This document shows positions 1 through 64,000 of a stretch of DNA of 64,000 nucleotides, piece after piece. The notes under the pieces are model-generated. The model had not been told where the DNA came from. It was given only the letters and a program-made list of their open reading frames with translations, and searched no databases. The DNA is from Paecilomyces variotii (taxonomy: Eukaryota). The translations under genes and the position numbers were made by a program. The stretch is from assembly GCA_004022145.1 (NCBI GenBank), contig RCNU01000023.1. The stretch is one strand, 5' to 3'. The stretch's first letter is position 1; the number at the start of each line of letters is the position of its first letter.

Positions 1-3000
1 TATTTTCTTAATTATACTTAAAGGCTAATAATTATTAAATTAGTTTATCTTAATTAAAAGAAATCTCTATTTTTATTTAATTACTTTCTATAGCTTTTTT
101 TTATATAATTATTTAATCTTATTTTACCTTTTTTTTACTCCTTAGGGCTTATTTAATCCTATTATATTAATAGAGTAATAATTTTTTATAATATCCCCAG
201 CTTCTTCTTTAGAGCTTAAATTATCCCTAGGCTATCCCAGCATAATTAACTAAATATTATATTTAATTAAGCTAATATTCTTTTATTCTTCCTTTAGTCT
301 TTATTTAATAATCTCCTTTTATAATATATTCCCTTATATAAAATAAATAACTTCTCTATTCTATCTTTTTAGCTTAAAATAAAGTTTATAATCTTCTCCC
401 TAATAGATAAGCTTTTAATTTAAGAGGCTTTTTAAATCTAAATAATAAGATTAAATATAATCAGGAGCCTAGCAGAAGTTATATAAATTTAGAGGTATTC
501 TAGATCTTCTAATTGGGTTAAATCTTAAAAGTGCCTTAACTTATATATTTAAGCTAATATTAGGTATATTATTATTAGGCCTCCCTATATACTATATACT
601 ATATAGTTTTAACTTCTTAAACTCTTTTATTAACTAATTAATCTATAACTATTTTATTAACTTTATTTTAGTATTTTATTATTTAGTCCTATTCTTATTC
701 TTATTTAAATAAGTTTTATTAAGTTTAATAAAAAATTATATTTTATCTTTTTTAATTATTTTCTCCTTTATTAAAGCCGCTATATTTTAATCTTTCTCTA
801 GTTTATTACTGTTAAGATAGTAAAGGGTTTTAATTATTCTTATTTTATCTACTACTTCCTTATAAAAATTAATATATTTAATAATAGACAGAGTATAATA
901 GTCTATATTTAACTCTTAAACTATTTATTACTTAAGCTCCTCTAAAAGTCTTTAAAGATATTAAACTTTTTATAAGTATTAGCTTAATTTATCTAAAATT
1001 ACCAGCACTTCTAATATAGCTTAATATTCTTAATTATACTTCCTTAAATCCTCAGAGCTATTATATTTTATATTTTTAAACTTTTCTAGCTATTAAATAT
1101 TATATTTCCTTTAGTGCTTATTATAATAAATATACTCTTATTTAATTGCTTCTGCCAGTTTTAAATAGTTCTTTTTTTTATATTTAGATTAAGTATTTAT
1201 TTATAATAATACCAATAGGCTATAATAGTCTATAAACTATTTAGTTTTTTTTTTTTTTAAGAATTAATTCGCCTTATATAGCCTCTTAAAAAGCCTTAAA
1301 TAATAAATAATATTATCTCCTTTAAAATATAATACCCTAAAATTTCTAGATATTAGTATCTGCAGAGCTAATATAACCTAGATTAGCTATATTATTAATA
1401 GTCTTATATTTTTAAATACCTAAGCTATTTATATCTTTAGACTTAGTAATATTAAAAAACTAGGAATCTTTCTATTTTAATTAGCGCTAAAAAGATTAAT
1501 ACTTTTCTCTATATTTTTTTAAAAGAATAGTAATAAAGATAATAGTAAAAAATTCTTTTATTTTTTAATAAATAGTTCTTACTTAATAATTTTTTATTCT
1601 TTTTAAATTTCTGCTTCTCTTTTATATTTATTAAGCTCTTCCTTATATTTAGCAGTCCTTCCTTTCTCTTATTATTAATATATATTTTTACCTTATATTA
1701 TATTTACTATCTTTACTAATCTAAAAGATATATTTATTTTTTTTTATTTATAATAGTAATCTTCTTCAGCTATTTTATTTATCTTTTTACTACTTTTTAC
1801 TCTTTTTTTTAACTTTAGCCTTAACCTTAGCTTTTAATTCTCTTTTCTCCTTTATTTCTACTTAATATTTTAATATCTCCCTATATTTAGCTCTATTTTA
1901 TTATAGAAAAATATATTAAGACTTAATATAAAGTCTTTAAGCAAGTAAGTATTAAGAAAAAAAAGAAAGATATTTAGCTTTGGAGCTTAGAGTAAAGCTA
2001 AAAGAAAAGCTTTAATTATAGACTAATATAGTAAACTAATAATAATCTAATACTAAACTAATATTGAACAATAATAAAAAGAAAAAGCTAATTATTTTAT
2101 TCTAAATAACTAAAAGATATTATCTCCTTTCTTCTGCTTTATTTATAGACTTTTTAAAGACTTTAAATAAAAGCATATAACCTCTTAACTAATTACATTC
2201 TTTATACTAATCCTCCCCACTATAATAAAACCTTTAAAATCCTTTACTAATAAAATTGCTTTCTACTTAAATATTAAATAGAGCGCCTATTTAAATAATT
2301 AGCTTATAGGGCTTTACTAGGCTGCTTATTACCTATACCCTAAGACTTATTATAAGAGCTATAAAGAATAAAATAAGGCTATTTATTAAGTAATCTAGCA
2401 GTATACCGGCAAATAAACAGTGCTTAATTTTTATTGCTTTAAGGGGTAAACTAAAGCTTTTTATAATAGAGTAATCTGCTAGCAGTAATCTAATATAAAA
2501 GCCTTTTAGAGAATAATAATATAGCCTTTATCCTACTGCTTTTATAACCTACTAACCTATATATTTTATTAGATTAGGGTAATACTAAATCTTATAAACT
2601 TCGCTATATAACTGCTTAAAACTATTACTAATTCTATTACCTCTAAATATTCCTTTTTAACTATAAACCTTCAGTATATAAAGATCTATAATAGGCTTAA
2701 ACCTAAGCATATAGATAAGCTTATCTATATCTATATAAACTCGCGTGTATTATAGGAGATAAATAGAGGCGCAGAATGCCTTAATAAAAGGGATATTAAA
2801 GCCGAACTATTAGATTTAAAAGATAAAGAAATAGAGAAGGCCTATCTTATATAGGAATTCTTAGGCAAAGCCGCTAAAGAACCCCTATCAGCTATAAAAT
2901 TATTTATAGCTAAATAGTTAGTACTAGGATCTAGGAGATTTAATACCTTCGCTAGCTATAAAATACAATATTATTTGGAGTTAAATAGCTTCTAATTTAG

Positions 3001-3173
3001 ATTATTTTAATTTTTTACTGCTTATTAATTAGGGGGTAAAAATATCGGGTGGGTCGGGATTACCATACTAATTTATTAGTATATTTCAAAATTTCAGATA
3101 TTTTATCTCGTGAAATTCGGACCCCCAAATTTTATGAAATTTCTGAAACTTTGAAATTCAAATGCCATCCCTA
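1..3173. mobile_element. RIP-degraded transposon block, AT-rich and running off the left edge. The right part is a hAT-superfamily DNA transposon relic.
   Basis: Very AT-rich, with excess TpA, depleted CpA/TpG and no ORFs. Composition switches abruptly to normal near 3173. The block ends in ...AATGCCATCCCTA (reverse complement TAGGGATGGCATT), which resembles hAT TIR starts such as Ac (C/T)AGGGATG. Confidence 0.85.
2312..2752 (+). pseudogene. hAT transposase C-terminal region (RIP-mutated)
   Basis: One frame reads LY*AAYYLYP (from 2312) and NSITSKYSFLTINLQYIKIYNRLKPKHIDKLIYIYINSRV (from 2630). Reverting C>T/G>A changes gives LHWAAYYLHP and NSVASERSFSTMNLQHTKIRNRLKPEHVDKLIYIYMNSR, matching hAT AAxxLxP and dimerisation-domain SERxFS/RNRL motifs. 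Confidence 0.8.
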
Positions 3174-3641
3174 TTATACAGGCCATTGCAGCGAAAAGCC
3201 CACCCGCAGGGGGGGCACCTTGCTAGAGGGTCTGAGCTTGCTGAGATAAGGTACATGCTGGTATAAGAATTTGAACATGACAGTGCTTAAGCCGCTTAGC
3301 CGATTCGAGCATAGATCGTCACGCTTGTCCCCGGCCACGCGGCGCCTTAGACCGTTAATGAAATAGTACAGTGCACACATTCCCCCAGCCAGTAGATACG
3401 GAGTACGGAGTAGTTATAATAATTAAGCGCGATATTAATGTCGATTAGTTTACCTCTGGTCCCTGGACCATGGAGTTTGAAACCATGCTCTATCAAGACT
3501 AGAGTGACAAGTTCCCCTTTTGCCCCCCTCCTTGATGCTAACACCATCAACGTTATATTACCTTCTTGGCATGCTATTATTCCTTTCTTTGAACTTTCTT
3601 ACAGTATATACAGGAATACACTGTGGATATAAACAACCGGT

Positions 3642-5075
3642 ATGCCTAGCAAAGGAATCACGGTTTACAGCTATATATCCGTCGAGGGATATGTGGTTGA
3701 GTTCACGGCGCCAAAACAACATGTTCAAAGAACACCTGCAGATAACTTTACAGCAGAAAATCTCGAGGTTGAATCGTCCAATATTCCTGGACTGGAAAAC
3801 TTTGTGGGACGGTTCAAGTGGGAGGTTTTCTATCATGCCAGGGACGCCGATGCCCCCGTCCTTATCGGGAGCTCATACTGCGACATCAACAGTCTCACTG
3901 GAAAAGTGGAAGGAGGCACGATGACCGCGACCGCCGCCTGCAAGGCTATCGTAACAAACAATGCCATTATTACATATGGATTTTATAGTGCAGGCCATGG
4001 AGAATTCGGATTGACCAATCGCGACCAATGCTATGTAACCATTTGTCCGGCTTCCAACAGGGCCTGGATGGGAGCAGTTGCGCCACCAGGGTCTATCGAG
4101 GCGCAGAAACCATTCTCGCGGTTTGTGCTTGCAGCTCCACATGACAATGGCATGAATAGTATGCAGTCCTGTGATATTATCTTCAAGCACTTAGATCACG
4201 ACATGGTGCACGAATTGCGCGAAATCACACCGTCTCTACAACACTTTGATCACCTGCCAGACCATCTTCTCCTAGCTAAATTGCCAGACATAGTCTATGG
4301 AGTGTCTATTACGCAGAAGAAAGAGATTTCGATTATGCTGGCCCTAGGGGCACGTTATTTCGAATTCCGTCCAGCCAAGTTGTTGCCGATGTTCCAGAAG
4401 CTCTCGGTCCTACCAGATAAATTCTATTTTCAGCATGCGTGCATACCCGGGTTGGCATTCGACGAGTTTCTTGACCAGCTGGTTACTTTTCTAGATGAAC
4501 ACCCTACCGAGATAGCGGTCATCCATATTAGGTCGGATAACCTACTCAAGGAGTGCCAGAAGCCCACGGAGGACGAGATTGCAGCCGCGCTCACCAACGC
4601 TTGCGCACAGGCACGCAACGAACGACTGACCTGGGGAGATAGCGAATGTTTCCGACAGCCAATTGATATATTACGCCATGATGGGAGACGCCTGATTTGC
4701 GTGATCGAAGCCGAAAAATACGACAGCTGGACAGCTGAAGCCTACGCGACACTTCATGCAGATTCGATCCTTAAGCGCTTCGAAGAGATGACCACTGAGG
4801 GACAGGAGAGCACAGATCTGACTATCCTGCAGTGTCAGGCTACGTCGCAATCAATCAAGGAAGTGTTTGTGCATAGTGTGCTAGCGGCACACGCCGCGAC
4901 CTCATGCCTTGCGTCCACCAAGGCGGCAATAGACATGCACACACTTCCTTGGATTCGTCAGAACGCACTTGATAGATTAAAGGCGGACAAGAACATCGTC
5001 ATTATGAATGACTTCATTGATGGCGCGACTTGCGATACGGCTATATTGCTGTCGAGGGAAAGACTGCTAGCCTAA
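3642..5075 (+). CDS. PLC-like phosphodiesterase (PI-PLC X-domain/TIM barrel), single exon, 477 aa
   Basis: Long ORF. APHDNGMN, ITQ...LALGARYFEFRP, FQH and FLDEHPTEIAVIHI match PI-PLC-like catalytic domain motifs. Confidence 0.75.
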   Translation: MPSKGITVYSYISVEGYVVEFTAPKQHVQRTPADNFTAENLEVESSNIPGLENFVGRFKWEVFYHARDADAPVLIGSSYCDINSLTGKVEGGTMTATAACKAIVTNNAIITYGFYSAGHGEFGLTNRDQCYVTICPASNRAWMGAVAPPGSIEAQKPFSRFVLAAPHDNGMNSMQSCDIIFKHLDHDMVHELREITPSLQHFDHLPDHLLLAKLPDIVYGVSITQKKEISIMLALGARYFEFRPAKLLPMFQKLSVLPDKFYFQHACIPGLAFDEFLDQLVTFLDEHPTEIAVIHIRSDNLLKECQKPTEDEIAAALTNACAQARNERLTWGDSECFRQPIDILRHDGRRLICVIEAEKYDSWTAEAYATLHADSILKRFEEMTTEGQESTDLTILQCQATSQSIKEVFVHSVLAAHAATSCLASTKAAIDMHTLPWIRQNALDRLKADKNIVIMNDFIDGATCDTAILLSRERLLA

Positions 5076-6063
5076 GTTATTGATTCATTGGAGGTCCCTA
5101 ACCCGATTCCTTTTGTCTTTTCTATCAGAGCACTATCTTATTCTTGTATCAGCCACGGCGATGCAAGTAGCTCGCTGACCCACTGTGATGTTCCAGCCAC
5201 CGAGCTTTTAGGTGTATTTTTACAATTAGTCAAAGTAAGCAGATGCAGAGAAGGTCATATTCAAACTTATTAAAACCTGTTCAGATCATCCTCTGCGTGA
5301 CGACGACTCCAGCTTTACACTAAAACTACTATCTACTAGCAGCATATCACAAAAGATGGAGCAAAAGTTTCACCTCTAGACAAGGAAAAATTCGCCCAGC
5401 CCATTTCTCGAAAAGATCCAATGCTAACAAAAATCATACTGTAGGGACCTCAAATAGATATGTCAGTCGCAACGAGATAGGTAAGATTATCCTTGTGATT
5501 TGCATTATTCTATCCATGGTCCTAAACAAGTATCACACAATATTCGAGTACTGGACTTCGGTTATCGAATGATTGGATGAAACGTTGGCAAAAGTGGATT
5601 CTGCTCGCACTCCAGACAATTGGCGGGTAAACGTCCGTGGCAGTCATAGCCGCAAAAGCATAAAGCGGAGAATTCCCTTCGGTGGTGTGACAATAACTAG
5701 ATATCCGCTGATGTATCACTACATATTGGGTAATGTCGACTGTTTTGGTTTTGATGCGACCCGGATGATGATGAAAGACTTTTTGGAGCCACAGGGTCCG
5801 TAACCTCGCTTCCTGTCATTGGAATGAGCAATGCTGGAATAGAATGGTTTCTCTATTTCTTTACCGCATACTTCTATATATATGTACATGTTCTCAGGCC
5901 CCAGGCCCCTGACGTCTTAAAACCATTAAGGTTTCGAGTGATTTTAACCGACTCCGTAAATTGATATGCAGACCATTTCCGGGACTTACGCAGTAGAAGT
6001 GCCCTGTATAAGATGCAAGGAAATTTCGAGCTGCGCAGCCTTCCCCACTCACCAACATCCTGC

Positions 6064-7559
6064 TTAGGATGGTTGCGCGCAGGTAAAAACGCCCCTGACT
6101 GTGCCGTTTCTATACTTTAGGATCTGCAAGAGATGGTTGTTAGCCAATGAGTCGTCGAAGGGCAGCTCACAAAATAAAGGGAACTTACAATATCATCAAC
6201 GCTGGAGTAAGTACCGCCTACCAACGTAACCAGGCCGATAATAAAACATATACCGTTCAAGAACGAAAGCGCCAAGTTCTTCTTCGAAGAATACCACTTG
6301 CCCTGGCAGATGAGCATGAACCACATCAATGCGGGGAAGTAGAACGAGAAGCCGGAAATGAAAAGTGCTGACGAGATAGACAGCAGATCCGAGAAAAATG
6401 GAATGACCTCGGCAATCACCCATGCGATAACGGTGATGATGGCAATCAGGACGGTCCACGTAATCCATCCCATCTTGGTGTTGATGAATTGAATGGGAGA
6501 ATCCTTGTAGACGCGACCATGGATCAGGCGACCCAAGACGGTCCCGTTGATAGAGCCACTGATGAAAATGACGGGAAGGGCGATACCGAAGGCGACTTTG
6601 CTCAGGAGATGGCCTGCTGACAGCAGTGCTGGACTCTTGACATCCTGGCCGACAAAAGCATAGACCAGGGCGCCAGTCACGGTGTAGATAATGATCTCTG
6701 TGATTCCAAGAGCCCAAATGGACTTGGTAAAGTCCTTGGGGGTGTGCATTTCGTCCATGAAGGAAAACTGGCACATGGCGAAGCTGTAGGCGAAGATAAT
6801 GTTGGAGATGGCAATGAATGCCTCGGAGAAAGAGACATCTCCTTCTGGGAATGCAGTCCAGTGAACCGCTGAGAGACCACCCGGTTGATTGGTACTCTCA
6901 ACGCCGGTGCCAATGATGGTGATGCCAATGGCAACGATAATAGAAGCAAAATCGATATAGCCCAGAATGGCCACCTCCGCGAAACTAGGAGGCAAGGCTA
7001 GGAGGAACAGAATCACGGCCGATACGACACCCCAAACAACTGAGCAGACACCGCTGCTGGTGATGTTCATCCAAGCAATCGTGCCGGTAAGACAGTGCGA
7101 TCCGACGAGGAAAACCAGTTGCAACGCGAGCATCCCATAGATCAGCTCATAGCCAATGCGACCGAACATCAGTCTTCCGGCATCAGGGTAATGATGCACT
7201 TCAGGGAACTTCAGCTTCACCTGGCCGACAACGTAACTGGTGTAGATAGCGACCAGACCGAGACCGACCGAGCAGATCACACCTGGGACCATGCCAAGGG
7301 TCGCAAATGACGAGGGAATTGACAAACTGCCCAGAGCAATAGCCTCGACAATCAAGACCACAGTGAGACGCTTCCAGCCCAGTCTGTTGAATTTACTGTG
7401 GCCGCGTTCCACGAGGTCTCTCTCCGGCCCGGTGATCTCCCCCAGCTCTTGGTCGTATACGGGAGGAGCGACCGACTGGTCGTCCTTCTTTTCCATTTGA
7501 TTTTGCATCATTGACTTGTCCGCCTCGAAGTCCACTGAACGGTGGATGGACGCAGTCAT
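6064..7559 (-). CDS. Neutral amino acid permease (Aa_trans family, Neurospora Mtr-like), 2 exons
   Basis: LGWKRLTVVLIVEAIALGSLSIPSSFATLG and about 11 TM segments. The last intron (GTAAGT near 6188 to CAG near 6124) gives the tail ILKYRNGTVRGVFTCAQPS*. The start codon choice is approximate. Confidence 0.85.
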
Positions 7560-8400
7560 ACCGGAGGAGAGTAGGAGAGGCGTCGTGTGAGGAGAAGGGA
7601 GGAGAAAGAGAGGGAACGGTGGGAAAATTTCCACTGCAGCAGAGGCCGATTAAGATTGTTGTACCCCGGGATCGAGAGGGCCGAAACCTACTCCTCTAGG
7701 CAAGGCGCACCCTGGTAAAGATGACGGGCGACCCCATACTTAGCGCTTAGTAGTTAGTCCTACTACTTCCAAAAACTCCACAGTCGTAGCGATGTTGCAC
7801 CGGATTAGATAACAAGTCTCACGCAGTGGCAATATATATTACTCACACAGCCCTAGGGCTGTCCCTTCGCATGGCCCTTGCGCCGAGAACACGGGGTAGG
7901 ACAGCAGATGATCTGTTAGGTATACAATTCCAGATGCCTCGTTCGGAAGCGGACTGTCAGATTAAACTTAAGGTCTGCATACTCGATAGACGTGAATCTG
8001 AATTCTAAAATTATCTAGCTTTCATTCCGATTCGACCACCGGATTAGGCGCAGTCGAGCTGAGATCTCTCGCTGGAATTTGCCTTGATTCTTTGACGGGG
8101 GATTTTGACGCCAAGAAGTCGAGCATTTCTTCTCCGCAGCGAATGGCCGCCCGCTGATCCATCACGTAAGCAGCGGAAATCCTCCGAGGACGGACCTCAA
8201 AACTCGCCGCGAGCGAGTCTCGTGATTCATCCGCCCTCCGCATTCGGCCTCGGCTGGTCCGCTCCAGATTAACAATCACAATCATAATAATAGTCAACAT
8301 TCCTGCGTGGGATTCAAGCTTTTTGGGTCTCGTTTGACGCGCAGAAGAACATGCACGAGACCACCTGTCATGTTGACTTCCGTTTGCGTCACGGTTCCTT

Positions 8401-8435
8401 GTACTGTACTGTACTGTACTGTACTGTACTGTACT
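8401..8435. repeat. (GTACT)7 microsatellite
   Basis: Direct reading. Confidence 0.95.
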
Positions 8436-8869
8436 TAGTCTGGCACATGAAAATAATATGAGGTCAAATCCTCCCGGCTCTAGTTTCAAGCAAGCAACTG
8501 GCACTTGGCCCGATGCTGCTACGTGACTGTCTTCTTCCATCCCGTTTGCAGCTCTCGAAGCATGGCATCTCACAGGAGTCCGCCAGTCACTGTGAAGCGG
8601 TAGAAAGTACCCGATCATTATTATTTATACGCTCAACGAATTATGAAGTATATTAACCTGGAGTACATAATGGCGAGCAGTAACTTGTTGTGTTAACAGC
8701 TTATTAAACATGCAATGGATAACTAGTTAAATAATGTCCAATTATCAAAGAAAATACAAATTATGGATACCGTACACTGATACTCCCACGTGAAGTATAG
8801 TGATACTATCTGTCCTGTCCGCGTTCCGAAACTCAATTGTAAGTCGGTTGCCAGTATCGTCGACATTGT

Positions 8870-9301
8870 TTAACTGCAGCCAAGAGCAACAGTTCCTCCC
8901 TGAACAAGTACCATATTCATTAGTTACCGGATCCACTCGCCGTCCTTCTCCGCAGAACTTACGAGTAAAAAGGCTTCCGTGCAGCACTTGGGAGCAGTCG
9001 AGCATGAGTCATCGTATACCTTGCCTGCGAGTAGAAATGGTCAGTATAGCCACAATAGTGAGATGTATAATCAATAAGTACACAATCACTTACATTCCAA
9101 CCCAATTGAGCCAACAATAGCAGTGGCATTGACTCCCAATGTCTGCAGGATCGGGTCGACCGTCGGGTCCAACGGAGTCTTCAGTTCAGGACAGCAGAGA
9201 AGAGGGTTGGGGCAAGAATCCCTGGTTTGCACAGACGACGCGGCAGAGGTTGCAGCGATCGCGCTGAGGAGAGAGACAATGGGCATAAGGCGGAACTGCA
9301 T
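8870..9301 (-). CDS. Hydrophobin, 3 exons (9301-9094, 9024-8963, 8899-8870), about 99 aa
   Basis: Signal peptide MQFRLMPIVSLLSAIAATSAA. The spliced product has 8 Cys in C-X5-CC-X32-C-X6-C-X5-CC-X13-C. Both introns are GTAAGT...CAG with branch sites. TATA-like ATATAAAAGG near 9431-9440. Confidence 0.9.
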
Positions 9302-10419
9302 CTTGAAGGATACTCTTTCGGTAAACAAGAATGCTGTGAAGGCGTATGGTATAAAGAGATATCTTTCTTGAGTCTCTTGTGGTCTCTGATGAATGGTCTG
9401 AGAGATCGGGAGAATGATGGAATGGAGATGCCTTTTATATCTCTCTTCTACCGTCTAATCTCTGAGGAGACTCCGTGATTCCATGGACTCTACCAGTAGA
9501 TCCAAATCATAACTCAAGATAGACTTCAAAGGCCGTAGTAGATCTTTCTTGGGACAAGAACTGTCTAGTTATTCCCTAAACACAAAACTTGATGTATAAG
9601 AAGTATACGGAGGTTCAGCTACTTGGCGTATCCACAGTTTGTTCAGGAACCGGGAAGAAACGGTCGACATGTGCCTGGCACAATTCACAGTCATCCAAAC
9701 ATATGCAAGAAGGTTATCAGCAGGACCCGAAAAGGCAATATAAGGTCTTGTCCACATTGCTGCTTTAGATGATCTGCAATAGATACTGAAGGCTTGGCAG
9801 GTCCCGACGGTGCTGGGGCTATTGCCGATCATCGTGGTTCGCGACCCTGCAGAATGGAGACGAACCATAGCTTTCAAGAAGAACTAAGATGAACTATTTT
9901 CTGCTTCTCCACATTGTCAGATAAGGCTGTGGCGGTACCCTACAGAATCGATGGTAGTGTACACCCATGAGAGTATACCGTTACTAACTCGTCCTTTATC
10001 TGTGGAGAAACTACCCGTGGGCCCGGACAAAAGGCCAAGAAGTCGAATGGGGGAATCACAAGAAACAAACAGAGACACTCCTGAGGATCTATTCCTATCT
10101 GCAGTCTTGCAATAAGTCTAATGACATAGCTCATAGTCAATCACATCATAAATCAGATCAGGGAGGAGATAAACTGGGTAGCTATCTTCTCTATCTTCTT
10201 GACCGAGATCGAATATAGACACGGGTCTTAAAGTACCTAGTCTTTTGACATTTAGAGCTCATAATCAGTTATTTACAGATGGAAGCACTTTCATATACAG
10301 GAACACAAGTATGGGACCTGGGAAAGGTTCGTTAGAAGTCCAGAAGGGACATTATATGGATTACATCATCTCTTCTAGGACATCACCGTACAGCATTTCT
10401 CAGGATCAAGACGTATAAA

Positions 10420-12010
10420 AAGGATGCAAGATCGCAAAGCCTTACTTTGAGTGCAGGTTTCTTATATATAAAAAAGGCTCTATACACAGAACATGGAAAT
10501 GATAATTAAAGGCGTATAATCCCTCTTCACACACGCTGTGTCGTTTATGTCTGGTTTTCCATGCCCTGCGGGCGAAACTGCCGGGTTCGGTCATCGCCGA
10601 CGTTCGGGAGCATTGCTAGACCTAGCGACGGAATCACCGGACTTGTTGTATCAGAGCCGAGGTATTATTTCCAAGTCTCAATTCATAGAGCTCATAAGAG
10701 GTTGCCTAGATATGGCTTGCCAATTAGCAAAGGATTATCCAGCCTCGCTATCTCAGAGATACATACATCTCCCCCTCGTTGGTCTTAGCGTCATATATTC
10801 CAGCGTCCCTACGCCCTTACTGGAGAGAGCAGATACAACTGTCCCTGTGTATACCAACAAATATTTGTTATCGTCACTGATATCTGGACTGAGGCTGGGA
10901 TTATTTCACGCAGTCAAATTCTGGTATCCTTTTACTCCTCGCTGATTGCTTGTCCCAGCCAACCGAGACATAGCTGCAAGCTAGTATACCGACTGTGTGC
11001 CACCCTTACCCTCAATTGTAACACTCGAAAGACATGCTAAGCATATCTCAACCCGGGCCTTCCGCAGATGTGACGCCCACCATAACGCACCATAACCCGG
11101 AAATAAAGGCATCCGGTCCGAGGGAAGATGTGTTCTCTGCAATTTCTCTTCCAAGGCTATCAATTGCTGCTGTACAAAGACATATCCTTCTTGCCCAGTG
11201 TCACACGGGTGGCTTCGCCTTTTGTGTACAGATATGATGCATTTGACAATATACGGTATTCTTTCGAAGTTGTGCGCAGACGACAATGGCACTGTCTCAT
11301 CAGTAATAAAACACAATGCCCATAGAGTGCGTACCATCAGTTAGGGTATTCTTTTCTGCCCGTGTTTCAAAAATAGACTTAAATAGAATGAATAACCGCA
11401 AGTCGATAGTTTTCAGGCAATTGCACAGGCCGGTTTAGTGTGAAAGTCAGAATCTCCGAGAATGATACGAGGTCCACCCTTACGTTAATGCATCCATGGT
11501 TGTCAAAACTATGTTCTAAAGTACAGTGAACCAAGGAAATCTGCTTCAAAATAATCACTCTGCTTTCTTCCACTACCGCATATATCACTCGCTGTTATCT
11601 CACAGTCAGGTAAATTGGAAAGCAATCCAGCCATCCCTGACGTTTCCAGAACTCCGCAAAGAGTTTGAATTCTCAGCAGCCCCTGTATATGCTATCGAGG
11701 GCAGGAATATCTCCTAAGTAGACACTACAATAGCCTTTAGCGGCTTGCCTCATACGAAGAGAAGAAATGACATCCAATATCTACCTCAAAGTTAGGCAGC
11801 GAAGCGATCGCTGCAATTATGACGTCGCCCATTTTCGGATCCGGGTAATGATCCCACAGTGCCGTATTAAGAAGACTTGGAGTTCTGTCTCAAGACTGGA
11901 AAACCTCTGTACTCAACCACCGATGGGAGAGTATCTCGCAGCGGCGGAAGAGACAAACAATAAGGCATGGAAGAGCATTGTGCTAGTTATGACTGCTGGT
12001 AGCCAATAGA
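10420..12010 (+). pseudogene. Decayed fungal Zn(II)2Cys6/Fungal_trans-type transcription factor remnant
   Basis: Collinear fragments in shifting frames: KGCKIAKPYFEC (near 10420), FHAVKFWYPF, LQFLFQGY..SVTRVA..YRYD..FEVVRRRQWHCL, DTR/PYVNAS and KKTWSSV..AWKSI. They recall the LHRD...EMRRRLWW and DTxxPLNVND motifs. Many stops and frameshifts. Confidence 0.45.
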
Positions 12011-13582
12011 GGCGTAGGAGGGACGGCTCCTGAACATCAGGAGATAATGAGACATAGCCTTCCTCGACATATACCACATCTATCCGAAAACTAATGTTAG
12101 ATATAGTGGCACGGGGGAGATGGACAGGTGAACCACGTTGAGTAATGTATGAGTGAATATAAGGCCGCAACATTACAATCTAGTGACCTATCCGAAACTT
12201 CGAGTTGATTTATCTCCATCTTAATTGTCCGGCTAGCTGATCTATACACCAGACGCCTTTTGATGTAGGTATCGATGTATATACCTGCACGGCGCTCTAT
12301 GCTTTGCGTGGATGGTGATCTCTTTTCATCACATGCAACCGGATTACACGAGTGCCGTTCAGAGAGCCCTAATTTCCAGTACCATTGATGGCGACGAATT
12401 GAAAAATGTGATATTTGGATGCCATGTCACTGTAAAGATAGTGAATATAGCAGAAAAGGTGTCTGGCGGAGTTAATTTACGGGGTCGGGAAACCATCAAG
12501 CATATGCGTCTTCCTGAGTATTTCTGTAGAATAATTCCAGTAGATAATTATAGCATCTGTAGAGTTAGGTGCATTTTCTATTCTAGCTATCTGAGAGTCA
12601 AAGATAATTTACTGGGTCTGCTATTGCGGACGAAAGAAAAGAAAATAAGTATCTTCTTGATCACTAACAAGATGATTGGAATAATATAATGCAGGTCTTT
12701 GAGGAAATCTGAAGACAGGAGTATTCTTAAATTATTGTGATTGGCAAACTAAGATATACCAGTCACGCGCGTCTGTATAAAGGGGGATCGCGGTTAACTA
12801 TCAAGAGGTCAGGCGATGCAGCTGCTGTTGCAATACGCATATGCAAAATCTGAGTATTTGTCGGCGTATAAAGCAAACGCCAGGTGATCTGTCAATCATC
12901 CGTTTGTGGCAGATTCTTTGAATCCTGATTATGCTGGATTACTACTAGATTACTACTAGATTACTAGATTACTAGGATCTAGATTCTTTGTATGCTAGAG
13001 ATAAATATGGGATCAAATCCGCCCTAGACCTAGAGTCAAGCAAGCAATTCAGATTCTGCTTCCGTGCTCTTTACGATTCGACAGTATTCCTATATATTTA
13101 TTTGTCCTACTTGTCTTGTAGTTATATGATTGTTGCGTTTTGTGGATATTATCAGTTTAGGTCAATGCTATACTGACTCTATTTATATATAATTTCAGAA
13201 CTCCTAGGCTCTTAGTAGCAGGTCTCTGCTCACCCGACCAGCTAGTTTCGTTATCTAGATTAATATAGCTTTCTCTGGCCAGATGACTACATTGAAGATA
13301 ATAACTGCCTCTCTTTGCGCAACACAATTGGTGAAGTGATGTGATGTAGTTTATCAACAGGCGGCGCTTTTACCAAGTAACGAAACGATTGCCGACCTGC
13401 GACATGAGCTAGTGCCCCTGGCGATTCCAAAGACCGCGGAAGACCGGTACGGCCTCATTGTTGGCTATTTTCTTCGGGCGGGCATTCACCCATATTCCAG
13501 GAAAGGCGCGTACACGCATTAAGTATTCATTTTGGTATTTAAAATTGCATTCGTTTTGACAAAAAGGAGTCACTTTGCCGGC

Positions 13583-14770
13583 ATGGTCTCCGATTCGCGA
13601 CTATCGCAGCAGGGTCAAGACCGACAAGCGAAAACTACGAATCCGATTCTCCAGGATGTGGCTGCGATGGGAAGATTTGTCGCTGATAGTTTCCGCCATC
13701 CCCTGGAGACCGCTAGCAGCGTTGGACCTACACTTAGTGAGCTTACGCTTGGCTTCGTTGGCGAATCCTTCGTGCCGGAGAGGGACATTCGCGACCTTAC
13801 GGGCCAGGTGGTGTTTGTCACCGGCGGTGGGTGCCTCAATAATATGCTATTACATGCGAGCAGGGATCGAACCTTCATTTGAATTCAGCGGCTAACCTCC
13901 AGTCGCATAGGTAATGCCGGTCTGGGTAAGGAAACGATCTTGCAATTAGCGCGCCATCGTCCAGCTTGCATCTACCTGGGTGCGCGGAACGAGGACAAGG
14001 CCCGCGATGCTATCGCCGACATCCAAGCGCAGCTGTCAAGCCCTGTCGAGATCAAATACGTCCCACTGGACCTTGCTTCATTCAAATCCATCCATGCTGC
14101 TGCGGAAAGATTCACCGCAGAATGCCATCGCCTGGACCTCCTCATCTTGAACGCCGGGATAATGGCGCATGATGCTGTCACCACGGAAGACGGCTTTGAG
14201 ATTCAATTCGGAACGAACCATGTTGGACATTTCCTCCTCACCCAGCTTCTCTTGCCAACTTTGCTACGGACCGTAAAGGATGTAGGCCCTGCAGCCGATG
14301 TCAGGGTAATTACCTTGAGTTCCGTAGCCCACAAGGCCGCACCGGGGTTTGATGTTATGACCTCGACACCTGCGCTCCTGGGTAGCAACACTTGGCTTCG
14401 TTACGGTGCCTCCAAGGCCGCTAACATCCTCTTCGCGGCAGAGCTCGCGAGACGATATCCCGAGATTACATCTGTCTCCGTGCATCCCGGAGCCGTTGCG
14501 AGCAACTTGTACGAGACAGCCAAGGCTTCAAATTCCGTGCAGCACTATGCCATTGCCACCTTTAGCGGCCTCGCCATGCGCAGCGTCCGTACGGGAGCCT
14601 TTAACCAGCTGTGGGCGGCGGGCGTTTCGCGGGAGTCGTTGATCAATGGTGCGTACTATACCCCAGTGGGAATCGTCCAGAAACACAACCGCTATGCGAC
14701 CGATGCGGAGCTGGGGAAGAGGTTGTGGGCGTGGACAGATGAGGCGATTGGGAAGGCGTCCAAGTCGTAG
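13583..14770 (+). CDS. Short-chain dehydrogenase/reductase (retinol dehydrogenase/WWOX-like), 2 exons (intron 13827-13910)
   Basis: Spliced VFVTGGNAGLG, LNAGIM, FGTNHVGHF, YGASKAAN (YxxxK) and VHPG. Confidence 0.9.
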
Positions 14771-15743
14771 TGCATTAATTGCATATATACCGTTGGATAT
14801 TTCGACATCATATGTATATACAGGAGGGCCTTTTCCCTTGGTCTCTCATGTATTGTAGTCTGGGAGCAGTATCGCAGATGTGGATGTATGTACATACTAC
14901 TAGTTAGTCATTGCCCTACCCAGCCATGCAATCACATTTATGTATGTACCTGTGGATTAGTTACTACATATACCATTTGTTTCTGATTTTCTTGTCCTTG
15001 GATAATACGGTAGAAACCTCCACGGTGTGGAAATAGAGTCAAAGTCAGACAATAATAATGAGAGAGAGTAGTTATAGAAACCGCTGCAGAAATTGCTACA
15101 TTAATATTTAATATTCCATAGTCTCTCGCGTGCCGCATTCCAAGTCCAGACCCGTTGTTAGGGTTTAGCCGAGCAGAAGCTCTCCCGACATCTTCTTCCA
15201 CCACGAACTGCGCACAACAACACTCGAATAAACCATCCTGATGTCTCTGATGCATCCCCATGCCTTGTAATATCGTAGTCCTGTTAGACATAACCCGTAG
15301 ACGTGGCCCTCATGGCTGTCCGTAAGAAACGTGGACTGTGAACCAGGCGAACCGTTCATTTTGCACTCCACACAAACTGGTGCTTGGGCCCGACGGCGAG
15401 CTAAGTAATTCGGAACCCCAAGATGTTGCTCGTCTCCCTCCACTGCGTCTTCTGCTCGATCCAACCTCTCTAGAGACGAACCATTATCACCCCTCTACGA
15501 AGACCTTTCCTTGTGAGTGCCCTCGACCTCGACCCTCTTTGTCTTGCGCGGTGAGCGAAGATCAATCGTCTCCAAGCCCCAACCCCGCTGCGACCTACAA
15601 TAACTCTACTTCGTTACCGAGCTTAGCTAACCAGACGCCTTTTCGCTAACAAGACCCGGTCACTGAAATCGTCGGCGGGCGACATAATTCCACACGCGCG
15701 AAACTCATACAGAATCGAGTGTCCCCGAGAACAAAATCTCATA

Positions 15744-16754
15744 ATGGATCAGGCAAAGCTGGCTAGACTCCAGGCGAGCGTGCGGATTGGTACGTGTGTT
15801 CTGTTGGTTGGATTGTGTGCGGCATGATTTCGCAATCTCGAACTGGGCTGTTAGGCTTCGTGCGGAGGAAGCAGTAGCTGCTGGGAAGCTTAGCCTAGCC
15901 CCCTTTTCTGGTTGTCGAATATCTTTCGCCTTGTTCTATCTGCCTTATGAGTTTGCCGATGCAACGATGGGATTGCTAACATGTGCTCTGCAATCTAGGG
16001 TGCGTTATACTCTTTGACCTTACCCTTTGAGAAGATTAAAGGGATCCCCTTTCGCCCTTCATCTCTATCCCAAGGCCTTTACTGTCCTGGAGCACAATTC
16101 AATTCATTCCAATATTCCAGTGTGCGAGGCTTGATCGCATCCCCGTTTCTATCAGCTCCAATGCACGATTTACATCTCGACTGAATAAAGTTATACACGG
16201 GTTTGGCTGACATTGGATATTTCCACGTTACAGAGGCAAGGGTACCCCCCGCCGCAAGACCAAGAGAGTCCACAAGTCGTCCGGCGCCGACGACAAGAAG
16301 CTCCAGACCACCCTGAAGAAGATGAACGTTCAGCCCATCCAGGCTATCGAGGAGGTTAACATGTTCAAGGAGGACGGCAACGTCATCCACTTCTCTGCTC
16401 CTAGAGGTGAGTCCGGATAGTCGGTCTTCTGCGCGACCTATGTCGATGGAGAGAGTACACTTCTTCAACAACCGCGAATTGTCTGCTAATCATCCATGAC
16501 ACTCTTCAGTCCACGCTTCCGTCCCCTCCAACACATTCGCCCTCTACGGTAACGGTGAGGAGAAGGAACTGACCGAGCTCGTCCCCGGTATCCTCAACCA
16601 GCTCGGCCCCGACAGCCTCGCATCCCTCCGCAAGCTCGCTGAGAGCTACCAGAACCTCCAGAAGAAGGAGGGTGCTGAGAAGAAGGAGGACGATGATGAG
16701 GATGACATCCCCGACCTGGTCGAGGGTGAGAACTTCGAGAGCAAGGTTGAGTAA
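15744..16754 (+). CDS. egd1: Nascent polypeptide-associated complex subunit beta (BTF3). Exons 15744-15789, 15999 (1 nt), 16234-16406, 16510-16754.
   Basis: [24 protein letters not shown]...[59 protein letters not shown] probable 5'-UTR intron lies at about 15513-15653. Confidence 0.97.
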
Positions 16755-17821
16755 ACGGGTTCAGAGCTGTGCTGTGTGGGGGAAAAGAGGGGCAGGCGCA
16801 AAAGATGGAATTGAAAGGAATTGATCAATCATTACGAAATAATAAGAATGCTTGTGACGTTGATTGTATCCGACTGGGCCTGCAGGTCCTTCCACTGGTC
16901 ATCTACCCTGTGTCCCTCCAAGACTGTGCGATATCTGAGCTATCCATCTATATCAAACATATCTTCTGGCCCATCTTCATGGGTCAGACTACGCCGACGT
17001 TGCAATATTGGTCACTTGTTAGTATTGGCTATCATTGCTGGCCAAATCTGTTTCAAGTTGCGAAATCCTATCAGCATGACCAGTGACTATGATCCTTGCC
17101 TAGGAGGATATGGTTGTAACATGAAGGTGGACCTATGACTGATCTCTCATACTAATTTGAGGGTAACATGAAAAGATATCGATGAGGCAATCGGGCCCGT
17201 TCTTCTAATCAATGAAGAAATATTAGGATGCCGCGTCATACAATTGCACGGAATGGTCCTTAATCCACCGTTACACAGAACCCAACACTAGGAAAACCAA
17301 CGACCACACGCCCACAAGGCTTATGTACGCTTATCGCCAAACTCCCCGCAATAGAGGCTGCAAAATAAAGAATAGAAAGATCGCCATGATACATGCTGGG
17401 CTGTAATGTTGATAAACTTTTCTTTGGATGAGGCAACCATGCACCAACAAACGGAACGTCGAACTTGCCGTAGTCATTAGCAAGAATCATCGTCTCGGAG
17501 CTCTAACGCAACATACAATTGCAGAGCACACATTTTTCGAGCCAATCCCAACTCCTGTACGCATGAATGTGCATTCTTAGAGTTCTGGCTGCAGTTGGAA
17601 TCTCCCGAGCGTGGAAGCCATGAAGCTGCGATGACATCTGTAAGTCCCTCTATAGGAACTCGTCCACCGCATCTGGAACATCCACACAGATATTCCTTGC
17701 CAAGGCTGTCTATCAACACTGGGTAATCTGTTGTGATCTCAATGACACTTCCAAGTGTCCATGTTCGAGAAAAGCCGTGCCGCTGACCAGTCAGGAAATG
17801 ATAGGTGAGGCAGCTAGGCTC

Positions 17822-19142
17822 TCACGATTCTTCCTTGAGGCCACAAATATCAGTACCGAATATCATGTCGACCATGTACCATAGGCGCCAATAGAGATTC
17901 GATTTTTCATAGTCGAAAGTTCCATCTTCGCGTAGCTGAGGTCCATCGCCCACAATATCACCAGTAAACCAGCTCAGTATCGGGATAGAACGCAACACTC
18001 GCTCACTAACAGTTGGCTGAGGAGGTAGTGCTTCGGTGATAGGACGGAGGGTCGCGCGTCGGACGTTTGGAAGATGCGTCATGAATTCGGACTCAGGCTT
18101 CGTCTCTACGTTTTGGCGTTGACGAGCACCTGTAACCTGTTCAATTGCCGTGGCCGTAGCTGAGCTCGCTGTCGCAGTGGACAGTTGCGAATCACCTTCG
18201 TCGTCCCCCGCACCGGCCACGTTCGCGAGATTGCCGACGGTGAATGACCGTGGGAGGGTAGATCTCTCCGGTTCAGTGTGTTGTAGGAAGGATGTAGAAT
18301 AGGAAGGCGTAAGGGTGTGATGAGCCTTGGACTTCGACCGACTAGCAGCTGCAGACCCCTTTGGGATCGGGGCATCTTCAAGCGGACCTTGGCCATGGTA
18401 GGGCTCACAGAAAACAAGATGGCCGTCGATTTCTTGCGGCGAAAAATAGCACGCGCGGTCAGCGGCTATCGTGGAGTCAAAGGTGACCTTTATCCAGTGG
18501 TAACCTCCGGCATATCTCTTCGATTTGCGATTAGCATCCGCAGAAAGATTGGCCCGAATGACAACGTCACCACCACTCAACAACTGAGAGAACGTGTTCG
18601 GAGCATTAGGATCGCTGCGCGGGTAGTCCTCGCAGATGAGACCCTGAGAGATGCGCTCGTATTTGTCTATCACCTTCCACTCCGAATCTTTGTTTCGGTA
18701 TCCATAGAGTATGCACTCGGTAGCAACCTTCTCGATCGGTTTTCGCGATCCTTCAAGGCTTGACGCAGATGATGACTTCGGCAGGCTACTGTGCGCCCTT
18801 TCTTCCTCTTGCTGTTGAGTGAAGAGTCGGTTGAACTCTGCGACATTAGGGTTTTCCTTTTTTGCAGGGGTTCCAGTGCGAGTGCGCGACCGAGCGTGGT
18901 CATAACGAGCGTTGCGTCTCTTGCCAAACGGTCCAGTCTCTTCTGGCGGTCGACGAGGATTGCGAGATTCGCTGCCAGTCTCCATATTAGCACCCGCATG
19001 ACACTGACTATGATAAACATAATGCAGGAGAGGGGGTGACATCGGACTGAAGTACATACTCCTTGTAGACATAACCCCAGGGGAGGAGATTTCCTTTTTC
19101 ATCTCTCGCTCGTTCTTCTGGCGGTACAAAGTGATACTCCAT
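17822..19142 (-). CDS. Nup53/Nup35-like RRM protein, 2 exons
   Basis: MEYHFVPPEE...YKD spliced to ESRNPRRPPEE. The RRM-like core CILYGY...GGYHWIKVTFDS...IDGHLVFCEPY resembles the Nup53 RRM. Confidence 0.65.
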
Positions 19143-19611
19143 GGCGACACCCAGGCCAAATGCGATGGGGTAACTAGACACAGGGTATGACCTGGAAAAG
19201 AACGGGGAACTGAAAGGAAGTGCTAAAGAAAAGGTATGAAGGGTGAAAGGAAAACATGCGCGACCAGCTAAAGTCGGTTCTGGGCGATCGAAACAGTCTA
19301 CAGAAATAAACACCCATTAGCCTGGATATCCGTCACGTGATGTAGATCCTTGCCCCCATCTCCACATCAGGTATGTAAACACATTTAACATTTAACTAAC
19401 ACGGTTGGATTATTTCATAAATGTGCCTGCTATGCCCAAATAAATCTCATAAAAAGGCTGTATATAAAATAGCGACACTCAAATGCTATCGACATGCGGG
19501 GAGCATTGGTTTACTGACTTTTATGGGAGTTAACTTCATTAGATCTAAGTGTCTCTTGAGTACCATGTCTTTTCCCTACCATGTCTAGATTTCAATTACA
19601 TCCATAGGCAG

Positions 19612-21515
19612 TCATATCTCTTGCGGTTCCTGTCTGAGGAACGTGATCCTCCCAACATCCCCATCCAGACCGCAGACTTCAGCGAAATCGCCGACCTCCT
19701 CCTTCCTCCTGCGCACGAAATGCAGAAACTCCATGAGGGGACAACTCGAGCCAGGGCCAGAACTGCATTCTGAAAGAGGTACGATACCATCGTTAATATT
19801 GACCCGGACGAAGACGTTATTCGATGGGGAAGTCTCAGCTGAGGAGCCGCAGACCAACCGTTCGAAGGTGACCCGGCCACCCATGGGTAGGACCGCTGCT
19901 GTGCGCCAGACACGGTCTGCAGCGATGTGCGACGTCGGTAGATGAGGATCATAAGCCTGATCGGATAAGATGTCCAGAGCGACAAGCAGTGGGGCGATGT
20001 CACCATCATGTACACTGTTGAATGTAAAATGTTAGTTCCTGCTGTTTAGCTTTTGCAATTTGGATATGTGAGGTTCTCAAAACCTACAAGCTTAGAAACA
20101 TTGTCCCAGCATCTGGACCGTCCTGTAGCAAGTCCGCTGTAGCGTTTAGCCAGAGCCAACCCATAGCACCTGCATAGGGGTTTCCAGGACCAGCACGGTA
20201 GTAGTGTATCAGATCCCTCGCATACTCGAAGTGGTCCCATTCATCCTCAGTGAATACATCGCACCAAGGGCTGAACCCACGCACTATTGTTTCAAACCCA
20301 CACATTTCCTGCATGCTGAAGATGTCAAGATTGGTTAAGCGCCCCAAAGCCTCATTGCCTTCCGATTGCAGACGGTCGGCAATCTCAGGGGCATAAGAGT
20401 CTCGGAAGAGTGATTGCATGTTAGCACCATTATCATGACCTAACTCCGTGTCCTCGAGATATTTGAGACATGTATCCCCCGGTGTGAGCGTGTCAGCGCG
20501 ACGCTCAAAGGTCTCCGGTATAATCTGCAGCTCTGCTATCCCGTCTTTTTCCCACATGGAACCCAAAAGTCCCGAGGCAAAGTAGCGTGCAGTGTCAATT
20601 ACCCGCTGAGAATCACTCGCCCATAGACGAATTTTGCGCTTTGGTAAAAGATTCGCATATCTCGTCCGAAACCGAACGCCTGCCGTGAATGCTTGCAGCG
20701 TCCCTGCATACGGTCCTGTGGTGGTCAATTGATCCAAGTCTTTGGACGGTTCGTCTGTAAAATAAGTCCAGTTATTGACAAATGCAAGGGAGCCATTCAG
20801 GGCAACGCTCGCTTCTTTGATCCGGGACAGAAGGTCCAGATGCCCTTGAGAGGAGAAAAGTAAGTTTCAAGCTTGTTACAAGGTCGGGCGCGGGAGGGGA
20901 TCAACTTCAATTCGTACATGACGAACTGAAGGTTTTGGAACGTACGGTCTCCCACTGATTTAGTCGGATAACGTTCAGTATGACGGGACATCTGGATTTA
21001 GGTTAGAGAATGCCACGGAATGAGTAATGACATCTCGGAGAAAGCATGAATCACCTGCAACGGACTGTAGCAAATACTCTATGTATAAGAGCAAGGCAGA
21101 AGAATATGGGGCTTCAATTCAGTTGCAGGCAAGATGAACGCACCACATGTATCTGATCAACTACACACCCTACAGGCGGTGCGACTGCGTCACCCTGGCC
21201 AATAGTAGAAGCAGTCCCATCTACTTTCTCAATCCACGGCCCATATCCTCCCAGATGGTACAATATATTCCATCCTTTTCGTCGTTCTCTTGGCGGATCT
21301 GGACCCGCGCGCTGTGGATGAAACCATGTGTTCCAGCTTGCTGTATGTGGAAGGAAAGGGTGTAATGATTCTGAATCCGGCCTACAGAGTCCTGCGCGAT
21401 GGGACAGCGTTGAGAAAATCTGGGATAACCCCTGCTCTTGGGTATACAAAGAGATCCCGAGGAGGAGGACAATAAACGATGAAAAGCTCACCAGAGAGAA
21501 GGCAGAGCTCTGCAT
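19612..21515 (-). CDS. Histidine acid phosphatase / 3-phytase-like protein, 4 exons
   Basis: N-terminal hydrophobic anchor. HLGGYGPW, RHTERYP (RHGxRxP variant), MCGFET, YYRAGPGNP, VHDGDI, MGGRVTFERL and VRVNINDG. Confidence 0.88.
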
Positions 21516-22526
21516 GTTGCTGTTTTCAGCAGAGCAATGTCTCTAAGCCCTCTCTACCTGGAGGCTTACAGAGCAGAGGAAAACATTCACCAAACTGACT
21601 GATTCTGATATCCCTTCATAATCCTCTCACAGATCATACCGGCGGTGAAACATTTCTGTGGTCCGTTTCTCCGGTGATTCTTACCATTTCTGCCGCCAAG
21701 AGCGCGATCGGGCTGCACTAGGAACATGCGCGGAAAAGGTGAGAGATTCAAGAGGCGATTACAATTTTACATAAATCTCGTACTAACTAGTTTAACTCTT
21801 TGGACATGTAAACATCTCCTAGCAAGACATTCGGGGATACCTATATTCTAGCAAGTACCATACACCAAATAGAAATGGAGTAAGTCATGAGCATCATGCA
21901 GCTCGCAACGAGGAAGGTATAAATTGCTGTGAATAATACACTTCTGTGGGTGATCACCCTGGCAGGGACAGTCGCCGTCTCAATGCATGCCCTTGCTGTC
22001 TGTCTTCCATCCTACCCAGCTTTTCCGGGACACTAACAGGCTACGTGGTAGGTTGATTGATTCTTTTCTGTTCAAGAGACTCGTGGGCCTTCAGGTGCGT
22101 ATAAGTGGATGTATCCGAATTATTTAACAGAAATGGCACACGGGAAACTACATGTTACCATCTCGTTCGAAACATGGTGTTTCAAGTAGGCGAAGTCTAC
22201 AATATGTCATCGTACATACGGGGCGTTTATCTGTCTAGATAGCGTTGATCGACGCTTAACCTCTTTTTGGTCATATGCGCCGCTGGAGGGGGCTGAATGA
22301 CATCAAACGCCGACTGGGACCTCAACCGCTGTCAGCGCTAATGTATCCGGGGTTTCCTGTCGTCAACGGTGGGAATGCGATTATGTATACTTCTACTGGT
22401 AGGCGGACATGTCGGCGTATTCATACCTAGCCAACCAATCAATCTACCCCGTACGGAATGTGACGAATTACACATGGCGATTAATTTCACTGATATTATT
22501 ATTATTAGACATCGAATTTGCCCTCC

Positions 22527-23750
22527 TCATAAGCTATGCTCTCTCTTCATCTCTATATTGGTCCAAACATATGTCACACCCGCCCATACCACAATATACG
22601 CAAATAGAACGCCTAACGATAATCCAAATGCGTAGTGAAACGGCAAGGTCCATATGACCGCCGACACGCAACCAATGTAGACACACACTCCCAGCAGCCA
22701 CCATAGTGTCAGATAAAAAAAGAACTGTCTAAACATCTTGTTAGTCTCATATCTATCATTATATCGCACCCGGAATTCGCGGTCTTGCAATCCATCGACG
22801 GCGATGAAGTCCTCTGCCGCATAATAGATGAAAGGGCGTAGCCCCGACCCTCGAGGCTGGGAGTTGATGCCGATCGGGATGTTCCACCAGGGAAGGTCGA
22901 CCGTGATGACCATCAGAATGCCAAGGAACCCCATGATGAAGCTTGGTCCGTATAGATATAGTTTGGGTATCACCAAGCTGCTTCCGATAACGAACGGAAT
23001 CAGCGCCAACACCATGGCTACTAGATATACCCACGACGTAGCATCCAATTCCCATCGACTGCGAGAAAGAAGCGGTGCGCATTCCTCTTGATGAAACAGC
23101 AATCGCCATACGCGTGCGAGCAGAATCCATAGTTCACCAACGCCAAATGATGCAATCGCCGAGCCTAGGATATCTCTGTTGAACTGCGGTCTTTCAATGG
23201 GGCAAGGGTTTTGCCCAGGAAATCTTGTGCGACACTCATCCTTCCAGTGCCCCTTCTGGCTATCGTACCACGTGTAATAAATGATGCACGGCACCACAAT
23301 GTCAAAAATAACAATCATCGGTAGACCCAAGGTGATGCCGAGATGCTGCAGCGGGTGCGCTTCTTTCTGCGCCAGCCGAGTCTCTCTGCGCTTCAATGGC
23401 GGAAGGCTCCGTCCTCCTGTTGAGCCCACGGTAGTATTCCCAGTACTATAGATAGGCCGGTTGTTGGAGCTTGCTGGCCGTATTTCTTGGGAGCGTATGC
23501 TGTTGGCGTTGCTATGCGGTCTCGATCTTGGGACTCCAAAGTGGCGTGGCAACTCTGCAAAATCCTGGCTCATTGTAGTGGTTGCTGGAATGGATGGAGA
23601 GGCCTCATTCTCCGTCTCTTTTTCGTTTGGGCCATTTTCGGGCCGGGCATTCAGAGCTCCAGTCACTGTATTTTCATCGACTCCATCTGTTGGCGTTTGT
23701 GTCTTTTCTGGATCTGACCCAAGTACTTCCTTCTTAGCTGAAGGATCCAT
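22527..23750 (-). CDS. Uncharacterised multi-pass membrane protein (about 6 TM) with a disordered N-terminus
   Basis: 407-aa ORF with a polar N-terminus followed by several hydrophobic helices and the conserved-looking AAEDFIAVDG..REFRVRYNDRY. Confidence 0.75.
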   Translation of the reverse strand: MDPSAKKEVLGSDPEKTQTPTDGVDENTVTGALNARPENGPNEKETENEASPSIPATTTMSQDFAELPRHFGVPRSRPHSNANSIRSQEIRPASSNNRPIYSTGNTTVGSTGGRSLPPLKRRETRLAQKEAHPLQHLGITLGLPMIVIFDIVVPCIIYYTWYDSQKGHWKDECRTRFPGQNPCPIERPQFNRDILGSAIASFGVGELWILLARVWRLLFHQEECAPLLSRSRWELDATSWVYLVAMVLALIPFVIGSSLVIPKLYLYGPSFIMGFLGILMVITVDLPWWNIPIGINSQPRGSGLRPFIYYAAEDFIAVDGLQDREFRVRYNDRYETNKMFRQFFFYLTLWWLLGVCVYIGCVSAVIWTLPFHYAFGLSLGVLFAYIVVWAGVTYVWTNIEMKREHSL

Positions 23751-24168
23751 ATTCCCCCCTCTTCAGCAGGATCGTATTAAGCGGCCAATGGGCCAAAAGT
23801 GGCAGCGTAAACTCGCACGGCTGGCGCAAATCCAGCCGGTGCCGAAACCAATAGGTGCTCTGATTGCAAGGAAACAGACAATATCGAACTGTGCTGGTGC
23901 AACAGACGTCGCTCGAGAAGCAAAATAGGATCGTATAATAATGGTGCTGAAACAAGACAAAGCTGCTGGAATGATGGTAGTAGTGTTGGCGTCGCAACCG
24001 GATCCGTTTTCGGCCTTTTAGCAGATGTGGGCTATTATTTTGAGGCGTTTTTCGGGGCCGCGTAAAGCGGCAGTGATTGACTGACCCCTGAATCGCGACT
24101 TAGTCGTACCGGGAATAACGCTGCGAGATGAGATCTGAAGAAGCTTTGCTCCGATCCAGGCAAGGATG

Positions 24169-24195
24169 TATATATATATGTATATATATATATAT
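24169..24195. repeat. Interrupted (TA)n microsatellite
   Basis: Direct reading. Confidence 0.9.
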
Positions 24196-25478
24196 CTTGC
24201 GAATCCTCCCCCGGGCAACAGCTCAAATCCACGCGGAGAGCACTCGCACTTGCGCCATGGAGCCCTCTCAGCCTTTTGTAATTTGTAGCCCCTTTCCGGG
24301 CCGTGAAGTTCCGGGGGATCGGGCGGGTCAGCGGGCTAGACAGCTCGCACGGGCAGCGATCTTGTGATAGAACCGAACTTCTAGTGGGGAGCTGCAAATA
24401 AGAGGCGCATTGGTATATGAAGATTGTTTCTTCCTCCCAGAGTCGCAGACACAACCGGTAGGACTATTGGCTCCCAGTCTTACCGAATCAAGCCACGTGC
24501 ACAGCCGGGAATATCCTCTTCTTTTGCCCGAATCAGTATCTATGGCAGAGAAAAAGATCGTTTGCTGCACGGTCAATCTCACTTCTAAATTTTCTGTTGG
24601 TGGCTCGATGACGCCTGTGATGCAGGTAGGGATCATAGGACGTGGAAGCCACCCCTCGGATCTAGAATTGAACAGAGCCGTTGAGCGTCTTCGATCGCTC
24701 AAAGAATTGTCGTGATAGTTATATCGATTGCTGTTCTCCTTCCACTTAGGAACGCTGACTGGTGTTTCCACTAACTAATTAACTAATTAGTTAGTCATTG
24801 GGACAACCGCCACGCCTAGCAATCTGCCAGTGAGTTGTCGCATCCGGAAGATGCAGAAAGCGAGAGAAAAAACCTCCTCAATCCGAATCATCCTTAGCGA
24901 TACGTCACTCGGTTTCCATCCGAGGGATCCCGCTTCGGTTGTCCCAATTTGCCAACCAGGCGGGCTTTGCTTGCCTAGATAAACATAAACCTGAAAAAAA
25001 GAACTCTCCGCATGCGTTCATCGAGAGAACCGATTTTCCCGAGGGGATGAACTACGCGTCTGGAGGTTTCCAAGACAATCCCACCCCCACAGCTGGTGTC
25101 ATTATCGGAGTTCTTAGGCGTCTATCAAAATGAATGACGACCTCATCTTCTGGGCACCGAGACTTCTCCGAAGTCGAGTCACGTGGGCTGTCTCGTGGAG
25201 ATGCACAGCGATATTATTCTTACTCTTCTCGGTGACCAGAATTTAATAATATTCGGGGCTCACTAGAGCTGGATTACATTAAACGGCGGTCCAAATAGAA
25301 TTCATTAGCCTTCGTTAGTCCACAGATTGCCGTATCCTCTGAGCCTCTCCCTTACATTTAATATTAGCTGGGGAGATGTATGGAGACTCTTCGCTCCACT
25401 ATCACGCAGGGATTTTCTGGCGACTTGGTTCTCTTGAAACGTCTTATACCGCACGGTTCATGATCCATTAATATTAAG

Positions 25479-25510
25479 AAAAAAAAAAAAAAAAAGAAAA
25501 AAAAAAAAAA
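25479..25510. repeat. Poly(A) tract, about 31 nt with one G
   Basis: Direct reading. Confidence 0.9.
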
Positions 25511-25711
25511 TAGTTTGATAATCGATAGACCAGAATCAAATCCATATGTACTGTACATTGGGCTCAGCCCTGGTTCTCATCTGGTTTAGAACAAACATAT
25601 CTATGTGGAGCATTAGCCTCCTGTCCTACACATCATGTTCTTTAGTTCGTTAACTAATAATACTTAGTTTGTATGTTTCTTTTATTAAGCCTTGCGCCTT
25701 GGGAACCATCG

Positions 25712-26313
25712 CTAGTGCAGAGCACAAGAGTTTTCAGAATCATCATCGCAATCAAGTCCGGTCAAGATCCATGCCTCTGGCGGCAACAAATCTGCGGTTT
25801 CTCCCCGTACATCCCACCACAGCTCTTTCTGAGAGATGATCTGTTCGATAGCTATGTCCTTAATCGATTCTGGTGTTCCAATAGGCAGGAGGCGTCGATA
25901 GCCGGTGACGAACCGCTGGGCGTCAAGTATATCAGTAAGCTGCTTTAGACGTTGGCAGTATCTTCGAGAGCACTCCGGGAGAGAAATTGGAAGCAAATGC
26001 TCGGAAGGCATAGTGTATGCATGGTAGCCATCCATGGAGATCCAAATGCTATAGCTGACAGAAGCTGACAAGCAATGTCAAAAGTGCCCGGCTGGTCAAG
26101 ACGTTCTGCGTGCCATCGCTGTTCAGATAGGTGGGCAATACCATTCCATAATCTGTTCTTGACGGCTTGGATATTCTTACTCACAATGCATAGCCGTTCT
26201 CCATCCTCATCGGAGCTTATACGAGTCATGACTCGTTCGGTGACAGACTTTCCGTCGAGATGATGAGGAACATTTGCCAGTGCAACTTCATCCTCTGTTG
26301 GCTCTGGTAGGCT
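25712..26313 (-). pseudogene. Truncated, frameshifted remnant of a fungal hypothetical-protein gene
   Basis: The protein-like segment LPEPTEDEVALANVP..ERVMTRISSDEDGERLCIVSKNIQAVKNRLWNGIAHLSEQRW..DIACQLLSA starts right after a stop. It switches frame near 26050 to IWISMDGY..RRYCQRLK..EAWI with no usable intron. Confidence 0.45.
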
Positions 26314-26967
26314 TCATTGTTTTCCATTTGGGGAGTCTCCGCCACATGCAGGACTCGGGAAAATGACGATTGTTTGCGGTTCAAATGAGTCGATGGAGTC
26401 CGCCATTGAGAGAAAAAACGTTAATCAGTGAATGCATAGGGCGCGCTCACCAACTAACAAGTCCTTACTCTCGCGGTGCACCCTGGAGACTGGAACAAAG
26501 GAGCTGCTAGTAGGGGTCTTTGATGGTTGCATCCTTACCAACTTGAATTGGAGGCGCGTTCTAGCAGGCTAGAAGCGGGCATTATTGTCTACAGACAGAC
26601 ATGTCTATCCAGTACGGAGACTGGTTTCCCCTTTAGTTACTCTTTTCGTGATGCATAAGGGACCAAGAATAATAATAATGTCGATTATTCTGTACATAGA
26701 ATCCCCAAAATAGCATACTTATGTAAGATGGTCTCGGCTTTTGTCGCGTCATCTGGGCTTCGGGCCGGCTCTTCGGATAAGTAGTACATAATCTACTAGT
26801 TCAATAATCCATCGAATTCACTGTTGCTAATGCCCCGCACGCATGCTGGCATCGTACATTGTCAATATTGGAATGCAACGAGGATCCCATGGCACGGGAG
26901 ATCCGGTAACACGTCCTATCAGTATAGTATTCTTACACGAAGGAATCGATATACATCCCCATTGACA

Positions 26968-28174
26968 ATGAGCACCTCGACAGCGCCAATCCATCAGCCT
27001 GGTACCGCGGATGGTTGGCATGGCGTCATTCGACCGGATAGTGAATACCCCCCGGAGAAGGGCCGTTATCACCTTTACATCGGTGCGTCCTCGTCTTTTC
27101 AAACTGGACTTCTTGTCTCATAATATATGAAAAACAAATAACACTTGCTACCGTAGGCCTTTTCTGCCCCTTCGCCCACCGTGCCAACATTGTCCGCCAC
27201 TTGAAAGGATTGACGGACATAATCGACATCTCTATAGTTTGCCCTTATCCAAAGGGCGATTCAAAGGGTTGGCCGGGATGGAGATTCCCAAAGACTGACG
27301 ACGAATACCCCAACGCCACAGTGGATAAGCTCTTTGGCAGTGAATACATGCATGAGGTCTACTTCAAAGCAGATAAGGAGTACAAGGGAAGATACTCGGT
27401 TCCTTTACTCTGGGATACAAAAACAAACACAGCAGTCAACAATGTGAGCTAAAACTCCTGAGCATGAGGAAGAGTTGAGGGAATTAATCCATCGAACAGG
27501 AAAGTGCAGAGCTTCTTCGATGGCTTCCGACTGCGTTCAACTCATTGATTTCCCCAGAACTTGCCAAGATCGATCTCTACCCCCAGCATCTTCGCTCACA
27601 AATTGACAGCATTTCAGAGTGGATGCAGCGTGATTTGAACACTGGCGTGTACAAAGCTGGCTTTGCAAACTCCCAGGAAGAATACGACAAAAACGTGATT
27701 CCTGTCTTCGGCTCATTGAACAAATTGGAGGAAATCGTAGCCAATAATGGCGGCCCATTCGTACTTGGCAAAGAGTTGACTGAACTGGACATCCGCCTGT
27801 ATGCAACCCTGATTCGCTTCGATACCGTCTACGTGCAGCACTTCAAATGCAACCTGGGGACCATACGCCATGACTATCCAGTGCTCAACAATTGGCTCAA
27901 GCACATGTACTGGAATATTCCTGCATGTAAAGAGACAACGGACTTCAAACATATCAAGGAAAACGTAAGTCCCTTTTCTTTCGCGGATATGCAATCGTTG
28001 TGCTGATACTTTTGGCGGCAGTATACAAAGAGTCACTATGACATCAACCCGAAAGCCATCACACCAATGGGTCCGTTTCCCGACGTCGAAGAAGGTGTAG
28101 AAACCGACATTTCAAAGCTTAGAATCGGTGGAGTCAAATTATCAGCAGTGCTTGAATACCAGGCCAAGCTATAG
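26968..28174 (+). CDS. Omega-like glutathione transferase / glutathionyl-hydroquinone reductase (Ecm4/Gto family), 4 exons
   Basis: PPEKGRYHLYIG|LFCPFAHR, RYSVPLLWD, NN|ESAE, NTGVYKAGFA, LYATLIRFDTVYVQHFKCN and FKHIKEN|YTKSHYDINP. Ends QAKL*. Confidence 0.93.
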
Positions 28175-28344
28175 CAGCATACATGGACCCCCGATGGATG
28201 AGCTACATTATTCTCAATACGAGAGATCGCCCACAAATCTGCGAATTAAGACATGAATTAACACAAGGAACTCTTAAAAGACATAATGTCAATCTTTTAC
28301 GTATATATAACTCGATGTTCTAGCTTGAGACCCTTTGCTAAGCC

Positions 28345-29307
28345 TCAGACGGATATTGAACCAGTTGCTAAAATATAGCCGCCATCCACCACAATAGTGG
28401 CACCATTCAGGTACTGGTTGGTAGCAGTAAAGATAGTTGCACTAGCCATATCACGTTCATGCCCAGGCCTCCCAGCGGGAACCACACCCACCATCATCTC
28501 CTTCGGCAGATGACTCTTATTCTTATCGTCACTACTCATAGCAGTCATCTCGCTAGGAAAGACACCAGGGGCGATTTGATTGACGCGGATTTTCAACCCA
28601 GAATTCGATATTTCGTAAGCCAGCATTTTCGTGAGGTGGACAGCTCCGGCCTTGGACGTATTATAGGCGAAATGATCCTGTGTCACCTTTACAATGCCCG
28701 AGATCGAGCTTGTGTTGATCACTGTACTACTCCATGCGTATCTCTTGTCGCTGCCTTTCTGAAGCAACGGCAGAAATGCAGTAGTCATGAAGTAGAGATG
28801 GCTGACATTGGTCCGATAAATCGCATCCCAGTCTGCAAAGGTTGCCGTTTCATTTTCAAATAAGCTCTTGCGCAGTTCCTCGGGCTTCTTAAGATTCGCC
28901 GTTTGAGACTGCCCTGCAATGCCAGCCGTGTTCATCAATATGTCCAGGTGGTCTTCGTGAGACGAGAAGGTCTTGACAAGATTCGCGATGGATTTCTTGC
29001 ACGTTATATCGGCAGTTAGTGGAATGATCTTTCCATCTATATTCTTGCCATAGAGCTCAGCAACTCTATCGAGCTTGTCTTCGGTGCGTCCGACGATATA
29101 TACTCTGGCACCGTTCACTGCAAGAGCTTGCGCTTGCATCAAGGCGATCCCGGTGCCGGCACCAGACACAATTGCGACTGCACAATAGTCAGTAGTGGGA
29201 TATGTAACATATCCAGATTACCGAATTTATGAACCTCTGCCTTTGACATCGAACAGGTTGGTGAGTCTCAATGACGCGTTGCTATCTTGAGCTCCTTGAG
29301 CAGCCAT
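28345..29307 (-). CDS. Short-chain dehydrogenase/reductase (classical), 2 exons
   Basis: LFDVKGR|VAIVSGAGTGIA, NTAGI, SSISG, YNTSK, VNQIAPGVFPSEMT and VVDGG. Confidence 0.9.
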
Positions 29308-30417
29308 TTTGAATACAAAAACAAAATCATATGTATAGCAAAATAATAGTCAGGTTTGAATTCATGCTATAGAAGCAAGAGCAAGGACTATGAAGTAATT
29401 ATATTTTGTCTACGTGTTAATGTGTTCAAAATGACGTGGGCTTTCGATGCCCTTACATTAGCAAAGTATTACTCGGAATAGACATATTCTTCTACCCAGA
29501 GCTGGTACTCGGCAGGATATAAACGGAATAAATGACCGAGTGCTACTATTTGCTAGTCCATCGTGTAGCAGAATTATGAATTCTCTGTTAGGGATAATAC
29601 GTATATCTCAGGTCTACTAATCCAGTTGATAAGCCGTGAACACCGGATACAGAGCCGGGTCGAAGATGTTTCTAAAAGCATTTTGAGGATTATAACATAA
29701 CATTGAGTAAGGATTCTTCTAACTTCAATCACCGCAGACCACTCGGAAGTATAAGTGGCCGCGAATCATGTTGAAGACCAATATTAGACGCAGCCGAGCA
29801 GTCACGGCCCTCGTGATATGCACGGTACCATCAACTATTTATTCTTATTTAGTGGACTATGTTTCTATACACCGATCAGCCTATTACGCAGTTGAAAGCA
29901 TGTACAGCAATCACTAATAGTGATAAGATGTTCAGAAGGCCCAACTTGTTCCTGACGTCACTGTCTGATAGCACTCGAGATGTCTTGTAAATGTGCTTGA
30001 GCGCTGCATTGTGTAGCCAGATCTTCTGTCAACATCTTTGACCATTCTAGGTAACATACGTAGCACAGATGTTGAAGTAAAGCTTTTGATTACGTTGGAT
30101 GTGATGTGGAAATTGGGCTTTCATTGAAGAAGTGGTGTATACCCTGCATACTCTGTCTTAACGCCTACAGCGAGCTACATCCCCAGTAAATTAAAGGAAT
30201 ATCATGTGTGTTCTGGTTCCTCGTAGAAAGAGGTAACATCCATTGAAATTTAATGAGTCGGTCGAGACTAAGGTCCTAATCTAGGAAGCGATCAAGATAT
30301 GTGCAATCACTGACTGTCCTCTATATACAAAGATTTTTTATATTGAAGGGGGAAAAAAATATCTTTCTTTTCTTTGGCAACACCAGGGACCGAAATTATT
30401 CAGTAGTACGGTCTGAT

Positions 30418-32606
30418 TCATTCTTCAATAACGATTCTTCCTTCAGCCTTGGGTGCGATTCCTGCAGTCCATGGAGGCGTGAATTCTGCGCCCACATCGT
30501 CCACACAATCAGGGACATCCTTCTTGAGACCTGCATGTCTCATCCATTTGCGAACCACCGAGCGCACAAGGTGCAACTTATATTCCTCCTCCGCCGCTGA
30601 CTTTGCGTTCGATGTCACGTAATTGATTTCCGATTGGCTGTCTGTGAGTATTTCAGGATCGGAGTCCGAGTCCGAGTCCATATCGACCTGATCTCCGTCC
30701 AACTCTGCTTCGATGCCCGCGGGAGGTCGATAGCGCCCATAATAATAACGCGTACTTGAGTTGCGAACAAAAGTTGGACGCTTCGGCTTTGTCTCAACAA
30801 CCGGTGACGGCGTTGCTGACGGAGGTCTCAACCAGTCATCGCCATGTAGCTTCTGATGTACGGCATCCCAGTGTCGATCCAGGCTGCTACTCCAGTGCCG
30901 CCATTTGCCAAGAATCTTCAAACTGAGGAAGTACTGTCGGATAATGGTGCTGATCATGACACCGTTCTCTTCACACACGAGCTCCTCGGCCTCACCTCCT
31001 TCGGACTTTGCCAGCAAAGACATAAACCCATCCTTTCCACGAGCCATATAACCTCTTGTTGCCACGATATAATCCTTCTGTAGATTTAAATCCTTTCCTC
31101 CAACTTGAGCGAACGTGATTCTAGAACCTGGTGGAGCAGAGGGTTTAAAGCCGAAACGTATATTCGATACCTGCGGAAACCTGCCTTCCAATGCAGGGAC
31201 TAGGCTAACACCATTCTCGAGAGCATCCATGAGCGCCTGTCCCTTTATTTTCAGAAGTACCACCGGATCTTCGAAAGGAAAGCAGTTAAGTATATCTTTA
31301 AGCCGAAGGACCCCCGGCGGGTAGATTTGATCACCTCGTATGGTTCCTGCAGCCATCAGTGCACAGTCCGCGTTATGATAGAAGCGCATCAGATCGCAAA
31401 CAAAGTTCCCGATATTCGACTCTCTCGCACGAATTGTCTTGAAGCGTGCATCTAGAGGTTTAGAGGTATACCCTATTGGCTTCTCAAGTTTTGCTTTGAG
31501 GCTTGAAGTAAGCTTCCGGACAAGGGAAACGGTTGCTGGGTCTTCCGGTATAGCCCTCATAATGTCCCTTCTTGTTATGCTGAAATCCCAACCACCCGTG
31601 TCTTTTCGCCATGCTTCGATATAACTCAGCTGCTTGAAATCCGTGCCAGAGCGCAGAATATGGATGGAATTAAGGATTGAATGGGCATAATAATGATCGT
31701 GACCGCCAAGTATGATGTCGATCAAGCCCGGCGGCATGTTCTCTGCCAGCTTATTATCGTTGGGCTCACGCTGATGAGTAAGAGCGATGATAATATCTGC
31801 TCCTTGAGCACGCAGTTCAGGGACGAGTTCTTTGGCTGTCTCAGTGGCGGACTTGTATATAATATCGGGGGGAAGGGAGTTTATCGTGTCCAGCCTGTAA
31901 AGTGATTTGAATTAGTGTCATTTCCATCAAAGCATGGGAATCAGAGGCTTGCCATTCGCGTTCACCCAATCCGATAAGACCGATTTTTATCCCGTTTGAC
32001 GAAGTCAGCATCCACGATTTCTCGCAGTGGGCCAGCGGTACATTCTCGCCCAGAGCCGGGTCGAGAACGTTGGCGAGCAGCCACGGAAACTTGCATTGGC
32101 CCTTCAGGTGCTCCAACTGCGCGACGCCGAAGTCGAAATCATGGTTCTACGGCAGATCAGTTCCTGCTCCATGTCTGTAGTCCCAATGGGATGTGATTGA
32201 TGGTGGACACGGGAGGCATACTCACACCTACGCACGCCACATCGGTACCGGCGTTATTGAGAAATGGGATCATATGCCGCCCCTTTGTGACAGTACTTTC
32301 CAAGCATGGGTTCAATGCGTCGCCAGAGAAAAAGGTGAGGATATCAGGCTGTCCGGTAAAACGGGGATCAGAGCGGTAGAAATTCACAACGGACTGGAAA
32401 CGGGCAACACCACCAGCTGGTTCCGCAGATCCTGCTCTTCCTCGAATGTCAGTATCGCCCTGGCGGTCTTATCCTCGATCATATGAAACAAGGAGAACGT
32501 ACTCGACGTGGTAAACATCATTGTAGTGGAGTAGGCGCAGGTCCGGCGGACCCTTCCTGTTGCACGAGTATGTGATCGAAAGACCAGCCGATTCCACCTC
32601 TGACAT
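30418..32606 (-). CDS. 5'-nucleotidase (metallophosphoesterase plus 5'-nucleotidase C domain), 4 exons
   Basis: LLHYNDVYH, FSGD, G|NHDFDFG, LGGHDH, SGTDF, ESNIGNFVCD, GTIRGD, PFED and GRFPQVS. The third intron is GC-AG (31952-31895). Confidence 0.92.
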
Positions 32607-33467
32607 CTTCAACATCCGCAGCTGGGTGTTTCCGTGCGATTAAGGAATGAGGGAAACGGCGCGTTAGAGTTCGAGCTCTAAGCTTCATGCGCGTTGGCAG
32701 TTGAGAGTTTGCAACAGGTCAACCCCGCCGGGACGATAGGAAGTATCAGTTCGATATGTGCTAGCGGGTTATTAGCACCGCTGACACCGGATCTTGGACG
32801 ATTCCCCCGGATTGTAACAATGAATGAGTAAAATAAAAATAAAAGAAAGACTGAGACAGAGTCGAGGTCGAAGAGCGTCACGGTCACTGCTCATCGCGGG
32901 GAGCTCTGATGGACCAGGACCGACACTCGCCACCGGGCCAATGGGATGCCAAGGTTTAACTATGTAACATCCGGCCGAGGATCGGGAGTGTTAATCAATG
33001 AAGAATTAATATTAATATATAATAATGCTTGACGAATTCAACGCCTTGGTCTTACTATTCACTAGAATTGCGACCCCATTGCCAGCCTGCTGTATTCTTT
33101 GCAGTTCACTATGAAATATCAGCTGTACATACAAGAGCCACGGCATGCTACTCACATGCAAACAAGCAAGTCCACGAGTCCCAAGAGATCAGTGTGAACA
33201 AGCAGAACATTGGAAAATTATAATTATGATGCATTATTTACACAGGATATGTGGTATAATTCGTGCGTATCACCATCAGTCGTAATCGTCATCACTTCCA
33301 GAGCAAGAAGAAAAAAGGCTGCGCAACCCGGCATTATTGACGGAATCGCGAGCAGCTAGATTTCAGGGACCACAATATCACAACTGAGAGAGAGGAGGTG
33401 GTACAAGATAATCTGCAGCAATCCAGGTGGAAAAACCCGGCAATTATCATATAAAGCAGACTGGGTA

Positions 33468-35480
33468 TCAACGGCGGCGTTCAGTGACCGTCCATCTACG
33501 CTTCAGGCCGAGTTCACCATCATTGATCATCGGTGCACTACCCCAGAGACCTCGCTGGGATCTGGTACGCTCCGGCATTCGCTGCGACCATGTTCCCTGT
33601 TTCCCTTGAAGTGCGTTTGCGTCTCCGTCTGGTTGAGTCTTGTCGCCTGGTGCAGGTTTCGGATCTCCAAAGTCAGGCACGATATCGTCCCCTGACTCGG
33701 ATGCGCCGCCATTTGCCAAGGTAGAAGCCCATAAGCCGGAAGATCCACGGTTAACCGGACTCGGACGTGATTCGGAGCTGGATGCTCGCTGGCTAGTGTA
33801 ACTGCGCGTTGCGGACTCGCCAATGGTGCTAGTGTCGACTTTTGTAGATGCTCGTGAACTAACACGGTGACGGTAAGAAGGCACTGCAGGTATAGACATA
33901 GGGACTTTGGGAGAAGACGGCCTCTGAGGTGGTGCAGCAGTAGGTGCTGCACGAAAATGATCGGTGGATGCGACTATCTTAACATCATATTCTTGGGATA
34001 AGGGGACATCGGCTGTGGAGTTTTTAGCCTCACTACCTTCTGTCGCGAACGAAGGGCCCTTGTATACAGCCATCGTAATAGATGCCATGGGCACATCTAG
34101 AAGCACGGGCTTGTTCGTCAATGCTCCGATTAGAGCATTGCATCCTGCGCCATGGGTTACCAAAACCAATACTGTGTCTGTGTTATCCTCCTCACTCGCC
34201 ACAGGCTCTGTATTTGCATGCTTTTCACAGCGGGACTCACGGCGCTCCCGCTCAGCGGAATGATGCGTTCGGTACCAGTCGACCATCTTCTGAAGTCCGT
34301 TGCGGAACCTCGTATGCATAGAGCTCCATTCTTCTCCATATTCGCCACCATCGCCCCAGTTGTACGGCTCTCGCATGCTGTCCCATTGATAATCGACATC
34401 CACGCATGCGTCCCTAGCATGAGCCACGTAGCCAGGTGGGATCGGTTCTGACGTCGAAACGGCATATGTTGGGGTGGGTGGAACATAGCCATGGCTAGCG
34501 GAGATATCGCTGTCTGTTGACAGCCGGGGGAGTAAGCCTCTGCCAATACCGGCAAGATTGAAGGGCCCGTCATAGCTGCCAGCCCGATGTCTTTGTCCGA
34601 GTGCAAAGCTCATTGCTGAGTTATATCTTGTTGGATCGTTTCCATCTCCTTCAGGAGATATAGGGGTCGAAGAGCTACCCCAGCCACCAGGGAAGTGTCC
34701 AGAAATCGATTTCGCGTGACCATCGTGCCGGGGAATGTCCTCGCCCCGTCGTAATAACTCAGCTTTTGCGCCCGTCACCATGATCAAAGAATTAGGAGGG
34801 GAAATAATCTGGTCATAATAGTCGGGGCAGAGCCACTCGCCCAAGAATGCATCCACGCGCAGGAGTATCCTGTCGTCACTTCTGACCAGATCCCGTTCAT
34901 GTTTGGCCTCCCCTTTATCCACGGCAGCAGTGGCCGAACTGTCCGAACTATCCATCGGCTGCGAAATATGTGACGAGACTGCAGATGAGCTTACATCCGA
35001 ATTGCTCGATGATTTCGAGTCTGACGGTTTCGATGCCGCAGAAGCGCCTCTGTACTGACTCATGCCCGCACTAATGCCAATGCTGGTCTGCAGACAGCGT
35101 AGGAATGGCGACGTGTGAACGACGACCTTAGATTTTCTCCGACGTGCCTTTCGGGCCTTTGTACCACAGGAGCCATCAGCTTCACATGAAGCACAGGTGC
35201 TCGGATTGTCCACTGCGTTGTGTGTCTGCGGCTGTGAGTCATCGGTTTCGTCCTCCCGGGTTTCGAGTAGATTGGCAATGCGCGCACCTATGGCGCGCGA
35301 CTGTAGCCATCCTCCGTAAGACAATGGCGGGTCGTATGGGGTCGAAGAAGAGTGGTGCCATTGATTATCCACAGCGTCCAGACGAGAGCCATGTCTGCAA
35401 AAAAGGTTAGCGATGATGGGTGTCTCTCGGGACAATATCACGCACCTAACGATAAAAATGACGGCGGGTGGCTTTCCCAT
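33468..35480 (-). CDS. Phosphoglycerate mutase (histidine phosphatase) family protein, 2 exons
   Basis: MGKPPAVIFIVR|HGSRLD, YDPPL, HTSPFLRCLQT, LGEW and LVTHGAGCNAL. Confidence 0.88.
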   Translation of the reverse strand: MGKPPAVIFIVRCVILSRETPIIANLFCRHGSRLDAVDNQWHHSSSTPYDPPLSYGGWLQSRAIGARIANLLETREDETDDSQPQTHNAVDNPSTCASCEADGSCGTKARKARRRKSKVVVHTSPFLRCLQTSIGISAGMSQYRGASAASKPSDSKSSSNSDVSSSAVSSHISQPMDSSDSSATAAVDKGEAKHERDLVRSDDRILLRVDAFLGEWLCPDYYDQIISPPNSLIMVTGAKAELLRRGEDIPRHDGHAKSISGHFPGGWGSSSTPISPEGDGNDPTRYNSAMSFALGQRHRAGSYDGPFNLAGIGRGLLPRLSTDSDISASHGYVPPTPTYAVSTSEPIPPGYVAHARDACVDVDYQWDSMREPYNWGDGGEYGEEWSSMHTRFRNGLQKMVDWYRTHHSAERERRESRCEKHANTEPVASEEDNTDTVLVLVTHGAGCNALIGALTNKPVLLDVPMASITMAVYKGPSFATEGSEAKNSTADVPLSQEYDVKIVASTDHFRAAPTAAPPQRPSSPKVPMSIPAVPSYRHRVSSRASTKVDTSTIGESATRSYTSQRASSSESRPSPVNRGSSGLWASTLANGGASESGDDIVPDFGDPKPAPGDKTQPDGDANALQGKQGTWSQRMPERTRSQRGLWGSAPMINDGELGLKRRWTVTERRR

Positions 35481-36228
35481 GGCGTTACTTCTCTCCTGAT
35501 GCATCTTCAAAGTAGCAGGGTTCCGTCCCAGCAGTCTTTTAGGACCCAAACACGTTGCGGAGGCACGTCTTAGTTAAGAACAGCCCGCGGGGTAGCTGCG
35601 TGTTGCAGGAGCCCAGGGAGACCAAGTCATCGCTCCAGGGTCGTCATCGCGAAATAAGCCATGAGACGGATCTCGCTGTCAGCTGCTTTAGATGGAGGAC
35701 CTTAGTTAGACAGAGAATGATATGAGCCGGATAAAGAATAATAATAATAATGAATGGACGCGATGTTGATCTTTGGTGTTTGCAAACAAGAATGTCACTG
35801 GAGCTAAATTTTCACATGTGATGACTGATTATGTAACTTCTCCCCGCTCTCGCCGATTTGGGTCATTTTGATTCTCCCCGGCTTCTTCGGCTTCCTTGGG
35901 CGAGCAGTAGATATTGATCTTTACGAAGATACAGTCATACCTTTATCATGTAGACCCGGCAAAGGAGAAAAGAAAAAGAAAAAGAAAACCGCAAATGGAA
36001 TCGTAGTTTGCGTACTTAATGTAGTGAGGGTCAACCGTCTCTTCTGGCCAACCGCTTATATTTGTTCTTCTTGCCGGATTCTTATAAGAGTATGTAGTAT
36101 GAACATTATTTTAAATCATGTAGTTAAATCCTACTTGGACCTATCGTCTAATTTAACCAGCACAGCAAGCAAATTAAGTAATAGTCTAATAATATGCAAG
36201 CTAGTTATGCAGTCCTTCACAGCACAAG

Positions 36229-36255
36229 CAATAATAATAATAATAATAATAATAA
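36229..36255. repeat. (AAT)n microsatellite
   Basis: Direct reading. Confidence 0.9.
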
Positions 36256-36280
36256 ATTCTCCTCCACAAGTCGAAGGCTA

Positions 36281-36717
36281 ACGTAATTCCCTACCGACCT
36301 GATCACCCGCCCGACCTGATCAGTGCTGTATGATATATAAAAGAGCCTCTTTTCAGACCTGAATATCTCAACAACCACAAACCTAATGAATATAATAATT
36401 AATATGTAGCTTCTTATAATAGTATATTTATATATAGTAAAGTCTCAGATTCTAAAAATTATCAGTTATTTAGGTAATATAAATTACAATCGTAATTTTA
36501 ATAAATATATTACCTTTGAAATATCTTGAGAAGACTTATGTCTAAGTAAATAAAATTCAGCATATATATTCTAAGCAATATATATTTCATATATATTCAT
36601 TCTTATAATCTCTAGGTAGTTGGTTGTTGAGATATTCAGGTCTGAAAAGAGGCTCTTTTGTATGTAATACGGCACTGATCAGGTCGGGCGGGTGATCAGG
36701 TCGGTAGGGAATTACGT
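36281..36717. mobile_element. 437-bp non-autonomous pogo/Fot1-type (Tc1-mariner) MITE with about 97-bp TIRs and TA target-site duplication
   Basis: TA|ACGTAATTCCCTACCGACCTGATC... and ...GATCAGGTCGGTAGGGAATTACGT|TA. TIRs 36281-36377 and 36621-36717 show 4 mismatches. Each TIR contains CCGACCTGATCA twice. The core is AT-rich and non-coding. Confidence 0.95.
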
Positions 36718-37185
36718 TAAAGAAGGTGCTGACTAATTCCCTGTGTTGGCGGACATAAAAAAGATGATTATCTCCGGATTCTGGCACGATTTATACAGAC
36801 TTACTAATATCCAAGAGGCGACTAACTATCACCAATTTAAAATCCAAACTTGACGGGCCCAATAGAAATGGGTTTTGAGGGGAGCATCCGACAATCGGAC
36901 GTTTTTAGACCCGTAGAGATCTGAAAACGTGTATCTAACATTCCAACTTGGGCAGTTACCTACTCCACTGGGGCGAGCGGGGTCCTACTTTAATTTGTAA
37001 AGAGAAGAAGAAATGGAAAGTGAAGAAGCTATATAGCTACAGTAAGTCTGTCACTACTACAGATCCTCTATTATTATTAAAGCAGGTCCAAACTCTAAAA
37101 CATTTCCCTCGATCAATAACCACCTTTCCCTTCCCACGGTCTAACAACTCGTTAATACGCACATCCACATCCAGAAACCTCAGCC

Positions 37186-37926
37186 ATGCCATCCATTGCA
37201 GGTTCCAAGGTCCTGATCCTTGGCGGCTCTTCAGGAATCGGCTTCGGGGTTGCGAAGCATTCCCTCGTCGAAGGCGCTCGCGTTTTCATCTCCTCCTCAA
37301 ACCCTACGCGAGTATCCAATGCAGTGAACTCTCTGAAGGAGTCCTTCCCCAATGGCGACGTGACAGGATACCCATGCGATCTGAGCCAGGACGATGCCGA
37401 GAGTCGACTGGAGGACCTCTTCAGCAAGATCGGTGAGCTCGATCACATTATCTTCACAGCAGGTGACGGGCTCGCCCTCAAGCCGGTCTCAGAGATCGAC
37501 ATCGATTATATTCGCAAGGCGGGTCATGTTCGTTTCACGGTCCCTCTGCTTGTCGCGAAGGTCGGTTCGCGCTACCTGAAAAAGAGTCACACGTCTTCCT
37601 ACATCTTGACTGGAGGTGCGGTGGCACAGAAGCCCATGCCCAACTGGTCTGTGGTGGCATCGTATTCTTCCGGCCTGAATGGAATGGTTCGCAACTTGGC
37701 GTTGGATCTCAAGCCTATTCGTGTCAATCTAGTCATCCCTGGCGCCATCGAAACGGAGCTCTGGGGACCCAACAGGGAGGCCTTGGTTAAGCAGGCTGCG
37801 GCACATACGGCTCTGGGCAAGGTTGGTGCCCCAGAGGAGGTTGCAGAGGCATACATATACTTCATGAAAGACACGAACGCTACTGCCAGCTCGATCAGCA
37901 GCAACGGAGGCTCCCTGATCGTTTAG
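37186..37926 (+). CDS. Short-chain dehydrogenase/reductase, single exon, 246 aa
   Basis: ILGGSSGIG, LDHIIFTAGD, LALDLKPIRVNLVIPGAIETELW and VGAPEEVAEAY. Confidence 0.9.
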   Translation: MPSIAGSKVLILGGSSGIGFGVAKHSLVEGARVFISSSNPTRVSNAVNSLKESFPNGDVTGYPCDLSQDDAESRLEDLFSKIGELDHIIFTAGDGLALKPVSEIDIDYIRKAGHVRFTVPLLVAKVGSRYLKKSHTSSYILTGGAVAQKPMPNWSVVASYSSGLNGMVRNLALDLKPIRVNLVIPGAIETELWGPNREALVKQAAAHTALGKVGAPEEVAEAYIYFMKDTNATASSISSNGGSLIV

Positions 37927-38195
37927 AGCCTCTGCTATCTCTGCCATTATTCTTCCACGATAGTCATGAGGCCGTCCCTAGACGCCCCTGTCTATCGATG
38001 CGAAGAGATGATGGATAAAACCCACTACGATAGAATCACAATATACTACGTTAGACATACTTTTGTTAAGATCCCGTGAATGAATGAAAGCATCAGTTAA
38101 TAATGTATGATCTCCCGTCCTCGCACTCGTAGTGATTGTGACACTCACTACGCCCATATTCTAGGACCGTAGTGCTATATAATCCAGAGCCCTAA

Positions 38196-39573
38196 TCAGT
38201 AGAGACTCGTGATCTTGGTTCCTCCGTTTGGTAGTTTCGCCCTCAGAATAGTGCCCGGATACTGGCGAAGATCAGTCCCGTTATTCCACATTGGTTGATA
38301 GGGGAGCTGGTTGATAATGACATAAAGATATCCATCTTCCCCGACGGACAGTCCATCTGGCCAGATGATCCTTGGATCCCTCACGAACGGCTCCGTACGC
38401 CTCGTGGATGGGTTATAGTAGTAGATCGCATTCTGTTCCGGGATCCCCTGGTATATCAGCCCATTGGAATCGCCCTCGAATCCGTTCCCGTGTCCTCCAC
38501 GCTGACCAAGATTCTTCACGTTATCATTTGCCGCCTCGAGGGAGTCGATACTGGTGTGGTCGCGCAGATATTTAGTCTCAATGGAATAAATGTAGTCGGA
38601 AACCATAGGCGAGTAATAGAGCACGGAACCAGATGGATCAAGCTGGATACCGTCACATCCTTGAGTTAAATGCTTGAATGGAGACCCCTTTGCCCATTGA
38701 TAGAAAGGAACGCCTTGATAACTTGGAACAACATCATATGCTCCTCGTGTTGAAGGGTGGAGATCGAGCTGTCGCCACGACTCTCCAGTCCCTAAATCGA
38801 GCATGACGATGCCATTGCGGCCCTCTGGAGATTCGTCGCTGAAATACACAATCCCTTTGCCGCTTTCCGTGACATTGGGCCGTAGATCAAACCGGAGGTC
38901 ATTGAGCGATGAGTCCGGATAATTCACAGTTGATGGGAAAGTATACACGTCCGTAACTGTGTCATTGTCGAGATTAATTGCGACAAGCTTCGTTCCACCT
39001 ACATATTCATAATCAGTCTTACACTGACAAAAAAAATATTGACATGGCCCATTCCAAGACTCTCATAGGAGGGGGGAAAAAGGAACGATAGAACAACTCA
39101 CCTGGTAGCGCATATGCCATCTCCCCGGTGACGCCTACATTCGGTCTCCCTACATCCAGCACCCACAAGGTTTCTGGACGGCTATCCGTCTGTGGCGTGA
39201 TATACAGTGCCTGCACGCTGATCAACCCGGTGCGATTATTTGATCCAAATAGAATCCCATCCACGTTCTGCGTGCGCTCGTCGGGAGGAACATTCCATTC
39301 CTGACTGGGATATGGCCGCTCAGTTGTTTTATCCACGACCTCACCAAGAGTGTATGTGTAGTTTCCAGGATAGTACGTCACGAATATGCGACCCTTACTT
39401 GAGACAGCGAAACCAACGGGCCATTGGTCGTAAAAGTAATGGACTTCTTCCACCGGTGGTCCATAAGTGCCGTTATCGACTCGAAGCCGCGTACCAGAGG
39501 AGTTCTGAAAGGTTGGCTGAGAAATAACGAGACTTACGGCGAAAGCCAGAAGGGTACAGAGAACTTTCTTCAT
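38196..39573 (-). CDS. Secreted major royal jelly/yellow-family protein, 2 exons (intron 39101-38999)
   Basis: Signal peptide MKKVLCTLLAFAVSLVIS. WPVGFAVSSKGRIF, ISVQ, LWVLDVGRP, PG|GTKLV, LNDLRFDL, DGIQL and DPRIIWPD. Confidence 0.88.
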
Positions 39574-40366
39574 GTTTATATAATTCTTCGAGTGAACAGA
39601 CATGGATATGGATTTTGGACTCAGAGATTATTTCACACCATGAATGGCCGCTGCAGTTCTAAGTCTCAGAATGCGAAAGCTCCAATATATGAAATATCAT
39701 TGAGGCGAGCTACAGCCCTGGGTGGGAAAGAGCTAGCAAGTACGCCCTAGAATCAGTACTTTCATGTATGCAGTGCACAGGGATTATAAATCCAACTACG
39801 CGGGGTGTGCGGAAGAACTGATTCGACATACGGAGACTGGTGGAATATGTGACGATATACTACCTTATTGCCGGAATAGGTACGACGATCACTGCATGCG
39901 TATGTAGTTCCCGACCATCATCTTGGCCTGATTGGTGCTTCCAGACAGGCATGACAGAACCAAAAGCTTGACCAAACGATGGAAGTACTGAATCCAACTA
40001 CTCGATCAGGCAATAAGCGGAAACGGTCCGATCGGGTCTGACAGGAAGCAATCATAGTATTCCATAGTACAGTGCCATCACCGCTATTACTCCTGGAACC
40101 TTCTGTGTGAATCTTCAGGGTATCAATGCTTCAGGTAGCTGCTGGATATACATGCGACGGCAAATCTGCTATCCGCAAAGCAGACTAGTATGTTTCAGGT
40201 GTCGAAGTCGACAATCGTGGTCTGTTCACGGATGGGAAATAACTAAGTGCTAATACATCGACAGCCGACAAGTCTATAGAAAACTCCATGTATAACCGCG
40301 AATGCCCCTCCATGAACGCCAAGGAACCAGTGTAGAGATCATTAAGTACATTCCTTTCCCCAGTTT

Positions 40367-42490
40367 TCACTGAACGCCGACGGGCCTCGCACCGCTTAGG
40401 TTCACAACACGGCCACCGCCAGCCCCGTCGAAAGTATTCGCCCTCGCGTTGAAAGCAGACTGAGCGGGTATCCGTACCCAGCCAGGCACGGAGTCGTCTT
40501 CACTCTCCCGTGCAGAGATTGTCTGCCAAACATTGGGGAAGCCTGTAGGAAGCGCACCCTTCAGCCGTGCTCCAGGGATGGCAAAACGAGGGTTCTTGTG
40601 GGTCAAATATCCACGCATTAGACCCTGCGTCAGCAGAGATGCGAGTATAGATTCAAGTTCGGCCATCAAAAGTTGGTCGCGGTCCTGGGCTTTATTCCCG
40701 CCAGGATACGGGTTGAGCTCGTATTGACCGTAGTCGTCATTGGGTTCACCGTCTACAAGTGCACCTACCGGGTTTTCTTGCCATTCACCTTGCGCGTCGA
40801 AGAATCCGTCTGGTGCTGCGTAATCATCGAAGTCCGTATGATGAGTAGTCTCGGCAGCTTGTATGGAATTATCCCCCAAACCGGAAAAGTCATTGTCAGG
40901 GGGATGATACACAACCTGGGACCCATACTCACTCTCCTGGGCCGCTGCATCTTTTGCAAGATCAGGTCGCTTGACTGCCCCAAACAGGCTGGTTGTCCCT
41001 ATGGCCTCCATTCCTGGACGCTCGTGACGAGCTTGGAGCCATCTCACGACTGTTTCTAACTTGTTCAGATACAAGAATGGCGGTGGACCACGTTGGGCCT
41101 GGGCGCGCGAATCGCCATGGAAACCGCCATGGATAAAGACCTTGCGTGTGAGTGAGCGCCAAACAAGGATCTCGCATCGATTGCGAAGTTGAAGCAGAAT
41201 GCCTTTGCGGGCAAACCACTGTAACTCGGGAGAATCAAAGGCCAAGTACTGTCTGAAGGCAATGTAGTCCCCACTGAGAATGAGCTGACACAGCGGAACA
41301 AACTTATCTGCGAGGCCCTGTGCTTCTGGTTTCTGCAACAGTGCTGCGGATGGAAATCGGCCCAAGACAATATTACAAGGAATAAGATAGGTGAGAATCA
41401 GATTCTTCTGGCTCATTGCCTGTCGATGACACTGGTCGTAGGCGGCTTGTAAGGCAGTTTGAGCGGGATAAAAGAGATTATTAGAAAAGAGGTAACGTCC
41501 AAGGTAATAAAGATATGTTACCCTCTGAGAGGCCGGGAAATATTCCAGAGGAGGAGACTGAGCGCTTATGCTGGCGAACATTTGTTCCGCATTTCGCAGT
41601 TTACCACACTGGGGTCCATTAGCGGGCTACCAAGATTGGCCCAAGATTTTTCTCTCACCTGGAATAGGAGCTTCAAGCAGACGTTGGCCATAAGGTATAT
41701 GCCCACTCGTCTTCCTTCCGGCTTCCCCTGTGTACCCGGCGTGCCGCTTCGGTCCGTCAGACATTTGATGAACGCTTCGCGAACCACGTTTGCCGACTGT
41801 TCCACCAGGGTAACCTTTTCTGTGGCCTCTTCCCGGTCTAGACGGCCTTCCTGTCGGAGGAGATGGGCAACCAACTCGGGCCGGCGATCGAGGCCCATGG
41901 CCAGCTTCGATAGAACTTTTGAGAGGTACAGGACCGTTGGAAGAACGATGACCCCCATTTGACTGTCTCCCAGAGCGAGAACACATTGACTGTAGTGAAT
42001 ATCGAGTCCGTGATCAGTCTTCTGTCTTTATACAAGGAGAGTCGTCCCGCGTAATCCATTGTAGGAGGCAGCGTTCGTTTCCATGTGTGCCCAGAACTCG
42101 ACCGCGTACGCAAGGGAGGGGCGGAACGGATGTTTCGATCGAGACTTACTTCAGTAATCCCTTCAGCATGTCGTACGTCTCGAGGAGGTTTTCGACGTTG
42201 GCGTCTCGCAGGAAGGTGAAATAGAGCTTCATGAAGACCGGAAACGCCGTCCAGGGCGGACCGGAACGATTTCGAGGTACCAATGCCTCACAACGCTTGA
42301 GCAATTCCGCGTCACCTTGTGTATTTGCTGGATAGTATTGTCTCAACTCCAGTGCCATCTTCTGGTATATTTCGGGCAGAGGGGGCTCCAACTGCAGGAA
42401 ATCCTGCAGCTTTGCGCCATCGCGTTCGTTCGTCAACTCCGCGATGCTGCGCAAGAAGTCGTTCAGAACAACTGGCCCTGGTGCAGCCAT
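40367..42490 (-). CDS. PCI-domain protein, Csn12/PCID2(Thp1)-like, 3 exons
   Basis: GIYLMANVCLKLLFQ|CGKLRNAEQMF, QRVTYLYYLGRYLF, ILTYLIPCNIVLGRFP and ESILASLLTQGLMRGY. Confidence 0.82.
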
Positions 42491-43475
42491 TATACCGATT
42501 TCCAGTGTGAACAGGCACCTGCTGTTGGGCAGGCCCTTTTTTCGACGGTGAGCGAAAGCTGTCGGAAGAGCTTGCTTGGTGTGCTGATCCTGGTCGTGAT
42601 TGACTCGACTGAAAGCCTATGCAAGAGCTGCTGTTCTAGGTCGAAGCATGTTTGCGAACAGCGTACCGATGTTGATACCACGCAGTCAACTGACTAAGTA
42701 CCTTGTTGTGCTCCTTGGTTGCGTTGCGCGCTTTGGCTTGGATAGCAGAGGACACGCGGGAGCTCTCAAAAGACGATCCGCGATGCGATCCGCACCGGCG
42801 AAGCTGCCGCCCCGCGCCGCCTTTCTTTTCGAGCGTTAGATGATTGATATCTTGGAGTCGATCAGAACTGCTAAGTTACAACGATCTTGGCATCAAATTA
42901 ACAGAATTATCAGAACTGTCAATAGCCTTGGACAGCTCATATTGTTGTATAGGATGGCTTTTGATGCACGATCAACTGCCCAAAACACATTCTTCTTGAC
43001 AGTCCTCGACATACACTGGCGCTATGGAGTGCTTCAGTCCAGAACCAGACAGCTGACAATGTATTGCTTGATTCCACATGGTGACAAATTTAGCAATCGA
43101 TATACACTTTCTCGGTCAATCTGATCTGTTCTATCAATTCTATCCTGCTTATTATTGAGATTGATTTCCAAGAATCACTTTCACGTGCATCCACGGATTT
43201 ACATCACGTGTCGAGGCATAACTACGTCATGACGGGACGAAGTGGTGAGAAAGCGAAACAAGAGAAAAGAACGAAAAGAAAGAAAGAATCAATTGATCTT
43301 CCTCTGCCGTGTGGTTACATCACCTGCAGGGAAGCTAGCCTGTCTCTTGATCCGTGTCAATTGAGGTCTGGTAGCCCATATTATATACTTGGCTCATCTC
43401 AGCCTGCTCTGTTTGATACTCTTCTTCACAGCACCTATGCTGCCGGCATCATTCTCTACCTGATCAGTCACAACG

Positions 43476-45089
43476 ATGGCCAACTCTCGGGGTGATGACT
43501 CTCTTCTGCTCGCTTTCATTAGGCAGCCATTCACCGTATTATACATTTTACTGCAGAGGGTCTTAGAATATATCTTTGCTCCTGCGCCGCCGCCATTGTC
43601 GGAGCGCCGTGAAAAGCTCCATCGTCCTCGGATTGCCGTGATTGGGGCCGGTTTGACAGGTATCTCGTCAGCAGCTCATTGTGTCGGTCATGGCTTCGAT
43701 GTCAAGATCTTCGAAGCAAGGTCCAGGGATAAAGGACTGGGAGGAATATGGAGTGTATGATTCCTATTATCTCCTACCAGTTTCCATAAAGCGTGGCTGA
43801 CTATGGTGTAGAGAGTGAACTCAACCTCTGCATTGCAAATCCACAGCATCATGTACCGCTTCCATCCTTCAGTCAGATATGACTCGGCCTACCCGACCCA
43901 GGAGCAGATCCGACAACAGATTATCGAAGTCTGGAAGCGCTACGACCTTCCCGACCACACCGTCTTCGATACACCCGTGAAATCGACGAAGCAAAATAGA
44001 GAAGGTAAATGGATAATAAACGACAATGAGCAGGAGCATGGCCTCTTTGACGGCATCGTCGCAGCGGTTGGTGTCTGCGGCGAGCCAAAGATGCCCCCCC
44101 TACCCGGCCAGGAGAAGTACAAGGGTCCGATCTTCCATTCTAGCAACCTTGACGGGAAAGACGCCAAGGGGAAAAGGGTCCTTATTGTCGGTGGAGGAGC
44201 CAGTGCTATCGAGGCCCTTGAATTTGCCGTCAAGGCTGGGGCTGCCGAGATAGACGTCCTGTCTCGTTCAGACAAATGGGTCATCCCGCGAAATTTCTTT
44301 GTTCAAACATTACTGGCTATGAATGTCTTTGGCCAGGAAACGTTCTTCACTTGGATCCCTGAGTGGTTTCTGAAAAAGTTCTTCTATCGAGACCTGCAGG
44401 ATATCGCCCCCAAGGGTGGCTTGTACACTGGTACGCCTATGGCAAACAATGATCTCTTCGAACAAATTCGCAAGGGCAAGGCACGTTGGCTCCGAGGTGA
44501 CATCGTTTCCTTGGAGGAAGACGGTGTTCTGTTCAATCATCGTGAGAAAGGAGTGCCCAAGGACGGACCGGGTCACGAGGCTGTTGTGCCTGGAGACCTC
44601 ATAATCATGGCCACCGGCTTCAAGCGTCCATCGCTATCATTCCTTCCAGACAAGGTGTTTGAGCCCCCGTATGCCCCTCCAAATTGGTACCTCCAAGTCT
44701 TCCCTCCTGCATATCCCAGCATCTGCGCCAACAACAGTACGTATGTCAATGCTATCGGAACGGTAGGAAACTACCACATTGGCATCTATACCCGCTTCCT
44801 GCTCATGTTTCTTGTCGATCCTCTGACTCGACCAACCGAGGGCTGGATGAAGACCTGGATTGACTTCACGCGGACCATGAAAAGACTAGCGCCCACAGGT
44901 GCATTCGACTTCTTCACATATGCTGAGCTGATTTACTGGTATGTCTTCGTCATCATTGTCAATCCGTTCCGCTGGAAGTGGGCTCTCTTTGTCTTCTTCG
45001 GTATCGGACGTTCTTTACCCATGAAGATTGTCGAGCATGAGGGTTACATTCGGGACCAATTTGGTGACGAGAAGAATGGTCATAAGTAG
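43476..45089 (+). CDS. Flavin-containing monooxygenase-like protein, 2 exons
   Basis: IAVIGAGLTG (FAD), GGIWS|RVN, YKGPIFHSS (FxGxxxHS-like), VGGGASA (NADP) and IMATGF. Confidence 0.9.
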
Positions 45090-45288
45090 TCATCTTATCA
45101 TGCCTATCTCCGAATGAACCTCCGTGAACTCGACGAGTGTCACTTACATATCTAGCTCCATATGTCGATGCCAATCTCATGACGATGTAATGTAGTGTAC
45201 ATGTACTATGTTCCTGACAATATATGGATAGCTGCGCGTATATACAAATTGCTAAAGTTTTACTGAGCATTCCTTCTCGAAAGGCTTG

Positions 45289-46104
45289 CTATAGAGGCCT
45301 CCTCATCTCTGGCAATTTCCTGCCCGTATCGTAAGCAATATTCCCACGTCGTATTGGGAAACGACCCGTCTCCTCCAGCCAGAGGATCGGAGATAAAATG
45401 ACAGCACAAACGCTACAAAAAAGTGTAGCGAAAGTCTGCCACAGCAGAACGATCGTAAATCCGATACCGTACGGAACCACGAATTTAATAAATTCCGACG
45501 TCTGATAGAGATCCTCTTGCGACTTGATATAATACAGCTTGCGGTCTTCCTTTTGAGATTCCGGGGTATCTGAAGACGAACTGTAAGGGTAGTTCGTCAG
45601 AGTGAGTACACTCGTCAGAGTCACTGGCGCAACGTAGAAGGGAACAATCCAGATGGAGAATATCTGAGAGAGCGTGACGTAGAGTTTCATGTGTTCCTTA
45701 TCGAAAGCTGCCAACACCATTCGATCAGCATCAAATCACAACTAATCATACATTCACAATCTTGCAAAAAAGAGGTCTGCTATGCAAGCCAGACTCACCC
45801 ACGCTCTTAACCTCATACTCGATCCGCGGCGACATTATCTTGTACGCCTGGTAGACCTTGATGATCAGCAACCTGCTCCCGAACCAGCTCCATGTCCGAC
45901 AGAACGGATGAGTGAATTCAGCATCGGGCGTGAAGAACCGCTCAATCGTTTGCTTCTGGAGAGCAGGAGTTGATTGGACCAATAGGCCTATTACGGTGGA
46001 GATTTCATGCACTGTTGCGATATAGAGAGAGGACGGTCAGTTTGCGTTGATCTCGATGTGGGGTGTTGTGAGGGGATTAAGATTATCGTACCTGGATCTT
46101 CCAT
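45289..46104 (-). CDS. Conserved fungal hypothetical protein (NTF2-like fold suspected) with C-terminal TM, 3 exons
   Basis: MEDP|VHEISTVI..FFTPDAEFTHPFC..YKIMSPRI..V|AFD..YYIKSQEDLYQ, with canonical splice sites. Confidence 0.75.
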
Positions 46105-46574
46105 CGTGAAGATATACCTCCTGGGTGATGCTCCTTGTGGTCTTGAGAAATGTCAAGAGTAAGGAAATCTCATCGAATAATTACCTAGAGTAGATGTTTT
46201 GGGCGGTTCCTGAATCAATAAGAACTTAATGGGAGGTGATGATGTCATGATCCAATGAAAGCGCAGAAATGCATGTGACAGAGAACCCGCCCAGTTTTTT
46301 TTCAGCGTCAGACTTGGTCGATGCTGCTCTTTAGTTACTCTGCAAGGGAGAGTTAAGATTAGAGGCACAGAGATCGTAATAAAATATCATGACTGCTTTT
46401 TATTGGTATTGATGACTATGTACTGTAAGGTATCAAGGGCGATCGACAGAAATGCTGAAACTCCAGATGATAATGCGATAGAGAAACATAGCTTATCCAT
46501 ATCTCAGCCCGCAACAAAGAATGCTTTTTGCGAAATAAGAAAAATATTGAAAGTATGCGCAGTCAGACAGTCCA

Positions 46575-47747
46575 TCATCGCTTCCAGCTCTCGATCTTCT
46601 TCCTCCGTTTCTCGAAAGTCTGACCGATCCCTGCGCCATCGCCGCGAGGGCCGTCTTCTGTGAGTCGTCTTTTACGACTCTTCTCCAGGACATTCCCACT
46701 GCCTTTCGCCCGCCGCGTGAGTCGCTCGATCCGATCGGCTCCTTCACCCAGTCCTTTCCATTCCTCTCCTCCGAATCCGCCCTCGCGACCAAACTGAGCG
46801 CGCCGTTTCGCACGTTCCTTCTTGCTTTCCTTTGGTAATCGGACGAAGTTGGTCTCCTCGTATTCTCTCCGCTCCATCTCCAGTTGTCTCTCTTTCTGAG
46901 TCTTCGTGCTCCTGCCGCCTCTCTGGATGGTACTACCAATGCTGGGTTCAGCCATGGGAGCCGACGACATCTCGGTGCTGACGAATTCATCGATAACGTT
47001 CGACTTGCGAGGACGACGGGATTCCCTCTCACGTCGGTCAAGGTCTGGTAGAGCAGTCGGCTTGATCTTGGGAGGTCGGTAAATGCCATCGCTAGTAGAT
47101 TTACTCGTAGCTTTTGTTGATTGTTTCTCGGACCGTTCGACGGACTTGGAGAAGACGGAGATGTTCGGCCGATAAGCCATTTCATCAATGTCCTCCTCCT
47201 CTTCACTTTCGCTACCACTGGCATCGCTGTCAGCGCGATCGCTGCCTGACTCGTCCGATCCAGCCTTTTCTCTCTTCCCTTCGCGGGTCTTGGTTGCCTT
47301 GGCAGTGCGCTCAGCTCTTTCAGCATCTTCCGCTGCTTTGACCACTTTATCCACCTGGTACTTGAGTCGTGCCTCCAAAGGCCTAATACCACGGTCCAAG
47401 TACACCCTCAGCTCAACCAGTTTCTTGACGATATCGTCGCGGAGGGATGAGGCATCATTAGAATCATTGGTTTGGCTCTTCGAGTCGCGCTCTTTGGGGG
47501 AGAGCTCGCGTAGCTGACAGATCATCAGGAGCACCAGATTTTGTATATAAGAGAGCAGGATATCGCTCTTCGTGTCCAGCAGGGATATCCCATCTTGCGG
47601 GGGTTCGATGGTCACGTCGGAGGGTGCTTCCTTCTTCGTCTTCGGAAGTGATGGGCCGGCGTTCGACAAACAAGCGGTGATATCACCAAGGAGTGTCGAT
47701 AATGACTGAGCGCCCGAAGGCTGTGACTGTACCTCTGCCGTGGCCAT
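46575..47747 (-). CDS. lcp5: U3 snoRNP/SSU processome protein Lcp5 (neuroguidin; Sas10/Utp3/C1D family)
   Basis: GISLLDTKSDILLSYIQNL, RGIRPLEARLKYQVDKV, YRPN, GIYRPPKI and REYEETNFVRLP. Confidence 0.88.
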   Translation of the reverse strand: MATAEVQSQPSGAQSLSTLLGDITACLSNAGPSLPKTKKEAPSDVTIEPPQDGISLLDTKSDILLSYIQNLVLLMICQLRELSPKERDSKSQTNDSNDASSLRDDIVKKLVELRVYLDRGIRPLEARLKYQVDKVVKAAEDAERAERTAKATKTREGKREKAGSDESGSDRADSDASGSESEEEEDIDEMAYRPNISVFSKSVERSEKQSTKATSKSTSDGIYRPPKIKPTALPDLDRRERESRRPRKSNVIDEFVSTEMSSAPMAEPSIGSTIQRGGRSTKTQKERQLEMERREYEETNFVRLPKESKKERAKRRAQFGREGGFGGEEWKGLGEGADRIERLTRRAKGSGNVLEKSRKRRLTEDGPRGDGAGIGQTFEKRRKKIESWKR

Positions 47748-48696
47748 TGTGGGTTGTGTGCTGTCTCTACTGTCAATCTCGCCGCGACAAGAGATTTGAC
47801 GGGGAAATTTTTTGGGCGGCTATCATCACGTGGTCTTATCTCTGGCTAGTCATGTGTCTCTCCGCCCGAGCGCCTTCTGCTCCGCTCCACATCTCATTTC
47901 TGTGCTGCATACCTAACTAGGTATTTGATATTGCACAGTACAAATCGGGAATCATACTCACCAATGATCGCAGATAATCATGGTATCGTCTCTTCTCTTC
48001 TGTAGATTTTGTTTTGTTGAGCCGTTCGAGTTGCGATTTCACTGTCTGGACTTTGTACGTACTTCTACAGTCTAGGTAGGTACTTATTAGCCGCAAACCC
48101 CCTTTGTCTACCTAGTTGTAATGCCGATGTCTGTTGCTACCGGACATAACGGGTCTACTATAGTTATCTAATGATATATCCATTTGTTGTCCAAAATATT
48201 CTTCAGACATGCTGTTAAGAGGATGGAGTTTAGGGCCCCTGGTCCATCCGCTTGCGGTTTTGTGTAACTTGGAAAACTGCTTACTTGAAGTTCTTTGTGT
48301 GACCACCCCGTTGATGCAGAAGGGCTGTGGCTGTACACTACTAGCCTTTTCTGATTGCTTCGACGTGACTTGTTCCAGTGTAGGCTCAATAATAGGGACG
48401 CACAAAGGACAAAAAGATGACATTCACTTATTCACCCATTTAGGCTGGCCTGCGGTGGAACCTACCAGCAAGCCGGAGATTGCGTTTGCCTACCTCCTTG
48501 AAGTCATTTTCTCCTTTCTGGCCCCTTCAAATAATTCTAGCCTGAGTCGAAATCTCTGCGGCACTTTCTAAGATAACAACCCTATTTGCAAGTCACAAAT
48601 CCCAGAAGGCTTCCCAGCATTCAGGATTGAGCACACCCAGCAAGCTCCTCTCATCTCCCGAAGACTTCTAAGAAGCTCACATATCACATACCAGAC

Positions 48697-49627
48697 ATGA
48701 GGCTCCTTGTTGTGACTTTTATAGTCCTGTTATCTAGTGTCTGCGCGTTGCGCCTTGCTGTCGATGGAAAATGCCAGAAAGGCTACACAATCTGTCATCC
48801 TCCTGGTACAGCTGGAAGCTCTGAAGATACCGTCCATTTGTATCAAAATTTGGTTGACTCTGTCGATGATATGTCCACTAAAAGGGACGTGACGTTCGAA
48901 GCGTCTCTACTCGAAAGATCTTCCGTTCCTACTTTATGTTGTTAGTAGGACCTTGCTGAAAATCATTGTCCGCCTCTGGCTAACTGCCAACCAATTTCAG
49001 GCGTTCAGTCTATGCAATGTCTGCTTCTGAATAATGACCAAGTACCATTCTGCTGGGTAAGTCCTATTCATATTCAGGCGCACGTTCTCCAACTCACACT
49101 TTTGAATACAGGACCGTTTCACCACAAACGTCTATTTCGCTGATGGCTGGTACGGCAGCATCGCCAACGGGAATTTTACATCGCCATCCGGAAGACGGGT
49201 TAATTTGATAACAGGTGAATATGCAGATGGCTCTGGAAATATTTATTCTGCGAACCTGGGGGCCAGACCTAACACGGCCACGATGGACTTGCCGGCTCCT
49301 TGGACGAGCAAAGGCGTCGGAAGCGCCATACCTGCTAGCATCCTGGGAGCTCCAGCTACGTACACAGTTACAATTCCCGGGACAACAAGACCTGAGAGCA
49401 TTATTCCTGCTGAAACTGTCGCGGCCACTACTTTGAACGGCACCAGAGTTCCCGGTACAACTGAACCGGCCTCGACGATTGATGGCACGACAGTCGCCGC
49501 TCGAGTAACCACTGTCACGGAGACACCCGCTGCTACCCAGACACACCGTGGAACCGCTGTTCAGTTCCATCCTCAGTTGATCCCGGCGTTTGTCACTGCT
49601 GGTCTAATGCTGCTCCTTTCAATGTAG
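48697..49627 (+). CDS. Secreted, probably GPI-anchored Cys-domain / Thr-rich cell-surface protein, 3 exons
   Basis: Signal peptide, Cys-containing N-domain (TLC|CVQSMQCL..PFCW|DRFTTN), Thr-rich stalk and hydrophobic C-terminus. Confidence 0.78.
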
Positions 49628-50329
49628 TGACAGTTTACGACTGGTATTCGTCTCGACCATGTCGGTAGAAAGTGTATCTTCTTATGGCTGTACGCAAAGA
49701 CACGTGTCTTTGCGGGTCTTTTTTTCTAGTATATCCGAGGATTATAATAGCTAATGAGAATAATCTGTCGAAGCTTTCTCCTTGCACTGCAGTTAAACTC
49801 TGGTTGTTTCGGAGGAAAAGTAAAACCATACCTCTTTTTTACCCCTCACGGCCAGATGGTGATTCATCTTTGTTAGATTTTTAAGAACTTCACATGGAAA
49901 AGGGTGTGACTTGTTCTTCCTAGCCATTGAGAAATGCCAGCCAAGCTGCTTATGAATGTGTTGGTTATTCTAAGTATGTCCAATACTGTCTATTTATTGT
50001 TGTACAGATCACGTGCTCCTCCAAGACCACGTAGCGGCAAGGCATGAACAACTTAGCTCCGACACTCCGGTTGCATAGAAACCGAGCTCGGGACCCTGAT
50101 CAACTTCCCAACTTACTTTTGGCCCACTGCCACTAGATATCACAAAAAGTTCCGCTGCCAAGACCATCTCGTGGTCTGCTGGCGCCGCATGAGCAACTGA
50201 CATACCCTTTTCCTGAGGTGGAAGAAGTGGGTGGACTGTAAGTATGTGATATCCACTGCTAGTTCAAGCTGAGTCCGCGGATTCCCAGAGCTGCAAGCTG
50301 ACGTGAACTTCTCACTCAAGACGCTCACC

Positions 50330-52452
50330 ATGTTCTCCTCCGCTCGGTCGTGGATTTTCTACACGGTGCTACTAACTAGCTCTTCACTCACCTCAGCCTT
50401 CTATCTGCCAGGTGTAGCACCCACTTCCTATGATGAAGGCCAGAGCGTACCGCTATACGTCAACCATTTGACTCCGGGATTAGCGCGGCAAGATGATCAA
50501 ATACATTCTGTCTTCTCCTACGATTACTACCATCCCGCGTTTCGCTTCTGTCGCCCAGAGGATGGCCCGAAAGATGTTCGAGAATCGCTAGGCAGCATCC
50601 TTTTTGGAGACCGTATCCGTACCTCGCCGTTTGAGCTGCACATGGCCAAGAACGAAACCTGCAAGGCAGTCTGCGATGAAGTGAAATTCGACGGTCGCGC
50701 CGGGAAATTCACGAACAGAAGAATACTACAGGGCTACAATATTAATTGGCTTGTGGACGGTCTTCCAGCGGCTCAGGCGAATGTCGATACCTTGACCAAC
50801 ACGGAATTCTATACTCCCGGTTTCGACCTTGGATTGGTGGACGAGAAAGGGCAACCGTTCTTAAACAACCACTTCGATATTGTGATCGAATATCATCGTG
50901 TGGGACTCCCAAAGCAGAACAAATATCGCGTCGTTGGTGTCTTTGTCCACCCGGATACAAGACGCGATTCTAAGAAGCTTCCCGACGGCTCGGTGGACTG
51001 CGGAGAAGGTAGCGCACCTTTGGCCCTTAGCGAGGATGGAGAGACATCCGTGACCTGGACTTATGGTGTATACTGGCGCGAGTCACCAACCCCCTGGGCG
51101 ACCCGTTGGGACAAATATCTGCACGTCATTGATCCCCAGATCCACTGGCTTTCGCTTATCAACTCTGCTGTCTTCGTCATTCTACTCGTGGGAATGGTCA
51201 GCATGATTCTTATCCGCACGCTGAGAAAGGATATTGCGAGATATAACAGACTGGACGCGATTAGCCTCGATGACTTGGATGGTACTTCCGCGGCCGTGGA
51301 AGATGGTATCCAGGAAGACTCGGGTTGGAAACTGGTCCATGGCGATGTTTTCCGGCCCCCTAAGTACCCGTTACTGCTCAGTGTGCTGGCCGGTAACGGG
51401 GCTCAAATATTTGTCATGGCTGGCGTGACGGTCGGTATGTTACGATCCCTGGGGTTACTGTGCTTTTGTGGCAGGATGCTGACAGCTATGTAGCTATTGC
51501 TCTGCTCGGCCTTCTATCCCCTTCGAACCGTGGCTTCTTGGGCACCGCGATCCTCATTCTCTATACCTTTTTCGGGTTTATCGGGGGTTACGTCTCTGCA
51601 CGTACCTATAAGGCTCTAGGAGGAGAGGCATGGAAGCGGAATATTATCCTGACGCCTGTTCTGATCCCAGGGTTTGTATTTGCGGTTTTCTTCTTGCTCA
51701 ACCTCTTCGTCTGGGCCCAAGGATCTAGTGGTGCCGTGCCATTTAGCACCATGTTGGTGCTAGTGGTCATTTGGTTTATCATCAGTGTCCCACTGAGCGT
51801 GGCTGGTAGCTGGGTCGGATTTAAGCAGAAGGTTGGTTCTCGTATTTCCCTACAGTTGAATTTGGTAAGCTGGTTTATCTGACTGTCTATAGACAATTGA
51901 AGGGCCCACGAAGACAAACCAGATTCCACGCCAGGTGCCTCCGATGACTGGGACTCTTCGCACCATACCTTCCATCCTGCTTACCGGTATCCTTCCATTT
52001 GCCGCTATTTTCCTGGAGCTCTACTTCATCATGAACTCCCTTTGGACCAGCAAGATTTACTACATGTTCGGGTTCCTCTTTTTGTGTTACGGGCTCATGA
52101 TCATCACGTGTGCTGCAACGACTGTTCTACTTGTGTACTTCCTCTTGTGTGCTGAGAACTACCGATGGCATTGGCGAGCCTTTGTCGGTGCTGGTATGAC
52201 CGGTGGCTATGTTTTCATCAACGCACTCCTCTTCTGGGCCACCCGAGTCAGTTTTGGAGGTCTGACAGGCGCTGTCCTCTATGTCGGGTATTCTGCGCTG
52301 ATTGGATTCCTGGTGTTTATCCTGACCGGTAAGTTGATTCTGTGCAGAAAAAGCTGGTGAATGTTATTAACTGTGTTCTGTCAGGTGCTATTGGCTTCTT
52401 CGCCAGCTGGGCATTTGTCCAGCGCATCTACGGTTCTATCAAGGTGGATTAA
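50330..52452 (+). CDS. Transmembrane 9 superfamily protein (Emp70/Tmn1-like), 4 exons
   Basis: AFYLPGVAPTSY, ESLGSILFGDRI, WATRWDKYL, IHWLSLINS, EDSGWKLVHGDVFRPP, TNQIPRQVP and C-terminal IYGSIKVD. Confidence 0.95.
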
Positions 52453-53568
52453 ACACATGTTGACGATCCGTGGTCTTTTTTTATCCCTTTACTGTGTACT
52501 GCCTACAGTGCAGAGCGAGTCTGCGCAATGGTCATGTTGGCCTCTCCTCGATTTCGGTAGCAATGCGGATGTCTGAACGGTTGTTGCTTTCTGGATGCCT
52601 AGTCGAACCAGCAGCGATTAGATGCGTCTAGGAGACCTAACATAACGATGAATTGCGGGTCATGTTCGTCTTTCTGAATGTGCAACTTACGATGTGTGTT
52701 CATATATCCCTTAGAATTAGTGCTTTGCCGTCTTTGGTGTTCAAGTTTCGGTGTTGTTGGGCAATAAATAAAACATGTACATACTTAAAGTGGCTGTACC
52801 ATATTATCCTCGAATATGGAGATGAGTTAGTTACTTACGTCATGGTCCACGTTAGCCGCTTCGTAACTCGAGTAGAGTAGATTATGTCTTTTGCGTATGG
52901 TATGGTATTCAATAGACATTCGACGATGGATAATAATACTAGAATCGCTATCTTCTTTGAGACTCAATGATAAGTTACCATATCGGCTCCCGACGCAGTC
53001 TCGATCTCTTTGGTAATCCAAACCAGCTTAGTCGGAGAAAAAGGCCTAGTTATGGAACGAGCCCTTCGTGGCGTCTGCGCGGGTGGCTTATCAATCTTAG
53101 AGGCAGATCCCGATCGCAAAGGTCAGCCAAGAATCTCCTGGTTTCAACTATTATTCTAAGATGCCAGTCATAAGTATCGTGGGGCAGGTCGGATGTTTAG
53201 GAATCGCAGGCCTGGGCGGCAAGTCCCAAGTCCGGTGCCGCGTCCAGACCCGGCGACAGCCCGTTCAAAGGGTCATGCTTTTCTTTGCCCCTTCGACTGT
53301 CCCCCGATCTCTGACAACCAGCTTCTCCTGCTAGACATACATTCTCCTCATTCTTCCTGTCGTTGATTTCTTTTTCGACACTTGCGCTATAGTCCTGCCC
53401 CGCAGCTTTATTTAACCGCCAAGGACCGTGAAACTCGTCCACCGCTTCCTTTACCCCGCGTCAGACTGGTTTGCGCCTGTTTGAACGACGTACGAGCCTC
53501 ACTGGGCGCAGCACATCGTGGAGGACTTGCTTTGGTCGCTTAAGTAATCCGTTGATCGAATAAACAGA

Positions 53569-54463
53569 ATGGGAAAGACGTAGGTGCATTGTTATGAGCT
53601 CTGCCGGGGGTTTGAACGCGTCGTGCCCCGCCATAATCGCTGCTCCTAATGGGAACAGACAACAAATGATCGCGCAATATGGCCCAGACCTGCACATCAT
53701 CACTGTTGTCGCGGAATTGCTCCTAGATTGTCTCTGAGGGCTGTTGCTAATGCCATCCATGTGCTGTGCAGGCAATCGAAGCTTTCCCCCACCCAGCTCG
53801 AGGAGCTCCAAAAGGCCACACACTTTGATAAGAAGGAACTGCAGCAATGGTATAAAGGTAAGGCGACGTTTGCTTTCTCAGTATCATTACAGGTGTCAGG
53901 GGAGCTGACAGCGTGCGATCATATCAGGTTTCCTTAAGGATTGCCCTTCAGGGAATCTGACCAAGGAGGACTTCCAGAAGATCTATCGCCAGTTCTTCCC
54001 TTATGGGGACCCGGCCCCGTTTGCAGATTATGTATTCCGTGTCTTCGATTCCGATAGGAGTGGCACGATAGACTTCAAGGAGTTCATCTGCGCGCTGTCG
54101 ATCACGTCCCGCGGCAAAATGGAGGATAAGCTGGACTGGGCGTTTCAACTGTATGACATCGATGGTGACGGAAGGATCAGTTATGATGAAATGCTGGCGA
54201 TTGTGGAAGCGATCTACAAAATGGTACGCATCTGTTTCCGACCGGATTCTCGTGGCATTGGAACTGACTGACTCGTTTTGTAGGTGGGCAACATGGTCAA
54301 ACTACCGGAGGACGAAGATACCCCTGAAAAGCGAGTAAGGAAAATTTTCAACATGATGGACAAGGACGAGAATGGCTCTCTCGATCTGGAGGAATTCAAA
54401 GAAGGCAGCAAGCGCGACCAGACCATTGTCAGCGCCCTGTCTCTATATGACGGCCTAGTATAA
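53569..54463 (+). CDS. ncsA: Neuronal calcium sensor-1/frequenin homologue, 4 exons
   Basis: [33 protein letters not shown] hands [26 protein letters not shown] and [13 protein letters not shown], ending ALSLYDGLV*. Confidence 0.95.
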
Positions 54464-55302
54464 AGCTAGCCGTCCGGTTTTGAGCATTTCTTCATTTCTT
54501 CGTCTCTTTCTCCAAATTCTCGTTTATTCCCCCGGCTGTATCTGATCACTCCCATTTTCCCCCGTTTGTGTCCATTTGTGTCCATTTGGGTAAATATTTC
54601 TTTACTCTGGAAGCCAGGGACCGCTTGCCCTGTCGTGTCGACTTCACCCTAGTCTGACGGTAAACCGAGCTGCTGTTCAATACCTCGATCCAAATGATCT
54701 GAAGAGTCTCTGGAGTTTCTGTGCTTCTTGATAGCTATTTTTCCTTCCGAGTTGCCTCTATGGAATGTTTCCTGTATAGTCAAGAGAACGAAAGGCTTGG
54801 GTGGCCCTGTTTAGATCTCATCTTTTGTATTGTTTTCGCCTATTGTTGATTAGTTGAGCGGCTGCTTGATGAAATTCTCCATAGTCAGTTAGCGCACGTT
54901 TTCGGTTATTTCAATTTTCTGATAAACGCTTTGTTGCTTTATCTCGTGACGTTTTATATAAATTTGATTTACGTTACGTATTTCATACTAAGACCTATGT
55001 GTAGCGGATATCTTGTAATACTTAGTAGACCGACATATAGATAAGGCGCCCACCTTGTCCCCTGTTGGCTAGATACTGCATATACTAATAATATCCTCTC
55101 AATTGAACAAAACATGGACCAAAAACAACAATTATTATTCCTACTTTAGCAAAGGCAAACACCCTTACCATACACCCCACCACGTGACAATAACACCTTG
55201 AAATCAACGCACGGACCATCTTCCCGCGCCCCTCCAATATTGACTTATCTTCACCGCCCGCAGTTTAATCCCGGAAGAAGAAGAGATGGAATTATTATTG
55301 AT

Positions 55303-56291
55303 ATGTTGAAGGTAACTCCGCTATTATTTCGACCGGCGCGGCCTTACTCTCTCTTCCACAGAACCATGTCTTCCGGTACATTGAGCCATGATCTTTTTAT
55401 TCCTTTTATTCTTTGAGAGCAGGCTAATTAGACTAACTAACTAACTAACTGCTTCAGCTCCCCATCTTCCTCCCGATAGGCGTCCGATCGTCATCTCTGG
55501 TCCCTCGGGGGTCGGAAAGGGGACGTTATACAAGCGACTGTTTCAGCAGCATCCGGATACCTTTGCTCTGTCTGTTAGTCACACGACGCGCAAGCCCAGA
55601 CCGGGTGAGCAGGAAGGTGTAAGTTTTTTGGTTTTTGTTTTCCGTTCCAATTCGGGGGAAGTTTTAAGGAGGAATAACTGATTCGATTGTGCTTTCGCGA
55701 TCTAGGTCGACTATCACTATGTCACAAAGGAGGAATTCCAGGACTTGATCTCCAAGGATGGATTCGTGGAGTGGTGCGTTTTCGCTCTTGATTTGATAAA
55801 TGAAAAGACGATAGTTAGTCCGTGGCTAATATTGATGGTTTAAACTCAGGGCCCAGTTCGGAGACAACCTCTACGGCACAAGCAAGAAGACTATTCAGGA
55901 ACAGAGTGCGAAGGGTCGTGTCGTGGTGTTGGACATTGAGATGGAGGGTGTCAAGCAGGTCAAACGCTCTGACATCAAGGCGCGTTATGTCTTCATCGCG
56001 CCGCCATCTGAGGAGGAGCTCGAGAAACGCCTGCGTGGCCGGGCCACCGATTCGGAGAGCAGTATTCTGGTTAGTCCATTCTAGTCCTCGTCGTCATTCC
56101 TTAGACGATTCGCACCCTTCAGGGTCATTATGTACTGACTGATCGTACAGAAACGTCTGGCGCAGGCTAAGCTGGAGCTTGAGTACGCCAAGACTCCCGG
56201 TGTCCATGACAAGACCATCGTCAACGATGACCTGGACAGGGCCTACAAGGAGTTGGAGGACTGGGTCTACACTCCTCCGGCTGACTCTTAG
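55303..56291 (+). CDS. guk1: Guanylate kinase, 5 exons. Main ATG at 55366, upstream in-frame ATG at 55303.
   Basis: [15 protein letters not shown] (P-loop), [41 protein letters not shown] and IVNDDLD. Confidence 0.95.
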
Positions 56292-56923
56292 GTCTGGCCC
56301 GATTGTCACTTATCGGGTGGATATCTTGTCTCACGCATGCTTTCGCCCGGAGACGATCGCATTCAACGAGACGAAAAGCCATAGACCAGAACGGCCTCCG
56401 TACTTATCCCGCGGGGTAATTGCCCCCCATCTGCACATCTGGGCTAGATATGTAAAGGTTGGACTCGACGAGCCTAGTGCATGCTATCTCTATCAATCGC
56501 GATCTTGGTGCCATCGCAGACGGGGTTGCACATTTCTCCATGACCGATGCACATAGAGATTAAGATGCAGGATCAATGCCCTGTGATGATGACTTCTTGG
56601 CTAGAGAGATAAGGTAATACCAAATAAAGACCTAGGTATATTTCCTAGTCCTTCCATTGCTCATTCCTAGGTTGCGAGAATAGCGTATAATGTCTCTACA
56701 GGAAGCTATGAGTTTCTCTGGAGTAGGGTCGAGTGCATTGCAAAGCGAGAAAAAGCAATAATTCTCCAAAATAAACAACGTAGCAGCATAAACACGTGAG
56801 ATTGCTGGCGCCGAGTCTCCCTAGCCCAACACTGACAGTAATACTAGAAACCAAGAAAATTCCCTGCGTAGCCTTTAAGTCTAAGCAATATCATCACAGC
56901 TCGCCCATAATCCACAAGCCTTG

Positions 56924-58630
56924 TTAGGCCAGTGCACCCATAGGGTCCCAGAGGGGAAGCACCTTGGGCTCCTGGCTCAGAACGTCTCTGACCTCCTTGC
57001 TAACAAACCTGGGATCGACGACTACCTGGTAGACAAACTCATCCATCCAGCGATCGGTCATGACGAACCATCCCTTGTCTCCAGCATTTTCGCCCCAGGA
57101 GTTCTGAACGCGCCAGCGGACAGGCTTACCTCCCTCAATGTGCACGGCCGTCAGGACCATTGCATGCGTCATGGCAGACTCGCCCGTCTTGAGTCGATTG
57201 GCCTTGTTCAATCCAAGGTTGATATTGAAACCAAGGCTATAATCGTACAGCGTCAGGTCCATGATCCCGGATGCCGAGTCCGAGAACTTGCCCACATCGG
57301 AGCCGAAGAAGACCGGCAAACCGGCGCGGAGCATGGAGATAGCAGCAGATTTGATCGTCTATCATTCGTGGTCAGGGACAGTGCAATAATACCCGAGAGA
57401 AAAGATCCACAACTGCTCACTTACATTCATATCAACGTTGACATAGGTAGTGGGCCTACCACCGACCACATTTCCAAGTCTATCGACCGTCAAGAGACGG
57501 CCGTATTCATTTCTAGGGTCATTCACCAGGCTGAAAAGCTCGTGAACGTTGGTACCACCACAGGCACGGATTCCCTCCTTGGTAGACAGGCTCGCCGCAA
57601 ATTCCTTTGGTGTCATAGATACCTTGTGGAACTTCTCCTCTGCATCGTAGAAATCCCACGAGAACTTCTTCTCGGTACTTGGGGGCGGGCCCAACATGAT
57701 CGTAAGGATTGCATGGATCTCCTGCAGGAACTCATCCTTCTTACCAGCGAGTAAAGCCTTTGCCTTGGCACTGTCCCGCTGTGCCAGCTTGCGCAGGATC
57801 AACGCATGTTCTCGCAGCTTGGTTGTTATCAGTGACCCCATCTTTGAGCTGTTCTTCGCATTGTAGGAATCCGGATATAGAGACTGGGGGACCAAGCCGT
57901 ATTTCTGCACCAGATTAGCGACCATATCCCACTGGCCCCCATCTCCGACGGGGCTCAACAGTAGTCTTTGGATCAATCGACTATCCAGGTCCTGGTCTGC
58001 AGTATCGATCGCATGCTCCAGGAACCAATTGGCCTTCTCGATTTTGTCCCAGTAGAACAGATAAGCCTGGCTCAGTTCGAACTGCGTGAGGTTGTATTTT
58101 TTCATGATGGCCACACGGAAGACATTCGTCGAGGCAAAGAGCCAACAACGGCCAGAGGACCGCTGGTTCGTGATGGGTGCTCCTTCAAAGGGGATGCGGA
58201 CATTGAAGGTCTGGGTATCCGCTACCTGTGCCGCAGGGTTCGTCAAGATGGAACCTATCGGATTCGCAGAGAGTGCAGAGAGAGCTAGGCGACTCTGCTT
58301 TCCCATTAGCTGTCTGGCGAGTCTTATCTGCAGGATCAAGAATACCTTTGGATCTGCGAGCAGTTTCTGCTCCCAGTCCCTTGTCTGTCCTATGGAGATC
58401 GTAGTAGTTCGGTCACGGACAGGGTAAGGAGGAGCTACCGAACAGCATCAGCAAAATCGAACTGGATCATACGGTCTAACCCGTCGTCAAGCGTGACACA
58501 TACGAGAATCATCTTCCACATAGACGTAAGGGTCCTTTTCTTCAACATCCGTCATGTCGAGGGCCCCCAGTCGGCGAGCCAAGGCCTTCTCCTCGAAGCT
58601 GGAGAACTCGTGAGATTGACCTGCACCCAT
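56924..58630 (-). CDS. lap3: Bleomycin hydrolase / cysteine aminopeptidase (peptidase C1B; Lap3/Gal6-like), 4 exons
   Basis: NQRSSGRCWLFA (catalytic Cys), DGGQWDM, MTHAM (His), VQNSWG (Asn) and C-terminal WDPMGALA. Confidence 0.95.
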
Positions 58631-59266
58631 CTTGGCCCAGGGAATACGCGAAGCAACAGTATATTAGGTACTCTAAAAGGAATCTAGATTAGCGATTCAC
58701 AAACTCTTACAGTGCATGGAGGGTGGATGTAATTCTACTAGCGAAGGGTAGAAGCGATGAGGAGCAGAGCGAACGTGACGCCAGCAACGCTCATGTGAAT
58801 TCCCCAAGGTCCTTCCAGTTGAAGCTTCCCGATATACCTAGGTAGGCAGGTGCGGGGGCTTATCTGATATGATAACGGCGGAAGGAGCCATCCGTTATTT
58901 ATCACTAAGTATTTAGCGGCTCCACTGCTGCCTGGTTCTTCTCCACGGCTAAAATAAGACACAATTGTAACTACCTTATCTGATCTGTTACCAGGTAGTT
59001 ATCTAGAGATAGAGATAGAGATAGAACATGGAGAAGACGTGCAAAGAAACACAGCAAAATATCGACAACTGGCTAGACGCACCTAGTCAATCGACGCGGA
59101 GGACACCGTCGAGAGTTGCATATCTCCGCCTATTTCCGTGACTTAACTCCAACCCAGACAGCAGAAGTACTGTACTGTACCTAACTAGTAACTTCCATCC
59201 ATTGGCAACAAACACATCTGTTTCAAAAGTCATCTATCTCCTTTCACGATTAAGTACTCGCTAAAT

Positions 59267-60920
59267 ATGCCATATGAATTTATCAATAACAATGGCACTA
59301 TCAATCCCTCTGCAAGAAAGCAGATCCGTCGCCATGTGGCAACTGGGAAGAATGCCGGGAAGAAACTAGCGCGGCCGTCGCGAAAGAAAGCATTCGAACT
59401 GAGCCGCAAGTCAGCTGCAGCTGTTATCAAGACACCGGAGGTCGTGAAGAAGACTCATGATTCAAAGCCCACCGAAGAAGTGATTTACGCTGTTGAGCAA
59501 CAGATTGGCGATGGATTGTCCATACTCCCAGTTCCAGATGAGCTTGTTCCCGGGTCCAGGCCGCTTGAGCGAATGGGTATGTATGGCTATATCCGAATGG
59601 GCACTTGGTGTTATCATCATTAACAAGCGTATGTTATCTAGCCATCTCCTTCATAGGAGGTCTTCGACATGCACCTGAGATGAGCAATGCGCTAGATACT
59701 ACCAGCATGTCGTCCTCGATATGGGTCCAGTTTATGTTCTCGGACGAAGCATGTGTGTATTGTATCTGGGATGGCAGACTTTCTATGGGGAAATCCCACT
59801 AACTATGTCCAGACTTTCATTGCATGGTAGCCTTATCTGTGACAGTTCTCGACCCGATTGCTATAAAGCCAGCGGGCCTCCTTGTGGCAGCGCGTCACCT
59901 ATCACAGACTTTCCGTCTGATCAATGAAAGACTATCTGGAGATAATGCAGCATCCGATACGACCATCGCGGTAGTCGTGATGTTAGCAGAATATGAGCGC
60001 CAACTAGGTCACTACAATAACTGCCTTGTGCATATCGAAGGGCTTCAGCGAATGGTTGAGTTGCGAGGTGGTATCTCGAAGCTCACGAGCATAAATCCTC
60101 ACCTGACCAAAAAGATATTCAGGTAAGACTGTCGCAATGATTATTGACTATTCCGTTGACAAAGTTCTGACGCGTTACAAAAAGAATTGATCTCGAGTAT
60201 GCCCTCCATACAGGCTCGCCGACACGATTCAGTCCCCAGGATATTGCGTTCGGTAGCACAGGCATTTTGAGGTTTCCCAGAAAACATCAAAGACGGAGCG
60301 AACAGAAGGGATCCATCGTTTATCGTTCCGCGAAGTTCAAACAGTTGAGCGCCGATCTTGAAGACGTTTTCATGGATATTATATATTTCGCCCACTTGCT
60401 CAATGAGACCAGCTCTAGACGGCTACCCAAGATGGATCATTGTGTCTTCCATGAAAATATCCTGTTCCTCGGGTACCGCCTGATCGCCATCAGTACTTTA
60501 CGGGGGCCCAATCATCCAAATAATCTTGAAGACATGATTCATTTGGGCCTAACGACTTTTGTGTCGGCATTCTTCTGGAGTCTTGACCGCAGCATTCCCA
60601 CTATCCCACTTCTCACCGAATCAATCCGCTCTATTGTCCAGAGGTATGCAGGTGATAGCCAGGAAGAAAGAGCCGTTCTCCTTTGGCTACTGTTTACTCT
60701 AGCAGCTTCTATCTCCAAACAACCAGACGATGAAGTATGGTTGGTTCCAAAGGCGGCGGAGACAATGGATGCCATGGATCTGCATACCTGGGAAGATGTG
60801 CATAGAACTCTTTCCATGTTCCCATGGGTCAACGCTACCCACAATACGGCAGGTCAGGCACTTTGGCAGAAATCACGCGTCCCCTTGTCACTTCTCAGAG
60901 AAAGGCTGGAAATCAATTGA
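59267..60920 (+). CDS. Fungal-specific transcription-factor-domain protein lacking a Zn2Cys6 cluster, 4 exons
   Basis: FIN..ARKQIRRHVATGKN, FRLINERLS, TIAVVVMLA, HIEGLQRMVELRGGI, R|IDLEYAL, LLWLLF and WEDVHRTLSMFPW. Confidence 0.8.
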
Positions 60921-61097
60921 TCTCGGCAATAAAACACCGCTATTGAGAGTGTTGATAATAACTGCTTCGTTGATTTTGATTATCTCTGGATTACCCCGCT
61001 CTCCTGACTGCGCCGACATCTCTCAATGGCAGTTAATCATCAACCAAGTCTTCTACAGAAGGGACCAGCCACAAGATAATCAGACGCAATTGACAGA

Positions 61098-62214
61098 TCA
61101 TAACTCCTGCAGAATTCTCTTTACATAACCAGGCTCAATGGACTCCAGTTCCATGGCAATTAAATCCCAGACATATTGCTGTGACTGTTTCCCTTCCTCG
61201 TCCGTTATCCAGCTCGGTACAACGTCCCTAAAATAACAAGCTGCATTAGCAAGGGATTTCTTTTGGTAGAAGAGACAGTAACTCACTCAGCAATCTTGCA
61301 CGAGGAAAGGTAACATCCATGGCTCTCCCAGCCCGCGACGGCCGCATGAAGGAGTGTCCGGCTGCCAACCTCCGCCGTCCGCCCATACTGGTCAAGCTGG
61401 GCCTGAAGATGCTCACGAAATTCGGGTGTTGCGTTCCGACTTAGGTCTGTCTTACAGAGTCCTGGGCAGACAGTGTTCAAGACCACCCCTGAGCGAGATA
61501 CGGGGATCAGGGCTGCGAGATAGCGGATTGCAAAGATCTCTAGGAGTTTAGACAGAGGGTATCTAACAACGAAGCTCCATCTTAGCTGGGATAAAACGGC
61601 ACGGGACTCCATGATAAGTTCACATACGTTTGCATCAAACCGGACTCGTTCTCATCCATCTTCACGAACGGGTCATCCTTGATTTTATACCAGTCTTCTT
61701 TAGCCCGGAAACCAACTCCGCTCGAGACGAGCGTCAGACAAGGCAAGATGTTGAACCGCTGCGCAGTTTCCTTCAGCTTAGGCAACAGAAGCACCGCAAG
61801 CAGAAACGTGCTAAACACGTTGACCGTGAGGGGTAAGATATGTCCCTCGGCCATCGTTCGCTGGGAAACTGCAACGGCTGCGTTCTCAATTACCGCATCG
61901 ATACGGTCCAATTCTGCAACAGCCCTCTTCGCGAAGACCTTGACAGAGTCATAGCTCGCTAGGTCGAGTGCCCATACTTCAGCGACGTGCGACTTGTCTG
62001 TTGCCTTTTCGATCTCTGCCTTTGCTGTCTCACCGGCACCCACGTTGCGAACGGCCATAATGACCTTGGCCGCACCGAGTGTGACCAAATGCTTGGCTGC
62101 TTCGAATCCCAGACCAGTATTGGATCCCGTCACGATATATGTACGTCCCGCACACGTCTCAGTCGTGGCGAGGAGGGGAAGAATACGACTTTGGGTTTCG
62201 ATGGACTCCGACAT
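61098..62214 (-). CDS. Short-chain dehydrogenase/reductase (retinol dehydrogenase-like), 3 exons
   Basis: IVTGSNTGLG, ENAAV, YPLSK (YxxxK), VCPGLCKTDL and RTAEVGSRTL. Confidence 0.9.
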
Positions 62215-63192
62215 GATGGGTCTAAGTGAACCTGATGTATATGAATGAAATATATATCTTGAACGAGAGAGACTCAGAGAATGTGTCAATTTTTCTTCTC
62301 AATGAAAGAAGTGGATATGAGTCGCATATGAACTCACCAAGAGTCAGGGCAGATGCCACATATATATACACCTCCACCAGTCCGACGGCTCTTCGGAAAT
62401 AGGACGATTTCAACTCATAATGACCGTTCTTGAGCGGACCTAGATACAAAATAAAATCCGAGGGAATAGATTGCTATACCCCGAATGATCAGCTCATCTT
62501 ACATTATCCCCACAGGTTAGTTGAGGCGATGCTGTGCCCAGGAGACAGTTTGAGCTGATCTGGCAATGGGAGACTGATTTCCTAGTCCGGATGTCCAGTC
62601 TAGCCAATCAGAGACTCTTTTCCTAACTAGGATAGCGTGATGTTATACCGTTAACTGAGAAAAAGGACGCCAGTATTTATTTGTCACTACCATGTATACG
62701 GTCATAGTAAAGACACAGCTCGAAAATGATTGGAGAAAAAGAAGATGTTTCTATTTATCTACATATAAAGCTCTAGCTGCTAACCTCCCATCGCAACATA
62801 CCCGTCAGTCATTTCAAAGCTCGCGCCTATATCATGGAAAAAAGATAGCATCACCGGCGTAACTGGGAGAAAAAGAGAGAAGGCAAGAGACTCGTCAAGA
62901 CAGTCGGGCCATGATCCGAGGAGGCATGCTGATCGCAACGCGCTCTCTATGATCCATCTCTTCATAGATCGGGTATCAATGTAGTGGTGGGGAGTGGAGG
63001 AGCGATAAGGGACGGGCTCAATCTTAGAGGGTCACAAGCAGGAAGCGCGGGGCGATGAAACATGTGAACATTCCCACCAGAAAATGCGTGACAGTGGACT
63101 GAACAACAGAACGGAAGTCATTGGATCCAAAAAGCCAAAAAAGAAACTGGCCGAGTGAGACTGTGGCCATGGTCCCCACCAGGATCTGTTGT

Positions 63193-64000
63193 TCACCGAC
63201 GGTCAAAGAACCAACTGCTACGCTTACCAGATCCCTCAGACTGGAGTCCAGATACTGTAGGAATAGCAGCACTCCCGTTGGCATCAGAACCACCACCGCC
63301 ACGAAGCGGCTTGGCGATCCTGGAACCGCCGAAGCTGAAGCCCCCAGCGGCGTCCATGGAGGGAAGACCCCGAGTGGAACCCTGCTTGGCTGCTTCGAGA
63401 CGCTCCTTGACAGCTGTAAGCTGCGCTTCGAATCTAAAAACAATCAGTCAGCAACACGTCAACCAGAAAGGGTATCGTTATACGAACCTGTGGTTAGCAG
63501 CCGTTAGCTTCTCCTGGCTGTCCTGGAGCAAGCTCTCCAGACTGCTGATCCGCTCGTTGCGTGCAATCAGCTTTCGTTCGGCGATAGCAACTTCCTTCTT
63601 CAGGCTGCTGTTCTGCTCCACGAGCTGGCGCTGCACGTGGGTCAGTTGTTCGAGATTGCGTTCCAGGAACGCCATCTTCTTCTGCTGAGCGCGGTTGTTA
63701 GAGGACTTCAGCACATTGTTGTACTGCTCCCGCGTCTCATCAAGGGAGATCTCGAGTTCAACAACACGCTCGCAGCGGTTCTGAAGGTCACGCATGAGCG
63801 ACTTCTTCATGATGTCGAAGTCAGCGATCTGCTGCTGCAGCGTCTTGCTGTTCACAGCTGCGGATCCCGCCGTGCCATTGGCAGAGGCGCGCTGAGCCTC
63901 AGCCAGTTCGTCGCGCAGCTTCTTCAACTCCTCATCCCGGCGAGTAAGCTCAGCCCTGAGGGCCTCCGCGGACTGCATCTCATGATCGCGCTGGCTGATG
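63193..64000 (-). CDS. kinA: Kinesin-1 heavy chain, C-terminal part (partial, continues beyond the window)
   Basis: KKSLMRDLQNRCERVVELEISLD, QKKMAFLERNLEQLT, the autoinhibitory RIAKPLRGG (IAK) motif and C-terminal KRSSWFFDRR*. One intron near 63483-63430. Confidence 0.95.

Follow-up and report, generated by a model that had tools for sequence, protein, structure and literature searches.

How does a gene keep its reading frame when two successive coding exons are together one base short? The plus strand of the window, by which we mean the whole analysed stretch of 64,000 nucleotides of Paecilomyces variotii DNA, codes at positions 15744-16754 for NAC-beta (egd1/BTF3), the beta subunit of the nascent-polypeptide-associated complex. 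Its first coding exon gives one base of a glycine codon and the exon starting at 16234 gives one base before GGC, which leaves the codon one base short. A preliminary description of this locus placed the missing base at G15999, where it would stand as a single-nucleotide exon between two complete introns, so that the codon GGA would be built from three exons (G|G|A). The 443-nt skip found in RNA contigs and the conserved splice signals, both reported below, are in agreement with this proposal.

Gene structure and identity

The features of the locus are as follows.

15513..15653, plus strand: intron in the 5' UTR, GTGAGT...AAG, 141 nt; a contig of RNA run X5 joins 15512 to 15654, with GT..AG ends.
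15744..15789, plus strand: coding exon 1, from ATG at 15744 to GTG CGG ATT (ATT at 15786-15788) and G15789, which is base 1 of the Gly codon; 15-residue translation.
15790..15998, plus strand: intron A, 209 nt; donor GTACGT at 15790-15795, branch site GCTAAC at 15975-15980, acceptor CTAG.
15999, plus strand: proposed exon of a single nucleotide, G, which is base 2 of the Gly codon G-G-A.
16000..16233, plus strand: intron B, 234 nt; donor GTGCGT at 16000-16005, branch site GCTGAC at 16206-16211, acceptor ACAG.
16234..16406, plus strand: next coding exon, with A as base 3 of the Gly codon and then GGC AAG GGT ACC; it encodes GKGTPRRK..., the start of the NAC domain, and is covered by RNA contigs at 16233-16404.
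16407..16509, plus strand: ordinary phase-1 intron, GTGAGT...TTCAG, 103 nt; contigs of runs X5 and X3 skip these 103 nt, with GT..AG ends.
16510..16754, plus strand: last coding exon, with the TAA stop codon at 16752-16754; RNA contigs reach 16868, where there is a loose poly(A) end.

All positions given in the preliminary description for the end of exon 1, for the donors, branch sites and acceptors of both introns, for G15999 and for A16234 agree with the sequence. The branch-point A lies 19 nt before the AG of intron A and 23 nt before that of intron B. The UTR intron has one CTAAC word just 4 nt before its AG and another 23 nt before it.

The peptide encoded by 16234-16406 (P0001) matches the Pfam NAC domain PF01849 with an E-value of 1.4e-15 and 57.4 bits, the cut-off being 21.3. 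A P. variotii protein from the databases (P0007) scores 81.3 bits against the same domain, is identical to P0001 in the part that they share, and agrees with the gene in the window at 136 of 136 residues from the GTPRRK motif onwards. The best database matches are NAC subunit beta proteins of Paecilomyces (P. variotii and P. lecythidis), Thermoascus, Aspergillus and others, with 88-100% identity. The gene is thus identified as NAC-beta by a NAC domain above the gathering score, by orthology to named NAC-beta proteins and by the IGGKG motif, which is restored in the spliced mRNA.

At the start of the window (1-4000), the first 2 kb have a G+C content of 19% and the next 2 kb of 35%, compared with 44-52% in the rest. 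This part may be an AT-rich block, either repeat-mutated or centromere-like.

Sequence of the mature mRNA

The region is contained in 19 sequencing runs from 8 studies, four of which (X1, X2, X3 and X5) were aligned to positions 15400-16900 as assembled contigs. In a contig of the metatranscriptome X5 (depth 336), 15789 is followed directly by 16233, so that 443 nt are skipped and no letter is inserted at the joint. The intron at 16407-16509 is missing from this contig as well, and its loose poly(A) end is at 16868. An identical joint of 15789 and 16233 is present in a 59-nt junction contig (depth 44) of X3, which comes from a third study. The mRNA consequently reads ATT GGA GGC AAG (IGGKG). 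Had 15789 been joined straight to 16234, the skip would be 444 rather than 443 nt and the message exactly one base shorter. The mRNA predicted in the preliminary description, ...CGGATTGGAGGCAAG..., is matched exactly by these X5 and X3 contigs, and the competing product ATTGGCAAG, with a skip of 446 nt and a single glycine, was looked for and is in no contig. No skip of 440, 444 or 446 nt was found at this site among the contigs of X5 and X3, which represent the major form of the message.

At the joint, one G fits either side, and the aligner labelled it 'GT..CA, both = 1'. Because donors always begin with G, the extra base is formally 15790, 15999 or 16233, and these share one and the same mRNA sequence. 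The case for G15999 therefore rests on the conservation of the internal splice signals. A second AG-N-GT in the interval of the window was considered as an alternative exon and rejected, as it would bring into the mRNA a base other than G, which is absent from the contigs.

In runs X1 and X2, which are labelled as RNA, the region occurs only in long unspliced contigs (7.4- and 3.3-kb pieces of records of up to 176 kb). These contigs are DNA-like and carry no information on splicing. No half-spliced joint (15789-15999 or 15999-16234) is among the joints listed for the four runs, a result without weight in either direction, as contigs drop rare forms. Compared with the exons of the window, the spliced contigs contain 0 other letters, and around 15999 the genomic sequence is confirmed by record 4 of X3, which is unspliced, and by X1 and X2.

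Between the strain of the window and those of the public runs, roughly twelve substitutions and two short indels were seen at 15851-16220, clustered in the two introns. None falls in the exons, in the internal AG-G-GT or in either branch site. Just after the donor GTGCG(T), at 16004, one run carries an additional T.

Conservation in related fungi

An alignment of 20 proteins was used to scan metagenome contigs of JGI. Of 573 matching stretches, 365 were confirmed, and the best 80 of these were taken, a sample that leans towards relatives of the query. In each locus, a script located exon 1 (..KL..Q..RI, then G) and the exon encoding GKGTPRRK. Among the best 80 of the 365 confirmed matches, the exon 1 peptide followed by G|GT is present in 73 related loci. 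In all 73 and in the window, exon 1 ends with RI and G|GT and the next exon opens with AG|N|GGN AAR, so that each locus is one base short; the two exons lie 132-572 nt apart. The same layout, ...gctaacaatctcgcag g gtaagct..., was read by eye in L012 (277-590), which escaped the script pattern owing to an extra intron in exon 1. This additional intron of L012 follows MDHEKLAR, and the N-terminal 17 codons are there spread over four exons. Locus L001, from the same species as the window, begins inside intron B and was left out of the assessable loci. Within the best 80 of 365, the double interruption is thus found in 74 of 79 assessable loci (the 73 and L012), no interruption in 5, and one of the two introns in 0.

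Of the five loci without interruption, three are contigs of 1.2-1.6 kb (L021, L025 and L030); their whole coding sequence is continuous, as in cDNA, and they read ATT/ATC GGA GGN AAR. The other two, L075 (330-470) and L076 (2453-2680), are genomic: the downstream intron is kept and there is no intron at the Gly codon, the two loci reading GGC GGA and GGT GGG. All five intron-free relatives have an ATT GGN GGN AAG-type motif. A protein search for a close named relative of L076 found none (best match 90%).

An internal AG-G-GT is present in all 73 loci analysed by the script and in the window. Where two AGGGT words occur (13 loci), a branch site lies upstream of just one of them. Over these loci, again from the best 80 of 365, sub-intron A measures 57-487 nt and sub-intron B 68-234 nt. 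In blastn comparisons, the intervening sequences of this sample fall into 41 clusters that are mutually unalignable, so the splice signals have been kept although everything around them has diverged. The following counts are based on one representative of each of the 41 clusters from the best 80 of 365.

Donor of intron A, GTNNG: 41 of 41 clusters.
Internal acceptor, YAG (Y at -3): 41 of 41 clusters.
Donor of intron B, GT[AG]NG (G at +5): 39 of 41 clusters.
Branch site (YTRAY) before the internal AG: 39 of 41 clusters, 11-27 nt upstream.
Branch site before the final AG: 40 of 41 clusters, 11-23 nt upstream.
Length of sub-intron A: median 98 nt, range 60-487 nt, 41 clusters.
Length of sub-intron B: median 131 nt, range 75-234 nt, 41 clusters.

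The single G is invariant in 41 of 41 clusters, AGGGT being itself the search word; at loci with a single AGGGT, the independent evidence therefore lies in the flanking positions, where Y at -3 and G at +5 are not forced. Positions outside the splice signals hold less than 0.6 bits each over the same clusters. The third base of the Gly codon varies (A in 17, T in 12, C in 11 and G in 1 of the 41), and therefore 24 of the 41 clusters have no nearby alternative AG by which one intron could close the frame. The preliminary description had pointed to the conservation of AG-G-GT in egd1 orthologues as a check, and 74 of the 79 assessable loci (best 80 of 365) do keep YAG-G-GT together with a branch site of its own.

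Paecilomyces variotii belongs to the Eurotiales. Locus L014 agrees with a protein of Sphaerulina musiva (Dothideomycetes, Mycosphaerellales) at 138 of 138 residues, and L007 with a protein of Exophiala viscosa (Chaetothyriales) at 135 of 137. Many other loci are nearest to proteins of lichen fungi, most taxon labels being guesses from the nearest protein. Judged by these protein matches, the arrangement is old and common to Eurotiomycetes and Dothideomycetes, and lichen-forming lineages probably have it as well. A database model of Orbilia brochopaga with the motif RIGKG gives no more than a hint of the same exon in the Orbiliomycetes.

Expectation by chance

The sample (best 80 of 365) contains 61 distinct intervening sequences. 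AGGGT is present in 61 of 61, where 7.06 are expected from 200 dinucleotide-preserving shuffles of each sequence. The strict site YTRAY-N6-30-AGGGTRNG occurs in 56 of 61, with an expectation of 0.135, and the remaining 5 each differ from it at a single position, having the donor GTATAT or GTAAAT or the branch site CTAAA. In 375,898 bases of flanking DNA of the related loci, counted on both strands, AGGGT has a frequency of 0.72 per kb and the strict site of 0.016 per kb, so that about 0.007 strict sites are expected in 444 nt. Across both strands of the 64-kb window the strict site occurs twice, one of the two being the site of G15999. The occurrence of this site exceeds chance.

Other possible origins of the extra base

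These frequencies bear on the possibility that a single non-canonical intron is removed in one step, with either GT..CA (15790-16232) or TA..AG ends (15791-16233), in which case the internal AG-G-GT would be irrelevant. Such an intron is equally compatible with the mRNA sequence and corresponds to the GT..CA label of the aligner, and the contig joints listed include no half-spliced intermediate. However, it leaves unexplained why AGGGT is found in 61 of 61 sequences against 7.06 expected and the strict site in 56 of 61 against 0.135, across 41 unalignable clusters (best 80 of 365), and why in this sample both halves are always intron-sized (at least 57 and at least 68 nt). GT-CA or TA-AG boundaries are not known to be used efficiently by the U2 spliceosome, yet the form with the 443-nt skip predominates among the mRNAs of this highly expressed gene. 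We regard removal in one step as very improbable.

It is harder still to believe that the extra G does not stem from splicing at this locus, and that its source is a different strain, a second, processed copy of the gene, a faulty assembly of the window or the post-transcriptional addition of a base. Libraries of this kind do contain DNA, as X1 and X2, labelled as RNA, hold the locus unspliced. Against such an origin, the spliced contigs match the exons of the window with 0 other letters, the contig of X5 carries a loose poly(A) end, and record 4 of X3, X1 and X2 all show the genomic letters around 15999 as in the window. Furthermore, the one-base deficit recurs in 74 independent loci from many assemblies (best 80 of 365) and is therefore not an assembly error.

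Database proteins and gene models

Gene predictors had been expected to fail at this locus, and database NAC-beta proteins do carry wrong N-termini or an altered motif. The 203 NAC-beta relatives returned by two protein searches were sorted by their N-terminal motif.

RIGGKG, the correct motif: 83 of 203 relatives.
RIGxGKG, with x being I, T, D, E, H or N: 26 of 203 relatives.
RIGKG: 8 of 203 relatives.
RIG-TPRR: 2 of 203 relatives.
Unrelated N-terminus: 80 of 203 relatives.
Motif absent: 4 of 203 relatives.

A residue is inserted into or deleted from the invariant motif, which adjoins the ribosome-contact region RRK, in 36 of the 203 relatives. Many of the RIGGKG entries come from contigs of about 1 kb, three cDNA-like ones being L021, L025 and L030. 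P0007 reads VRIGTGKG, which corresponds to a model with an intron of 440 nt from donor GTGTGT at 15794 to the acceptor at 16233. In the window, moving the donor by 4 nt to the GT at +5/+6 gives GGT AC+A, or Gly-Thr, as in P0007. From the donor types of other species and the residues found there, we infer that residue x elsewhere would result from the same donor shift to +5/+6, being encoded after GGT by positions +3/+4 and the third base. The NAC-beta database models of Aspergillus niger, A. terreus and A. fumigatus have tell-tale wrong N-termini.

In some models (P0064, P0036 and P0040), the NAC-beta exons are fused to neighbouring genes or to foreign N-termini; one example is a 375-aa protein of Aspergillus fumigatus Z5 named 'UDP-glucose-4-epimerase'. 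These fusions are probably further effects of the unmodelled one-base exon.

The one canonical intron of the database models, either 15794-16233 (440 nt, IGTGKG) or 15790-16235 (446 nt, IGKG), has a next to negligible probability as the explanation of the locus: both versions are in frame with GT-AG ends, and P0007 (VRIGTGKG) and the relatives with RIGxGKG (26 of 203) or RIGKG (8 of 203) have such motifs, but in the contigs of both X5 and X3 the skip is 443 nt, no other joint is listed at the site, and the cDNA-like contigs of relatives read IGGKG. The two database versions may still have minor use.

Public protein databases hold a systematic error at the N-terminus of NAC-beta. Programs for gene prediction and spliced alignment should be given a rule that covers AG-N-GT exons, at which a phase-1 boundary meets a phase-2 boundary.

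Splicing mechanism and evolution

We conclude with high confidence that two introns of the ordinary U2-type GT-AG kind, 209 and 234 nt long, are removed and that G15999 is kept as a one-nucleotide exon, completing the Gly codon G|G|A in the invariant N-terminal motif. This explanation includes a probable successive, recursive-like removal of the introns, and an old arrangement that has been lost as a pair. What has been observed of it is the sequence of the mRNA and the fact that every splice signal is conserved: the mRNA has one extra base, G15999 has a complete acceptor upstream and a complete donor downstream, and the internal signals are conserved despite the divergence of the introns.

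With a donor, a CTRAC branch site and a YAG acceptor of its own, each intron would be excised by standard U2-type reactions. The AG of intron A falls on -3 and -2 relative to the donor of intron B, inside the region with which U1 must pair, and owing to this overlap the two introns are probably recognised and removed successively, by intron definition. Factors at the two sites should exclude each other, in a succession much like that at recursive splice sites. Chemically, either order would work, because in both cases a long RNA remains covalently bound to the one-base exon up to the second reaction. If 15789 is joined directly to 16234 and the G skipped, the reading frame shifts and a stop codon follows 26 codons later.

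The two introns seem to have been lost only as a pair, as in the best 80 of 365 there are 74 loci with both, 2 genomic loci with none and 0 with one. This both-or-none pattern would fit a loss through recombination with cDNA, since a crossover between the introns would find no homology in an exon of one base.

A more far-reaching version of this explanation, which we consider rather unlikely, holds that the exon predates the split of the Eurotiomycetes, the Dothideomycetes and the lichen-forming classes, and that the overlap with the U1 site imposes a fixed recursive-like order. Occasional skipping of the G could then serve as a decay-coupled valve that tunes this abundant ribosome-associated chaperone, and the both-or-none pattern would also result from selection.

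The removal of two ordinary introns around a retained G15999 is of more general importance. NAC-beta is an abundant housekeeping gene of an essential type, and the arrangement is likely to be common to genetically tractable moulds, which makes it a model for how the spliceosome handles an exon that is too small to bind, and for whether the introns leave in a set order. In addition, it shows that an exon of one base can be retained over very long times, in two fungal classes or more.

Comparison with known systems

Ratchet points (AG|GTAAGT), which are zero-length exons, occur in long introns of Drosophila and vertebrates, and nothing of them stays in the mRNA. At NAC-beta, likewise, a 3' splice site lies beside a 5' splice site within a long intervening sequence that would be removed in two successive reactions. 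The difference is that NAC-beta keeps one base and therefore has two true introns; these are moreover short (about 60-490 nt) and belong to an organism with intron definition. A recursive splice site in the strict sense was rejected, as one G stands between AG and GT and is retained in the mRNA.

Stwintrons, as described in the parts of the literature that we drew on, consist of an internal intron that interrupts a splice signal of an external intron, which forms only after the first excision. They too occur in fungi and take two standard splicing reactions, one after the other, to be removed. Two canonical donors lying one nucleotide apart are described for Lipomyces in the portion of that report considered here (PMC7138796). 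A [D1,2] stwintron needs a T, whereas NAC-beta reads GGTGCG after the AG at 15998. The stwintron reading was rejected, as both donors (15790 and 16000), the branch sites and the acceptors are all intact and un-nested in the genomic sequence.

One-nucleotide exons have been reported before. A long-read annotation of Coprinopsis cinerea includes 13 of them in 13 genes (PMC12230235). That fungus is a basidiomycete, and the part of the report used here presents a genome-wide tally without analysis at the level of genes or of conservation. The single-nucleotide exon of Arabidopsis APC11 (Guo and Liu 2015, PMC4674806) resembles that of NAC-beta, in the sections considered, in being constitutive, in lying between two spliceosomal introns, in having been misannotated in GenBank and in being needed for the reading frame. 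It differs in belonging to a plant gene, in being an A (A333) and in having been tested with reporter constructs, whereas the NAC-beta exon is known from sequence and RNA contigs.

A close parallel is the one-nucleotide exon in the CYP621A P450 genes of Fusarium (Nelson and Syed 2026, PMC12940212), as it is presented in the abstract, Results and Discussion of that paper. There, too, the exon lies in an AGGGT word, is a single G in the middle of a Gly codon of a conserved motif, and brings a phase-1 boundary together with a phase-2 boundary. It was likewise found since gene models would not close, and is backed by conservation in orthologues and by RNA reads. The CYP621A genes are rarely expressed and confined to 20-24 genes of one genus, whereas NAC-beta is an abundant housekeeping gene in which the exon spans at least two classes of Pezizomycotina and 41 unalignable lineages. 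The CYP621A case is described as the first in a fungal gene, and NAC-beta goes unmentioned in those three sections. No report of a one-nucleotide exon in egd1, NAC-beta or BTF3 was found in the literature searched, which lay outside subscription journals and supplements. The NAC-beta exon is a new, deeply conserved and strongly expressed case of the known but very rare one-nucleotide exons.
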